Source: an uncultured Ruminococcus sp. (GTDB taxonomy: Bacteria > Bacillota > Clostridia > Oscillospirales > CAG-272). Taken from it: DNA of 58,092 bases. Under the pieces are notes generated by a model. The model was given only the letters and a program-made list of their open reading frames with translations. It did no database searches and was not told the origin of the DNA. This document shows, piece by piece, positions 1 through 58,092 of this stretch. A program made the translations under genes and the position numbers. How positions within the stretch are numbered: the stretch's first letter is position 1; each line of letters opens with the position of its first letter. The stretch covers positions 1 through 58,092 of the forward strand of contig CACWLT010000006.1 in the NCBI GenBank assembly GCA_902761695.1, written 5' to 3'.

Positions 1-122
1 CAGGAGGTTTTTCGGTCCCGGCGCGGGAGGTGCGGGGGAGACGGGGATATTGTAGCACATTCCGGCGCGGGGGGCAAGAGGGAAGGGAGATGTTCCGGAT
101 TTCGGCAAATATACGGCGGCGC

Positions 123-151
123 TTGACATGTTGAGTTTTTCCCTGTATAAT
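123..151 (+). promoter_or_regulatory. SigA/sigma70-type promoter upstream of the first SBP gene
   Basis: TTGACA at 123-128, 17-nt spacer, TATAAT at 146-151; lies 44 nt upstream of the ATG at 195. Confidence 0.6.
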
Positions 152-194
152 GCAGTCAGATCGTTGCATCATTTATTTAAAGGAGACAAGGGGA

Positions 195-1679
195 ATGAAA
201 ATATCTGTCCGCGCGGTTTCCCTGCTTTTGACGCTGAGCCTGCTGTCCGCGGCGGGATGCTCTGCGCCCGAACCGGAGCCCGATGTGTCCTCCGCCTACA
301 CGCCTGCCGAAACGGAAGCGGCTCCCGAGGCTGAAGCGGCGCCCGAGGAGACACGACCGCCCCTGGGCCTTCCGGAGGCTGATTTCGGCGGGGCAGCCTT
401 CCGCATTTCCTGCTACGACGGCGGCAACTCCGTTCCCACGATCCAGCCCGAGGAGCTGACCGGGGAGGCGGTGAACGACGCCATCTACAACCGGAACACC
501 ATGCTGCAGGAGCAGTATGATTTCGTCTTTGACGCGGTATCCCACGACAACGACTACAACGGGCACACAAGGGAGATCGCGGCCATGGTGAGCGCCGGGG
601 ACGACTCCTTCGAGATGATTTACGGCCACGTGGTGGGGACCTGCAACAACGCCATCATCGGCAACTACATGAACCTCTATGATCTGCCCCATCTGGATTT
701 CGGCGCGGTGTGGTGGCCTGCGCAGTCCGTGGATGAGATGACGATTTTCGGGCGGATGTACACCATCACGGGGAGCGCGACCTACAGTCAGCTGGCGGCG
801 GCGAAGGTGGTGTTCTTCAACAAGGATCTGGCCGAGCAGTATGGTCTGGACGATCCCTACGAGCTGGTGCGGAACGGGGAATGGACCATCGACGCCCTTA
901 TCGACCGGACGGAGGGGATCTATCAGGACACGAACGGCGACGGGAAGCGGGATCCGGACGACCTTTACGGCTACGGCACGCATCCCATGCAGAACGGGTT
1001 CTTCGTCTCTACCAACACGCCTATTCTTTCCCGCACCGAGGACGGCGGCAAGGAGATTTCCGTCATGACGGACCGGACCGTGGCGCTGGTGGAGAAGCTC
1101 TACAGCTGGTATTACGAATCCGGCGGGGTTTATCTGAAATCCTCCGTGGCCGATCCCGGCGGATACGCGGACCGGTTCGCCACGGGGCACACGGTGTTCT
1201 CCTTCGGCCACATCATGCACGCGCCCGCCTACTACCGGAGCTCGGAGATTTCCTACGGCATCCTGCCCCAGCCGAAATACGACACGGCCCAGGAGAAGTA
1301 CATCGCCTTTGCCTGCCCCAGTCTGTTCAGCGTGCCGATCACGTGTCAGAACACGGAGATGACCGGTTTCGTCTTTGAGGCGATGACGTACTACGGCTAC
1401 TTCGACATCATTCCGGTTTACTACGAGACCACGCTGAAGGGGAAGATCGCGGACGCGCCGGACGACGTGGAGATGCTGGAGATCGTCAACGACGCGCTGA
1501 CCGTTTCCTTCGCCTACTGCTACGACAACTGGGAGGGCTTCGCTCATTTCCTCAGCGGCACGGTCATGAACTTCACGGAGACGTCGGGGAACAAGGACGT
1601 GGCCAGCGTCTTCGCCAAGCGGAACAAGATCGCGCAGAAGAGGCTGGAGAAATGCCTCAAGGCGTTCAGAGGGGACTAA
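195..1679 (+). CDS. Extracellular solute-binding lipoprotein (ABC-type sugar SBP, LplA-like), paralog 1
   Basis: ORF 150..1679 trimmed to the ATG at 195 (AAAGGAG upstream). N-terminus MKISVRAVSLLLTLSLLSAAGC is a lipoprotein signal peptide with lipobox. Motifs DPYELVRNGEWTID and DTNGDGKRD are shared with seven paralogs in this window. Confidence 0.8.
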   Translation: MKISVRAVSLLLTLSLLSAAGCSAPEPEPDVSSAYTPAETEAAPEAEAAPEETRPPLGLPEADFGGAAFRISCYDGGNSVPTIQPEELTGEAVNDAIYNRNTMLQEQYDFVFDAVSHDNDYNGHTREIAAMVSAGDDSFEMIYGHVVGTCNNAIIGNYMNLYDLPHLDFGAVWWPAQSVDEMTIFGRMYTITGSATYSQLAAAKVVFFNKDLAEQYGLDDPYELVRNGEWTIDALIDRTEGIYQDTNGDGKRDPDDLYGYGTHPMQNGFFVSTNTPILSRTEDGGKEISVMTDRTVALVEKLYSWYYESGGVYLKSSVADPGGYADRFATGHTVFSFGHIMHAPAYYRSSEISYGILPQPKYDTAQEKYIAFACPSLFSVPITCQNTEMTGFVFEAMTYYGYFDIIPVYYETTLKGKIADAPDDVEMLEIVNDALTVSFAYCYDNWEGFAHFLSGTVMNFTETSGNKDVASVFAKRNKIAQKRLEKCLKAFRGD

Positions 1680-1685
1680 GGAAGA

Positions 1686-1888
1686 TAATGCTAAATCCTT
1701 TCTAAGGGGATACGCGGCTTCTTGAAAGAAACCCAGAGCAGCAAGCTGCTCGGCAAGAACTTTATACTATCAACTGGTGCAGCGTTCTTCTTTACGTGCA
1801 GCACGGGGTAACGTACAGCGCATTATTTTCAGGTTATGCTTTTCGCGCATCATGGTCGGATTGCCCTTTTAGGCTGAGAAGAGCATAA
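1686..1888 (+). mobile_element. MITE-like TIR repeat, copy A (203 bp)
   Basis: Left end TAATGCTAAATCCTTTCTAAGGGGATACGCGGCTTCTTGAAAG. Right end CCCTTTTAGGCTGAGAAGAGCATAA is its imperfect reverse complement. Invariant core GTGCAGCACGGGGTAACGTACAGCGCA at 1796-1822. Starts 7 nt after the SBP stop codon. Confidence 0.75.
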
Positions 1889-1963
1889 GAAAACGGTAAA
1901 GGGTCTGCCCTGCGGTACTGATGTGCTGCGGGGCTTTTTGACACGGGGATTCTCTATGCGGGC

Positions 1964-1992
1964 TTGACAGGGTTTTGCGGGATTGCTATAAT
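1964..1992 (+). promoter_or_regulatory. Consensus SigA-type promoter
   Basis: TTGACA at 1964-1969, 17-nt spacer, TATAAT at 1987-1992 (perfect consensus); precedes the small ORF at 2023 and the GH gene at 2200. Confidence 0.65.
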
Positions 1993-2022
1993 AAAGTAAA
2001 GTCCGTGCATGAAGGATATCCC

Positions 2023-2175
2023 ATGAAACAGACGGGAAGACTGGCGGTGATGCTGCTGGCGGCGGCAATGCTTCCGGTTTCCTGTGCTTCGGAGAATCCG
2101 GAGAGCGGCGGGGTGACTCCACCTAAGGTTCAGACGAAAACCTATGATAAAATTATCGGGATGTTCGCGGACTGA
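2023..2175 (+). CDS. Small putative lipoprotein (50 aa)
   Basis: Internal ATG of ORF 1975..2175 with GAAGGA 6 nt upstream. MKQTGRLAVMLLAAAMLPVSCASE is a signal peptide plus lipobox. No homolog recalled; it could be the N-terminal remnant of an SBP gene. Confidence 0.4.
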   Translation: MKQTGRLAVMLLAAAMLPVSCASENPESGGVTPPKVQTKTYDKIIGMFAD

Positions 2176-2199
2176 CAAAACGACTGACGGGAAACAAAA

Positions 2200-3081
2200 A
2201 TGACCATACTTGACGGAATCAAATCTTCGCGGCTGATCCCGGGGGACGGTACCCATGCGTTCCGGGATCCGGCGGTGATCTGCCGGGACGGGGTTTTCCG
2301 GCTGTACTGCACCTATGTGGAGACGGAGGCGGACGGCGGGATCTATATGTACACCGTTCTCATGCGCTCGACCGACCTCGTGCATTGGAGCGCGCCCCGG
2401 AAGCTGACGCCGCGGGACCGGGCCCTCAATTTCTCCAGTCCCGGAAACATCGTGGAATGGCGGGGGGAATACGTGATGTGCCTCCAGACCTACTGCCGGG
2501 AGAACGGGGAGAAATACGGGAACGAGCGGAGCCGGATCTGGACCATGCGCAGCCGGGATCTGGAAAACTGGGACGAGCCCCGGCCCCTGATGGTGAAGGG
2601 GGACGTGCCGTTATCCGGGATGGGGCGGATGATCGATCCCTATCTGATTTACGACGGGGCGTCGGGGCTCTGGAACTGCTTCTACAAGCAGAACGGGGTG
2701 AGCAGGTCTACCTCGCCGGATCTGGAGCGCTGGGAATACCGGGGAGCCTTTCCGGGCGGGGAGAACGTCAGCGTCATCCGGCGGGGCGGGGAATACCTCA
2801 TGTTCCACTCCCCGGAGAACGGGATCGGGGTGAAGCGGTCCTTCGATCTTGAGCATTGGGAGGACGCCGGGGCGCTTCTGACCTTCGGGCAGCGGGACTG
2901 GCTCTGGGCGAGAGGGCGTCTGACGGCGGGATTTGTTCTGCCCTATGAGGAGGACGGGGAGACGGTTTATCTCATGTTCTTCCACGGCACGGGGCCCGAG
3001 GACGAGCGCGTGGATTTCGACAGGAACGCCTCCATCGGGCTGGCCTGGAGCCGGGATCTGGTGCGGTGGGAGTGGAGATAA
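2200..3081 (+). CDS. Beta-propeller glycoside hydrolase-like protein (GH43/GH130-clan-like), cytoplasmic
   Basis: 293-aa ORF with no signal peptide. Repeated blade-like segments (FRDPAVICRDGVFRLYCT, MIDPYLIYDG.SGLWNCFYK, GEYLMFHSP, VYLMFFHG). The family call is approximate. Confidence 0.5.
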   Translation: MTILDGIKSSRLIPGDGTHAFRDPAVICRDGVFRLYCTYVETEADGGIYMYTVLMRSTDLVHWSAPRKLTPRDRALNFSSPGNIVEWRGEYVMCLQTYCRENGEKYGNERSRIWTMRSRDLENWDEPRPLMVKGDVPLSGMGRMIDPYLIYDGASGLWNCFYKQNGVSRSTSPDLERWEYRGAFPGGENVSVIRRGGEYLMFHSPENGIGVKRSFDLEHWEDAGALLTFGQRDWLWARGRLTAGFVLPYEEDGETVYLMFFHGTGPEDERVDFDRNASIGLAWSRDLVRWEWR

Positions 3082-3272
3082 TACTAATCTCATTCAAAAA
3101 GGGAAAACGCGGCTTCTTGAAAGGGAAGCCCCGCTCAACAAGTTGAGGGGCAAGAACTTAAATAATCCACTGGTGCAGCTTTCTTTTCTTCGTGCAGCAC
3201 GGGGTAACGTACAGCGCACTTATTTAGCTTTGCTTTTTCCATGTATTTGCTGGATTGTTGAGAATAGTATAA
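3079..3272 (+). mobile_element. MITE-like TIR repeat, copy B (194 bp)
   Basis: Begins TAATACTAATCTCATTCAAAAAGGGAAAACGCGGCTTCTTGAAAG, where the TAA is the stop codon of the upstream gene. Same 27-nt core. Right end TTGAGAATAGTATAA. Confidence 0.75.
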
Positions 3273-3298
3273 GCCGTTTCGGGAACAGGAGACACATC

Positions 3299-5548
3299 AT
3301 GTCAAGACATATTTACACGTTGAACCGGCCGGCGGGGTGGCCGCATGAGGAATGGCGGGAGGCGCTGCCTCTGGGGAACGGGCTGACGGGGGTTCTCATG
3401 CCGGGGTCCATCGCGGCGGAGCACATCACCTTCAACCGGCACGATCTCTGGCACGGGGGAAACGAGGGCGGGGAGATCCCGGACATCTCGGAGACCTTCC
3501 GGGCCATGCGGGAGGCCGTCCGGAGAGGGGATTACACCGCCGCGAATCAGGACAATCTCATGGCCGCGCTGAATGAGGCGGGATATCACGCGGGGCCGGA
3601 GGTTCCTTATCCGCTGGGGTGGCTGAACCTGACCTTCACGCCGGAGGGGATGTTCCGTCACTACCGGCGTGGGGTGAACATGCGGACCGGGGAGGCCTTC
3701 GTGACGTTTGAAATCGGGGGCTGCCGGTATGAGCGCCGGATGTTCGTCTCCCGGGCCTGCGACGCGGCCGTGCTCCGGATGACGGGGGAGCGGGAATTTA
3801 CGGCGCTCTTTGATTTAGCGCTCTTCTCCGAGGAGGGGGAAGCGGAGATCACGGACCGGTCCATCCGGAAAGCCTCCCGGGACGGGGACACGGCGGTGAA
3901 CGTGCTGTTCCGGGGAGACTTCCGGAGCGAGGTGCGTGGGGACAAGATAGCGGTGACGGGGCGGGACTGGACGGTGCTGATCCGCTGTTCGTCCCACGGG
4001 TCGCGCCTCTCCCTTGACGATATTGCCGGGGAGAGCTGGGAATCCCTTCTGGAAAAGCACACGGCGCTTTACACGCCCCTTTACGACGCTGTCGACATCG
4101 AGCTGGCGGGGGAGGAGGACTTCGAAGCTTCCAATGAGGAGATGCTGGACGCGGCCTACGACGACGAGGCGTCTCCCGCGCTGATCGAGCGGCTGTGGCG
4201 GTTCGGGCGGTATCTCTTTATTTCGGCGGCGTCGGGGAAGGGCAATCCCGTTCCCCTCTACGGGCTCTGGCACGGGGCGGACGGGCTTCCCTGGGCGCAG
4301 TACGTGGCCAACGAGAACGTGGAGATGACCTACTGGCACGTCATGGCGGGGGGAATGGCCTGGGCGGTGCCTCCGCTGCTCCGGTACTACGCGGCGCATC
4401 TCGACAAATTCCGGGAGTGCGCGCGGCGGATTTTCGGGATGCGGGGGATCTGGATCTCGGCCTACACCACCCCGAACACGGCGGGGCCCTGCGTTCCGGT
4501 GGCGGTGATCGGCAACTGGATCAGCTGCGCGGGATGGCTCTGCCGCCACTTCTGGGAATACTATCTCTACACCGGGGACGAGGCGCTGCTGCGGGAGGAG
4601 ATTCTGCCCTTCATGCGGGAGGCGGCCCTCTTCTGGCTGGACTATGCGGAGGAGGATGAAAACGGTTTTCTGGAGCTTTTGCCCTCGGTTTCTCCGGAGA
4701 ACACGCCGGGCAATCTTCTGCACCTGCCCACGAAATCCGCCACGGGGCATCCCTGTCCGGCGGTGAAGAACGCGACTATGGATTTTGCCGTCATGAAGGA
4801 GCTCTTCACCAATCTGCTGGAGGGGATGAGGGTCACGGGGCTTTACGCGGACGAGGCGGAGGAATTCCGGTCGGCGCTCGGGAAGATCCCGGCCTATCAG
4901 ATCAACGAAGACGGCGCGGTGAAGGAATGGATGGATCCGGGGCTGACGGACAACTACGCCCACCGGCATCTCTCCCACATCTATCCGGTCTTTCCGGGGA
5001 ACGAGGTGACGGCGAAGAGCGATCCCGCGCTGTTCGAGGCCTTCCGGCGGGCGGTGCATCTCAGGGAGCTGGGCAGTCAGTGCAACTGGTCCCTCACGCA
5101 CATGGCGGCCATTTACGACCGGCTGGGCGAGGGGGAGGCGGCGGCGGAATGCCTGGATCTGCTGGCAAAGAGCGTGCTTTTGCCCTCCCTCTTCACGGTG
5201 TGCAACGACTGGAGGCACATGGGGATGACGCTGGACTGGGTGAACGTGCCGGTGCAGCTGGACGCGGTGTTCGGAACGGTGAACGCGGTGCAGGAGATGC
5301 TGTTCCGCTGGGAGAGGACGGCTTTGTCCCTGCTTCCCTCGCTGCCCGGGCGGCTGAAATCAGGCTATGTCCGGGGCATGGCGTTCCCGGGAGGGACTGT
5401 CGACATCCGATGGGGAGAGGACGGTCGGGGTGCTGTCTTGATTCGGGCGGTACGGGGAGTGGACACGGACGTTCTGGTCAGAGGCAGGTTGGTCGGGCAC
5501 ATCCGGCTGGCGGCGGGCGAGAGCGGGACCGTGGAGTGGAATGGGTGA
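3299..5548 (+). CDS. Glycoside hydrolase family 95 (alpha-L-fucosidase/galactosidase type)
   Basis: ORF 2933..5548 trimmed to the ATG at 3299 (AGGAGA upstream). N-terminal WREALPLGNGLTGVLMPG and the ~750-aa layout are typical of GH95. No signal peptide. Confidence 0.75.
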   Translation: MSRHIYTLNRPAGWPHEEWREALPLGNGLTGVLMPGSIAAEHITFNRHDLWHGGNEGGEIPDISETFRAMREAVRRGDYTAANQDNLMAALNEAGYHAGPEVPYPLGWLNLTFTPEGMFRHYRRGVNMRTGEAFVTFEIGGCRYERRMFVSRACDAAVLRMTGEREFTALFDLALFSEEGEAEITDRSIRKASRDGDTAVNVLFRGDFRSEVRGDKIAVTGRDWTVLIRCSSHGSRLSLDDIAGESWESLLEKHTALYTPLYDAVDIELAGEEDFEASNEEMLDAAYDDEASPALIERLWRFGRYLFISAASGKGNPVPLYGLWHGADGLPWAQYVANENVEMTYWHVMAGGMAWAVPPLLRYYAAHLDKFRECARRIFGMRGIWISAYTTPNTAGPCVPVAVIGNWISCAGWLCRHFWEYYLYTGDEALLREEILPFMREAALFWLDYAEEDENGFLELLPSVSPENTPGNLLHLPTKSATGHPCPAVKNATMDFAVMKELFTNLLEGMRVTGLYADEAEEFRSALGKIPAYQINEDGAVKEWMDPGLTDNYAHRHLSHIYPVFPGNEVTAKSDPALFEAFRRAVHLRELGSQCNWSLTHMAAIYDRLGEGEAAAECLDLLAKSVLLPSLFTVCNDWRHMGMTLDWVNVPVQLDAVFGTVNAVQEMLFRWERTALSLLPSLPGRLKSGYVRGMAFPGGTVDIRWGEDGRGAVLIRAVRGVDTDVLVRGRLVGHIRLAAGESGTVEWNG

Positions 5549-5566
5549 GAGAAGAAATAGACAATG

Positions 5567-5615
5567 AAAAAAAACGCGTCCGGGGGGCCGATTTGTTCGG
5601 TGCCGGGCGCGTTTT
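5567..5615. terminator. Bidirectional rho-independent terminator between convergent genes
   Basis: A-tract, then stem AACGCGTCCGG / CCGGGCGCGTT (one G-T pair), then TTTT. Sits between the GH95 stop (5548) and the GH5 stop (5631). Confidence 0.6.
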
Positions 5616-5630
5616 GACGCGGAGGGGGAT

Positions 5631-7070
5631 TCAGTTCCAGGCTTTGTCCACGGGATAAAGACCTTCGGACCGGTACTGCCGGTTGGCTTCGCCGAGGAGG
5701 GTGAGCTTCATGGCGTCGGTGCCGCTGTCGGTGAAGTCCTGGAACTGCCAGGTGAGGGCGAGCTGGATGCCGGAGGAGCGGATATCGTCGATGAGGGCGC
5801 GGAAATGCTCCTCCAGGTCAGGGGCGTTGTTCATATCCAGAAAGTCCCCCATTTCTCCGAAGATGCAGCCCTTTCCGGCGGCGTCGGCGGCCTCCTTATA
5901 GGCGGTGAAGTACTCCCGCTGGGTGACGGTCTTGCCCCAGGGATCCATGGTTTCGACGTATTTTCCGGAGCCGTCCCCGGTGCCCTGCTGGAGGTGGAAG
6001 CAGGCGCAGTCGATGGGATCCGGCGTCATGAGGGCGTTCATTTCGTCGAACTGGGCGCGGGTGTTCTTCGTCCAGTCCACGGCCCAGGAATGGGTCTTTT
6101 TGTTCATATGCTGCGAGGCGCGGGAGGAGGCCTTGGCGAAGGGGCGCATTTCCCCGTTGCCGGTCTCGATCATGCGCCAGCCGTCGTATTCCCGGATTTT
6201 TCCGGAGATCTGCCGGTAAAAGGAGATCATTTCCTCCGAGGAGAAATAGTCGAAGCCGGTGGGCTCGTCATCGGGATAGCCGCTCAGCCAGCTCCAGTTC
6301 ACGGTATCGCAGAGGTCGGCGTCCAGGTTGTACTCGTTTCCGATCTCCCAGGCCCAGACGGCGGGAGAGGCGGCATAGCGGCTGACAATGGCGGCGGTAT
6401 AATCGAGGGCATACCGCACCGTGGCGCTCTCCGGGTCTCCCATGGCGGACCGGTGCTCGCCCACATGGAGGGGCAGGGCAGTGTCATGCCAGAACAGGGA
6501 GACGATGATGCCGATCTTCGCTTCCTCCGCCGCTTCCACCACCCGGTCCAGATACCGGAGCACTTCGTCGGGATCCCGGTCGAAGGCTTCATAATAGTCC
6601 GTCCAGTAGCCGCCGAAGGGCATCCGGACGAAGTCCACGCCGTAGTCCTTCAGCTTCCGGAAGGCTTCGGCGAAGGGCTGATCGTCAAAGTCCGCGTACC
6701 AGTAATGGGCGAAGGCGCCGAAATAGTTCACGCCGAAGCCGCAGAAACGCTCTCCGGCCAGGCGGATCTCCCCGCCGTCCTCCACGTGAAGGCCGAGGCG
6801 GGCGGTGTTCCGCTCTCCGGGGGAGGGGATGTCATACGGGAACCGGGGGGAAGTCTGCATGGGGGTGTCCTCCGTTTCTGTCGGGTTTGCCGTTTCCGGC
6901 GGCGGGGCCGGATCGACCGGAGCTTCCGTCTGGACGGGATCCGCCGGCATCGGTTCGGCGGTCTCCGTGGGGATGCTGTCCTGCGCGGCGGGCGGGGGAT
7001 CCGTTTTTTTGCCGCAGCCGGTCAGAAGCAGCAGGGCGGCGGTGAGGAGAAGGATTTTTCTGATTGTCAC
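5631..7070 (-). CDS. Secreted lipoprotein, glycoside hydrolase family 5 (mannanase/glucanase-like)
   Basis: MTIRKILLLTAALLLLTGCG lipobox; Pro/Thr/Glu-rich linker; WAWEIGNEYN matches the GH5 acid/base NE motif. Confidence 0.7.
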   Translation of the reverse strand: MTIRKILLLTAALLLLTGCGKKTDPPPAAQDSIPTETAEPMPADPVQTEAPVDPAPPPETANPTETEDTPMQTSPRFPYDIPSPGERNTARLGLHVEDGGEIRLAGERFCGFGVNYFGAFAHYWYADFDDQPFAEAFRKLKDYGVDFVRMPFGGYWTDYYEAFDRDPDEVLRYLDRVVEAAEEAKIGIIVSLFWHDTALPLHVGEHRSAMGDPESATVRYALDYTAAIVSRYAASPAVWAWEIGNEYNLDADLCDTVNWSWLSGYPDDEPTGFDYFSSEEMISFYRQISGKIREYDGWRMIETGNGEMRPFAKASSRASQHMNKKTHSWAVDWTKNTRAQFDEMNALMTPDPIDCACFHLQQGTGDGSGKYVETMDPWGKTVTQREYFTAYKEAADAAGKGCIFGEMGDFLDMNNAPDLEEHFRALIDDIRSSGIQLALTWQFQDFTDSGTDAMKLTLLGEANRQYRSEGLYPVDKAWN

Positions 7071-7098
7071 GGGTTTTCGCGCCTCCGTTCGGGTATCG

Positions 7099-8157
7099 TC
7101 AGGGGCTCACCTGCATCCGGTGACGGAATCCCCGTCGGGCGTCGGCTTGGGCGCGGTCCGGTGGGAAGCCCAGCAGCGGGATGCCGCGGTCCACAGTGTT
7201 CCGATAGATGACTTCCATATTGTTCAGGTGGGGCTGGGACATGTTTACGCCGGTCAGCATGGGCTGGGCGCAGAGGTGGGCGATATAGTGGTCGCCGCGC
7301 CCGCAGAAGTGCATGATGCCGCCGCCGTACCGCTCCAGCAGGATCCGGTCGTAAGGGACGGCGAATTCTTCATACAGCTCCGGGGAGAGGTTCATGGCGC
7401 TGTCGCAGCGGAGGGCGATCCGTCCCTTATGGCGGATATGGGACCAATGGGCGTTCATCTCCGCGCCGCAGGGGAAGAGGGCGAACCACTTGTCCATGAA
7501 GCGGATATAGGTCTCGGTGATGAGGTTCATGGCGGCGTGCACCAGCTCCGGCTCGTCGTACATGGCGTAGAACATGTCCTGTCCCCACAGAAGCTCGCAG
7601 ATATCCAGCGGTCCCTGCAGGTCGGGATGGTAGACGTACACGTACCGGCCGAGCTTCGGGTAAGCCTCCACGATCTCCCGCAGGATCTCCCCGCAGCGGA
7701 AGACACGGGCTCCGAAGCCGGCGTTCAGGTCGGGCGCGCCCTTTTCCAGCAGCTCCCGCATTTTATCCGTGCTGTTGAACGAGCGGGCGGTGGGGAGGGT
7801 ATTGGTGTGGCGGGGCATCTCAAAGATCTCCGCGCCGAAGACGGTGGCCAGGATCGCCGAGCCGTAATTGGCCCGCACCGCCAGATTGCTCCCGCCGTTT
7901 GCCAGGCAGTGGGACACGCCCGTCATCTCCGAGGTGATCATGGTTTCGTAATCGGCCAGGGCGTCGTTGATGTTGATGCCGGGGAGGGGCGTTCCGGGCG
8001 GGGTATGGCGGCCTCTCACGGGGCGGAAGATATCCTCCTCCCAGGTCCCGCTTAAGAAGCGGAGCCAGCTTTCGTCAAGGGCGTCCTCCGTCTCCGGGTC
8101 GATGCGCCGCTCGATATCCTCCAGCAGCGCGGCGGTTTCCTTACGCAGCTTCATCAT
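7099..8157 (-). CDS. Uroporphyrinogen decarboxylase (URO-D)-superfamily protein of unknown function
   Basis: ORF 7099..8199 trimmed to the ATGATG at 8157, which overlaps the upstream stop (ATGA). C-terminal half DSAMNLSPELYEEFAVPYDRILLERYGGGIMHFCGRGD resembles the URO-D/MtaA-CmuA fold segment (DSW.G.LSP..F.EF..PY...H.CG). Confidence 0.5.
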   Translation of the reverse strand: MMKLRKETAALLEDIERRIDPETEDALDESWLRFLSGTWEEDIFRPVRGRHTPPGTPLPGININDALADYETMITSEMTGVSHCLANGGSNLAVRANYGSAILATVFGAEIFEMPRHTNTLPTARSFNSTDKMRELLEKGAPDLNAGFGARVFRCGEILREIVEAYPKLGRYVYVYHPDLQGPLDICELLWGQDMFYAMYDEPELVHAAMNLITETYIRFMDKWFALFPCGAEMNAHWSHIRHKGRIALRCDSAMNLSPELYEEFAVPYDRILLERYGGGIMHFCGRGDHYIAHLCAQPMLTGVNMSQPHLNNMEVIYRNTVDRGIPLLGFPPDRAQADARRGFRHRMQVSP

Positions 8158-8756
8158 AGCGCGGTCCCCGTGGGCGGCTCGATATTCAGGAGCGGGCATA
8201 CGCAGCAGAGAACCGCGTTGCCGATCCGCTCCGTGCCGTCCGGCGTGTTGAAGTGGGTCATGTCGGAGCGAGCGCTTTCCGGCGCGTCCTTCATGACGGC
8301 GTACAGATCGTCAAAGAGGGCGCCCTCCCGGGTCACGACCTCTTCCGCTATAGCGTTGTATCGCTCGATCTCTGCGTTGCGGCGGTAGAAAACCGGTCCG
8401 TATCCGGCCTCGACGATGGGGGTGGAGGCGGCGAATACGCTGACGGCATGGGGAAAGAGGGTGCGGATGCGGCGGGCGAGCTGGCCGATGGTGACGGCGT
8501 ACTGCTCCGGGATGGTGACGGGGAGATCGTCTCCCAGGTGGATCACGTCCCAGAGACCGGCGTTCCAGTGGACCACGTCCGCGTCGCTGCCCCAGCCGCC
8601 CTCCTGCTGCCAGTCGCCGAGGTACCGGTACATATACTGGGCGAAGCGGCAGTTCTCCTCCGGAAAGAGGACCTCGGCTGCCCCGGCGAGCTTTTCCTTC
8701 ACATAGGCGGCGTAGCCCATGCGGATGGAATCTCCCAAAAGAATGAGTTTTTTCAT
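8154..8756 (-). CDS. SGNH/GDSL hydrolase (carbohydrate esterase-like)
   Basis: ORF trimmed to MKKLILLGDSI (block I GDS); WNAGLWD (block III-like); DMTH (block V DxxH). Confidence 0.75.
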   Translation of the reverse strand: MKKLILLGDSIRMGYAAYVKEKLAGAAEVLFPEENCRFAQYMYRYLGDWQQEGGWGSDADVVHWNAGLWDVIHLGDDLPVTIPEQYAVTIGQLARRIRTLFPHAVSVFAASTPIVEAGYGPVFYRRNAEIERYNAIAEEVVTREGALFDDLYAVMKDAPESARSDMTHFNTPDGTERIGNAVLCCVCPLLNIEPPTGTAL

Positions 8757-8909
8757 GATGCGGGGACCTCCGGTGATGATGTCGGGGGAGGATGGCTCCG
8801 CGCCCCCATACAGTATAGCAGAAGGGGAGAAAAAAGTAAAGCGGAAATTGCGGGACGGCGGGAAGCAGAACATGATGAAAATGTTCTTTTTTCAAAATCG
8901 CGGATCCTC

Positions 8910-8938
8910 TTGCGCGGCGGGGGGGATTTTGCTACAAT
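8910..8938 (+). promoter_or_regulatory. SigA-type promoter with extended -10
   Basis: TTGCGC at 8910-8915, 17-nt G-rich spacer ending TGC, TACAAT at 8933-8938. Nearly identical to the promoter at 25559-25587. Confidence 0.5.
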
Positions 8939-8971
8939 GGAGCTGCAAAGGAAAAATCCGGAGGGTTGGTT

Positions 8972-9582
8972 ATGGACAGAAAGAACGTATTTCCGCTGGG
9001 GTTCTGGAACTATGCGCGGCTGAGCGGAATGGGGGAGCATCCCGTGCGGGACTGGGCCGAGGCGGGGATGAATCTCTGCCACTCCCCCCATTTCGTGCCC
9101 GGGGAGGACGATCCGAGGCAGATGGCGGCCTTGCTTGACGAATGCGCGGACAACGGCATTCAGCTCATTCTGGACGATCCCCGCTGTCACTGGACGGGAG
9201 CGCTGTCGGAGCCGGAGGGCTATAAGGCGCGATTTTTGCAGATGCTGGACGAATTCGGACGCCATCCCGCTGTTTACGGGTACTATGTGGGGGACGAGCC
9301 CTGGGCGGCGCAGATGGAGGAAGCGAAGGCTGCTGTGCGCGTTCAGCGGGAGCTCATGCCGGAGAAGGCGCCGTTTCTCAATTTCAATCCCTAAAGGGTC
9401 CGGACGGCATGCCGGTGAGCCCGTATCCCTACACCCGGATGCCCTGGGGCGGAGTGGAGGTCAACTGCGCGCGGAACGACGTCTGCAACGGCTTCCATAT
9501 CCGGGAGGACGGGACGGTGCACAACGCCGCCTGGCTCGCTCCGGGGCAGATGGAGGTGTGGAGACTGGAGACGGTGGAATGA
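8972..9582 (+). pseudogene. Remnant of a TIM-barrel glycoside-hydrolase-like gene (N-terminal ~140 aa plus ~60-aa tail in another frame)
   Basis: ATG at 8972 after GGAGGG. The frame ends at a TAA at 9392-9394 (…APFLNFNP*). A different frame continues …LKGPDGMPVSPYPYTRMPWGGVEVNCARNDVCNGFHIREDGTVHNAAWLAPGQMEVWRLETVE* and ends at 9580-9582. Total length is too short for a barrel. Confidence 0.45.
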
Positions 9583-9623
9583 TGCGTTATCCGAATCACA
9601 TGGTTAATAAAAGGAGGGCACCA

Positions 9624-10990
9624 ATGTATCCGCTTTACGAGTATGACCGGCGGCTGGTGGAATGCGTTCCGTCCGGGAGGCAGCTGAAGCACGCGCGGAT
9701 GGAGTTTTACGGCTTTCTCTGCTTCAACATGGTCACCTTCACGGACCGGGAATGGGGAACGGGGAAGGAATCGCCCGCGTTTTTCGCGCCAACGGAATAC
9801 GATCCGGCGCAGTGGATCGGCGTGATGGCGGAGGCGGGGATGAGGGGCGCGATCCTTGTGGCGAAGCACCACGACGGGTTCTGTCTCTGGCCCTCCCGAT
9901 ACACGGAGCACTGCGTGAGGAACAGTCCCCTGCAGGGCGGGGGAGCGGACGTGGTGCGGGACGTGGCGGAGGCATGCCGGGAAAAGGGGATGACTACGAC
10001 GATTTCTTCTGCGGGCAGCTGACGGAGCTTCTCACGGGGTACGGTCCACTCTTCTCCGTGTGGTTCGACGGGGCGTGCGGGGAGGGACCCAACGGAAAGC
10101 GGCAGGTCTACGACTGGGAGCGGTATTACGCCCTGATCCGGAAATACCAGCCGGACGCCTGCATCTCGGTGTCGGGGCCGGACGTGCGCTGGTGCGGCAA
10201 CGAGGCGGGATGTACCCGGGAATCCGAATGGTCCGTGCTCCCCACGGCGTTTTATACCCCGGACGAGGTGGCGGAGAAGAGCCAGAAGGAGGACGGCGCG
10301 GCCTTCCGGGAGAAGAAAATCGACATGATGGGGGAGGATCTGGGCAGCCGGGATTTTTTAAAGGGGGCGAAGGGCCTGCGGTGGTATCCCTCCGAGACGG
10401 ACACCTCCATCCGGCCCGGGTGGTTCTGGCATGAATCGGAGAACGACCGGGTGCGGGACGCGGACACGCTGTTTGACATCTGGCTCCGGACGGTGGGAGG
10501 GAACTCCTCCCTGCTTCTGAATGTTCCGCCGGACAGACGGGGGCTGTTCCACGAGAACGACGTGAAAAATCTTCTGGCGCTGGGGGAGCGGATCCGGGCG
10601 GCCTTCGGGGTCAATCTGGCCGAGGGGGCCGCATTCACCGCCGATCACGACGACGGGATCCACACGGCGGACGCCCTCCGGGAGGACAGCTGGGACGCGT
10701 ACTTCAAGACGCCCGACGGAGAGAACACTGCACAGATTACGGTGGCGCTTCCCCGTGAGGCGGAGGTGCGGTATATTGAATTGAAGGAGCACATCCCCAT
10801 GAGCCAGCGGGTGGAGCGGTTCGCCGTCGATGCCCGGTCCCGGGACGGGGAATGGGTGGAGATCGCCGCCGGGACCACGGTGGGGTACAGAAGGATCCTG
10901 CCGGTCGAACCGGTTCTGACGGGCGCCGTCCGGGTGCGGATCCTCGATTCCCGGGTCTGCCCGGTGCTGTCGTTTATCGGGATATACTGA
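9624..10990 (+). pseudogene. GH29 alpha-L-fucosidase disrupted by an internal deletion/frameshift near 9985
   Basis: N-terminal frame (ATG 9624, AAAGGAGGG RBS) reads MEFYGFLCFNMVTFTDREWG…AKHHDGFCLWPSRYTEHCVRNSP…ACREKGM, then stops at 10022. The C-terminal frame (ORF 9662..10990) resumes at DDYDDFFCGQLTELLTGYGPLFSVWFDGACGEG. The expected KFGVYLSPWDRH-type segment is missing. Confidence 0.7.
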
Positions 10991-11090
10991 CGGGCACGGC
11001 GGGGAATGCCTCTGCACATTTCGCACAGGCGGCGGGGGATCATCCGGTGATTTTTGTGGGAATCCTCCAAATTTTCGGGTGATTTGCCCA

Positions 11091-11119
11091 TGGAATTCGC
11101 TGCGGTTTTTTGCTATAAT
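11091..11119 (+). promoter_or_regulatory. Extended -10 promoter
   Basis: TGGAAT at 11091-11096, 17-nt spacer ending TGC, TATAAT at 11114-11119; 42 nt upstream of the SBP ATG. Confidence 0.45.
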
Positions 11120-11160
11120 CAGGAAGGGAAAAACTGCATTCAGAAAGGCAGGAAGGCACC

Positions 11161-12633
11161 ATGAAAAAGAGAATCACCGCACTGACGCTCTCCGTTCTTC
11201 TGCTGCTCCTGAGCGCCTGCTCGGAAAAGGGCGGGAACACGGAGGAGACCGCCGCATCCGCCGCAGCCGGGGAAGATCCCGCCGTGACTGCGGAGGAGGA
11301 GACCGCCTGGATCGACACCCTTCCGGCCGAGGATTTCGGGGGGATCACCTTCAACATAGCGTGGTCCACGCCGAATCTGTCCTGGAACGAGATCGCGCCC
11401 GACGCGGACGAGATCGCCGGGGATCTGGTGGGGGAGGCCGTGCATCAGCGGAACCTGCTGACGGAGGACAGGCTGAATATTTCCATCACCGCCCAGCCGG
11501 CCACCCAGTTCTGGACCACCGTGAACACGGACATCAAGAATCTGGTTCTGGCCGGGGACACGAGCATTGACGCATACGGCGTATCCACCTGGTTCATGTT
11601 CAAGGCCTCCATCGACGGGCTGCTCTGCAATCTGGACACGGTGGAGACGCTGGATCTCTCCCACGACTGGTGGGAGCACGGGCTGAACGAGATGATGTCC
11701 TTAAACGGCGCGCAGCACTACATGGCCAACGGCATGATCAACTATCTGGACGACTACGCCATCTCCTGCCTCTACTTCAACAAGCCCCTGTGCACAGATC
11801 TTGGGCTGGAGCATCCCTACGAGCTGGTGCGCAACGGGGAATGGACCCTGGATAAATTCCTCGCCTATGTGGACGCGTCCTCAGCGGATCTGGACGGCAA
11901 CGGGATCTGGGACGAGAACGACCGGTACGGGCTGGTGGAGAACAGCGGCCTGCTGAACCGGTTCCTCCCCAGCTTCGGCACCCAGGTGGTGGGCTTTGAC
12001 GAGAACGGGGACGGCACCATCAACCAAAGCGAGATCTTCTTCGAGCAGCTGGACCGGATGACGAACGCCCTGCTGGATCCCCTCTACGCGCCGGTGCTTC
12101 TGCGGGACCGTGCCCTCGGGTATGAGAAGGCGGACACGGTATTCCCCGGCGGGCGCGCGCTGTTCTTCGGGGAGATGGTCAACAGCATCACCACCTTCCG
12201 CGAGACGATGGATCCGGACTTCGGCCTCATTCCCTATCCGAAATACACGGAGGAGCAGGCGCAGTACTATTCCTCCTACAACACCGCCTGGGGGACCTCC
12301 TACGGCTTCCCGGTCACCAATCCCGAGCTGAACCGGTCCGGGCGGATCATCGAGGTGATGGGCTACTACTCCATGGACACGATCTATCCCGCCAGCATCG
12401 AGAAGAACATTCTCACCAAGACCGTGCGGGACGAGGAATCCTCCGACATGCTCCGGCTGATGTTCGAATGCAAGTTCTACGAGCTGGGCTCCTGGGGCAC
12501 CTCCGTCTACGGCAACCTCTGCGGCATGGCCAGCTCCGGGAAGAACAACTTCGTATCCAGCCTCAAATCCATCGTCAAGATCAACGCGAAGGAATTCGAC
12601 GCGGTCAAGAATTACTATGATTTCGGCAACTGA
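11161..12633 (+). CDS. Extracellular solute-binding lipoprotein, paralog 2
   Basis: MKKRITALTLSVLLLLLSACS lipobox; EHPYELVRNGEWTLDKF and DLDGNGIWDEND motifs. Confidence 0.8.
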   Translation: MKKRITALTLSVLLLLLSACSEKGGNTEETAASAAAGEDPAVTAEEETAWIDTLPAEDFGGITFNIAWSTPNLSWNEIAPDADEIAGDLVGEAVHQRNLLTEDRLNISITAQPATQFWTTVNTDIKNLVLAGDTSIDAYGVSTWFMFKASIDGLLCNLDTVETLDLSHDWWEHGLNEMMSLNGAQHYMANGMINYLDDYAISCLYFNKPLCTDLGLEHPYELVRNGEWTLDKFLAYVDASSADLDGNGIWDENDRYGLVENSGLLNRFLPSFGTQVVGFDENGDGTINQSEIFFEQLDRMTNALLDPLYAPVLLRDRALGYEKADTVFPGGRALFFGEMVNSITTFRETMDPDFGLIPYPKYTEEQAQYYSSYNTAWGTSYGFPVTNPELNRSGRIIEVMGYYSMDTIYPASIEKNILTKTVRDEESSDMLRLMFECKFYELGSWGTSVYGNLCGMASSGKNNFVSSLKSIVKINAKEFDAVKNYYDFGN

Positions 12634-12650
12634 AGGGGAAATGACTGATT

Positions 12651-14567
12651 ATGAAGAACCGTTCATTCATCACGGGCTCCGGCAATCCGGAGAAGCTGCG
12701 GCTCATTGAGGAGAGCTTTTCCATGCTGGCGGATTCGCCCGAACTTCCCGATCTGCGGATGCTCTACAAGTCCTCCACCGACATGCTCAGCGAGGGCTTT
12801 ATCTGGGGCGACGGCTGGTGGATCCAGAACAGCTTCGGCTTCACCATGGGGGCGGTCCCGCTGCTGGATCCCTTCTGGAGCCGGATTCTGCAGAACTCCT
12901 ACGACGCCTTCTGGCAGCGGATCGGGGACGGGCGGCGCATCGGATCGGACAACGGGGTCCCCACCCATCCCAACTACGGCTACTGCGCGCCGGACGGCTC
13001 CCTGGGGGACTGCGTGAAGCAGAGCGTCGGGATCGTATACCGGCAGGGGGACGGGGACGTGGATTCCTACGACTGGTTCTACGAGGCCACGGCGGCGGGG
13101 GTGCTGATGGAGGCGGAGATCCTCCTCTTCGACCGCAGGCCCGAAAAAATCCGCGCCTATCTGCCCCTCATGCGCCGCTCCCTGGACCACATCGAATCGA
13201 CCCGGGCGGAAAACGGGCTGTTTCTGGTGGGACCCTCGGCGAATCTGCTGGCCCCCAGCTACGGCGGAAGTCCCGCGGATGAGAACGGAAAGCCGGGGAA
13301 GGGCTATCTGACGGGTCTCTCGGTCACCACTGCCGCCGCGCTGAAACGGTGCGCCGCCCTCTGCCGGATGGTGGGGGACACGGATACCGCCGGGGAATAC
13401 GAGCGCCGTCTGGAGCGAACCCTCCGCGCTCTGCCGCTGCTTCTGACGGGGGAGGGGTATTTCGTCAAGTCCATGGATCCCGACGGCACGAAGCACGGGG
13501 TTTACGGCGCGGACCGGTACGGCTATCTGGAGGGGGTCTGCAACGTGGACGCGGCGGCCTGGGGCGTTGTGGGAGAGGATATCGCCCGCTCCATCCGAGA
13601 AAAGATCGCCGCCGTCCCCGGGATCCGACCGGCCGGGATCCTCTGCAACAACTATCCCCATCTGGACGACACGCTGGACAGCTACCGGAAGCACTCGAGC
13701 GAGCCCCACTCCCTGGGATGGCGCTCCGGCGACTGGGTGGACGGCGGATGCTGGGCGACGGTGGAGGGCCGGGCTGTTCTGGCTTATCTGAGGACCGGGG
13801 CGTATGAGGACGCCTTCCGTGCCGCCGGGGTCTACATGAAATGGGCGGAGGAATACCGGCAGGACGCGCCCATGTCCCAGTGGGGCTTCAATACCAACAA
13901 TCCCTGGCAGCAGGAGAACGACGACCACACCGAGTGCAAGCGGCCCGTATCCGTTATGGTGGACAACTTCGCGCCGGTGACCTGCCTGCTCCGGGGGCTC
14001 TTCGGATGGGAAGGGGACGATAAGGGGCTGACGGTCCGGCCGCAGATCCCCGGTGACATCACCTCCCTGCGGCTGCACGTGCCCGTGTATTTCGGCGGGT
14101 GTGCGGTTTACGCGGCATATACGGGCGGGGACGCTCCCCTGCGGGCGCTGCTGGACGGCAGGGAGATCCCCGTGAGCGAGGACGGGACCGTTCACATTCC
14201 CGACGCGCTCCTGACCCGGGGCGGGGAGGTCTGCCTGGTTCTTGACCGGTCAGGCTCCGCGCCTGCTCTGACGGCGGAGGAGCTGAAGCGGGACGGCGGT
14301 CCGACGGGAGACATCGACGGGCTGCCGGAAGAGCTGGCGGATATCTATGCGGAATGCGCCGCCGCGCTGGAAGAGGAGAACGATCCCCTCAGGCGCGCGC
14401 AGCTTGCGGAAATTCTCTCCGCCGCTGAAACGGCCGCCCTCCGCCGCAGGCTGCCCTTCGACCGGCACGCGCTCAGGCCCATGACCGACGACAAGCGGGC
14501 CGGGATCCTGAATCTCTACGATCAGACGGTGCGGGAGCTCTACGCGGGGCTGAAGCACAGGGGATAA
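12651..14567 (+). CDS. Hypothetical 638-aa cytoplasmic protein, possibly an (alpha/alpha)6-barrel glycosidase-like fold
   Basis: Long ORF 18 nt after the SBP stop, with no signal peptide. Trp/Gly-rich helical-repeat-like segments (GDWVDGGCWATVEGRAVLAYLRTG). No family confidently recalled. Confidence 0.35.
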   Translation: MKNRSFITGSGNPEKLRLIEESFSMLADSPELPDLRMLYKSSTDMLSEGFIWGDGWWIQNSFGFTMGAVPLLDPFWSRILQNSYDAFWQRIGDGRRIGSDNGVPTHPNYGYCAPDGSLGDCVKQSVGIVYRQGDGDVDSYDWFYEATAAGVLMEAEILLFDRRPEKIRAYLPLMRRSLDHIESTRAENGLFLVGPSANLLAPSYGGSPADENGKPGKGYLTGLSVTTAAALKRCAALCRMVGDTDTAGEYERRLERTLRALPLLLTGEGYFVKSMDPDGTKHGVYGADRYGYLEGVCNVDAAAWGVVGEDIARSIREKIAAVPGIRPAGILCNNYPHLDDTLDSYRKHSSEPHSLGWRSGDWVDGGCWATVEGRAVLAYLRTGAYEDAFRAAGVYMKWAEEYRQDAPMSQWGFNTNNPWQQENDDHTECKRPVSVMVDNFAPVTCLLRGLFGWEGDDKGLTVRPQIPGDITSLRLHVPVYFGGCAVYAAYTGGDAPLRALLDGREIPVSEDGTVHIPDALLTRGGEVCLVLDRSGSAPALTAEELKRDGGPTGDIDGLPEELADIYAECAAALEEENDPLRRAQLAEILSAAETAALRRRLPFDRHALRPMTDDKRAGILNLYDQTVRELYAGLKHRG

Positions 14568-14676
14568 AGACGCAGAAAGGAAAAGGCGCGCCGGGGCGGT
14601 GATTGCTCCGCCGGCAGAATAATAGCTTGCGGAACGGTATAACAGCACGGCGCGGAAGCGGGAGGATTTGACTTTC

Positions 14677-15669
14677 ATGAACGACATCCGGTATCTCACC
14701 GATCATTACGACGAAAAAATAGAACAGATCAACCGGCTGGGGGCGCCGCTGAACTTTGTCTTCATCACCGACATGCACAACGGGCTGGCGCTGAAGAAGC
14801 TCCCGGGGCACGGGGACAGGGAATTCGGCAGGGCGGCAGATCACATCCGGTCCATACAGTACATTTTGGACCGCTGCCCGGGCATTTCCTGCGTGGTGAA
14901 CGGCGGGGACATCGGAAACGACTACTGGCCCGACGCGGAGGGGATCCGGTCCACCTACCGGGAAACCATGGACGCCCTCTATGCCCTGAGCGTGCCCGTC
15001 CACTGCTGCATCGGGAACCACGACGACGCCACGGCCATGGCGGAGCGGCTGAAGGACAACGCCGTCGCCATCCTGCCGGACGAGATGCACGAGATCTGCA
15101 TGAAGTACAATCCCACGCCGGAGAATTACTATTACACCGACCTGCCGGATTCCGAATGGCGGTTCATCCTGCTCAACAGCTGCGACCGGCCATACCGCAT
15201 CGGGGCGAACGGGCGGTTCATCGAGGACTATCCCCTGGAGTTCTCCAACGCCCAGGCGGCATGGCTGGAGCGGGAGGCGCTGGACACGGACCGGAAGATC
15301 CTGGTGTTCAGTCACGCGCCCGTGAGCAACGTCGGCATATTCGGGTCCATCGGGAAGGGAGGCGGCTACGTGCGGACCCACGACGACACCCTGAACTCCT
15401 CCCGGGTCTACACGGCGCTGCGGGACTGCAAAAACGTGAAGGCGCTGATCGCGGGGCACGTGCACTACGACAACCTGCTCTACCGGGACCGGATGGTGCT
15501 CGTCACGTCCCAGTGCTCCTTCGTGCAGGAGTGGGCGCCCAGCTGTCCGAAGCGGGAGCACGGCACTGTCACCGAGACGGCCTTCGACGTCTTCTCCGTC
15601 AAGGACGAGCTGATGATGATCACCCGTTTCGGCGCGGGATGCGACCGGGCGGCGACGCTCCTGCGGTGA
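14677..15669 (+). CDS. Calcineurin-like metallophosphoesterase
   Basis: ATG at 14677 with GGGAGGA upstream (the ORF track starts at the TTG at 14668). Motifs FITDMH, GGDIGND, GNHD, SHAP, GHVH. Confidence 0.75.
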   Translation: MNDIRYLTDHYDEKIEQINRLGAPLNFVFITDMHNGLALKKLPGHGDREFGRAADHIRSIQYILDRCPGISCVVNGGDIGNDYWPDAEGIRSTYRETMDALYALSVPVHCCIGNHDDATAMAERLKDNAVAILPDEMHEICMKYNPTPENYYYTDLPDSEWRFILLNSCDRPYRIGANGRFIEDYPLEFSNAQAAWLEREALDTDRKILVFSHAPVSNVGIFGSIGKGGGYVRTHDDTLNSSRVYTALRDCKNVKALIAGHVHYDNLLYRDRMVLVTSQCSFVQEWAPSCPKREHGTVTETAFDVFSVKDELMMITRFGAGCDRAATLLR

Positions 15670-15745
15670 CGCGGCTCCGGGGAGAGGACGGAATAACAGG
15701 AACAAATAACATACCGGGTTCCGGCGGAAACAATGAGGAGATGCC

Positions 15746-17595
15746 ATGAGAATCGAAATCGACGCGGGGAAGAGGACAAAGCTCTCCCCTTACGTATTCG
15801 GACACAATCTGGAACACACCCGTTCGGCGGTGGGCGGCAGCGGCGGTCTCTCCGCAGAGATGCTCCGGAACCGGAAATTCGCCGGGAAGCCCGGGAAGAA
15901 CAGCGGCGCGGCGGCGGAATGGACGACGGTGGGCGACAGGGCCTTCTTCCAGAACGGGGGACGGGCCTGCTACACCCGGCACATCGGCTGTGAACGGATG
16001 GCGCGGCAGAACGAGCTCCAGTCCCAGAGCGTCCAGAACGTTCACGGCGGGCTCTGCGGGCTGGCGCAGCGGGAGCTGGCCGTCCGGGCGGGCGTGCGGT
16101 ACGAGGTCCGGGCCGTCACGATGGTTTATGTTCCAGTGACCCTGGCGGCGGAGCTGACGGACCGGCGGGGAGAGCGGATCTACGCCCGGGAGGAATTCGC
16201 CCTTCTGCCCGGGGATTGGGAGACGCACGAGGTCGTTCTGACGCCGGACACGGACGACGACGACGCGGCCATCCGCTTTGTCTTCACGGAGCGGGCGGAG
16301 GTGGTCTTCGGCGCGGTGTCCATGATGAATGCGGGCCATTTTCACGGGATGCGGGCGGACGCGGTGCGGTGTCTCGAATCGGACCCACGATCCTGCGGTG
16401 GCCGGGGGGCAATTTCGCCGGGGAATACCGCTGGAAGGACGGCCTCCTGCCCGCCGACATGCGCGGTCCTCTTCAGGCGGCCATGGAGATCGAGACCCAG
16501 CCCCATTCCAACGGCTACGACTACCACGAGATCTCCACGGACGATTTCATCGCGCTCTGCCGGGAGGTGGGCGCGGAGCCGTTTCTGACCATCAATCTGG
16601 CCTGGAACAGCCCGGAGGACAGCGCGGACTGGGTGGAATACTGCAACGGATCAGCCGACACGGAATACGGGCGGAAGCGGGCGGAAAACGGCCATCCCGA
16701 GCCCTACGGCGTCCGGTTCTGGTCCCTGGGCAACGAGATGGGCTACGGTCACATGGAGGGCCCCGGCGGTCCGGCGGAATACGCGGCGCTGGCCCGGGTC
16801 CACGTCGACGCCATGAAGGAAAAATCGCCGGACATCGAGCTCTTCTCCTCCGGTCCCTATCCGAACGACGGATGGGCTGAGCAGTCCGCGGCGGCTCTGG
16901 CGGGGGACGTGAAGACCATCTCCCTGCACCACTACGCGAACGCGTACATGGACTACACGACGCCGGAGAAGACCGCCGCCACCTACCGGAGCATCGTGGG
17001 ATCCGTGTCGGGCGCGGAGGAGCTGGCTCGGCGGATGCGGAAATCCCTGGACGCCACCGGGGAGAAGCTGCACATCTCCTTTGACGAGTGGAACTTCTGG
17101 TACGCCTGGTACCGGCCCTCCTGCGCGGGAGAGGGGATCTTCGCGGCAAAAATGATCCACATGCTGCTCCGGGAATCCGTGGAGCTCGACATGCCGTACT
17201 GCTGCTACTTCCAGCCGGTGGGTGAGGGCGCGATCCTCATCGATAACGGCGGGGCGCGGCTGACGGCCAACGGGCAGATGTTCGCCATGATGCGGGCCCA
17301 CTGCGGCGGGGAGCTCTGCGCGCTGGAGGGTGTGGACGCCTATTCCGCGCTGGCCACGGTGAGGGACGGACGTCTGACCCTGACCCTCATCAACGACAGC
17401 TGGGACGAGGAGCGGGAATTCCGCTTCAATCTCCCGGGGAGCGATCCCGAGGGGGAGGTCTGGTCGGCGGAGGAGGTCACGCCGTATTCGGAATTCACGC
17501 GGCGGCCTCTGGATATCGCGGCGGAGGACGGGGCGGCACGGGTGCTCCTGCCTCCTCACAGCGCGGCGAAGATCACGCTTTCCTTCGGGGCGTGA
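15746..17595 (+). pseudogene. GH51 alpha-L-arabinofuranosidase with a frameshift near 16375-16380
   Basis: ORF 15746..16588 (MRIEIDAGKRTKLSPYVFGHNLEH…GMRADAVRCLES) and ORF 16216..17595 (…IGPTILRWPGGNFAGEYRWKDG…WSLGNEMGY…) are two halves of one GH51-like protein in different frames. Confidence 0.7.
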
Positions 17596-17623
17596 GGGCG
17601 TCCGACGGAAGGAGAGAGCGACG

Positions 17624-18863
17624 ATGATGACCCCCTGAAGAGAGAGGCGGCGGTCCTGCTGGCCGTGGCGGTGCTGGCGCCTCTGACCGCTTGCGGCGCG
17701 GCGGAGACGGAACCTGACGAATCCTCTGCTCCGGAGCAGTCCGTGAGCGGGGGAGAGGAGGCCGAAACCGAAGCTGTGCCGGAAACGGAGGTCGTTCGGG
17801 TGGACACCCTGGTGGACGGTCCCGCGAAGACGGATCTGGAGGGGTAAAAGCTCCGGCTGGTGACGTCCACCTGGTACAACAACGACCGGATCATCCACCC
17901 GGAGGAGCTGACCGGGGAGGTCATCAACGACGCCGTCTACAACGCCAATCTGGCGGTGGCGGAGACCTACAACTGCGGCTTTGATCCCATTATCCTGGAT
18001 TCCTGTCAGGGGGACCCAGGCCGTGGGGCTTTCGGTAAAATCCGGCATGGACGAATACGACATGTCCTGCAACCACGACAACCAGACCGTGTCCAATGCC
18101 ATGAACGGGTATTTTCTCAATATCCGGGTCTCGGACATCTTCAACTTCGACGCGCCTTGGCGGACCAGGACGGCGGAGGACTTCACCGTGGGCGGGGGCA
18201 TCTTCGCCGGGGACTGGTATCTGGAGGATCTGATCGGGCTGACGAAGGACATGAACCGGGATCTGGACGGGGACGGGGCCATCACCCTGGGAAAGGATCA
18301 GTACGGCTTCATGGCCAGCACGCTGGGACTGGTGAATTTTCAGGTATCCCTGGGCATTTCGGTGGTGGGCAAGGACGAGGAGGGGTATCTCACCTTCTCC
18401 GTGGACCGGGACAGGCTCTCGTCCGCTCTTGACGCCATGGAACGGCTGATGGAGAACGGGCTCAACAAGGATAACGTTCCCGGCGAGCCCTGGGGCTACG
18501 GCACGGTTCATTTCGCCGACGGGAAGGTACTTTTCAACTATCCCCAGATCCTGGATATCCCGGCGCAGATGCACGACACGGACGTTCGGTTCGGGACCCT
18601 GCCGCCGCCGAAGCTGGACGAGAACCAGAAGGACTGCATTTCCGGCTGTTTCGACGTGTACTGGGCGATCCCCAAGACGGCCTGTCACCGGCTGGACGTT
18701 ATCGCCGCCATCATCGAGGGCAGGGGGCACAACTGCTTCTACGGCATGACCTCCGGGACCATGGCGTTCGGAGATCGCGAAGAACGAGTCCATGATCCAG
18801 AAGCAATTGGGGAAGACCAACGACCTCTTCCGGAAGATGAACGAGGAATGGGAGAATCCGTGA
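17624..18863 (+). pseudogene. Heavily decayed solute-binding lipoprotein gene (paralog 3)
   Basis: ATGATGACCCCCTGA: the C5 run puts the lipoprotein signal (LKREAAVLLAVAVLAPLTACG) out of frame. In-frame TAA at 17845-17847 within DLEG*KLRLVTS. Frameshift near the G5 run at ~18010. About 40 aa are missing between FAGDW and LEDLIGL. The C-terminal part is truncated, with the tail IAKNESMIQKQLGKTNDLFRKMNEEWENP* in a third frame. Confidence 0.7.
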
Positions 18864-18903
18864 CGGTCCCGGATGAGTCGGAAGTTATGCCGATAGACTG
18901 CTG

Positions 18904-18944
18904 CAGCCGCCCGGAGGTAAAACTTCGGACGGCTGTCTGTCTGT
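18904..18944 (+). terminator. Possible stem-loop terminator
   Basis: CAGCCGCCCG (18904-18913) pairs with CGGACGGCTG (18926-18935), one mismatch, followed by a T-containing tail TCTGTCTGT. The U-tract is weak. Confidence 0.3.
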
Positions 18945-18997
18945 AGCGTCCGTCCATACAGAGGGGGGAAACACGGAAATTGACAGCTCCCCGGAGA

Positions 18998-19026
18998 TTG
19001 CTTTTTTTGCTCCGATTTGGTATAAT
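18998..19026 (+). promoter_or_regulatory. Extended -10 promoter for the GH2 gene
   Basis: TTGCTT at 18998-19003, 17-nt spacer ending TGG, TATAAT at 19021-19026. Confidence 0.5.
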
Positions 19027-19069
19027 AGGCCGATGAAATCTGTGAAATCCCCATTCCGGAGGAAGAGAC

Positions 19070-22003
19070 ATGCTGAACCGATCCTACATTGCCAATCCCC
19101 ATATGATGGGGGAGAAGCGTCTGCCCGCCCGCTCCCTGCTGATCCCCGCGCAGAAGAGGGGCGTCACCCACAAAAACTTCACCGAATCGGATCGCGTGGA
19201 ACTTCTGAACGGCACATGGCGGTTTTCCTACCGGCAGGAGGACACGGAGGAGGCGTTCTACCGGCCGGACTATGACGACCGGGGAGAGGGCTGGGACGAT
19301 CTTCCCGTGCCGTCCATGTGGCAGTTCCACGGTTACGGCACCTGCTTCTATCCAAACGTGCGCTACTGCTTCCCCTATGATCCGCCGTACATTCACGGCC
19401 CGAATCCGGTGGGGCTGTACCGCCGGACGTTCTTTGCGGAGAAGGCGGAGGGGCGGGTCGTTCTGCGCTTCGGCGGAGTGGACAACGCGTATTTCGTCTG
19501 GCTCAACGGGGAATACGCGGGCTTCTCCAAGGGGAGCCGGATTGCTGCGGAATTCGACGTGACCGCGCTGCTCCGGGAGGGGGAGAATCTTCTGGCGGTG
19601 AAGGTTTACACGTACAGCGACGCGTCGTATCTGGAGAATCAGGACATGCTCATGGCCAGCGGGATCTTCCGGGACGTGATGCTGATCCGGACGGGGAAGA
19701 ACGCCCTCTGGGACTACACGCTGCTGCCGGGCGAGGACGGCTTCCGGGTGAAATACAGCTGCGGCGCGGCGGGCGGTCCGGCTGTTCTGCGGTTTTCGCT
19801 GGATGACGCGGAGGGGGAGGAGATATCCCGTGCGGAGTGCCCGCTGACGGCCTCCGGGGAGGTGTTTCTGCCCATCGAGAACGCCGTGACCTGGAACGCG
19901 GAGAGGCCCTATCTCTACACCTTTACGATGGAAATTATGGAAAACGGCGCCGTGACCGAGGTTCACACCAAGCGGGCGGGGATCGCGAGGTCGGAGATCC
20001 GGGGGAACTCTTTATTGATGAACGGGCGTCCCATCACCCTCAAGGGTGTCAACCGGCACGAGAACAACGCGCGGGCGGGCCGGGCAATTACGGTGGAGCA
20101 GATCGAGCGGGAACTCAGAGACATCAAAGCCTGCGGGCTCAACGCCATCCGATGCTCCCACTACACCAACCAGTCGGTCTTTTACGAGCTGGCGTCGGAG
20201 CTGGGCATTTACGTCATGGACGAGGCGGACGCGGAGACCCACGGGGCGGAGGCCAGCGGGGATCAGGGGGCGCTCAACAAGGATCCGGCGTGGTTCGACG
20301 CCTTCTTCGACCGCTTCTCCCGGATGACGGCGCTGGACAAGAACGAGACCTGCGTCAACATCTGGTCCACGGGGAACGAATGCGGGGCCGGACAGAACCA
20401 CACGAAGTGCGTGGAATGGCTCATGAAGCAGGAATTCGCCAAGCCCGTCAACACCGCCTCCCCCATGCCGGAGGGGGCGAAGGAGGTCTTTGCCTACACG
20501 GGCTACATGCCCATGAGCACCCTGCGGAATTATCCGAAGGACGCGGCCCATCCCTATCTGATGGTGGAATACGGTCACGCCATGGGGAACTCTCCCGGCG
20601 GGCTGGAGGACATCTGGAACTGGGTTTACGAGAACGAGCAGTGCTGCGGCGGCTATGTGTGGGAGTTCAAGAGCCACGGCTTTTACACGGAAGGGAAGGC
20701 CGGGCGGCCCCGGTACCTCTACGGCGGGGACTTCCCGGACGTCTATCACTGGTCCAACTTCTCCCTGGACGGCTACCACACCAGCGACGGAACGCCGAAG
20801 CCGACCTGGGATGAGCTTCGGGAGGTATCCGCGCCGGTGCATGTGCGCTGGACGGACGCGGGGGCCGAGCTGAAGAATACCTTTGACTTCACGTCCCTGG
20901 ACGGTTTTGCGCTCCGGTGGGCCATCCGGGCGGACGGGGTGACGGTGAAGAGCGGCGAATACGCCCTGGACGGGATCGGTCCCCGGGAATGGAGGGCCTT
21001 CCCCCTGCCGGTGTCCGATGCGGATTTGGCCGGGCTGACGGGGCTGATCACCGCGGACTGCGAATTTTACAAGGGTGAGGAGAAGATCGCCCGCAAGCAG
21101 AAGATCCTCTGCGACATTCCCGCGCCCATGCCGGAGCCCGAGGTCTTTGCCCATACCGTGGAGACATGGGACTGCGGCGCGGCGGTGAAGGGAGAGGACT
21201 TTGCCGTTCTGATCCGGGACGGACAGCTGACGCGGCTGGAGCGGGACGGGAGGATCATTTTTGAGAATCCCATGCGGCTCAACTGCTGGCGGGCTCCCAC
21301 GGACAACGACGGGATCGTGGGCTTTGCGCCGCGCCTGGCCGGGGACTGGAAGGACAAGCTCGTGGACACCATGGTCTTTGGCTGTTATGGCGTGAAGGTC
21401 GAGGACGGGGCGGATGCCGTGCGGGTGACGGCGGAGGGAAAATTCCTGCCGTACTGCCACGACTGGGGCTTTGAAGCAGCGCTGATATACACCGTTCTGG
21501 CCCACGGTGAGGTGGATGTGTCCGTGAAGCTCACGCCGTACGGTCAGGGTGCGCCTGAGGTGCTCCCCCGGGTGGGCGTTGTGTTCACGCTGCCGGAGGA
21601 TTATTCCCGCTGCGCCTGGCTGGGACGGGGACCCGGGGACAGCTATCCGGACCGGAAGGCAGACGCGCCGGTTGGGCTCTGGGAGGACGATGCGGAGCGG
21701 ATGAACTTCCTCTACGACGTGCCCCAGGAGACGGGGAACCACGAGGACTGCCGCCGGGTCACGGTGAAGGGCGAGGGCCGGGAGCTGACGGTGCTCGGCG
21801 AATTTTCCTTCTCCCTCCACGATTTCACGCTGGAAAATCTGACGGCGGCCCGCCACCGCGACGAGCTGGAGAAAAGCCGGGAGCGGTTCCTCTATATCGA
21901 TCACCGGCACCGTGGGCTCGGGTCCAATTCCTGCGGTCCCCAGCCCGAGGCGGAATACGAGCTGCCCATGGGTCCCTTTGCCTGGGAATTCCGGATCCGT
22001 TGA
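19070..22003 (+). CDS. lacZ: GH2 beta-galactosidase (LacZ-like)
   Basis: 977 aa. VNRHE, WSTGNECG (acid/base region) and MVEYGHAMGNS (nucleophile region) match the LacZ motifs WSLGNESG and CEYAHAMGNS. Confidence 0.85.
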   Translation: MLNRSYIANPHMMGEKRLPARSLLIPAQKRGVTHKNFTESDRVELLNGTWRFSYRQEDTEEAFYRPDYDDRGEGWDDLPVPSMWQFHGYGTCFYPNVRYCFPYDPPYIHGPNPVGLYRRTFFAEKAEGRVVLRFGGVDNAYFVWLNGEYAGFSKGSRIAAEFDVTALLREGENLLAVKVYTYSDASYLENQDMLMASGIFRDVMLIRTGKNALWDYTLLPGEDGFRVKYSCGAAGGPAVLRFSLDDAEGEEISRAECPLTASGEVFLPIENAVTWNAERPYLYTFTMEIMENGAVTEVHTKRAGIARSEIRGNSLLMNGRPITLKGVNRHENNARAGRAITVEQIERELRDIKACGLNAIRCSHYTNQSVFYELASELGIYVMDEADAETHGAEASGDQGALNKDPAWFDAFFDRFSRMTALDKNETCVNIWSTGNECGAGQNHTKCVEWLMKQEFAKPVNTASPMPEGAKEVFAYTGYMPMSTLRNYPKDAAHPYLMVEYGHAMGNSPGGLEDIWNWVYENEQCCGGYVWEFKSHGFYTEGKAGRPRYLYGGDFPDVYHWSNFSLDGYHTSDGTPKPTWDELREVSAPVHVRWTDAGAELKNTFDFTSLDGFALRWAIRADGVTVKSGEYALDGIGPREWRAFPLPVSDADLAGLTGLITADCEFYKGEEKIARKQKILCDIPAPMPEPEVFAHTVETWDCGAAVKGEDFAVLIRDGQLTRLERDGRIIFENPMRLNCWRAPTDNDGIVGFAPRLAGDWKDKLVDTMVFGCYGVKVEDGADAVRVTAEGKFLPYCHDWGFEAALIYTVLAHGEVDVSVKLTPYGQGAPEVLPRVGVVFTLPEDYSRCAWLGRGPGDSYPDRKADAPVGLWEDDAERMNFLYDVPQETGNHEDCRRVTVKGEGRELTVLGEFSFSLHDFTLENLTAARHRDELEKSRERFLYIDHRHRGLGSNSCGPQPEAEYELPMGPFAWEFRIR

Positions 22004-22016
22004 CGGGAGGATGATC

Positions 22017-24143
22017 ATGACACGCAAACGAATGCTTTTATGGGGAACGGTCTGCTGCCTGCTGCTGTTTTTCGCTGCCTGCCGCAAGGGGGGACCGGTG
22101 CACATTGAGCCGTCGTCGCCTGAAAACAGCCTGCCCGGCAGCACCCAGGCCGCTGCGGATGCCGGAAAGACGGAGACGCCGGAGCCCGCGGGTCCCGACT
22201 GCACCCTGGTCCGGGCGGACAACTCCTCCAAAGCCGTGACGGACGCCGCCGTTGCCCTGCGGAAGACGCTGGAGGAGATGGGGCTGACGGTGGAGCTGAC
22301 GACCGACTGGGTGAAGCGGGGCGAGGAGATCACGCGGTATCCCGGCGAGATCCTCATCGGGCGCACCAACCGGCCGGAATCCGAGGCGCTGTATGCCCGG
22401 ATGGACGAGGCGGAGGAGCCCTACGACTACATCGTCTCCGTCGGCGGGGTCATGTGCGTGGCCTGCGAGGACGAAGGGGCCATGGACGCCGCGGAGCTGT
22501 TCGCCGGGGAATACGCGAAATGGCGCGCGGGGCGGGACGGCTACGGGGATCAGGAATTCGACAGGCTCCATGAATTCGAGCGGAAGCTGGTGATCGGCGG
22601 GGAGGCCTACGTCCGGGTGAACGTCACCGGGGGCAAATCCGCGCCGGAGCAGTTCGCGGCCTCCGAGCTGAAGAAATACCTGAAAAAGATGGGGCTTTAC
22701 GAAGGGGACGGCGCGACGGTCACCCTGAATCTGGATCTGAGCCTGAGCCGGGACTCCTACGCGATAGCCGTGGGGGAAAACGGGGAGATCGCCGTCACAG
22801 GCGGCAACGGGCGGGGCGTGATCTACGGGGCCTACGCCTTTCTGGAGCGGTACGCCGGGGCGCGGTTCTTCATGCCGGGGCTGGAATCCCTGGGGAGCGG
22901 GGACATCATCGTGGACGGCGGCTTCACCCATGACATGATCTTCGAGATGCGGCAGTCCGACTGGCAGTGCGGCAACAGCGACATTGACTGGTGCGTGAAG
23001 AACGGCATAAACCAGCGGGATATCCCGGCGTCCAAGGGCGGCAATATCAAATACGGCGGGTTCGTCCACACCATGTCCTCCCTGGCGGGGACGCCGGCGG
23101 ACAAGCAGCCCTGCTTCTCGGATCCGGAGATCCTGGACACGGTGATTGCGAACGTCCGGGCCATGCTGGAACGGGATCCCTCCATCACCATCGTCTCGGT
23201 GTCCCAGAACGACAACCAGAACTACTGCACCTGCGCCAAATGCCGGGCGGTGGACGCGGAGGAGGGCAGCCACATGGGGACGCTTCTGCGGTTCGTCAAC
23301 GCCGTGGCGGAGGATATCGAAGACGACTACCCGGACGTGATCATCGACACCCTGGCCTATCAGCACACCAGGCAGGCCCCGAAGATCACGCGGCCCCGGG
23401 ACAACGTCTGCATCCGGCTCTGCTCCATCGAGTGCTGCTTCAGCCATCCGCTGAACGATCCCTCCTGCTCCGTGAACGCGGCCTTCAAAAAGGACATCGA
23501 GGACTGGAACGAGATCTGCGACCGGATCTACGTCTGGGACTACGTGACCTGCTTCTCCTACTACGTAGAGACCTTCCCGAACTTCGAGGTGCTCAGGGAG
23601 AACATGCGGTTTTTCGCGGAGCACGGGGTGAAGGGGATGTATCCCGAGGGGAACTACAATTCACCGAAGTCCGGGGAGTTCGGCGAGCTGCGGTGTTATC
23701 TGCTGGCAAAGCTCATGGCGGATCCCATGATGAGCGACGAGGACTATCACGCGTACATGGACGAGTTCCTGGCCGCCTACTACGGGGAGGGCTGGGAGAG
23801 CATCCGGGAATACATCGACTGGAGCTGCGCGCTGGCGGCGAAGAAGCACATGAACATCTGGAATCCCATGACCTCGGTGCTGGGCATCAAGCGGAGCGAG
23901 CGGGCGGAGGTCCTCTCCCGCTGGGATGAGGCCTGGGACCGGGCGGAGGCGCTGGCGGGGGACCGTCTGGACGCGGTGAAGCGCTCCCGGCTTCAATGGA
24001 CCTGCGTGAGGCTGATGTTCTCCCCCGACGCGGAAATGGCAAGGGCGTTTCTGGATGAGATCGAGCGGCAGGACATCCGCTGGAACGAATGGAACCCCAT
24101 GCCGGTGAATCCGAACCTCTCGGTCTCCGCGGCGGGGTGGTGA
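22017..24143 (+). CDS. DUF4838-like surface lipoprotein (glycan-active, function unknown)
   Basis: ATG at 22017, 6 nt after GGGAGG. MTRKRMLLWGTVCCLLLFFAAC lipobox. SQNDNQNYCTCAKCRAVD, TLAYQHT and CSIECCFSHP are motifs recalled from the DUF4838 family. About 75-80% identical over ~500 aa to the paralog at 40456. Confidence 0.6.
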   Translation: MTRKRMLLWGTVCCLLLFFAACRKGGPVHIEPSSPENSLPGSTQAAADAGKTETPEPAGPDCTLVRADNSSKAVTDAAVALRKTLEEMGLTVELTTDWVKRGEEITRYPGEILIGRTNRPESEALYARMDEAEEPYDYIVSVGGVMCVACEDEGAMDAAELFAGEYAKWRAGRDGYGDQEFDRLHEFERKLVIGGEAYVRVNVTGGKSAPEQFAASELKKYLKKMGLYEGDGATVTLNLDLSLSRDSYAIAVGENGEIAVTGGNGRGVIYGAYAFLERYAGARFFMPGLESLGSGDIIVDGGFTHDMIFEMRQSDWQCGNSDIDWCVKNGINQRDIPASKGGNIKYGGFVHTMSSLAGTPADKQPCFSDPEILDTVIANVRAMLERDPSITIVSVSQNDNQNYCTCAKCRAVDAEEGSHMGTLLRFVNAVAEDIEDDYPDVIIDTLAYQHTRQAPKITRPRDNVCIRLCSIECCFSHPLNDPSCSVNAAFKKDIEDWNEICDRIYVWDYVTCFSYYVETFPNFEVLRENMRFFAEHGVKGMYPEGNYNSPKSGEFGELRCYLLAKLMADPMMSDEDYHAYMDEFLAAYYGEGWESIREYIDWSCALAAKKHMNIWNPMTSVLGIKRSERAEVLSRWDEAWDRAEALAGDRLDAVKRSRLQWTCVRLMFSPDAEMARAFLDEIERQDIRWNEWNPMPVNPNLSVSAAGW

Positions 24144-24198
24144 CGGTCGGAGATTATCGCGGAAAACACAGCGGCAGAATACGGAAAGGACGACAGCG

Positions 24199-25425
24199 AT
24201 GAAAATGAAAAGACGAATCAGCGTTCTGCTGGCCATGATCCTGCTCTCCGGGGCCCTTGCCTCCTGCGGCGGGGGAACGCAGGAGAGCGGCGGTACCGGG
24301 GAAAACCAGACGGCGGCTGTGACGGAGGCGGAAGGACAGCAGGATGAGGCGGAGAATCCCGCCGGTCACAGCGGAGAAGCCGAGCCGGGAGAAGAAGCCG
24401 GTCAGCACTCCGAATCGGAGGAGGCCGAACCGGAGCAGCCGGCGGCGGAGCGGGACACGAGCCTCCACGATCAGGAGGTGACGGCACCCGAGGCGGGCAT
24501 GACCGAGGTAGAGCGGGGGATGTTTCTGGCGAAGGTGGGGGACTGCGGGTTCTCGGCGTTTCTGGCGGGGGGCGGCGCGTCCTCCGACGGGGATGTGGTG
24601 GCCTTCCTCTCCTCCCTGCTGATGGCGCCTGGGCTGGACGTCTCTCCCGTCGGCATGGGATGCAGCACCTACGCGGCGGAAAGCGCGGACGGCGGGCACG
24701 TTTTCGGGCGGAACTTCGACTGGAGCTGCTCCCAGGTGATGCTGCTGGAGGCTCACCCCGCAGACGGATACGCCTCCTTCTCCACGGTGAATCTGGACTT
24801 TCTCCGGGAGAGCGCGAATCTTCCGAACGAGGTTCTGCCCACGGCGGCCTACTACGCGCCTCTGGACGGCATGAACGAGAAGGGGCTGGCGGTCTCGGTC
24901 AACATGATCAGCGACACGGCCCGGATCAGTCAGAACACGAACAAGCCGGACCTGACCACCACCACGGCCATGCGGCTGATGCTGGACCGGGCGGCCTCGG
25001 TGGAGGAAGCGCTGGCGCTGCTGGGAAGCTATGACCTCCACGGCTCCTACGACATGATGATCCACTTCGCCGTGTCCGACACCACGGGCCGCGCGGTGGA
25101 CGTGGAGTACATCGGGGGCGAGATGACGGTGGTGGAGACGCCGATCCTGACGAACTTCTATCTGGCGGAGGGGGAGAAGCAGGGCATCGGCTCCGAGGAA
25201 TCCCACCGGCGGTACGAGACGCTGGAGGCTTTTTTAAAGGCGCACGAAAAGGCGGACATTTACGACGTGCGGGACGCGCTCACCGCCGCCCGGGAATCGG
25301 CCTTCGATCCCGATCCGTCGGAGGGCACCGAATGGAGCGTGCTGTACGATCAGACCAACCTCACCGCCACCTGGTACCGGCGGGAAAAGTTCGATCAGGG
25401 CTGGACGGTGAAGCTGGGGTCGTGA
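24199..25425 (+). CDS. Ntn-type linear amide C-N hydrolase lipoprotein (choloylglycine hydrolase/C45-like)
   Basis: MKMKRRISVLLAMILLSGALASCGG lipobox; acidic low-complexity linker (EAEGQQDEAENP…SESEEAEPEQP); GCSTYAAESADGGHVFGRNFDW resembles the Cys-nucleophile segment. Confidence 0.55.
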   Translation: MKMKRRISVLLAMILLSGALASCGGGTQESGGTGENQTAAVTEAEGQQDEAENPAGHSGEAEPGEEAGQHSESEEAEPEQPAAERDTSLHDQEVTAPEAGMTEVERGMFLAKVGDCGFSAFLAGGGASSDGDVVAFLSSLLMAPGLDVSPVGMGCSTYAAESADGGHVFGRNFDWSCSQVMLLEAHPADGYASFSTVNLDFLRESANLPNEVLPTAAYYAPLDGMNEKGLAVSVNMISDTARISQNTNKPDLTTTTAMRLMLDRAASVEEALALLGSYDLHGSYDMMIHFAVSDTTGRAVDVEYIGGEMTVVETPILTNFYLAEGEKQGIGSEESHRRYETLEAFLKAHEKADIYDVRDALTAARESAFDPDPSEGTEWSVLYDQTNLTATWYRREKFDQGWTVKLGS

Positions 25426-25455
25426 GGGGAAAGGAATAAACTGAACGAAATATTT

Positions 25456-25495
25456 CTCCGGGAGTTTCCGATGCGGGAGCTCCCGGAGTTTTTTT
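25456..25495 (+). terminator. Rho-independent terminator
   Basis: Perfect 9-bp stem CTCCGGGAG (25456-25464) / CTCCCGGAG (25480-25488) followed by TTTTTTT (25489-25495). Confidence 0.75.
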
Positions 25496-25558
25496 CATGC
25501 GGGAGTGAAGAAAACAGAACATTTTTCTTATGTTCTTGTGCAATTTTCCGAAAAACGC

Positions 25559-25587
25559 TTGCGCGGGCGGGGGTATTTTGCTACAAT
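25559..25587 (+). promoter_or_regulatory. SigA-type promoter with extended -10
   Basis: TTGCGC at 25559-25564, 17-nt G-rich spacer ending TGC, TACAAT at 25582-25587; ~85-nt leader to the SBP ATG at 25674. Confidence 0.5.
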
Positions 25588-25673
25588 AAAGACGAGAATC
25601 TCCTGCGGGCACTGTTCCTTTTCGGAAGGGAGCGCACGGAGACAACCTGAACGGACAAGGAGGATTTCACAGG

Positions 25674-27164
25674 ATGAAAAGAACGGCGGCGATGCTTTTA
25701 GCGCTCACACTTCTCGGCTCCCTCGTTTCCTGCGCGGCGCAGAAGCCGGAGGAGGAACAGAATCAGACGCCCTCCGCAGGCGTTCAGACCCAGGCGGCGG
25801 ATCCCGGAACGGAAACACAGGCTGCGCCGGAGGAAACCGTCATTCCGCTTGGCATCCCGGAGGAGGACAACGGAGGACGCGACTTCCACGTGCTCGTTCC
25901 AATCGAAAAGGCCTACGAGTTCGTCACGGAGGCCACCGGAGAGGTTGTGAACGACGCGATCTTCGAGCGGAGCAACAAGACGGCGGACCTCTTCAACATC
26001 AGCTTTTCCTATCAGTACGAGCCCGGCGGGTGGGACTACCGGGATTCCTACAACAATTTCATCAAGAACGCGGTGCTGGCCGGGGATTCCACCTACGATC
26101 TGGCAACGGGGTACATTGTCTGCACCCTGCCGGTCTACATGCAGGGCAGTCTCACGGACTTCATGACCGTGGAGGGGCTGAATCTGGACAATCCCTGGTG
26201 GATGAACGGGCTGTATGAGGACCTCAACGTGGACGGGCATCTCTTCTGCGTATACGGGGACGCCAATCTCTCCGTCTACAAGGATTGCTCGGTGATTTAC
26301 TTCAACAAGCAGGTGCTGAACGACTTCGGGCTGGAGAATCCCTACGATCTTGTCCGGGAGGGGACCTGGACCATGGAAAAGTTCCTCTCCATGGCGGAAA
26401 CGACGGTGGTGGACATTGACGGCGACACGAAGATCAATCCCGAAATCGACGCCATCGGAGCCTACGCGCAGGGGGTGCCGCTCCGGGCATTCCAGACCTC
26501 CCTGGACGTGAAGGTTATCGACACGGACGAGGCGGGGGAGCGCGTTTCTGCGGGGCTGACGGAGCGGCTGATCCAGGCTCACGAATGGGTGACGCGGTTT
26601 CTGCGGGCCGACTGCGAGTCCCTCTACGGGGAGATGAACGCGGTGGACTTCTACCAGTTCTGCCATCATCTGGCGGAGAACCGGTCCCTGTTCCACGCAT
26701 CCTACATCTACATCATCGAGGGGGACGTGATGCGGAACATGGAGGCGGATTTCGGCATCATCCCCTATCCGAAGTTCGACGAGGCCCAGGACCGGTACAA
26801 GACGCAGATCGGCACCTCCTCCAATGTGGTCTTCCTGACGAAGACGGCGGGGGATCCCTCCCTGTCCTGCCGGGTGATGGAAGCCCTGAACTACTACAGC
26901 ATGCTGGATGTCATCCCCACCTACTACACCGTGGCACTCGAGAACAAATACACGCGTGACAAGGACGTCCCCGAAATGCTGGCGCTGATCCGGGAGGGGA
27001 TGACCATGGACTTCGCCTTCGCCTACTCCACATGCTTCTCCGGTCAGTGGCCAAACACTCTGATGGTTGTGGGAGACACCGATCTGGCCTCCAAGATGAA
27101 GGGTTGGGAAAAGATGTGGAAGAAGGATCTGGAAAAGCTGGCGAAAATTCCGGAACAGCCTTGA
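25674..27164 (+). CDS. Extracellular solute-binding lipoprotein, paralog 4
   Basis: MKRTAAMLLALTLLGSLVSCA lipobox; ENPYDLVREGTWTMEKF and DIDGDTKINPE motifs. Confidence 0.8.
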   Translation: MKRTAAMLLALTLLGSLVSCAAQKPEEEQNQTPSAGVQTQAADPGTETQAAPEETVIPLGIPEEDNGGRDFHVLVPIEKAYEFVTEATGEVVNDAIFERSNKTADLFNISFSYQYEPGGWDYRDSYNNFIKNAVLAGDSTYDLATGYIVCTLPVYMQGSLTDFMTVEGLNLDNPWWMNGLYEDLNVDGHLFCVYGDANLSVYKDCSVIYFNKQVLNDFGLENPYDLVREGTWTMEKFLSMAETTVVDIDGDTKINPEIDAIGAYAQGVPLRAFQTSLDVKVIDTDEAGERVSAGLTERLIQAHEWVTRFLRADCESLYGEMNAVDFYQFCHHLAENRSLFHASYIYIIEGDVMRNMEADFGIIPYPKFDEAQDRYKTQIGTSSNVVFLTKTAGDPSLSCRVMEALNYYSMLDVIPTYYTVALENKYTRDKDVPEMLALIREGMTMDFAFAYSTCFSGQWPNTLMVVGDTDLASKMKGWEKMWKKDLEKLAKIPEQP

Positions 27165-27199
27165 AAACAAAGAAGGACAAAACACAAAGGAGAATCATC

Positions 27200-28636
27200 A
27201 TGTATCTGAAATATCTCTATCCCGCGCCGAAGAATTTCAGGGAAGACGAGGGCGAGCGCTTTGTATTCGGTGCCCGCGTGACAGCCCGGGTTTCGGGACT
27301 CACCCCGGAGGAAGCGGAACGGGTCAGGATCCTGTGGAACCGGTTCAGCTGCACGGCGTCGGAGCTGGAGCTTGTGCCGGGCGGCGAAGGGTTCCGGCTG
27401 GACATCGGGGAGGGGACGGACTGTGCCCTTGACCCCGTTGACCGGTACGCGCTGAAGGTCACCTCCGCCGGGGTCACGGTGAAAGGCGCGGACGGGGGCG
27501 GTCTGATGGACGGGATCAAGACCCTGGTACAGCTGATCTGTCCGGACGTGTTGGAGGAAGGGCGGGAATCCTTCTACATCACGGCGGCGGAGGCCCACGA
27601 TTCCCCGGCCATCCCCTTCCGGGCGGTGCATTTCTGCGTGTTCCCGGATTCCAGCCTGTACAATCTGGAAAAGGCGATCCATCTGGCGGGATTTTTAAAG
27701 ATGACCCACGTGATCCTGGAATTCTGGGGGACCTTCCGGTACGAATGCCTGCCGGAGCTGGCGTGGAAGGAGAAGTCCTTCTCGAAGGCGGAGCTGAAGC
27801 CGCTGGTGGAGCTGGCCCGCAGCTACGGCATGGAGGTCATTCCCATGTCGAACCAGTTCGGGCACGCCACCCAGTCCCGGTCCTGCTACGGCCGCCATGT
27901 GGTGCTGAACCGGAATCCCCGCCTGGCCCGCCTGTTCGAGCCCGACGGCTGGACCTGGTGCCTCTCGAATCCCGACACCTACCGGCTGCTTTCCGAGGTA
28001 CGCGCGGAGCTGGCGGATTTCTGCGGGGAGGGGAAGTATTTCCACGTCGGATTTGACGAGGCCTATTCCTTCGCCACCTGCGACCGGTGCCGGAAGCGCG
28101 TGCCGCACGAGCTGCTGGCGGAATACCTGAACCGGATCACGGAGGACGTATGCGGAACGGGCCGCCGCCCCATCGTCTGGCACGACCAGTTCATCCGGCG
28201 GGGAGACTTCGGCGAGGGGCCCATCGTCACCACCGGGGACAACCGGAACACGGCGGCGGCGCTGGAGCTGCTGGATCGGCGGATCATTATGGCGGACTGG
28301 CAGTACTCCTACGGAAACGGGTTCAACCCCACGACGAAATACTTCATGGACCGGGGGTTTGACACCGTGGTCTGCCCCTGGGACGGGCACGAGAACATCC
28401 GCTCCCTGGCGGCGGACGCGAAGAAGCTCGGGGCTTACGGGATCCTTCTGACCACCTGGCATCACCTGCCGAACTGGCTCCGGGACGCGTCCTTTGCCGC
28501 CGGCTGCGTCTGGGGAGAGGGAGAGGAGAATCCGCCCCATCCCGACACGGAATGCGCGTATCTGCTCCGTACCCTGTACGACACGGAGGGGGATTACGCA
28601 AGCTCAGGCTGGAACATGAACGAAGTGCCGCAGTAA
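27200..28636 (+). CDS. GH20-like hexosaminidase-family protein
   Basis: ORF 27032..28636 trimmed to the ATG at 27200 (AAAGGAGA upstream). AIPFRAVHF…, NQFGHA and FHVGFDEAY resemble the GH20 HxGGDE catalytic motif. No signal peptide. Confidence 0.55.
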   Translation: MYLKYLYPAPKNFREDEGERFVFGARVTARVSGLTPEEAERVRILWNRFSCTASELELVPGGEGFRLDIGEGTDCALDPVDRYALKVTSAGVTVKGADGGGLMDGIKTLVQLICPDVLEEGRESFYITAAEAHDSPAIPFRAVHFCVFPDSSLYNLEKAIHLAGFLKMTHVILEFWGTFRYECLPELAWKEKSFSKAELKPLVELARSYGMEVIPMSNQFGHATQSRSCYGRHVVLNRNPRLARLFEPDGWTWCLSNPDTYRLLSEVRAELADFCGEGKYFHVGFDEAYSFATCDRCRKRVPHELLAEYLNRITEDVCGTGRRPIVWHDQFIRRGDFGEGPIVTTGDNRNTAAALELLDRRIIMADWQYSYGNGFNPTTKYFMDRGFDTVVCPWDGHENIRSLAADAKKLGAYGILLTTWHHLPNWLRDASFAAGCVWGEGEENPPHPDTECAYLLRTLYDTEGDYASSGWNMNEVPQ

Positions 28637-28667
28637 CCCGCCCGGATATCGGACAAAGGAGGACGAC

Positions 28668-29699
28668 ATGGCTATCAGACACACCGCCGTCAGCTACTAC
28701 GGCTTAAACTACGAGGAGCACGCCCGCGCGGACTTCCGGGAGATGCTGGAGCACGGATGCGACACCGTGATTTTGGCCATCACCGAGTTTGACATGGATT
28801 TCTGGTTTCCCAATCTGAACAACATCATAAAGACCGCTCACGACGTCGGGCTGCGGTGCCTGGCGGATCTCTGGGGTATCGGCAAGTACTTCGGCGGGGA
28901 GCAGGTGAGCCTGTTTTTACAGAACAACATCCATAACCGGCAGGTCTCCGCCATGACGGGGGAGCCGCTGAACGCCGCCTGCTTCAATACGCGCTCCTTC
29001 CGGGACTACTTCAGGCGGCTGGCCGTGAAGATCGCGGAGAACACGGAGATCGACGGGTTCTTCTGGGACGAGCCCCACTACGCCCTGCCGAAATCCTACG
29101 CCTCCATCACCGGGGGAGCGGGGGAGGACTGGGCGTGCCGGTGTCCGGTCTGTCAGAAAAAGTTCGCGGACTACTACGGCTACGAGATGCCGAAGCTTAT
29201 GACCGACGACGTGAAGCAGTTCCGCTGGCGGGAGGCGCTGGAGATCCTCTCCGACACGTCGAAAACGCTGAAGGAGATCAACCCGAAGCTGGAGATCACC
29301 TGCTGCGTCCACGCGACCCTCAACACCTACTACGTCACGGAGCTGCGGGGCTACGACAACTGGGACGCCGTGGCCTCCTGCCCGTATTTCGACGTCTTCT
29401 CGACCACGATCCTCAACTGGGATCTGCCCGACGCGTTTTTCCGGGAGATCACGGAGCGGACGGTCCGGGCGGCGAAGAAGTACGGCAAGGAGTCGGAACG
29501 CTGGCTCATGGGCTACAACAAGATGCCGGCGGATCTCTCCCGGATCGACTGGGCCGTGGATCTTTACGAATCCCTCGGCGCGGACCGGCTCGGCACCTGG
29601 ACCTACCGGGGCGGCTACGGCACCTCCGTGGCGGCGAAGGATCCCATCCTGCTGTGGGACCGGATCGGGGAGAACTACCGCAGGGTATTGAAGAAATAA
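28668..29699 (+). CDS. Hypothetical TIM-barrel-like protein with a CxCxxC motif
   Basis: 343-aa ORF with AAAGGAGGA RBS; FFWDEPHY…DWACRCPVCQKKF; no family recalled. Confidence 0.35.
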   Translation: MAIRHTAVSYYGLNYEEHARADFREMLEHGCDTVILAITEFDMDFWFPNLNNIIKTAHDVGLRCLADLWGIGKYFGGEQVSLFLQNNIHNRQVSAMTGEPLNAACFNTRSFRDYFRRLAVKIAENTEIDGFFWDEPHYALPKSYASITGGAGEDWACRCPVCQKKFADYYGYEMPKLMTDDVKQFRWREALEILSDTSKTLKEINPKLEITCCVHATLNTYYVTELRGYDNWDAVASCPYFDVFSTTILNWDLPDAFFREITERTVRAAKKYGKESERWLMGYNKMPADLSRIDWAVDLYESLGADRLGTWTYRGGYGTSVAAKDPILLWDRIGENYRRVLKK

Positions 29700-29748
29700 A
29701 GGATCGGACAAACGGGCGGGATTTCCCGCATGACAAAAGGAGGTTCGC

Positions 29749-31245
29749 ATGAAGATCAGAAGACTGACATCGCTCCTGCTGGCGGCGCTTCTGCTGGTTC
29801 CTGCGGCGGGGTGCTCCGAGACGGCGGAATCCTCCGATCCCGGGGAGACGGCGGCGGCGCAGATTCCGGAAGCCGTTGATGTGACGGTGGAGACGGAGCC
29901 GGAGACGAACTATGTGGACACGCTGCCCGTCATGGATTTCGAGGGGAGGCTGTTCCAGATCGGGGCGGATGCGGGCTATCACCTCTCCCCGGAAGAGCTG
30001 ACCGGCGAGACCATCAACGACGCCGTGTACAAGCAGATGACCAATACGGAGGAGCGGTACGACACGGACATTCAGGTCATCGGCGTCAACACCGGTCTGG
30101 TGAAGGCTTCCGTCAACGCGGGGGACGACGCTTACCAGATCGTCACGGGCGGGACCAGCGGGTTCGCCTCAGGGTATGTGCTGTCGAGCATGGTGCAGAA
30201 TCTGTACAAATTTGACCGGATCGACCTCACGAAACCCTGGTGGAACCAGAATTCCGTGAAGGAGCTGACCCTCAACGGCAAGCTCTACATGGCCTTCGGC
30301 GACTTCGCCTGCGAGCGCGGCATCACCTACACCCACTCCTTCTATTTCAACAAGGTGCTGGGGGAGGAGTTCAACCTGAACGAGAACATCGAGAACCTGT
30401 ACGGCGAGAAGAATATGTACGAGCTGGTCCGCTCCGGGAAATGGACCATCGACGCGCTGGAGAGCCTGATCGCCGGGGTCTATGTGGACGTGGACGGCGA
30501 CGGGGATGTGAAAAAGGACTTCGACGACCTCTACGGCCTGGGGCAGTCCATTCCCGTGTCCGGCGTATACCGCACGGCCTTCGACTGTCTGATTATGGCC
30601 CGTGACGACGAGGGCTGGCCGGTGCTGGACATCAACACGGACAAGTTCAACGCCATTGTGCCGCGTATCTATGCCCTCTGCTTTGAGAATCCGTCCGTTC
30701 TGGAGGGAGAGCACGCGGAGGAGGGGATCCTGGGCGACACCTTCGTGGCCGGGCGGCTGATGATCTATTCCGGCTTCCTCTGCGACGTGGCCAAGCTGCG
30801 GGAGATGAAGGACGAATTCGGCGTGTTGCCCTTCCCGAAGTACGACGAGGGGCAGGAGAACTACTTCACCACCGTCCGGGGGGACAACTATTTCCTGGGC
30901 ATCCCGGTGACGGTGGCCGAGGCGGACCGGGACTTTGTGGGGCTGGTGACGGAGACCATCGCCTGTTACGGCTACACCGACGTCCGCCCCGCCGTGTACG
31001 ACGACACGCTGAAGGGCAAGATGACCCGGGACGAGGATTCCGTGCAGATGCTGGACATTCTGGTGGACGGCATCGTGGTGGAGTTCGCCTTTGCCCACGC
31101 CAACGACGGCAGCTTCTCCTACGTGCTGTGGAACGTGCTGAACGCCAGACTGGACAGCTTCGCGTCGTACTACCAGAAGAAGCTGAAGGTCGCCAACAAA
31201 TACTACGAAAAGGTCAACAACGTGTACAAGTCCATGGAGGACTGA
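29749..31245 (+). CDS. Extracellular solute-binding lipoprotein, paralog 5
   Basis: MKIRRLTSLLLAALLLVPAAGCS lipobox; NMYELVRSGKWTIDAL and DVDGDGDVKKD motifs. Confidence 0.8.
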   Translation: MKIRRLTSLLLAALLLVPAAGCSETAESSDPGETAAAQIPEAVDVTVETEPETNYVDTLPVMDFEGRLFQIGADAGYHLSPEELTGETINDAVYKQMTNTEERYDTDIQVIGVNTGLVKASVNAGDDAYQIVTGGTSGFASGYVLSSMVQNLYKFDRIDLTKPWWNQNSVKELTLNGKLYMAFGDFACERGITYTHSFYFNKVLGEEFNLNENIENLYGEKNMYELVRSGKWTIDALESLIAGVYVDVDGDGDVKKDFDDLYGLGQSIPVSGVYRTAFDCLIMARDDEGWPVLDINTDKFNAIVPRIYALCFENPSVLEGEHAEEGILGDTFVAGRLMIYSGFLCDVAKLREMKDEFGVLPFPKYDEGQENYFTTVRGDNYFLGIPVTVAEADRDFVGLVTETIACYGYTDVRPAVYDDTLKGKMTRDEDSVQMLDILVDGIVVEFAFAHANDGSFSYVLWNVLNARLDSFASYYQKKLKVANKYYEKVNNVYKSMED

Positions 31246-31270
31246 CGCCGGAAAAACAGCAGGAGGCATT

Positions 31271-31993
31271 ATGATGCAGGAAAAGCTGGATTTACTGTTG
31301 GAGAAATACGATGTTCCCGCCGGGGCCGAAATGAGCGGGACGGACGAAGTCATCATCGGCGGGCGGGCGTATCCCCTCCTCCCCCATCGCTTCGAGCGGC
31401 GGATCACGGAGCTGAAAAAGATGCTCGGCGACGGGACCACGGGGAGGATCTCCGCCGTCCGGTGCGGTCATGTCTCGCCGTGCACCGTGCCGCTGTACGG
31501 GTTGATCCGCCGGGAGTTCGACATCGCGCGGTTCATCACGGGGCAGGAGATTGTCGGGGTGACGGCCTTTGTCCGCGCCGAAAACGGGGAGGACCGCGCG
31601 GCGACCCTCATTGCGGAGATGAGCGGCGGGGCGGTGTGCTCCATGGAGATCGCCGACACGCTGCCCGCCGGGGAAGGGCACATCGACAAGCACGAGGTCA
31701 TCACGGGCCGGGGGCTGGTCTGCGACCGGGTGGTGGATTCCCAGATCCCGGCTCAGTCGGTCTACCTCTACGGGGAAAGCGGCGATGAAGCGTATACCGA
31801 CGTGGATTATGAGCTCTACGGGCTGGATCAGGACGAGGCGGCCGCCGTCCGGTGCGCGTTTGCCTTAGCGAAGGACGAGGGGCTGCGGGCAGAGGCGCTG
31901 TCGAACGCCGAGAGGCTGGATAAGCTCATGGCGGCGGTGAAGCGGTCGGCAGAGAGCCGCGAGCGGGTATCGGTCGGAAGCGATGAGGTCTGA
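31271..31993 (+). CDS. Hypothetical protein resembling a Rossmann-less Gfo/Idh/MocA C-terminal domain
   Basis: 240-aa ORF immediately upstream of the Gfo/Idh/MocA-like gene. No GxGxxG segment. The assignment is tentative. Confidence 0.35.
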   Translation: MMQEKLDLLLEKYDVPAGAEMSGTDEVIIGGRAYPLLPHRFERRITELKKMLGDGTTGRISAVRCGHVSPCTVPLYGLIRREFDIARFITGQEIVGVTAFVRAENGEDRAATLIAEMSGGAVCSMEIADTLPAGEGHIDKHEVITGRGLVCDRVVDSQIPAQSVYLYGESGDEAYTDVDYELYGLDQDEAAAVRCAFALAKDEGLRAEALSNAERLDKLMAAVKRSAESRERVSVGSDEV

Positions 31994-32009
31994 GGGGAGG
32001 ACTGCAAGG

Positions 32010-33086
32010 ATGGAAAAGCTGAAAATCGCCATGATGTCCATGACCCACGGACACACGAGAAAGTATTATCAGGTATTGAAGGAGAACCCGAAGCTGGAGT
32101 GGATCGCCGTTTCCACCGCCAACGAGGACGTGAAGCGGATCTTTCTGAACTCGGTGGAGGGGATCCCGTGCTACGACTCCGACGAGGCCATGCTGGACGC
32201 GCATCCCGAGATCGAAGCGGCGGTGCTGGCCAGCGAGAACAGCGAGCACCTCCGCCAGATGAAGCTTTGCGCCGAACGGGGGATCCATATTTTGTCCATG
32301 AAGATCCCGACCTTCGACATGGAGGAATACGACGAGATGATCCGGCTCTGCGAGGAGCGCCGGGTGGTCTGCCAGATCGAGCTGGAGCTGCACTACAATC
32401 CCGTGGTGCGCCGGATGCGGGAGCTGGTGGAGGCGGGGAAGATCGGCAATCTGCTCTCCTTCAAGGCGACGAACACCACGCTCTCCCCGGTCTGGGCGTT
32501 CCCCTGGCAGGGCGTGCCGGAGAAGAGCTACGGGCGGAGAGTTCCCCTCAAGGACGGGGATCCCCGGTTCCGCGGCGGCGCGCTGTGCGACCATCCCCAC
32601 ATCTTCGACCTGATCCGGCACGTCACGGGGAGCGAGTTTGAATCCCTCTACGCCTCCGCGGCGCCGAACATCCGGCCGGACATCGAGGAGGAGGACATGC
32701 TGAACATCGTGGGACGGATGAAAAACGGGGTGGTCTTCTCCCTCGATCCATCCTGGTCCAACATGGAGGAGAGGCTGAAGGTGCCCGGACCCGGCTGGGA
32801 GGTGGCCCCGAAGCGGATGGAGGTCAACCTGATCCTCTGCGGCGACAGGGGGACAATCATGACGGACTGCTTCGGCCCGAACACCTACCACAACGGCGCG
32901 CCCAACGACCGGTACACCGTGAACTACACCTACTTCGACGAATGGGTGGGGCTCATCGACGAGTTTGTGGACAACATCCGGCTTGACCGGCTGCCGAAGA
33001 TCAATCTCCGCTGGCACCGGGAGACCGTCCGGGTTATGAACGCGGTTTACGACAGCATTGCGTCCGGCCGGGTGGTCACGCTCTGA
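32010..33086 (+). CDS. Gfo/Idh/MocA-family oxidoreductase-like protein (divergent)
   Basis: ORF 31983..33086 trimmed to the ATG at 32010 (GGGGAGGA upstream). MEKLKIAMMSMTHGH…; ILSMKIPTF sits in the position of the family EKP motif; the C-terminal alpha/beta domain is present. Confidence 0.5.
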   Translation: MEKLKIAMMSMTHGHTRKYYQVLKENPKLEWIAVSTANEDVKRIFLNSVEGIPCYDSDEAMLDAHPEIEAAVLASENSEHLRQMKLCAERGIHILSMKIPTFDMEEYDEMIRLCEERRVVCQIELELHYNPVVRRMRELVEAGKIGNLLSFKATNTTLSPVWAFPWQGVPEKSYGRRVPLKDGDPRFRGGALCDHPHIFDLIRHVTGSEFESLYASAAPNIRPDIEEEDMLNIVGRMKNGVVFSLDPSWSNMEERLKVPGPGWEVAPKRMEVNLILCGDRGTIMTDCFGPNTYHNGAPNDRYTVNYTYFDEWVGLIDEFVDNIRLDRLPKINLRWHRETVRVMNAVYDSIASGRVVTL

Positions 33087-33095
33087 CGGTTTGCC

Positions 33096-34238
33096 ATGAG
33101 CACGAAGATTGCCGCGCTGACGGAGGAGATCGGCCGGGGGATCCGGGAGGGGCTCTTCGGCGCGTCCGGGGAGGTCTTCCTGACGGCCCGTCAGATCGTT
33201 GCGGCCTACGATGTGTCCCTGGACAGCGCCATGCGGATCCTCACCGGTCTGACGGAGGCCCGCCTCCTCCGTCTGGAGGGAAAGCGCTATTACGTCACCG
33301 CCGGGTACGCCGCGCCGGACAGTCCGCTGGGGGAGAAGCTGAACAGAAAGCGCAGGCCGCTTCTCGGGATGATTCTCAATTCCGTCGACAGCCCGTTTTT
33401 CTCCTCCCTGGCCAGGGAGCTGAGCACGGCGGCGGACCACGCGGACTACACGATCCTGATGGCGGACAGCGGAAACCGGCCGGAGCGGGACAAGGAGCTG
33501 CTCGACCTCTTCATCGGGCTGGGGGCCGCCGGGATCTTTATCGCGCCCAGCATTTCCGCCGATCCGGAGCTCTACGCCCGCTGTCCCGTGCCGCTGGTAT
33601 CTCTGGGGCGGGATCTGGGGCTTTCCAACTGCGACGCCGTGACGGTGAACAACGAGGCGGCGGGGCGGCAGGCGGCGGATCATCTGCGGGCGGTGGGCTG
33701 CACCAGGTTCGCCTACGTGGGCATCCGGCAGTATCTGGACGAGGACCCGCGGCTGCGCGGATACGCCGAACAGCTGGAGCGGCTGGGGATCCGTCCGGAG
33801 CGGGACGCTGTCCTTGCCGCGGATCAGCCGCCGGACCGGGGACTGGACTACGAATCCCTGTCGGGGCCGCTCGGGGCGCTGTTCCTCGGGATGGGGGAGG
33901 ACGAGAAGCTGGGGATCTTCTGCTATCACGATCTTCTGGCGTCCTACACCCTGCAGCGGGCGAAGCACTACAGCCACCTCTATCCCGGGCGGTTCCGCAT
34001 CCCGGAGGACGTGGCGGTGGTGGGCTTCGACGATCTGCCGGTGGCCTCCGTGATCGTGCCGCCGCTGACCACGGTGCGGTATCAGTACGGCGCTATCGCG
34101 GGGGTGGCCCTGACCTCCATGCTGGACTACATCGCCGATCCGGGACACACGCCGGGCAAGCACGAGATCTTTTCCTCCCTGAGCATCCGGGAGAGCACCA
34201 TGAAGACCGTAGGGGCGGCGGGGGAGGACGGAAGATGA
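33096..34238 (+). CDS. Transcriptional regulator: N-terminal winged-helix (GntR-like) plus LacI/PBP1 sugar-binding domain
   Basis: LTARQIVAAYDVSLDSAMRILTGL (wHTH-like); LLGMILNSVDSPFFSSLA and VVGFDDLPVASVIVPPLTTV (classic LacI-family ligand-domain motifs). Confidence 0.7.
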   Translation: MSTKIAALTEEIGRGIREGLFGASGEVFLTARQIVAAYDVSLDSAMRILTGLTEARLLRLEGKRYYVTAGYAAPDSPLGEKLNRKRRPLLGMILNSVDSPFFSSLARELSTAADHADYTILMADSGNRPERDKELLDLFIGLGAAGIFIAPSISADPELYARCPVPLVSLGRDLGLSNCDAVTVNNEAAGRQAADHLRAVGCTRFAYVGIRQYLDEDPRLRGYAEQLERLGIRPERDAVLAADQPPDRGLDYESLSGPLGALFLGMGEDEKLGIFCYHDLLASYTLQRAKHYSHLYPGRFRIPEDVAVVGFDDLPVASVIVPPLTTVRYQYGAIAGVALTSMLDYIADPGHTPGKHEIFSSLSIRESTMKTVGAAGEDGR

Positions 34239-35101
34239 AGCTTCTTATAATTGGGCTCTGCGGGCAGTCGGTATTTCTCAGGGTCCCGCATTTTCACGCG
34301 CCGGGGGAGACCCTTCACGCCGAGTCCCTGTTCTCCGAGCCCGGTGGGAAGGGGTACAACCAGGCGGTGGCGGCCCGGCGCATGGGAGCGGAGACGGTCT
34401 TCGCGGGCGCTGTGGGGCGTGACGCGGAGGGGGTGCTCTGCGAGGCGCGGCTGACTGAGGAGGGGATTACCTCCTGTCTCATCCGCAAGCCGGAGCGGAC
34501 GGCCTATGCCTCCATCCTGACGGACGGGCGCGGGGAGAACCGGGTGACGGTATTCCCCGGAGCGCGGCTGACGGCTGCCGACATCCGGGGGCTGGAGGGG
34601 CGGTTTGCTGAGGCTGGGATGGTGCTGCTGACCCCGGAGATCCCGGAGGAGGTCTTCGCGGAGGCGATGGCGCTGGCGAAAAAGCACGGCGTCCGGGCGG
34701 TCGTCAATCCCGCGCCGTTCTTCCCCTGGGTGAGAAAATATCTCGATTCCGCATGGCTGCTGACGCCGAACGGGAGCGAAGCCGGGGCCATGCTGGACTG
34801 CACACCGGAGGATCTGCCCCGTGCTCTGGCCGCGTCCAGGTATCCCCGTGTGGTTGTGACGCTGGGGGGAGAGGGGGCGCTTTGCCTGGAGGACGGCGTC
34901 ATAACAAAAATCCCCGCGCCGTCTGTGACCGTTCGGGACACAACCGGGGCGGGGGATTGTCTGAATGGAGTGCTGTGCGCGCTGCTGTCGGAGGGGTATT
35001 CCCTCACGGAGGCTGCGGGAAAAGCCGTTCTTGCCGCCTCTCTGTCCGTGACGCGTCCCCATGTGCTGGACGGGATGCCGCGGCGGGAGGAGATCGTTTA
35101 A
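34235..35101 (+). CDS. rbsK: Ribokinase / PfkB-family sugar kinase
   Basis: GGKGYNQAVAARRMG and DTTGAGDCLNG (PfkB signatures). The ATGA overlap with the regulator stop suggests translational coupling. Confidence 0.75.
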   Translation: MKLLIIGLCGQSVFLRVPHFHAPGETLHAESLFSEPGGKGYNQAVAARRMGAETVFAGAVGRDAEGVLCEARLTEEGITSCLIRKPERTAYASILTDGRGENRVTVFPGARLTAADIRGLEGRFAEAGMVLLTPEIPEEVFAEAMALAKKHGVRAVVNPAPFFPWVRKYLDSAWLLTPNGSEAGAMLDCTPEDLPRALAASRYPRVVVTLGGEGALCLEDGVITKIPAPSVTVRDTTGAGDCLNGVLCALLSEGYSLTEAAGKAVLAASLSVTRPHVLDGMPRREEIV

Positions 35102-35229
35102 TAATGAGCCAGCAAGCTGAAAATCGGTTTTCAGACGTGCGGCTGCCGGAACCCCGGGTTGGCCTGGGCTTCAGGCATCGGATACCGATTCCGGCAAGCT
35201 TTTGTTTGCTGGCGGAGCAATAAGGAAGG

Positions 35230-35850
35230 TCAGGCCTTCAGCATTTCGCGGACGCGGTCGGCGATGATTCCGGCCTGGATATCGATGGCTTCGGCTCGGA
35301 AGTGAAAGGTGTCCGACCAGTACCGCTCCCGGTCCAGGGGATCCATGGCGGAGAACAGGTCGATCACGGGCAGATTCTGCTCCCGGGACAGGCGCAGGAC
35401 GGTCTCGTTCAGGGAAGCCGATATGGCGGTGAGGGCGGGATCCTTCAGGGGCGTGGAGAGGGTCAGGGCCAGCTTCGTCTCCGGGAGCTTCGCGCGGATG
35501 AACGCAACAGAGGAGGCATAGGCCGCGTCCCACTCCGCCCGGGCCGTGGTCAGGCTGTGGAGGCCGTTGTTGAAGCAGACCGCGTCATAGGGGCGGGCGT
35601 CCAGCATGAAGTCCAGCTCCCGGAAATAGTCCGGGTCTGTCACGCACTTGGAGGACGCCCAGAAGGAGACGTTCACCTCCCCGGCCAGCTTGTCCCGGAC
35701 GGCGCCGTTATAGCCGTTGCAGATGGAATCCCCGATGAGGAGGACCCGGGGGCGGCTCTCGTCCAGGGTGTCATAAGCGTATGTGATGCTCCATTCGATG
35801 CCTTCCCGTTTCCGGGAGGTGGAGCGAGGCGCAAAATCCTGCCATGTCAT
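35230..35850 (-). CDS. SGNH/GDSL hydrolase (carbohydrate esterase-like)
   Basis: ORF trimmed to MTWQ at 35850 (GGAGGA 7 nt upstream); VLLIGDSICNGY (block I), FNNGLH (block III), DTFH (block V). Confidence 0.75.
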   Translation of the reverse strand: MTWQDFAPRSTSRKREGIEWSITYAYDTLDESRPRVLLIGDSICNGYNGAVRDKLAGEVNVSFWASSKCVTDPDYFRELDFMLDARPYDAVCFNNGLHSLTTARAEWDAAYASSVAFIRAKLPETKLALTLSTPLKDPALTAISASLNETVLRLSREQNLPVIDLFSAMDPLDRERYWSDTFHFRAEAIDIQAGIIADRVREMLKA

Positions 35851-35943
35851 AGGGATATCCTCCATTGCGGCTGATGAATTGCGGGTTGGTTCCTCTATGC
35901 GGAACGCGGGCTTCTTTGGGGGAATTCGTGAAAGTCCCTTATG

Positions 35944-35972
35944 ATTGTAACACAATCCGGGAGATCCGTCAA
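35944..35972 (-). promoter_or_regulatory. Minus-strand SigA-type promoter with extended -10 for the SGNH gene
   Basis: Read on the minus strand: TTGACG (35972-35967), 17-nt spacer, TGTTACAAT (-10 at 35949-35944). Confidence 0.55.
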
Positions 35973-35979
35973 GGTATCC

Positions 35980-36051
35980 GGCGGAACGCTCGGCGGAACG
36001 CCCGGCAGAATGCCCGGCAGAATGCCCGGCAAAGTGCCTGGCAGAATGCCC
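35980..36051. repeat. Tandem array of six 12-nt units (consensus GGCAGAATGCCC), each an internal GGCA-N3-TGCC palindrome
   Basis: Units: GGCGGAACGCTC, GGCGGAACGCCC, GGCAGAATGCCC, GGCAGAATGCCC, GGCAAAGTGCCT, GGCAGAATGCCC. The array lies between the -35 boxes of two divergent promoters. Confidence 0.9.
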
Positions 36052-36073
36052 TTCATTTCCGCCGGCGGACTTC

Positions 36074-36102
36074 TTGACAGGGCGGCCGGTTTTTGCTATG
36101 AT
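36074..36102 (+). promoter_or_regulatory. SigA-type promoter for the metallophosphoesterase gene
   Basis: TTGACA at 36074-36079, 17-nt spacer ending TGC, TATGAT at 36097-36102. Confidence 0.55.
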
Positions 36103-36170
36103 GAAGGGGAACGGGAACCGTACGGCTGGCGGACAGCCGGCGCGGGGGCCGATACTCGACGCGGACGGCG

Positions 36171-37418
36171 ATGGACATGGAGAGGAAAGCAGTGAAACAG
36201 GTCATTTTGCGGTTTATGGCATGCAGCGATCTGCACTACAAGAACGATCCCGCCTGCCGGGAGAAAAAGCGCTTCGAGGAGGGGCTCCGCCAGCTGTATG
36301 CCTACGCGGATTCCCAGCCGTACAAAGCCGTAGATGCGGTGTACATCGTTGGGGATTTCACCGATCAGGGCACCATGGAGCAGATGACGCTGGTGAAGGA
36401 GTCCCTGGACCGGGGACTGCGGCCGGGAACGGAGGCGGTGCTCTGCATGGCGTCCCACGAATACGGCGGTCCGGGCGGACAGACGGGGGCGCGGGAGCGG
36501 TTCGGACAGATCTTCGGGCAGGACGCGGACACCCATCGCGTCATCCGGGGGTTTCACTTCATCGCCGTGTCCACGGACGAGGACTGCCGGTTCTGGGAGC
36601 CGCAGGTTTCCTTTGCCGCCGGAGCCCTGGAGGCTGCGCACGAGGATGATCCCCGGCGGGCGGTCTTTTTCTTCCAGCATCCCCATCTCACGGACACGGT
36701 GTACGGAAGCATCGTATGGGGGGAGCGGGACCTGAATCCGACCCTGTACAACTATCCGCAGGTCATCGATTTCTCCGGCCACTCCCATGTTCCGATCAAC
36801 GACCCGCGCTCCATCCATCAGGACTATGTCACGTCGGTGGGCACGGGAACCTTCAGCTATTTCGAGATGGACGAGTTCGACAAGATCTGCGGTACGTTTC
36901 CGCCCGACGCTGGGGAGGCGGCCCAGATGCAGATTGTGGAGGCCTTCGACGACGGCAGCGTGCTGATCAAGCCCTGGGATGTGCTCACGGGGCAGCCCTT
37001 CCACGAAGGATGGACGGTGGAGCGGCCCTGGGATCCGGCGTCCTTCGTCTACACGCGGCCCATCCGGTACCGGTTCGCGGAGAATCAGAAGCCCCGGTTC
37101 CCGGAAGGCGCGGTCCTCACGGCGGAGCAGACGGAGGCGGGCTTCAGGCTGACCTTCGATCACGCGGAGAAGGTGATGGGATCGGACGGCAGGGAAGAAG
37201 ACGTGGACGACTACGTCATTACGGTCCGGGACGGGGACGGGATCCTGTGCCGCCGGTTCGTGATCTGGTCGCCCTATTACCTGACGCGGCGGCCGGAGAA
37301 GATGAGCTACGATTTCCCGAAGCTGAAAAAGGGCGTCTACACCGTGGCGGTGAAGGCCCGGGGTTTCTGGCGCAACGAATCGGAGGACTGCCTCAAAGCG
37401 GAGCTGATCGTTGAGTGA
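36171..37418 (+). CDS. Calcineurin-like metallophosphoesterase with a C-terminal beta-rich domain
   Basis: FMACSDLH, VGDFTDQG, SHEY, FFFQHPH and FSGHSHVP motifs. The true start may be the GTG at 36192 (GGAGAGGA upstream). Confidence 0.7.
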   Translation: MDMERKAVKQVILRFMACSDLHYKNDPACREKKRFEEGLRQLYAYADSQPYKAVDAVYIVGDFTDQGTMEQMTLVKESLDRGLRPGTEAVLCMASHEYGGPGGQTGARERFGQIFGQDADTHRVIRGFHFIAVSTDEDCRFWEPQVSFAAGALEAAHEDDPRRAVFFFQHPHLTDTVYGSIVWGERDLNPTLYNYPQVIDFSGHSHVPINDPRSIHQDYVTSVGTGTFSYFEMDEFDKICGTFPPDAGEAAQMQIVEAFDDGSVLIKPWDVLTGQPFHEGWTVERPWDPASFVYTRPIRYRFAENQKPRFPEGAVLTAEQTEAGFRLTFDHAEKVMGSDGREEDVDDYVITVRDGDGILCRRFVIWSPYYLTRRPEKMSYDFPKLKKGVYTVAVKARGFWRNESEDCLKAELIVE

Positions 37419-37598
37419 ACTAATCTCAATCTAAAAGGGAAACGCGGCTTCTTGAAAGAAGCCTGGCAAGAACTTTCAAAATACCCTGGTGCAGCTTCCT
37501 CTCAAAATGCAGCACGGGGTAACGTACAGCGCATTTTTCAGGTTCTGCTTTTTCACACGCCTTTATCAGATTTCCCTTTATAGCTGAGACAAGTATGA
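37416..37598 (+). mobile_element. MITE-like TIR repeat, copy C (183 bp, compact form)
   Basis: TGAACTAATCTCAATCTAAAAGGGAAACGCGGCTTCTTGAAAGAAGCC… where the TGA is the upstream stop codon. Same 27-nt core. Right end TTTCCCTTTATAGCTGAGACAAGTATGA is the inverted left end. Confidence 0.8.
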
Positions 37599-37657
37599 TT
37601 TGGCGTCCCCGCGCGGCGAGTCGGCCGAAAGAATAAAAAACGGAAAGGATCATACCC

Positions 37658-39313
37658 ATGAACAAAAACACCTTCTGCAATCCGGTGAACATCAACTATC
37701 AGTATCAGCACTACTTCAACGGGCGGGAATCTGCGGATCCGGCGGTGGTGCTGTTCCGGGGGGAGTACTTCCTTTTCGCGTCCCACGGCAGCGGGTACTG
37801 GGTCTCGGGGGATCTGGTGAACTGGGAATTCATCGAGGTGGATCTCGAGAAGCAGCCGCAGTTCCGGCTCTTCGCCCCGGCCACGATGGTGCTGGGTGAC
37901 CGGCTCTATCTGGCGCACTCCGAGGGCGGGGACATGATGTACTCCGAAAATCCCCGGGATCCGGATTCCTGGGTCAATCTGGGCCATCCCTACGTCTGGA
38001 ACGATCCGGCTCTGTTTCTGGACGACGACGGCAAGGTATACATGTTCGACGGGCTGAGCAATGTTACGCCGCTGCGGGTAGCCCGGCTGGATCCGGACAA
38101 CGATATGGCGCTGCTGGAGGGGCCTGTGGACATCTTCCAGTCGGACAAGGACAGCCGTGGCTTCGAGCGGCTCGGAGACTGCAATGAGATCAACGACCGG
38201 AATCCCTCCCTCGAGGGGCCGTGGATGTTCAAGGCGGGTGGGAAATACTACCTGACCTACGCCGTGCCGGGAACGGAATTTTCGTCGTACTGTGACGGAT
38301 GCGCCGTGGCGGACGAGCCGATGGGGCCCTACCGCTTCTGCGAGAGCAGCCCTTCCGTCTACAAGGCTACGGGATTTATGCGGGGCGCGGGGCACGGATG
38401 TCTGTTTGCCGACAAAAACGGGAACCTCTGGAAGATGGATACGGTCTCCATCAGCGTGAACCACCTCTTCGAGCGCCGCCTCTGCCTCTTCCCCTCGAAG
38501 ATCGGGGAGGACGGGGAGCTCTACACCAACACCGTCCGGGGGGACTATCCCATGCGCATGCCCCACGCGGTGAAGGATCCCTTTGACGAACTGGACGCGG
38601 GCTGGCAGCTGCTTTCCCTCGGCGCGGCGTCCGGGGCCTCCTCCGTGCTGGACGAAGAACATGGTCCGGAGAAGGCGGCGGACGAGAACATGAAGACCTG
38701 GTGGAGCGCTGCTACCGGCGATCCCGGCGAGCGGATCTCCTTCGATCTGGGGCGGACGGCGGAGGTCCGGGCGGTTCAGGTGAATTTCGCCGATCAGGAC
38801 ACGGAGCGCGTCACGGGGCGGCACAACGGCTTTTCTTGGCGGTATCTGATCGAGGCGTCGGAGAACGGGGCGGACTGGTTCCCCCTCGTCGACCGGCGGG
38901 ACAACGATGACGACCGGCCTCACGAGTATTTCGAGCTGGAGGAAGGGAAGCGTCTGCGGTATTTCCGGCTGACCAACTGCGGCGCGGTCCCGGCGGGCGG
39001 TAAATTCGCCGTCAGCGGCTTCCGCGTGTTCGGACCGGCGGAGATCCCCGCGCCTGCCTCCGCTCCCGTCTTCCGGGCGGAACGCTGTGAGGACGAGCGG
39101 GACATGCGGGTGAGCTGGGATCCCGTGGAGGGGGCCGAGGGCTATATCATCCGCTGGGGCGTCAACCCGGAGGAGCGGAACACCCACTGGCAGGTGATCG
39201 GGGACTGCGCGGCCGTGATCCGGTGCCTGACCCGGGGCGTGCGGTATTACGTTTCCGTGGACGCCTACAACGCGGGCGGTCTGATCCGGGGAACAGAGAC
39301 CGTCCGGGTCTGA
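37658..39313 (+). CDS. GH43 glycoside hydrolase with a C-terminal discoidin (CBM32-like) and Fn3-like domains
   Basis: ADPAVVLFRGEYFLF, NDPALFLDDDGKVYM and EGPWMFKAGGKYYLTY (GH43 propeller motifs); WWSAATGDPGERISFDLG…VQVNF (F5/8 type C-like). Confidence 0.75.
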   Translation: MNKNTFCNPVNINYQYQHYFNGRESADPAVVLFRGEYFLFASHGSGYWVSGDLVNWEFIEVDLEKQPQFRLFAPATMVLGDRLYLAHSEGGDMMYSENPRDPDSWVNLGHPYVWNDPALFLDDDGKVYMFDGLSNVTPLRVARLDPDNDMALLEGPVDIFQSDKDSRGFERLGDCNEINDRNPSLEGPWMFKAGGKYYLTYAVPGTEFSSYCDGCAVADEPMGPYRFCESSPSVYKATGFMRGAGHGCLFADKNGNLWKMDTVSISVNHLFERRLCLFPSKIGEDGELYTNTVRGDYPMRMPHAVKDPFDELDAGWQLLSLGAASGASSVLDEEHGPEKAADENMKTWWSAATGDPGERISFDLGRTAEVRAVQVNFADQDTERVTGRHNGFSWRYLIEASENGADWFPLVDRRDNDDDRPHEYFELEEGKRLRYFRLTNCGAVPAGGKFAVSGFRVFGPAEIPAPASAPVFRAERCEDERDMRVSWDPVEGAEGYIIRWGVNPEERNTHWQVIGDCAAVIRCLTRGVRYYVSVDAYNAGGLIRGTETVRV

Positions 39314-39345
39314 CTGCAAGGGAAGGACAGAAAGGAGGCGGGCAT

Positions 39346-40380
39346 ATGATCGGATTCAACTACGGCAATCCCATGGCGGACAGGCCGGTGACGCCGGAGA
39401 GGATGCGCCGGGTGCGGGCTATGCTGGACACGCCGGTGAAGCGGGGGGCCGTCATGGAGTTTGACGACCGGTACACCGACTGTCCCTCCGTGTTCCGGCA
39501 CGGGGACCGGTGGCTCATGACCTTCATCGCCATCGCGAAGGACACGGGGATCTCCGGCTACGAGACCCATCTGGCGGAATCGGAGGACCTTCTGCACTGG
39601 CGGTACGTCGGTCCCCTGCTCCGGCGGGACGAAGGGCGCGTGTGGGATTCCAGACAGATCGCGGGGTACGCCGCCCTGTACGATACGGCCGTGGACGGGG
39701 GATGCCGGCTTTCCACCCACGGCGGGCGGTACTGGATGACCTACCTGGCCGGATCCAGCGACGGCTACGAGCCCGATCCCCTGCTGATGGGCATCGCGTC
39801 CGCAGAAGATCCCGCCGATCCGGATTCGTATCTGCGCTGTGAGCGGCCGATTCTGACGCCCAACGACAAGGACGCGCGGTTCTTTGAGACAAAGACCCTC
39901 TACAAAAGCGCCGTGGTCCGGGATACGGATGGGCTGACGGGCTATCCCTTTGTGATGCTCTACAACGCCAAGGGGTACGACGGCCGGGAGCGCATTTACG
40001 AGGCCGTGTCGGAGGACATGGAGCACTGGATCCGGTACGGAAACCGCCCGGTGATCGACGACGTGACGGGGGATCCGGACTGCTATATCACCGCCGATCC
40101 TATGCTGCTGCGGGACGAGGACGGACTCTGGATCATGAATTTCATGAAGTGCAGCAAATCCCGGTCCGCCTTTGACACCTTCGCCTGCTCCTACGACCTG
40201 ATCCACTGGACCGAGTGGCTGGGAGAGCCCACCGCCGCGCCGTCGAAGGACGATCCGGAGGAGGACCTCTACGCCCACAAGCCCTGGATCGTCACCTGGG
40301 AAGGGCATGTCTACCACTTCTACTGCGCCTGCACCGCCACAACCAACCGCCGGTATATCGCGCTGGCTACGGATTTCTGA
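39346..40380 (+). CDS. Beta-propeller glycosidase-like protein (GH43/GH130-clan-like)
   Basis: ORF 39223..40380 trimmed to the ATG at 39346 (AAAGGAGG upstream). Blade-like repeats (CPSVFRHGDRWLMTF, GGRYWMTYLAG, PFVMLYNAKG, GHVYHFYCA). The family call is approximate. Confidence 0.45.
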   Translation: MIGFNYGNPMADRPVTPERMRRVRAMLDTPVKRGAVMEFDDRYTDCPSVFRHGDRWLMTFIAIAKDTGISGYETHLAESEDLLHWRYVGPLLRRDEGRVWDSRQIAGYAALYDTAVDGGCRLSTHGGRYWMTYLAGSSDGYEPDPLLMGIASAEDPADPDSYLRCERPILTPNDKDARFFETKTLYKSAVVRDTDGLTGYPFVMLYNAKGYDGRERIYEAVSEDMEHWIRYGNRPVIDDVTGDPDCYITADPMLLRDEDGLWIMNFMKCSKSRSAFDTFACSYDLIHWTEWLGEPTAAPSKDDPEEDLYAHKPWIVTWEGHVYHFYCACTATTNRRYIALATDF

Positions 40381-40455
40381 CGGGACGCAGCGGTGGAGAG
40401 AGGAAAAGCAGAACCATTGAACCCATATACGGGTATAAAAACGGAGGATGGAATC

Positions 40456-42018
40456 ATGGGAAGAATGATCGTCAAGGGCAAGGAATTTGCCGCCGCGCGG
40501 GTCCTTTGCGGGGACAGCGCTCCTGAGAACTACGCGGCATCCGAGCTGCGGAAATACCTCGCCATGCTGGGGATTCCGGAGGGGGACGGCGCGGCTGTCT
40601 CGATCCGGGAGGACGCCTCCGTCGGACGGGACGGGTACGCGGTATCCGCCGGGGAGGACGGGGAGATCACCATCGCGGGGGGGAACGGACGGGGCGCCAT
40701 CTACGGGGTCTACGCTCTGCTGGAGCGCTGCGCCGGGGTGCGGTTCTACATGCCCGGGGTGGAGAAGACCGGCGGGGACACCGTGGAGGTGAAGGAGGAC
40801 TTCGCGCACACCCCCGTCTTTGAGATGCGGCAGTCCGACTGGAGGTGCGGCAACGGCAGCGCGGACTGGTGCGTGAAGAACGGCATCAACCAGCGGGAAC
40901 TGCCGAAGGAGATGGGCGGGCACATCAAGTACGGCGGGTTCGTCCACACCATGACCGGTCTTGTGGGGACGCCGTGGGATGAGCAGCCCTGCTTCAGCGA
41001 TCCCGAGGTGCTGAAAAAGGCCATTGCCGGAGTCCGGGCCATTCTGGAGAAGGATCCGGACGTGAAGATCGTCTCCGTGTCCCAGAACGACAACCAGAAC
41101 TACTGCAAATGCGAGAAGTGCCGGGCCGTGGACGAGGAGGAGGGCAGCCACATGGGGACCCTGCTCCGCTTCGTGAACGCCGTGGCAGCGGACATCGCGG
41201 AGGACTACCCCGACGTGGTGATCGACACACTGGCTTATCAGCACACGCGGAAGGCGCCGAAAATCACGAAGCCTCTGCCCAACGTCTGCATCCGGCTCTG
41301 CTCCATCGAATGCTGCTTCAGCCATCCGCTGGACGATCCCACCTGCCCGGTGAACGCCGCGTTTTATCGCGACATCGTGGAGTGGAACAGGATCTGCGAC
41401 CGGATCTACATCTGGGACTACGTGACCTGCTTCCCCCACTACATCCCCACCTTCCCGAACTTCGGCGTGCTGCGGAAGAACATGCGCTTCTTCGCGACCC
41501 ACGGCGTGAAGGGCATGTATCCCGAGGGCAACTATCAGTCGGAGCAGTCCGGGGAGTTCGGCGAGCTGCGGTGCTGGCTGCTGGCGAAGCTGATGATGGA
41601 TCCCATGATGAGCGAGGGGGAATACCTCGGTCACATGGACGACTTCCTCGAGGGCTACTACGGCGCGGGGTGGCGGTATATCCGGGCTTACATCGACTGG
41701 ACCGTGTCGGAGGCGGCGGGGGCGCACATGAACATCTGGAATCCGCCCTTCGTCACCATTCCGCGGGAGAAGTACGCCGCCATGGAGGAGACCTTTGATC
41801 TCTGGTGGGACAGGGCGGAGGAGGCGGCCGGCGACCGGATCGAAGCGGTGAAGCGCTCGCGGCTCCAGTGGCGGTACATCAAGCTGATGCTCCATCCGGA
41901 CGCAGAGGTCGGGAAGGCCTTCTTCGAGGAAGTGAAGGAGCAGCGGATCCGGTGGAGAGAGGTCCAGGAGCTTCCGGAGCATCCGGACTTCGCCGCGTCC
42001 CCGGAAACCTGGCGGTGA
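40456..42018 (+). CDS. DUF4838-like protein, cytoplasmic paralog (no signal peptide)
   Basis: ATG at 40456 (ACGGAGGA upstream). Shares SQNDNQNYCKCEKCRAVD, TLAYQHT and CSIECCFSHP with the lipoprotein paralog at 22017. Nucleotide identity appears roughly 85% across the core, by eye. Confidence 0.6.
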   Translation: MGRMIVKGKEFAAARVLCGDSAPENYAASELRKYLAMLGIPEGDGAAVSIREDASVGRDGYAVSAGEDGEITIAGGNGRGAIYGVYALLERCAGVRFYMPGVEKTGGDTVEVKEDFAHTPVFEMRQSDWRCGNGSADWCVKNGINQRELPKEMGGHIKYGGFVHTMTGLVGTPWDEQPCFSDPEVLKKAIAGVRAILEKDPDVKIVSVSQNDNQNYCKCEKCRAVDEEEGSHMGTLLRFVNAVAADIAEDYPDVVIDTLAYQHTRKAPKITKPLPNVCIRLCSIECCFSHPLDDPTCPVNAAFYRDIVEWNRICDRIYIWDYVTCFPHYIPTFPNFGVLRKNMRFFATHGVKGMYPEGNYQSEQSGEFGELRCWLLAKLMMDPMMSEGEYLGHMDDFLEGYYGAGWRYIRAYIDWTVSEAAGAHMNIWNPPFVTIPREKYAAMEETFDLWWDRAEEAAGDRIEAVKRSRLQWRYIKLMLHPDAEVGKAFFEEVKEQRIRWREVQELPEHPDFAASPETWR

Positions 42019-42151
42019 ACGCGGACACGGACGGCGGCGCGGGGGATCCGGTTCCGGAAGGCGGAAGTCACGCCGGGATCGTTCTCCGCGCCGGGAGGCT
42101 TGTCAATAGGAGGGTATTGTATCCGCAGCGGAATAAAGAAAGGAGATCGTC

Positions 42152-43648
42152 ATGACCGAACTTCAGAAGCGCGCCCTTTCCCTGATTCTCGTCCTCGCCC
42201 TTGCCGCGCCGGGGCTGACCGCCTGCAGCGAAACGCAGCCCGAAGCGCAGCAGCAGAACGCCGTCTCCCCGGCCGCGGAGGAAGCGGTGACCGGGACGCC
42301 CGAGACCGAGCTCACCCGGGAGAACACGCCGGATACCCTGCCGGACGATCTGGATTTCGGCGGGGAGACCTTCACCATCTACTACTCGAACGGCTTCAAC
42401 TGGTCGGGGCAGATCGAGGGCGGGGAGGAGCTGACCGGGGACGTGGTGCCCGACACGGTGATCCAGTGCAACCAGTCCGTGGCCGAACGCCTCAACATCG
42501 ATCTTGAGTACTATCCCGAGAATTCCGGCGACTGGAGCACCATCAACACGCTGGTCAGCAATCTGATCATGGCAAACGACGCCACCTACGACGTGTTCAT
42601 GGGCGAGCAGTACGGCCTGACCCAGACGGCGGTCAAGGGCTACTACCGCAACGCGCTGGAGCTGCCGTACTTCGATTTCGATCAGCCCTGGTGGAACGTC
42701 ACCTTCATGGAGAACCTCCAGCTGACGGACGACTACCGCATGTTCCTGACGGGGGATTTTAATCTGACCACCCTCTGCCAGCTCTTCGTGCAGTACTACA
42801 ACAAGGCGGTCTACTCGAATCTCTTCGGCAATCCGGACGATCTCTACCAGACGGTTTTGGAGGGGAACTGGACCATCGACAAAATGAGCGAGCTGATTGC
42901 CTCCTCCTACATCGATCTGGACGGGAACGGAAAGCTCACCCCCGAGGATCAGCTGGGATACGTGGCCTACAAGACCTTCTCCACCGTGGACCCGTTCATG
43001 TACTGCGCCGACATCCCCTACACCTCCCGGGACGACGAGGGCAGAATCGTCATCGACATGAACCAGGAGCGGGCCGTGACCCTGACGGAAAAGGTGGTGC
43101 ACCTCTTCAATCAGGAGGGGGCCTACACCGAGGGGACTGATTCCTTCATGACCGGGGGAGCCCTGTTCTGCGCCGGGCTTCTGCGGACGGCCGAGAACTT
43201 CCGCGACATGGAGGATGACTTCGGCTTCCTGCCCTCCCCGAAGCTGGACGAGAGCCAGGAGCACTACCGGAATCTGGTGGGGGACTGCAATCTGTTCACG
43301 GTGGTTCCCGTCACCTCGACAAGAGCGGAAATGGCGGGGGCCGTCCTCGAGGCCCTGAACGCCCAGACCTACCGGACCGTTTTGCCGGCCTGGTACGAGG
43401 TCACGCTGAAATGCAAGTACTCCCGGGACCTGATCTCCTCCGACATCATCGATCTGATCCACGATTCCATTTACACGGACTTCCTCTTCGCCTACTCCCC
43501 CATGGTGAGCCAGATGGGGCAGGTCATGCGGGATCTGGTGACGAACAACAACACCAATTATATGTCGAACGTGGCCTCCAAGGAAAAGGCGGCGGCCAAG
43601 TCCCTGGAGCGGATGTACAAGGAGCTGGACAAGAACCGGAATCCGTAA
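42152..43648 (+). CDS. Extracellular solute-binding lipoprotein, paralog 6
   Basis: MTELQKRALSLILVLALAAPGLTACS lipobox; DDLYQTVLEGNWTIDKM and DLDGNGKLTPED motifs. Confidence 0.8.
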   Translation: MTELQKRALSLILVLALAAPGLTACSETQPEAQQQNAVSPAAEEAVTGTPETELTRENTPDTLPDDLDFGGETFTIYYSNGFNWSGQIEGGEELTGDVVPDTVIQCNQSVAERLNIDLEYYPENSGDWSTINTLVSNLIMANDATYDVFMGEQYGLTQTAVKGYYRNALELPYFDFDQPWWNVTFMENLQLTDDYRMFLTGDFNLTTLCQLFVQYYNKAVYSNLFGNPDDLYQTVLEGNWTIDKMSELIASSYIDLDGNGKLTPEDQLGYVAYKTFSTVDPFMYCADIPYTSRDDEGRIVIDMNQERAVTLTEKVVHLFNQEGAYTEGTDSFMTGGALFCAGLLRTAENFRDMEDDFGFLPSPKLDESQEHYRNLVGDCNLFTVVPVTSTRAEMAGAVLEALNAQTYRTVLPAWYEVTLKCKYSRDLISSDIIDLIHDSIYTDFLFAYSPMVSQMGQVMRDLVTNNNTNYMSNVASKEKAAAKSLERMYKELDKNRNP

Positions 43649-43677
43649 AAAAGAACGCATTTTTCACGGCGCCGGGA

Positions 43678-43706
43678 TGGAAAAACAACCGGGGTTGTGC
43701 TATACT
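43678..43706 (+). promoter_or_regulatory. Extended -10 promoter for the GH31 gene
   Basis: TGGAAA at 43678-43683, 17-nt spacer ending TGC, TATACT at 43701-43706. Confidence 0.4.
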
Positions 43707-43767
43707 GGCAGGGAAACGGACGGTGTGAGTGACATACAGCCTCGCCGTAAGCGGGAAAGGAAACGGA

Positions 43768-46038
43768 ATGCAGAACAGAATTGAAATCGAAAAAGACGGG
43801 CGGCCCCTGTTTGCGGCGGCATACGGTCCGGCAGCGGTGCGCCTGACCTACGGGCGGGATCCCGACACGCTGGGCGAATCCTGCATCGTCAAGGCCTCCC
43901 CGGCGGATTTTCCGGACGCGGCGGCGACGGCGGAGGTCGGGGAAGAAAACGCGATTCTCCGGACGGGCGGCTTGGTCGTGACGGCAGAGAGGCGCAGCGG
44001 AGCGGTCCGGATCGAGGACGGGGCGGGAAAGCTGCTCTCGCGGATCCACCGGTTCTCTCTGACGGAATACGACATGCTCCGCACCGTGGGCGGCGATACG
44101 GAAACCCGGCATACCGTGGACGGCGTCCGGGTCACGGTGAAAAACGGGGAGCGGGAATTCTCCCGGAAATCCTGCCACGGCGCCGTGACCTTCGATTTCA
44201 CGGAGGAGGAGACCCTCTTCGGGCTGGGCAGCCACGAGGAAGGATACCCGAATCTCAGAGGACAGTTTGTGCCGCTCTATCAGGAGAACATGCGCATCGC
44301 GGTGCCGGTGTTTGTGTCCACCAAGGGCTACGGGGTGCTTATCGACTGCACCTCCGTCATGACCTTCGACGCCACGGACCACAGGCGGGGGAAGTTCTTC
44401 CTGGATTCCGCCGACGCGGTGGACATCTGGTTCGTGTACGGCGGGGACTATGACGGGGTGTGCCGGGAGCTTTGCAGGCTGACCGGGAGGACGCCCATGC
44501 TGCCGAAATGGGCCGCCGGGTACGTGCAGTCCAAGGAGCGGTACGGATCCCAAAAGGAGCTGATTGACATCGGCCGGAAATACCGGGAGCTGGGGATCCC
44601 CATCGACGTCATCGTGCAGGACTGGCTCTACTGGGACGACGGCATGTGGGGCAACAAGCACTTCAACAAAGAGCGCTATCCCGACCCGCAGGCGCTGACG
44701 GACGAGCTGCACAGAATGGATCTGCGGCTGATGGTGTCCATCTGGCCGAATCTCTCCGGGGAATCGGAGGACAGGGTCGAGCTGCGGGAGGCGGGGCATC
44801 TTTTGGGCGACGGCTCCATGGTGAACGCCTACGACGAGGCGGCCCGGGCCATGTACTGGAAGCAGGCTTACGAGGGGCTGTTCCGGTACGGCATCGACGG
44901 CTGGTGGTGCGACTCCTCCGAGCCCTACGACGCGGTCTGGGGCGGCGCGGAACGGGCTCCCCTTCCCGAGCGGATGGCGAAATCCGTGGGGGAATTCAAA
45001 AAATACCTGGACGACGGGGTGCTGAACGTCTACTCCCTCCATCACTCCATGGGTATGTACGAGAACCAGCGGCGGTGCTCGGACAAGCGGGTGGTGAACC
45101 TGACCCGGTCCGGGTACGCGGGACAGCACCGGTACGGAACGGTCGTCTGGTCCGGGGACTGCTCGGCCAACTGGGAGACCCTCCGGAAGCAGGTGCGGAT
45201 CATGCAGAACTACATCGCCACGGGGGAGGCGTACTGGAACTCCGACATCGGCTCCTTCTTCGCGTCCGGCGGATACGAATGGTTCCGGGACGGGGATTAT
45301 CCGGAGGGCTGCGACGATCCGGGCTACCGGGAGCTCTACACCCGCTGGCTCCAGTTCGCCGCCTTCACGCCCATGATGCGTTCCCACGGCACCAACACGC
45401 CGAGGGAGGTCTGGCGGTTCGGCGAGAGGGGGACGGCGTACCGGGACGCCATCGAGGGGGCCATCCGGCTCCGCTATGCCCTCCTTCCCTACATTTATTC
45501 GGTCCACGCGGCGGTGACCTTTGACGGGATCATGCCGGTGACGCCGCTGGCTCTGGCGTATCCCGGAGACCGGGAGGCGGCGAAGGCGTCCGGGGAATAT
45601 CTCTACGGAAAGTCCCTTCTGGTCTGCCCGGTGACGGATCCCGGGGCGGAGGAGATCACGGTATATCTTCCCGAGGGCGGATGGTACGATTATGAGACGG
45701 AGGAATTTTACGAGGGCGGCCGGTATGTGAAGCTCCCCGTGAGCATCGAGAAGATCCCGCTGTTTGTGAAGGCCGGGGCCATCCTTCCCGTCGCGCCCCC
45801 CGTGCAGTCCACGGCGGAGCTGGCGGGGAAGACCTATGAGCTCCGGATCTACGCGGGGGCGGACGGGGAATTCACCCTCTACGACGACGGCGGGCTGGAC
45901 TACGCCTACGAACAGGGCGACTGCACCGCCGTGACCTATCGATACCGGGAATCCGACGGAGCGCTCACGGAGAGCGTTTCGGGAAAGCCGGACTGGAAGC
46001 ATCCCATCACCGTGCGCAGGATCGGAAAAAACGGCTGA
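43768..46038 (+). CDS. GH31 alpha-glucosidase/alpha-xylosidase
   Basis: ORF trimmed to MQNRIEIEKDG at 43768. KWAAGYVQSKERY, DVIVQDWLYW, GIDGWWCDSSEP (nucleophile region) and MMRSHGT motifs. Confidence 0.8.
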   Translation: MQNRIEIEKDGRPLFAAAYGPAAVRLTYGRDPDTLGESCIVKASPADFPDAAATAEVGEENAILRTGGLVVTAERRSGAVRIEDGAGKLLSRIHRFSLTEYDMLRTVGGDTETRHTVDGVRVTVKNGEREFSRKSCHGAVTFDFTEEETLFGLGSHEEGYPNLRGQFVPLYQENMRIAVPVFVSTKGYGVLIDCTSVMTFDATDHRRGKFFLDSADAVDIWFVYGGDYDGVCRELCRLTGRTPMLPKWAAGYVQSKERYGSQKELIDIGRKYRELGIPIDVIVQDWLYWDDGMWGNKHFNKERYPDPQALTDELHRMDLRLMVSIWPNLSGESEDRVELREAGHLLGDGSMVNAYDEAARAMYWKQAYEGLFRYGIDGWWCDSSEPYDAVWGGAERAPLPERMAKSVGEFKKYLDDGVLNVYSLHHSMGMYENQRRCSDKRVVNLTRSGYAGQHRYGTVVWSGDCSANWETLRKQVRIMQNYIATGEAYWNSDIGSFFASGGYEWFRDGDYPEGCDDPGYRELYTRWLQFAAFTPMMRSHGTNTPREVWRFGERGTAYRDAIEGAIRLRYALLPYIYSVHAAVTFDGIMPVTPLALAYPGDREAAKASGEYLYGKSLLVCPVTDPGAEEITVYLPEGGWYDYETEEFYEGGRYVKLPVSIEKIPLFVKAGAILPVAPPVQSTAELAGKTYELRIYAGADGEFTLYDDGGLDYAYEQGDCTAVTYRYRESDGALTESVSGKPDWKHPITVRRIGKNG

Positions 46039-46072
46039 GGCCGAGGATACAGAAATCAGAAAGGATTTTGAC

Positions 46073-47548
46073 ATGAAAAAGCAGCTTTCACTTCTGCTGG
46101 CTCTTCTGACGCTCCTGCCGTCCCTGGCGGCGTGCGGCGAAAGCGAGGTCAACACGGAGGAGGAGACGACCTCCGTCCAGAGCAGCGAAGTGGTTTCCCC
46201 CGCGGAGACGGAGCCCCCGGAGACGGAGCTGCCGCTGCCCGAGGCCGATTACGACGGATACGAGGTCCGCGTGCTGAACAACATCTCCAACTTCGCCTAC
46301 ACCAACATCGGCGAGGAGGGGCTGACGGGCGAATCGCTGGACGACGCCGTCTTCAACCGCAACAAGACCGTTGAGGACAAGCTGAACGTCACCTTCACCA
46401 TCGAGAAGCGGGAGTACTACGACACCCGGGATACCATCACGAAGGTGGTGTCCGCCGGCGAGGACGTCTACGATTTCTACACCTGCGACCTCAACATCCT
46501 GCTGGGCCACGCCATGAACGGGTACGTCCTGAACGCGAAGAACGTGGACACCCTCCAGTTCGATCAGCCCTGGTGGAACAAGCAGGCCATCGATTCCGTC
46601 TCCATCGGGGACGCGGTCTACGGCTTCTTCGGGGACCTGCACACCGGGTACTTCGAGAGCCACAACGTGGCGGCCTTCAACAAGCGGATCCTGACCGACC
46701 TGAACCTGTCCGATCCCTACGAGCTGGTCCGCAACAACGAGTGGACGCTGGATAAGATGATCGTCATGATGGACGCGGCGAAGATGGATCTGGACGGCGA
46801 CGGCAAATGGACGGTGGAGGATCAGTACGGTCTCTCCATGTTCCAGGGCAACTGGTCCCTGGCCTTCATCACCGGCGGAAACGCCTTCATCGTGCAGAAG
46901 GACGAGAACAACCTGCCCGTCTGGAATGGTATCAGCGAGCGGTTCCTGACGATCTTCGAGGCGGCGGCGACGGGCATTTTCGACGAGAACACCAACAACG
47001 CCATCAACGCCCGGGGCACCCTTCCCGGAGATCTGGAGCTTTACCGGCTGATGTTCATCTACGACCGGGTGCTGTTCCTGGTGACGCAGATCGGCGTTCT
47101 GAAGAACATGCGGGACGTGAATTTCGAGCTGGGCGTCGTTCCGTCCCCGAAATTCGACCAGACCCAGGAGAACTACGTATCCCTCATCTTCCAGGGGGCC
47201 AACGCGGTGGGCATTCCGCTGACCAATCCCGACGCGGAGCGCACCGGCGTGGTGCTGGACTATCTGGCGGCCATGTCCACCGACACCGTCCGCGACGTCT
47301 ACATCAACCAGACCCTGGACTTCAAGTACATTCAGGACCAGGAGAGCCAGGAAATGCTGGACATCATCCTGTCCACGGGCACCTTTGAGATCGCGGCGGT
47401 TTACGACTGGGGCGGCATCGCGGGGCAGGTCATGACGCTGCTCAACGCGGGCAAGACCACGCTGGCGTCCACGGCGGCCAAGCTGGAGAAGCGGGTCGTG
47501 AAGGCGATGGAGGAAACGGTCGACACCTTCTCCAAGGTGGGGCAGTGA
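46073..47548 (+). CDS. Extracellular solute-binding lipoprotein, paralog 7
   Basis: MKKQLSLLLALLTLLPSLAACGESE lipobox; SDPYELVRNNEWTLDKM and DLDGDGKWTVED motifs. Confidence 0.8.
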   Translation: MKKQLSLLLALLTLLPSLAACGESEVNTEEETTSVQSSEVVSPAETEPPETELPLPEADYDGYEVRVLNNISNFAYTNIGEEGLTGESLDDAVFNRNKTVEDKLNVTFTIEKREYYDTRDTITKVVSAGEDVYDFYTCDLNILLGHAMNGYVLNAKNVDTLQFDQPWWNKQAIDSVSIGDAVYGFFGDLHTGYFESHNVAAFNKRILTDLNLSDPYELVRNNEWTLDKMIVMMDAAKMDLDGDGKWTVEDQYGLSMFQGNWSLAFITGGNAFIVQKDENNLPVWNGISERFLTIFEAAATGIFDENTNNAINARGTLPGDLELYRLMFIYDRVLFLVTQIGVLKNMRDVNFELGVVPSPKFDQTQENYVSLIFQGANAVGIPLTNPDAERTGVVLDYLAAMSTDTVRDVYINQTLDFKYIQDQESQEMLDIILSTGTFEIAAVYDWGGIAGQVMTLLNAGKTTLASTAAKLEKRVVKAMEETVDTFSKVGQ

Positions 47549-47609
47549 TACGCAGCCGACCGTTTGCCGGAGCCGATTTCACAGACAGAATCAAGAAAGG
47601 AACAGAGCA

Positions 47610-49138
47610 ATGAAAAAAACAGTTTCACTTCTGCTGGCGTTTTTTCTGCTTCTGACATCACTGGCGGCCTGCGGGGAGAGCGAAGAGAACGCGGGGACCG
47701 ATAACGCGGGATCCGTACAGTCCGGCGGCGACGGCAATCCTTCCGCGGAAACGGAGGCGGAGACCGAATCCCCCACGCCGAACTGGGACGTTGTCTCAAA
47801 GACGGATCTTGGCGGGATGGACATTATTGCCACCACCAACGACTTCGATTCCAACTTCTACAACGTTCTGGACTGGGACGAGATCACCGGGGACAATCTG
47901 AAGGACGCCATGTACAACCGCAACCGGGCCGTGGAGAGCGCGCTGAACTGCGTCTTCTCCGTGGTCTACGGCGGCGGGACCGGCATACTGGAAAAATCCG
48001 TCTCGGCGGGAAGCGGGGACGTGGATTTCGCCTACAACCTGGTCAGCGCGGGCGGCGGACTGATCCAGAAGGGGTATCTCTCGCCCTTCGACATGCTGGA
48101 CAACATCGACATGACGAAGGCGTACTGGGATCAGGGCGCGCAAAAATACCTCCGGATCCTCGGGAAGATGTATTTCGGCTTCGTCGAATCCTGGGGAAGA
48201 TGTATTTCGGCTTCGTGGATTTCGGCTTCGACCACTACGACTCCCTGGCGGTGCTGTTCTACAACGGCAAGCTGGTGACCGACTATCAGCTGGAGGATCC
48301 TCAGGAGATGGTGCTGGAGGACACCTGGACCATCGACAAGATGTCCGATCAGATCGCCGCGGTGCTGACCGACGTCAACGGGGACGGGAAGTACACGCTG
48401 ACGGAGGACGTATTCGGTCTGACGGGCCGGGAATACTGGTTCCAGCCCTTCCTGAACCGCTCCGGCGAATACCTCATCACCTGGGACGACAAGGCGGAGA
48501 ATTTCGTGCTCCACATGACCGACGACCGGTTCGTGCGGGTGTCCGAGGTGATCACCTCCATCTACAGCAGCCAGAATCCGGCGACGGACTACTCCGACTA
48601 TGACAAGGGGCGCGTCGCGTTCTCCGAGGGACGGTCCCTGTTCTACTTCCGCCTGCCGGGCGACTTCCGGCAGCTGCGCGAGGTGGAGGACGACTACGGC
48701 GTGGTGTGCTTCCCGCGGTATGCCGAGGACGGCGGCAATTCCTCCTATTTCGTGAAGAATCCCACGACCCTGTATCTGCCCACGGTGGTCTGCGATGCCA
48801 ACGGGGACGGGCGGCAGGACTACGACGAGATCGGCGCGTTCCTCGAGGCCATGGGCGCGTACACGTACGACAACACGCTGGACGTCTATCTGGAGAACAC
48901 CGTCATCGGCAAGGGCATGCGGGACGAGCGGTCCGCAGACATGGTGCGGCTGATGATGAAAAACCGCTCCTTCGACCTGGGCGAGGCCTTCAGTCTCCAC
49001 GACGTGATGGACATTTACCGCCTTGCCGTCATCAAGGGAGAGGGTCTGGCCTCCAGCGAGCAGAAGGCGGAGAAGTTCTTCAACCGGCTGACGTCCAAGA
49101 TCGTCGACAAGATCCGGGAATTCGATATCGGAAACTGA
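47610..49138 (+). pseudogene. Solute-binding lipoprotein, paralog 8, frameshifted by a 32-bp tandem duplication
   Basis: ORF 47610..48278 (MKKTVSLLLAFFLLLTSLAACGESE…LGKMYFGFVESWGRC…*) and ORF 48200..49138 (MYFGFVDFGFDHYDSLAVLFYNGKL…). Removing one repeat copy restores a single frame reading …ILGKMYFGFVDFGFDHYD…. Confidence 0.75.
48156..48219 (+). repeat. 32-bp direct tandem duplication (2 mismatches) inside the SBP gene
   Basis: 48156-48187 ATCCTCGGGAAGATGTATTTCGGCTTCGTCGA; 48188-48219 ATCCTGGGGAAGATGTATTTCGGCTTCGTGGA. Confidence 0.9.
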
Positions 49139-49181
49139 CGCGGCATCCTCAGCCGCGGCAAACAGGAAAGGAATAATCTCT

Positions 49182-51338
49182 ATGACACGCACCCCCGAAA
49201 TCCGCGCGAAGGAGCTCCTCGCGCAGCTCACCATCGAGGAAAAACTGCATCAGCTCACGGCGCAGATGGTGTTCGACATCGGCGAGGGCTACGAGGACCG
49301 GCGGGATCCCCTCTGCGGCTGCTACCGCAATCCCGGCCATTTCATGCACCAGAACGGGAGGATCTCCTCCCCCGGCGAGGTGGCCCGGCGGATCAATCTG
49401 GACGTGAAGCAGAGCATGGAGGCCCAGCCCCACGCCATTCCGCCCCTGGAGCACGGGGAAAGTCTCCACGGCGCGCAGTGGGGGATGGCGACCATCTTCC
49501 CGCAGCCCATCGGACTGGCGTCCACCTTTGATCCCGCGCTGGTGGGGGAGGCGGCGGACGTGATCGGGCGGGAGACTGCGGCGGTGGGCGTGCGTCAGGC
49601 GCTGGCTCCCGTGGTGAACCTGGCCCGGGACGTGCGCTGGGGACGGACCATCGAGACCTTCGGGGAGGATCCGAAGCTGGCGGGGGATATGGGCGCGGTC
49701 ATGTGCCGGGGATTCGAGCACAACGGCGTCGCGGCCACTCCGAAGCATTTCGTCGACAACTACGCGGACGGCGGGCGGGACTCCAACTACTCCACCCACT
49801 CCGAGCGGGAGCTGCGGGAGGTCTATCTCAAGCCCTTCGAGGCTTGCTTCAAGGAGGGCGGGGCCCACGGCGTCATGGCGGCCTACAACAGCCTCTTCAA
49901 CGGACTGCCCGCCCACGCCAATCCGTGGCTGCTGACGAAGGTGCTGCGGGAGGAATGGGGCTTTGACGGCATCGTGGTGTCCGATTACGGCGGCGTGGAC
50001 GGTACGGCGGGCGCTCACCGGATCGCGGGGGATCTGCCCGAGGCGGTGGCCATCTGTCTCTCCTCCGGTCTGGACGTGACCCTGTCCAATCTGGATTACA
50101 AGGATATCCGGGAGGCCTGGGACCGGGGGATTCTGCCGGAGGAGGTCGTGGACCGGGCGGTGCTCCGGCTGCTGACGCTGAAATTCCGGCTGGGGCTGTT
50201 CGATCACCCCGCCGTCGACCCGGACGAGGCGGACCGTATCGTGCGGTGCGAGGCACACAAAAAAACCGCGCTGGAGGCGGCCCGGAAGAGTCTGGTGCTG
50301 CTCGAGAACGACGGGATGCTGCCGTTTGAGAAGGGCAAAATCAGGACCCTTGGCGTGTTCGGACCCGGGGCGGACGTTCTTCCCACGGGCAGAAACTACT
50401 CCGGTCCCTATGCCCATCTCTGGGAGGCCGAGGACGCGCGCTCGCCCCTGGCCTACTTCCGGGAGCACGCGGAGGGGGTGGAGATCGTGACCGGGGGAGA
50501 CGACGAGATCCCGGCTCTGGCTCCCCGGTGCGACGCCGTGCTGTACTTCACCTTCATCGTGGAGGGCGAGGGGCTGGACCGCTCCGACCTGAAGCTGCCG
50601 GCCTACCGCACCGCCTCAGCGAAGGACGAGGCCGCCCAGATCGTGGACAAGGCGGAGCTGACCGTCGAGGTGGATCAGGAGGCGTCGATCCTCAAGCTGG
50701 CGGAGGCGAATCCCAACGCTGCGGTGATCCTGATGAACGGGGCTCCGGTGGACGTGTCGGCATGGCGGGGCGCGGTCCGGGCGGTGCTCGAGGCGTGGTA
50801 TCCCGGCGAGGGAGGTGCGGAGGCTCTGTGGGAGACCCTGTGGGGGGACAGCAACCCCGGCGGGAAGCTGCCCGTGAGCTGGCCGAAATCCGTGGGTCAG
50901 CTGCCGCTCTTCTACGGATACAAGCCCAGCGGCCGGGGCTACGGCTACGAGAACAACGACGGAAAACCGCTGTATCCCTTCGGCTACGGGCTGAGCTACA
51001 CGTCCTTTGTCCTGAAGAATCCGGAACTGACGAGGATGGATGCGGGCTGGGCGCTGTCCCTGGACGTTGAGAACACCGGGACCCGGGGCGGGGACGAGGT
51101 GGTGCAGGTCTATCTGACCTCGAAGCGGACGACGGTCGTGCGGCCGGTGAAGGAGCTGGTCGCCTATTGCCGGGTTTCCGTGCCGGGCGGCGAATGCGCG
51201 CGGGTGACGCTGGACATTCCGGAGTGGGTCACCTGGTATTACGACGCGGACATGAATTTCGGGCCCCACGGCGGCGAATTCACCCTGCTCGTCGGCACGT
51301 CGGCGGAGGACAGGGCGTTCTCCGTCGGGCTGGAATGA
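49182..51338 (+). CDS. GH3 beta-glucosidase/beta-xylosidase
   Basis: 718 aa. ESLHGAQW, KHFVDNYADGG and GIVVSDYGG (GH3 SD nucleophile motif), plus a C-terminal Fn3-like/PA14-less layout. Confidence 0.8.
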   Translation: MTRTPEIRAKELLAQLTIEEKLHQLTAQMVFDIGEGYEDRRDPLCGCYRNPGHFMHQNGRISSPGEVARRINLDVKQSMEAQPHAIPPLEHGESLHGAQWGMATIFPQPIGLASTFDPALVGEAADVIGRETAAVGVRQALAPVVNLARDVRWGRTIETFGEDPKLAGDMGAVMCRGFEHNGVAATPKHFVDNYADGGRDSNYSTHSERELREVYLKPFEACFKEGGAHGVMAAYNSLFNGLPAHANPWLLTKVLREEWGFDGIVVSDYGGVDGTAGAHRIAGDLPEAVAICLSSGLDVTLSNLDYKDIREAWDRGILPEEVVDRAVLRLLTLKFRLGLFDHPAVDPDEADRIVRCEAHKKTALEAARKSLVLLENDGMLPFEKGKIRTLGVFGPGADVLPTGRNYSGPYAHLWEAEDARSPLAYFREHAEGVEIVTGGDDEIPALAPRCDAVLYFTFIVEGEGLDRSDLKLPAYRTASAKDEAAQIVDKAELTVEVDQEASILKLAEANPNAAVILMNGAPVDVSAWRGAVRAVLEAWYPGEGGAEALWETLWGDSNPGGKLPVSWPKSVGQLPLFYGYKPSGRGYGYENNDGKPLYPFGYGLSYTSFVLKNPELTRMDAGWALSLDVENTGTRGGDEVVQVYLTSKRTTVVRPVKELVAYCRVSVPGGECARVTLDIPEWVTWYYDADMNFGPHGGEFTLLVGTSAEDRAFSVGLE

Positions 51339-51359
51339 GCGCGGCATCCTGGAAGGACA

Positions 51360-51920
51360 ATGGACGGTATGGAATTATATAAAGGGTCACCGGCGGACAT
51401 GACGGGGCGGAGCGACAGGGAAAAGCGGGCCTACGCGCTGCTGGACAGGCTGGGCGTCCCGTTTGAGCGCACGGATCACCCGGACCGGCCGGCTGACACC
51501 ATGGAGGTCTGCGCCGAGGTGGACGCGGTGCTGAACGTGCATATCTGCAAGAACCTGTTTCTGTGCAACCGGTCGAGGACGCAGTACTATCTGCTCGTCA
51601 TGCCCGGGGACAAGCCGTTTAAGACAAGGGAGCTCTCCTCCCAGATCATGTCCAGCCGCCTGTCCTTCGGGGACGAGGAGACCATGGCGCGCCTGCTCGA
51701 TCTGCATCCCGGCAGCGTTTCGGTGCTGGGGCTGATGAACGACGGGGAGCACCGGGTGCGGCTCCTGATCGACGGGGACGTGCTGGAGGAGGAGATGTTC
51801 GGCTGCCATCCCTGCGAGAACACCAGCTCCATCCGCTTCCCCACCCGGGAGCTGACGGAGAAGATCCTGCCCGCGCTGGGGGTGGAGCCGGCGATTGTGC
51901 GCCTGTCGGGGAAAGACTGA
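51360..51920 (+). CDS. YbaK/ProX-family aminoacyl-tRNA deacylase domain protein
   Basis: 186 aa; HICKNLFLCNRSRTQYYLLVMPGDKPFKTRELS and GSVSVLGLMND are typical of prolyl-tRNA-synthetase-associated editing domains. Confidence 0.6.
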   Translation: MDGMELYKGSPADMTGRSDREKRAYALLDRLGVPFERTDHPDRPADTMEVCAEVDAVLNVHICKNLFLCNRSRTQYYLLVMPGDKPFKTRELSSQIMSSRLSFGDEETMARLLDLHPGSVSVLGLMNDGEHRVRLLIDGDVLEEEMFGCHPCENTSSIRFPTRELTEKILPALGVEPAIVRLSGKD

Positions 51921-51987
51921 CGGACGAGGGCTGGCCGACGGAGATTGACAGATAGGAATTGACCGGCGGGGAGGGCCGACAGGAAAG

Positions 51988-53235
51988 ATGAACAGGAAGA
52001 ATTTTGCGTTTGACGGATCCATGACGAGAGAGGTGCTGGAAAACTACCTCTCCCGGGCTGTCACCCACACGGGGCTGACCTACGACAACATGGCGCCCTC
52101 CCGCACCTTTGCGGATGATCTCCGGATGCTCCTTTCCGAAGGGGCGAAGTTCGTGGGGCGGTGCGGGCTGATCTGGCAGGCGACGGACGAAAAAGAGCAC
52201 CGCCGGGTCTCGAGGGAGAGAGCGGAGATCATCCACCGGGCAGATCCCGAGATCATCCTGCAGGGCTGTATTTTTGAATGTATCTGGAAGCCCTACATCG
52301 ACAGCCTGCCCGTTCCCGCATGGGTGTTCGAGGCGTTCGGCCTGCCTGTTGAAGCGCGGAATTTCAGCTACGACGCCATGCTCTACCCGGACGGCACATT
52401 TGTGAATCACTGGGGGATAAACGGCGGATCGGTGGAGGACATCCGGCAGCTCGAGACCCGGATGTACATCTATTACCGCGCCCGGTGCTACATCGACGAC
52501 GGGTTCGAGGCCCTTCACTTCGGGCAGGTCCACCTGATTGGGGCGAAGGACGAGGGCTTCCTTTACTGGAAGGAGACGCTGGACCGGGTGCGAGCTTATG
52601 CGAAAGAACACGCCCGGCGGCATTTCGTCCTCTGCGACGCCCACACCCACGGGATCACCGTGGACGGCGTGTCCCTCTTCGACTACAACGCATGGCCCCT
52701 GCGATTGAAGGAGATCCCGGATCAGCCGCTGGCCTGCGTGCTGGAGGAAGGGTACAACGACAGCATCTGGGGACGGTCGAAGGGCGGCATGACTCCTTCT
52801 GGATGGTACGCAGACTCCCTGCCGTATCTGGTGGAGTTCGACAACTTCGGCAGACGCCCGGACGCCCCGGTGCCGACCCTCGACAGCCACTACGCCTGGG
52901 GCTACGACGAGATCGACTGGCTCATGCTGCACAAGAAGGAGGAACGGGCGGCGATCATCCGGTATGTGTACGATTTCGTCCGGGCACACGGCGGGCACCT
53001 GGAAATGCCTTCCCGCCGCTGTCTGACGGAGGAGTATGAATCGGTCTGGGCGCACCCGGACACGGACTGGCTGGACCGGGTGGCGAAGGACGAATTCCTG
53101 CGGTACACGGTGGACGAGGACGGAAACGCGCACATCCTCCGCCGGTATTACAGCGCGAACAACCCGTCGGACGGCTGTCCCTTCGGGCTGGGCGACGAGG
53201 AGATTATCACGGAGCTCTGGCGCGGGGAAGAATAA
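51988..53235 (+). CDS. Hypothetical 415-aa cytoplasmic protein (possibly TIM-barrel glycan-active)
   Basis: Long ORF in the coding frame of a GH island, with no recognisable motifs. Its TAA stop lies inside the terminal repeat of MITE copy D. Confidence 0.3.
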   Translation: MNRKNFAFDGSMTREVLENYLSRAVTHTGLTYDNMAPSRTFADDLRMLLSEGAKFVGRCGLIWQATDEKEHRRVSRERAEIIHRADPEIILQGCIFECIWKPYIDSLPVPAWVFEAFGLPVEARNFSYDAMLYPDGTFVNHWGINGGSVEDIRQLETRMYIYYRARCYIDDGFEALHFGQVHLIGAKDEGFLYWKETLDRVRAYAKEHARRHFVLCDAHTHGITVDGVSLFDYNAWPLRLKEIPDQPLACVLEEGYNDSIWGRSKGGMTPSGWYADSLPYLVEFDNFGRRPDAPVPTLDSHYAWGYDEIDWLMLHKKEERAAIIRYVYDFVRAHGGHLEMPSRRCLTEEYESVWAHPDTDWLDRVAKDEFLRYTVDEDGNAHILRRYYSANNPSDGCPFGLGDEEIITELWRGEE

Positions 53236-53388
53236 TACTATTCTCAGTCTAAAAAGGAAATTTGAATAAGGTATGGGAAAGCAGAACCTGAGAAAATGAG
53301 TTGCACGTTACCCCGTGCTGCACTTTGATAAGGTCCGGGCTTCCCTTTCAAGAAGCCGCGTTTCCCTTTTAGCTTGAGATTGGTATTA
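53233..53388 (-). mobile_element. MITE-like TIR repeat, copy D (156 bp, internally shortened, reverse orientation)
   Basis: Plus-strand ends are TAATACTATTCTCAGTCTAAAAAGG … CCCTTTTAGCTTGAGATTGGTATTA. The core variant is GTGCAGCACGGGGTAACGTGCAACTCA on the minus strand. Both flanking convergent stop codons lie within the termini. Confidence 0.8.
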
Positions 53389-54546
53389 CGCTTCCGCCCC
53401 GAGGACGGCGGCGTAGGCGGTGTTGCGGATCATGCCGTGCCATTCGTACCACTTTGATCCGGCCTCCTGCTGGGCGTAGAAGATGCCGACGCCGTTTTCC
53501 GGGTCCGCCAGCAGATAGCAGCCGAGAGCTCCGTCCCAGCCGAACTCCCCGTTGGCGCTTAAGGAATTGTTCCGCTCCCGGCAGAGCAGGGTCCGCACGC
53601 CCAGACCGTAGCCGTAGCCCGCCTTGCTCCAGCCGCCCATGGCCTCGAAGTCCCGCATGGCGTCGGGGTTCAGCTGATTTTCGCGCATGGCGTCGACGGA
53701 TTCCGGGGAGAGCACGCGTACCCCGTCCGCCGTGACGCCCCGGTTGGAGAGCATGGCGGCCAGCTTCGCGTAATCACGGAGGGAGGAGATCAGCCCGCCG
53801 CCTCCGGAACGGTACGCGGGTCCCATGCCCATGTCCACGCCCTCCTTGCGGATCACGGCGCGGGCAGTCCCCATGGCTCCGTCAAAGCCGTGGATCTCGG
53901 GGGCCATGCGGGACCGCTGCTCCTCCGTCAGCACGAAGGTTGTATCCGTCATGCCGAGGGGATCGAAGAGCTCCCGGCGCAGTACGTCGGGGTAGGGAAT
54001 GCCCGCCGCCGCCTCCATCACCGCCGCCAGCACGTCGTGGCAGAAGCTGTACCGGAAATGGGTCCCCGGCTCAAAGGCCAGAGGCTCCGCGACAAGGGCC
54101 GCCGCGACCTGCCGGGTGGTGGGGCGTCCGTTCGTTTCCCGGATGAGGTTCTTCACGGCGGCGGTGGTGCCGTCGTAGGTGAGGCCCGCCGACATGGACA
54201 GCAGGTGGCGCACCGTGATGGAGATCCGGACGGGATGAACCTCTCCGTCCTCTCCCCGCACTGTCGCCCGGTCCAGCTCCGGGAGCCATTCCGCCGCCGG
54301 GGCGTCCAGCGTCAGGATTCCCTTCTCGATCAGCCTCACGGCGGCTGCGGCGGTGGAGATCTTGGTGGCGGAATAGAGGTTCACCAGGGTGTCCGGTCCG
54401 AAGGGAATCCCCCGCTCAAAGTCCGCGAATCCGGCGCAGTGCTCGTGGACGGTTTTCCCCCCGACGGTGACGGCGCACCCAAGGCCGGGGATGTTCTTCT
54501 CCCGGTAAAAGCTGTCGAGATACCGGTCCAGAGCGGTAAAATTCAT
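53386..54546 (-). CDS. Beta-lactamase-family serine hydrolase (class C/esterase type)
   Basis: ORF trimmed to MNFTALDRY at 54546 (GAGGAGGAAGG upstream, ATGA overlap with the upstream stop); LYSATK is an SxxK motif. Confidence 0.7.
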   Translation of the reverse strand: MNFTALDRYLDSFYREKNIPGLGCAVTVGGKTVHEHCAGFADFERGIPFGPDTLVNLYSATKISTAAAAVRLIEKGILTLDAPAAEWLPELDRATVRGEDGEVHPVRISITVRHLLSMSAGLTYDGTTAAVKNLIRETNGRPTTRQVAAALVAEPLAFEPGTHFRYSFCHDVLAAVMEAAAGIPYPDVLRRELFDPLGMTDTTFVLTEEQRSRMAPEIHGFDGAMGTARAVIRKEGVDMGMGPAYRSGGGGLISSLRDYAKLAAMLSNRGVTADGVRVLSPESVDAMRENQLNPDAMRDFEAMGGWSKAGYGYGLGVRTLLCRERNNSLSANGEFGWDGALGCYLLADPENGVGIFYAQQEAGSKWYEWHGMIRNTAYAAVLGAEA

Positions 54547-55511
54547 GCCTTCCTCCTCATCCACCCCGCCGGCAGATCGTCGAGCGGTTCCGGCAGGGTG
54601 AGTTTCTTCCCCACCTCGGCGAAGGCGGCGCGGAGGTTGTCGTCCACCGATCCGTCCGCACGGGGGCTGATGTTGTTCATGAAGTTCACGTTCTTCGAGA
54701 AGCAGTCCTCTGCCAGCTCCACGATCCAGTCCGCGGACCGGGGCGGCGTTTCGGGATCCGTGGCCCGCCAGAACCACGTCCCGGTCATTTTCTGGCAGAG
54801 GATCCCGGGGCCGGAGAACTCCCCTTCCAGCTTCTGTCCCGCGCCGCCCTCGTAGAAGCAGATGTCGGAATGCTCGATGTCCTTCGTCCATCCGATGCAG
54901 AGGGAGAGGCAGTCCGGCTGGAGGGATTTCACAAGGCCGTCGATCTCCTCAAAGGGCAGGGCTTCGTAGGACGGTCCGCCCCAGGGGGAGCTCCACCCGT
55001 CGAACATGATGAAGGGGATCTCGCCGTAGTTCGTGAGAAGCTCCGTGATCTGCCCCTTTACGGCCGCAACCTGCTCCGGGGTGCAGCTGCGCCGTCCGAA
55101 GCCCGCCGTCAGATCGAGGATGGAAAAATACAGTCCCGCCACGATCCCCGCCTCCCGGAACGCCGTCAGATATTCCTTTACCACATCCGTTTTGTTCGTC
55201 GCGTTGCGGACGCAGTGCTCGGAGTACGCCGTGGGCCAGGTGCAGAAGCCCTCGTGGTGCTTGGTCGTATAGGCGGCGAAGCGGCATCCCCCGGCTTTCG
55301 CGGTTTCGGCCCACTGACGGCAGTCGAGGTGTGTCGGATTCCAGTCCTTTTCATTGAAGGGGTATTTCCGGGGCTCGTTCCCGTTTTCGTGCATGAACTC
55401 CCAGTCCTCGGTGTCCCCGGTGTTGAACTGGACTGCCGCGCTGTTCCAGTGGATGAAGGTCCCCATGCGGAGGTTGATGAAGTTTTTCTGTAATGTCTCA
55501 AGATGCGTCAT
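54543..55511 (-). CDS. GH29 alpha-L-fucosidase (catalytic domain only, 322 aa)
   Basis: MGTFIHWN, TTKHHEGFCTWPTAYSEHCVRNA and LYFSILD motifs. Confidence 0.7.
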   Translation of the reverse strand: MTHLETLQKNFINLRMGTFIHWNSAAVQFNTGDTEDWEFMHENGNEPRKYPFNEKDWNPTHLDCRQWAETAKAGGCRFAAYTTKHHEGFCTWPTAYSEHCVRNATNKTDVVKEYLTAFREAGIVAGLYFSILDLTAGFGRRSCTPEQVAAVKGQITELLTNYGEIPFIMFDGWSSPWGGPSYEALPFEEIDGLVKSLQPDCLSLCIGWTKDIEHSDICFYEGGAGQKLEGEFSGPGILCQKMTGTWFWRATDPETPPRSADWIVELAEDCFSKNVNFMNNISPRADGSVDDNLRAAFAEVGKKLTLPEPLDDLPAGWMRRKA

Positions 55512-55552
55512 GATGATGGATCCTTTCGTTTCGGGCTTGCGGTGCCGTTCCC

Positions 55553-55581
55553 ATTATACAGGATCCGCGGAGGCATTTCCA
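55553..55581 (-). promoter_or_regulatory. Minus-strand promoter for the GH29/serine hydrolase pair
   Basis: Read on the minus strand: TGGAAA (55581-55576), 17-nt spacer, TATAAT (55558-55553). Confidence 0.45.
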
Positions 55582-55602
55582 CCCCTTTCGCGCAATTCGT
55601 TC

Positions 55603-55631
55603 AAACGGAGTACACAAAGGTGTGGTACAAT
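55603..55631 (+). promoter_or_regulatory. Extended -10 promoter for the esterase gene
   Basis: TGGTACAAT with the -10 at 55626-55631; the -35 is weak. Confidence 0.35.
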
Positions 55632-55658
55632 GGGACAAATCAGGAAGGAGGCTTTGTT

Positions 55659-56525
55659 ATGTCCGAATGGAAACGCATTCCCGACCGGTATCGGGAGTCG
55701 GCTGAACCGGAGAAGAGCGGCACTCTCCGAGAATTTGCCTACACTGACCGGGGTACGCCCCGCCGCGCGCTGGTCTATCTGCCAAACGGTTATGAGGAAG
55801 AAGGGGAGCGGCGGTATCCGGTTCTGTTCCTCATGCACGGCGGCGGGGGGAACGAGGAAGAGTTCTTCGGGGGCCTGGACGCGAAAATGCCCCTGAAGCC
55901 CATGCTGGACCGGATGATCGGGGAGGGACTGGTACGGCCCCTCATCGTCGTAACGCCCACCTTCAATCGGCCTGTGGATGAAGGCGTGAACCCCGACGCG
56001 GTGCGGGTCCATGCCGGGGATGCCGCCGCGCTGACCGCCGTATTCTGGCGTGAGCTTGAAGAATCCCTGATCCCGGCGGTGGACGCGGCCTTCCGGACGG
56101 AGGGGAACCGCGATTTCCGTGCCTTCGGCGGATTCTCCATGGGCGCGGAGGCCACCTGGAGCGTGCTGTGCCGGGGAGGGGCTGCTGTCCGGTACTATCT
56201 GCCCATGAGCGGGGACTTCTGGGCCGTGAGCGTCAAGGGCGGCAAGGACCACACCGCCGAGACCTGCGACCGGCTCATCGACGGGATCCGGGAACGGGGG
56301 CTTTCGCCGGAGGATTACCGGGTGTTCGCCGTCACCGGAGAGCAGGATATCGCCTATGAGGCCATGAAGCCCATGACGGAGGAGCTGCTCGGCCGGGCGC
56401 CCTGGTTCCGGAGCGCGGACGAAGGGGGCAACCTGACCTGGCGCGTCTCCCCCGGCTGGCATGCCTACGAGTGGTGCTGGGACTATATCGCTCTGGCCCT
56501 GCCGGAGTTCTTTCCGGGGGCGTGA
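55659..56525 (+). CDS. Alpha/beta-hydrolase esterase (CE1/feruloyl-esterase-like)
   Basis: ATG at 55659 (GGAAGGAGG upstream); YPVLFLMHGGGGNEEEFF; GFSMGA is the GxSxG nucleophile elbow. Confidence 0.7.
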   Translation: MSEWKRIPDRYRESAEPEKSGTLREFAYTDRGTPRRALVYLPNGYEEEGERRYPVLFLMHGGGGNEEEFFGGLDAKMPLKPMLDRMIGEGLVRPLIVVTPTFNRPVDEGVNPDAVRVHAGDAAALTAVFWRELEESLIPAVDAAFRTEGNRDFRAFGGFSMGAEATWSVLCRGGAAVRYYLPMSGDFWAVSVKGGKDHTAETCDRLIDGIRERGLSPEDYRVFAVTGEQDIAYEAMKPMTEELLGRAPWFRSADEGGNLTWRVSPGWHAYEWCWDYIALALPEFFPGA

Positions 56526-56722
56526 TACTAATCTCAAGCTAAAAGGGGAACGCGGCTTCTTGAAAGAAACCCAGAGCAGCAAGCTGCTCGGCAAGAACTT
56601 TAAAGTACACTGGTGCATTTTCCTTCTCAAAGTGCAGCACGGGGTAACGTACAGCGCATTTTTTCAGGTTTTTTTTTCACACATCTTGGTAAGTTTGTCT
56701 TTTTTTGGATGGGTATAGTATA
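56523..56722 (+). mobile_element. MITE-like TIR repeat, copy E (about 200 bp, degenerate right end)
   Basis: TGATACTAATCTCAAGCTAAAAGGGGAACGCGGCTTCTTGAAAG, where the TGA is the esterase stop. The internal hairpin GAGCAGCAAGCTGCTC is identical to copy A. Same 27-nt core. The right terminus GGGTATAGTATAG only partly mirrors the left. Confidence 0.7.
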
Positions 56723-56741
56723 GAACCCGGGCGTCATGAGC

Positions 56742-56792
56742 GGAAAAACAGCCGTCTGTCCGGCAATCCTGCGGGATCCGGACGGGCGGCTG
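56742..56792 (-). terminator. Rho-independent terminator of the ArsC/Spx-like gene
   Basis: Minus strand: ACAGCCGCCCGTCCGG, loop, CCGGACAGACGGCTGT, then TTTTT (plus-strand AAAAA at 56743-56747). Confidence 0.65.
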
Positions 56793-56811
56793 TGTCTTGT
56801 CGGTGGGGCGT

Positions 56812-57153
56812 TCAGCTCCAGGTTTTCCACACGTCGGGGGCGTATCCCACGGTGGCGTATCTGCCGTTGCGGACGATGGGGAGCTTTAATACGGACTGGT
56901 TCTCGAAGGCCTTGTCCGCCCGGTCCCGCTCGCCCAGATAGGTCACCAGAGCCAGAAGCTCCCGGTCCCGGCAGTCCGGGTCCAGCATGGCGTTGAGGGA
57001 GCCCACCGCCTGCAGGACGGAATTGAATTCGCCCCGGGAGAGGCCCTTTTCGTTCATGTCCACATACTGAAAGCGGATTCCCCGTTCCTTGAAGAACCGC
57101 TCGGCGGCGCGGGAGTCCTTGCTTTTCTTTGTTCCGAAAATCTGAATGTTCAT
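56812..57153 (-). CDS. ArsC/Spx-family protein lacking the N-terminal redox cysteines
   Basis: MNIQIFGTKKSKDSRAAERFFKERGI… aligns to the family N-terminus (…YG.K.C..C.KA..WL…) with Ser in both Cys positions; 113 aa. Confidence 0.6.
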   Translation of the reverse strand: MNIQIFGTKKSKDSRAAERFFKERGIRFQYVDMNEKGLSRGEFNSVLQAVGSLNAMLDPDCRDRELLALVTYLGERDRADKAFENQSVLKLPIVRNGRYATVGYAPDVWKTWS

Positions 57154-57202
57154 GGCTTGTCCTTTCCGTGGAAGAATTCCGGTTCTGCCGGGGAAAAACG
57201 GT

Positions 57203-58092
57203 TCACGACACCCGGCCGTTTTCCATGCGGAGGATCTCGTCGGCTATGCGGGCGGTGGAGGTCCGGTGCGTCACCAGAACCACGGTTTTGCCCGCCGATT
57301 CCTCCCGGAGAGATTTCAGAATGACCGCCTCGTTCAGGCTGTCCAGATTGCTGGTGGGCTTGTCCAGAAGCATCAGGGGCGCGTCGTGGAGGAAGGCGCG
57401 GGCCAGGCCGATCCGCTGCCGCTCGCCGCCGGACAGGGTGTCTCCCAGCTCGCCCACCGGTGTCTCGTAGCCGTCGGGCAGGGACAGGATGAAATCGTGC
57501 ACCGACGCCTTCCGGCAGGCCTCCTCGATGTCCTCCTGACCGGCGTCCGGGCGGCCGATGCGGATATTCCCCGCCACGGTGTCCCGGAAAAGCTGGACCT
57601 CCTGGGTGGTATAGCTCTCCATTCGGCGCAGATCGTCCGTGTTGATCCGCTCCACGCTGCGGCCGGAGACGGAGACGGTTCCCGCGTCCGTTTTCCAGAA
57701 CCGCATCAGGAGGCGGAGCATGGTGGACTTGCCGCAGCCGCTCTTTCCCACCACGCCGATGACCAGGTTTTCCGGCAGCGTCAGGGACAGATCCCGGAGA
57801 ACGGCTTCCCCGCCGTAGGAGAAGGAGACGCCGTCGAAGGCCGCGCCGGAATAGGAGACGCCTTCCATGCCGGTCACGTCCTCCGTTTCGGGTTCCTCGT
57901 CCAGAATCGCCAGGATCCGGGCTCCGGAGGCGACGGTGGCCTGCAGGGTGGTGCCCAGTCCCGCCAGTGCCGTCACGGGTCCGAATGAGGACATGAGGGC
58001 CAGGAGGGGAAGGAGGAATCCGTCAAACTCCACGGCGCCGTTTGCGTACAGGATGGCGCAGAGGGCCAGCATGCAGAGATCGAAGAAGAGGA
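57203..58092 (-). CDS. ABC exporter, fused permease/ATPase (C-terminal part; continues beyond the window edge)
   Basis: Walker A GKSGCGKST, signature LSGGERQR and Walker B LMLLDKPTSNLD. Upstream TM-like segments run off the window. Resembles CydC/CydD-type exporters. Confidence 0.75.
   Translation of the reverse strand, partial: LFFDLCMLALCAILYANGAVEFDGFLLPLLALMSSFGPVTALAGLGTTLQATVASGARILAILDEEPETEDVTGMEGVSYSGAAFDGVSFSYGGEAVLRDLSLTLPENLVIGVVGKSGCGKSTMLRLLMRFWKTDAGTVSVSGRSVERINTDDLRRMESYTTQEVQLFRDTVAGNIRIGRPDAGQEDIEEACRKASVHDFILSLPDGYETPVGELGDTLSGGERQRIGLARAFLHDAPLMLLDKPTSNLDSLNEAVILKSLREESAGKTVVLVTHRTSTARIADEILRMENGRVS

Follow-up and report, generated by a model that had tools for sequence, protein, structure and literature searches.

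The 156-bp sequence that occupies positions 53233-53388 of the window (the whole 58,092-nucleotide stretch of DNA analysed here), between two convergent genes, is one of five related copies, A to E, that were located in the window by blastn and alignment. The explanation that best fits the evidence as a whole, and that we regard as likely, is that the repeat constitutes a MITE family that targets T-N-A triplets, that the stop codons at the two ends of the copy between the convergent genes (copy D) are the native stops of those genes, and that copy D itself is a hybrid of two copies or the outcome of two events.

According to the sequence and the list of open reading frames, the + strand ORF (51988..53235) ends in a TAA at 53233-53235 and the - strand ORF (53386..54546) ends in a TAA that appears on the + strand as TTA at 53386-53388. 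Both ORFs are real genes, since the former has 1834 homologs at E<=1e-20, even though a search of its 415-residue product against Pfam returned no match, and the latter encodes a PF00144 protein. The gene order GH3 / tRNA_edit / 415-aa gene / beta-lactamase-like gene was also found in relatives (L039 and L040), and the adjacency of the 415-aa gene and the beta-lactamase-like gene is therefore probably genuine. As the original prediction had it, both stop codons touch the ends of copy D and the copy takes up the entire convergent gap; the interval from stop to stop is 150 nt and consists of repeat sequence throughout. Its description as a mobile-element-like repeat bearing terminal inverted repeats was likewise borne out. 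The further statement that the stops lie in the terminal repeats needs correction: they are at the extreme ends of the element but occupy the flanking triplets, outside the inverted repeats at 53236-53246 and 53375-53385. Copy D can be written as TAA-TACTATTCTCAG...CTTGAGATTGGTA-TTA, and it comprises, with the two genes, the following features.

51988..53235, + strand: 415-aa gene, conserved (ORF list, homologs); stop TAA at 53233-53235
53233..53235, + strand: left flanking triplet TAA, at the position of the target-site duplication and also the stop of the + gene
53236..53246, + strand: left terminal inverted repeat (L end) TACTATTCTCA, followed by the subterminal sequence CTAAAAAGG
53303..53318, - strand: core hairpin GCACG-GGGTAA-CGTGC followed by a T-rich tail (terminator scan); terminator-like for the beta-lactamase-like gene
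53333..53334, no strand: junction of a 48-nt deletion, with AAACTGCACCAGTGTATTTATAAAAGTTCTTGCCGAGCAGCTTGCTGC missing (from the alignment with L035)
53338..53371, + strand: hairpin GGCTTC-(loop)-GAAGCC followed by GCGTTTCCCTTTT; terminator-like for transcripts of the + gene
53375..53385, + strand: right terminal inverted repeat (R end) TGAGATTGGTA, complementary to the left repeat at 9/11 positions
53386..53388, - strand: right flanking triplet, read as TTA (+) or TAA (-); stop of the beta-lactamase-like gene, with no direct-repeat match to the left triplet
53386..54546, - strand: gene for a beta-lactamase-fold serine hydrolase, 386 aa (Pfam PF00144, E=2e-59); C-terminus at the modal family position

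The repeat family and its target triplets

Within the window, a 15-mer from the terminus of the element gave seven matches compared with 0.21 expected. Copies A to E of this AT-rich repeat have a GC content of 42-46% compared with 63% for the window. They have diverged from each other, to about 76% column identity, and their exact common runs are only about 18-26 nt long; an 18-mer core is identical in all five. In copy D this invariant 18-mer is at 53305-53322, in the region that also holds the core hairpin. The claim that copies B, C and E also coincide with the stop codon of the upstream gene proved accurate, as can be seen from the positions of the four other copies.

1686..1888, - strand: copy A, triplets TAA/TAA; the stop of the upstream gene is 7 nt ahead of the element
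3079..3272, - strand: copy B, triplets TAA/TAA; the first triplet (3079-81) is the stop of the gene at 2200..3081
37416..37598, - strand: copy C, triplets TGA/TGA; the first (37416-18) is the stop of the gene at 36171..37418, and the R end lacks 1-2 nt
56523..56723, - strand: copy E; the TGA at 56523-25 is the stop of the esterase gene at 55503..56525, and the L end is degenerate

Duplication of a gene together with its repeat was rejected, as the 415-aa genes upstream of copies C and D are unrelated.

The invariant 18-mer, ACGTTACCCCGTGCTGCA, served as the probe for scans of sequence collections. One rumen MAG ('uncultured Ruminococcus sp. RUG12348') contributed about 29 loci, many of them at contig ends, a second Clostridiales MAG contributed one, and 117 additional loci came from rumen metagenomes. 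A profile search gave 185 matches that represent 135 unique insertions, and both ends are present in 62 of these; all loci come from short-read metagenome assemblies. The complete copies measure 179-218 bp. Their lengths cluster near 186, 202 and 217 bp, according to whether a small optional hairpin occurs zero, one or two times. Every complete copy is bounded on both sides by an imperfect terminal inverted repeat (TACTAWTCTCA and its complement), and the triplet outside these repeats is T-N-A in nearly all copies. The two flanking triplets match as a direct repeat in 45 of the 62 complete copies, compared with a mean of 17.0 (sd 3.2, maximum 29) when the partners were permuted in 20,000 trials. 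The matched pairs were mostly TTA/TTA (20), TCA/TCA (16) and TAA/TAA (6), and non-consensus triplets such as CGA/CGA and AAA/AAA were also duplicated. Because the central base of the triplet is repeated directly and is not inverted, the triplets represent a 3-bp target-site duplication.

The element is short and is predicted to be non-coding. A second subfamily (L031b) has the same termini and a different core. The same T-N-A was found to be occupied in opposite orientations across genomes (L113 versus L015 and L029; L105 versus L109), and the orthologous stops of both the + gene and the beta-lactamase-like gene carry an element in some relatives and none in others. Together with the negative outcome of the Rfam and covariation analyses described below, these observations argue for a MITE that is mobilised in trans. 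The family combines short length, terminal inverted repeats, target duplication and dispersed polymorphic copies, as is typical of MITEs, although the two triplets of copy D differ from each other. Neither an autonomous element nor a transposase bounded by these termini was detected in the roughly 150 loci or in plasmid and phage collections, and inverted termini spaced 0.26-4 kb apart were found only as nested or duplicated MITEs, with no parent IS among them. One direct search of the metagenomes with a degenerate pattern for the young copy L020 yielded no clean empty site, that is, flank, one triplet and flank. The inverted termini and 3-bp direct repeat are the wrong anatomy for both integron attC sites and REP/BIME elements, and a cassette context is absent; both assignments were rejected.

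We also considered a structured RNA or a 3'-UTR regulatory element of the upstream genes, with no transposon involved. Such an element could account for the invariant internal cores, for the GAAA or UUCG loops of the hairpins, for one stem with a compensated change, and for an orientation bias relative to the upstream gene (25 versus 6 site clusters at exact stops, see below). It would leave unexplained the terminal inverted repeats with their 3-bp direct repeats, the occupation of the same site in both orientations, the orthologous stops with and without the element, the unrelated neighbouring genes and the dozens of near-identical copies within one genome. The RNA analyses point in the same direction. 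No Rfam family matched the window at the gathering score, and a search in E-value mode returned only a chance match to a CRISPR repeat (E=6). The consensus RNA fold is devoid of covariation, with 0 of 30 predicted pairs compensated and only invariant pairs. An RNA element without a transposon is thus very unlikely.

Stop codons, orientation and protein ends

We defined an exact stop as the stop of an ORF (120 codons or longer) that reads into the element and whose stop codon is the flanking triplet, and we defined the R end as the GCGGCTTC side. Exact-stop ORFs were present at 31 of the 88 assessable R ends and at 8 of the 89 assessable L ends. About a third of the gene-facing ends coincide with a stop, and the distribution of distances has a sharp spike at zero. 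T-N-A sites are scarce, with 3.4 per 63 nt after a stop, the stop itself among them. Under a local null model in which insertion is uniform over the T-N-A sites within 60 nt after a stop, 18.5 of 50 gene-proximal insertions are expected on the stop, compared with 25 observed (P about 0.03). Stop codons as specific targets were rejected on the basis of this comparison, in which target scarcity accounts for most of the effect. Three factors account for most of the coincidence with stops, namely the choice of T-N-A targets, the GC-rich genome and selection that removes intragenic insertions. TAA and TGA are T-N-A triplets and are among the few such triplets in the dispensable DNA of a genome of 63% GC; insertion on a stop codon duplicates the stop and leaves the protein the same. 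The family exemplifies how a T-N-A-targeting transposon in a GC-rich genome comes to lie on stops almost by default. The original prediction would have taken element-free orthologs with the same end residues as a sign that the overlap of stop codon and element end is coincidental sequence similarity. Such orthologs were found (see below) and tell against re-defined C-termini, but the overlap is not a chance similarity, because the stops are the duplicated T-N-A target triplets.

Of the site clusters at exact stops, 25 have the R end towards the gene and 6 the L end (p = 0.0009). Insertions 1-60 nt downstream of a stop have no orientation bias (R 13 versus L 12), and the bias is limited to the exact-stop copies. 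A backup in-frame TAA was rejected as its cause: in 66 of 95 R ends the entering frame reaches a TAA at most two codons past the flanking triplet, and this TAA is not enriched at exact stops (18/31). A preference for a particular central base also failed to account for the bias.

Judged from the sequences of orthologs, neither protein C-terminus is altered by the element. The + gene product ends in ...ELWRGEE. L037 (94% aa identity, ...EVWHGED) and L005 from RUG12348 (93%, ...LWHEED) are its nearest orthologs that have no element; they end at the same codon with a TGA of their own, after which an unrelated gene follows. The beta-lactamase-like protein ends in ...AAVLGAEA, at the modal column of its family (..LGAEA), which is also the precise end of about 12 of 50 orthologs. 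Its nearest element-free ortholog, L040 (89%), is one residue longer and ends with TGA, with a convergent gene 10 nt on. Since orthologs without the element share these end residues, the stops at the ends of copy D are native stops. For annotation this means that stops that are seemingly 'supplied' by the repeat are native, and the protein ends need no revision.

Copy D and its internal deletion

The triplets that flank copy D are mismatched, with TAA on the left and TTA on the right. When copy D was removed in silico and TA was left behind, neither ORF stopped at that position, as had been claimed: the + ORF extended to 424 aa and the - ORF to 414 aa, compared with the native 415 and 386 aa. 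Leaving TAA gave 415 aa (+) and 915 aa (-), and leaving TTA gave 438 aa (+) and 386 aa (-), such that no single-triplet empty site keeps both genes intact. The mismatched triplets and the lack of a one-triplet site that restores both stops imply that copy D is not a simple insertion. A similar arrangement is present on a metagenome contig (L094), where the beta-lactamase-like gene has an ortholog (88.5% aa identity, ...AAILGAEV) whose TAA is at the R end, the same junction as in copy D. At the L end of that element, a PfkB kinase gene ends exactly there with TGA, and the triplets are again mismatched (TGA/TTA). Among the mismatched pairs of the family, the difference is at the central N in 12 cases and at the T or A positions in 5, and this excess of central-base mismatches is more readily explained by exchange between copies than by random mutation.

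Copy D is probably a hybrid of two copies, or else the outcome of two events. Formation of the hybrid would begin with two copies, one at the stop of each gene. Exchange between both copies would then remove or replace the intervening DNA, and the product would be one hybrid copy between two native stops. The earlier suggestion that the element replaced an older intergenic spacer is closer to this evidence, as the triplets differ and no one-triplet site restores both stops. We did not find the parental configurations needed by the hybrid model. Mismatched triplets, in loci that were all assembled from short reads, may in part be assembly joins across repeat copies.

In the alignment, copy D lacks 48 nt of the central part of the family, with the junction between 53333 and 53334. 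The same locus was found in two further assemblies, L035 (58.8 kb, an ENA scaffold) and L041 (97.5% identical, from another study), and the central 48 nt are present in both, giving a full 204-bp copy. The deletion junction (AAGG/TCCG) has no microhomology, and the shortest other copy among the 62 complete ones is 179 bp. The original prediction had described copy D as an internally deleted variant; this is accurate for the window assembly, in which the 48 nt are missing, but not for the locus in L035 and L041, where the copy is full-length. The deletion is either a variant private to one strain or the product of a shortcut in assembly, and it does not define a subfamily. Apart from the 48-nt indel and a patch of SNPs, the window and L035 are identical. 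The 11 differences of the patch are clustered at 52698-52812, away from the element, and a contig that is a chimera of strains with a switch of identity at the deletion point was rejected for this reason.

Three other accounts of the junction were weighed against a hybrid or two-event origin. In the first version of events to be proposed, insertion of the element made new stops and re-defined both C-termini. The contact of both stops with the element and the longer ORFs obtained upon its removal with TA left behind are what this account predicts, but L037, L005 and the beta-lactamase-like family, in which orthologs without the element stop at the same residues with stops of their own, make it hardly credible. 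A single insertion on the stop of one gene might instead have been followed by a point mutation in a triplet (TTA to TAA or the reverse) that created the second stop and trimmed the longer protein. The triplets of copy D differ by one base only, the old copies in this genome have diverged (about 76% column identity), and clearly mutated triplets such as CTA, TCT and TTG occur in the family. However, the ancestor would have had a + gene that extended 23 codons, or a - gene that extended more than 500 codons, beyond the conserved end, whereas both proteins end like their orthologs without the element; furthermore, in L094 the same beta-lactamase-like junction is paired with another left gene, the stop of which likewise coincides exactly with the end of the element. 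We consider this sequence of events distinctly unlikely. Finally, the junction, the 48-nt deletion or both could be assembly artefacts, resulting from the joining of two MITE copies or from a shortcut inside one. Contigs very often break within the repeat, the two assemblies of the locus differ by 48 nt precisely inside the element, and a chimeric join would yield mismatched triplets. Nevertheless, both 58-kb assemblies link the same two genes and, with the exception of the SNPs at 52698-52812 and the 48-nt indel, are identical, the copies within the genome have diverged too far for collapse at usual k-mer sizes (exact runs of about 18-26 nt), and the order of the tRNA_edit gene, the 415-aa gene and the beta-lactamase-like gene agrees with L039 and L040. 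An artefact is unlikely on these grounds, and we retain the reading of copy D as a hybrid or the outcome of two events. More generally, contigs of rumen metagenomes are broken or wrongly joined at the repeat, and an internal variant such as the 48-nt deletion deserves trust only when it is backed by reads.

Known elements and possible roles

The bacterial MITE family itself is new; its mode of working is already known from Correia/NEMIS and RUP. Correia/NEMIS elements of Neisseria come in two forms, one long and one that lacks about 50 bp internally, and promoter-like and RNA stem-loop signals have been reported for them (PMC2229807). They resemble the present family in being non-coding, AT-rich and shorter than 220 bp and in having both terminal inverted repeats and a duplicated target, and their mostly intergenic location and co-transcription with neighbouring genes can be listed as a further likeness. 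They differ in that they duplicate TA, whereas the present family duplicates T-N-A with a variable, directly repeated centre; their termini and sequence are unrelated to those described here, and they belong to another host phylum. Furthermore, the short form of Correia elements is a subfamily, while the short form here is a single private variant. Membership in Correia/NEMIS was rejected because of the T-N-A instead of TA duplication and the unrelated termini. RUP of Streptococcus pneumoniae is about 107 bp long, has stops in all frames and is thought to be mobilised in trans via shared termini (PMC2229807). It is a Firmicute MITE like the present family, but it has a TA target, a known parent IS (IS630-Spn1) and an unrelated sequence.

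The IS1031 group of the IS5 family prefers 5'-TNA-3' and generates exclusively a 3-bp direct repeat (PMC12016507, PMC1676026). The TNA target and 3-bp repeat of members such as ISLrh and IS1031 are common to the present family. Elements of this group are 0.85-0.95 kb long and encode a transposase, whereas the present family is short and no transposase partner was found for it in the roughly 150 loci or in the plasmid and phage collections; in addition, the published repeat of ISLrh, GAACCTGTCTAGTATCT, differs from the terminus TACTAWTCTCA. By analogy, the IS1031 group may provide a lead to the source of mobilisation, not a membership. Tourist-type MITEs of the PIF-Harbinger type are short, non-autonomous eukaryotic elements with a 3-bp TWA/TNA duplication. 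Their 3-bp duplication is alike and their termini are unrelated, and any link with the present family would be speculative.

Two hairpins of the element resemble terminators. On the strand that enters at the R end, the core reads GUGCA-GCACG-GGGUAA-CGUGC-AG-UGCAC followed by U5. Its predicted folding energy is -15.1 kcal/mol in the commonest subfamily, which has the U5 tail, and -10 kcal/mol in copy D, which has a poorer tail. On the opposite strand, the hairpin GGCUUCUU-UCAA-GAAGCC followed by GCGUUUUCCUUUUU is terminator-like. The hairpin at 53338..53371 folds with -10.5 to -11.3 kcal/mol, and its stem has a compensated variant, GGCTTTCT/AGAAAGCC, in L003 and L031b; the same GGCTTC/GAAGCC motif is terminator-like in L025. 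In copy D, the terminator-like hairpins are weak (-10 to -11 kcal/mol, with z from -0.9 to -2.2), and the two are the only terminator candidates for the convergent pair in this copy. These motifs suggest that the element, with a hairpin and a T-run in each direction, may supply the only terminators of the convergent pair.

A broader role is conceivable, although we regard it as doubtful, namely that of a portable 'gene-end cassette' that lands on stops with its R end gene-facing, carries terminators both ways and an outward promoter, and allows genes to be reshuffled by exchange between copies. In such a cassette, the first terminator would serve the upstream gene and the second would block incoming antisense transcription. 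Exchange between stop-located copies would reshuffle whole genes with their ORFs undamaged, and copy D and L094 would be two products that have one beta-lactamase-like gene end and two partner genes. We suggest that copies of the family might serve as points of recombination that preserve ORFs, and as terminators ready for use where genes are tightly packed. With respect to the outward promoter, the motif TTGACA-17 nt-GAGAAT, the -10 hexamer of which ends 4 nt inside the element, is present in 40 of 102 L ends, and this promoter-like site is degenerate in copy D and the other window copies.

Orientation at stop codons and at shared sites

Orientation was scored by asking which terminus of the MITE, the left (L) or the right (R) end, faces the gene. 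Across the family (loci L001-L159), where the flanking triplet is itself the stop codon, the site clusters split 25 to 6 in favour of a gene-facing R end (p = 0.0009); where the insertion lay 1-60 nt past the stop, the split was 13 (R) to 12 (L). The orientation bias is limited to copies whose triplet is the stop codon. In the window, the R end faces the upstream gene in copies A, B, C and E.

The same site can also carry the element in either direction. L113:6828-7009 and its counterparts L015:559 and L029:145 (RUG12348) represent one insertion site with the element reversed between genomes, and L105:2666 and L109:9271 are a single site occupied in opposite orientations in different genomes. 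Both flanks and the triplet are shared in each case. These pairs reflect either in-place flipping or repeated independent insertions into one T-N-A.

Motifs and modules within the element

The following features were located:
L025:1397-1425, + strand: outward-facing sigma-70-like promoter motif (TTGACA-17 nt-GAGAAT, 10/12 matches)
Window near 53236-53275 (- strand), 3245-3272 and 37560-37598: degenerate versions of this motif in window copies
Window 1733-1748, 3131-3149 and 56572-56587: optional hairpin module (alignment A4 columns 48-86)
Window 53296-53330, and the matching core region in every copy: GCTGCAC direct repeats (x3), full-length spacing ~17-21 nt
L031:3787-4010: 224-bp MITE relative with family termini and another core

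Of the family's 102 unique L ends, 40 carry the promoter-like motif. Its -10 hexamer falls within the left inverted repeat, which places the predicted transcript start at the element boundary.

The small hairpin module, situated between GAAGCC and GGCAAGAAC, occurs in 0, 1 or 2 copies and takes three unrelated forms (GAGCAGC-AA-GCTGCTC, GCTCAAC-AA-GTTGAGC and AGGCAT-RAA-TGCCT); its site and the hairpin are retained, but the sequence is not. The three direct repeats of full-length copies read GCGCTGCACG, GTGCTGCACG and AGCTGCACCAG, the third having been lost from copy D through the 48-nt deletion. This array could be bound by protein, instead of or besides forming RNA structure.

L031:3787-4010 has the family L terminus (~25 nt) and R terminus (~70 nt), the latter including the GGCTTTCT/AGAAAGCC hairpin, around a core wholly unlike that of the main family, and is a second MITE subfamily using the same ends. 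Loose matches to the terminus pattern were also seen at L031:2580, L017:1451 and L034:1960 (TACGAATATYA, then TTTGTCAA ~30 nt on). These are not part of the MITE and may belong to another short repeat or to an operator-like motif in RUG12348.

The neighbourhood of copy D

The 415-aa and beta-lactamase-like genes form a pair that has been repeatedly rearranged. At L040:4165-4174, convergent tRNA_edit and beta-lactamase-like genes (the latter with 89% amino acid identity to that of the window) are separated by a spacer of just 10 nt, where the window has a 1.46-kb block (51921-53385) consisting of a leader, the 415-aa gene and copy D. In the more distant relative L039, the 415-aa and beta-lactamase-like genes are co-directional with a 4-nt overlap. 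Between the window and L035, the second 58-kb assembly of the locus, base differences are confined to 11 substitutions within 115 nt of the 415-aa gene (52698-52812); this cluster resembles either a patch of strain variation or a short gene-conversion tract.
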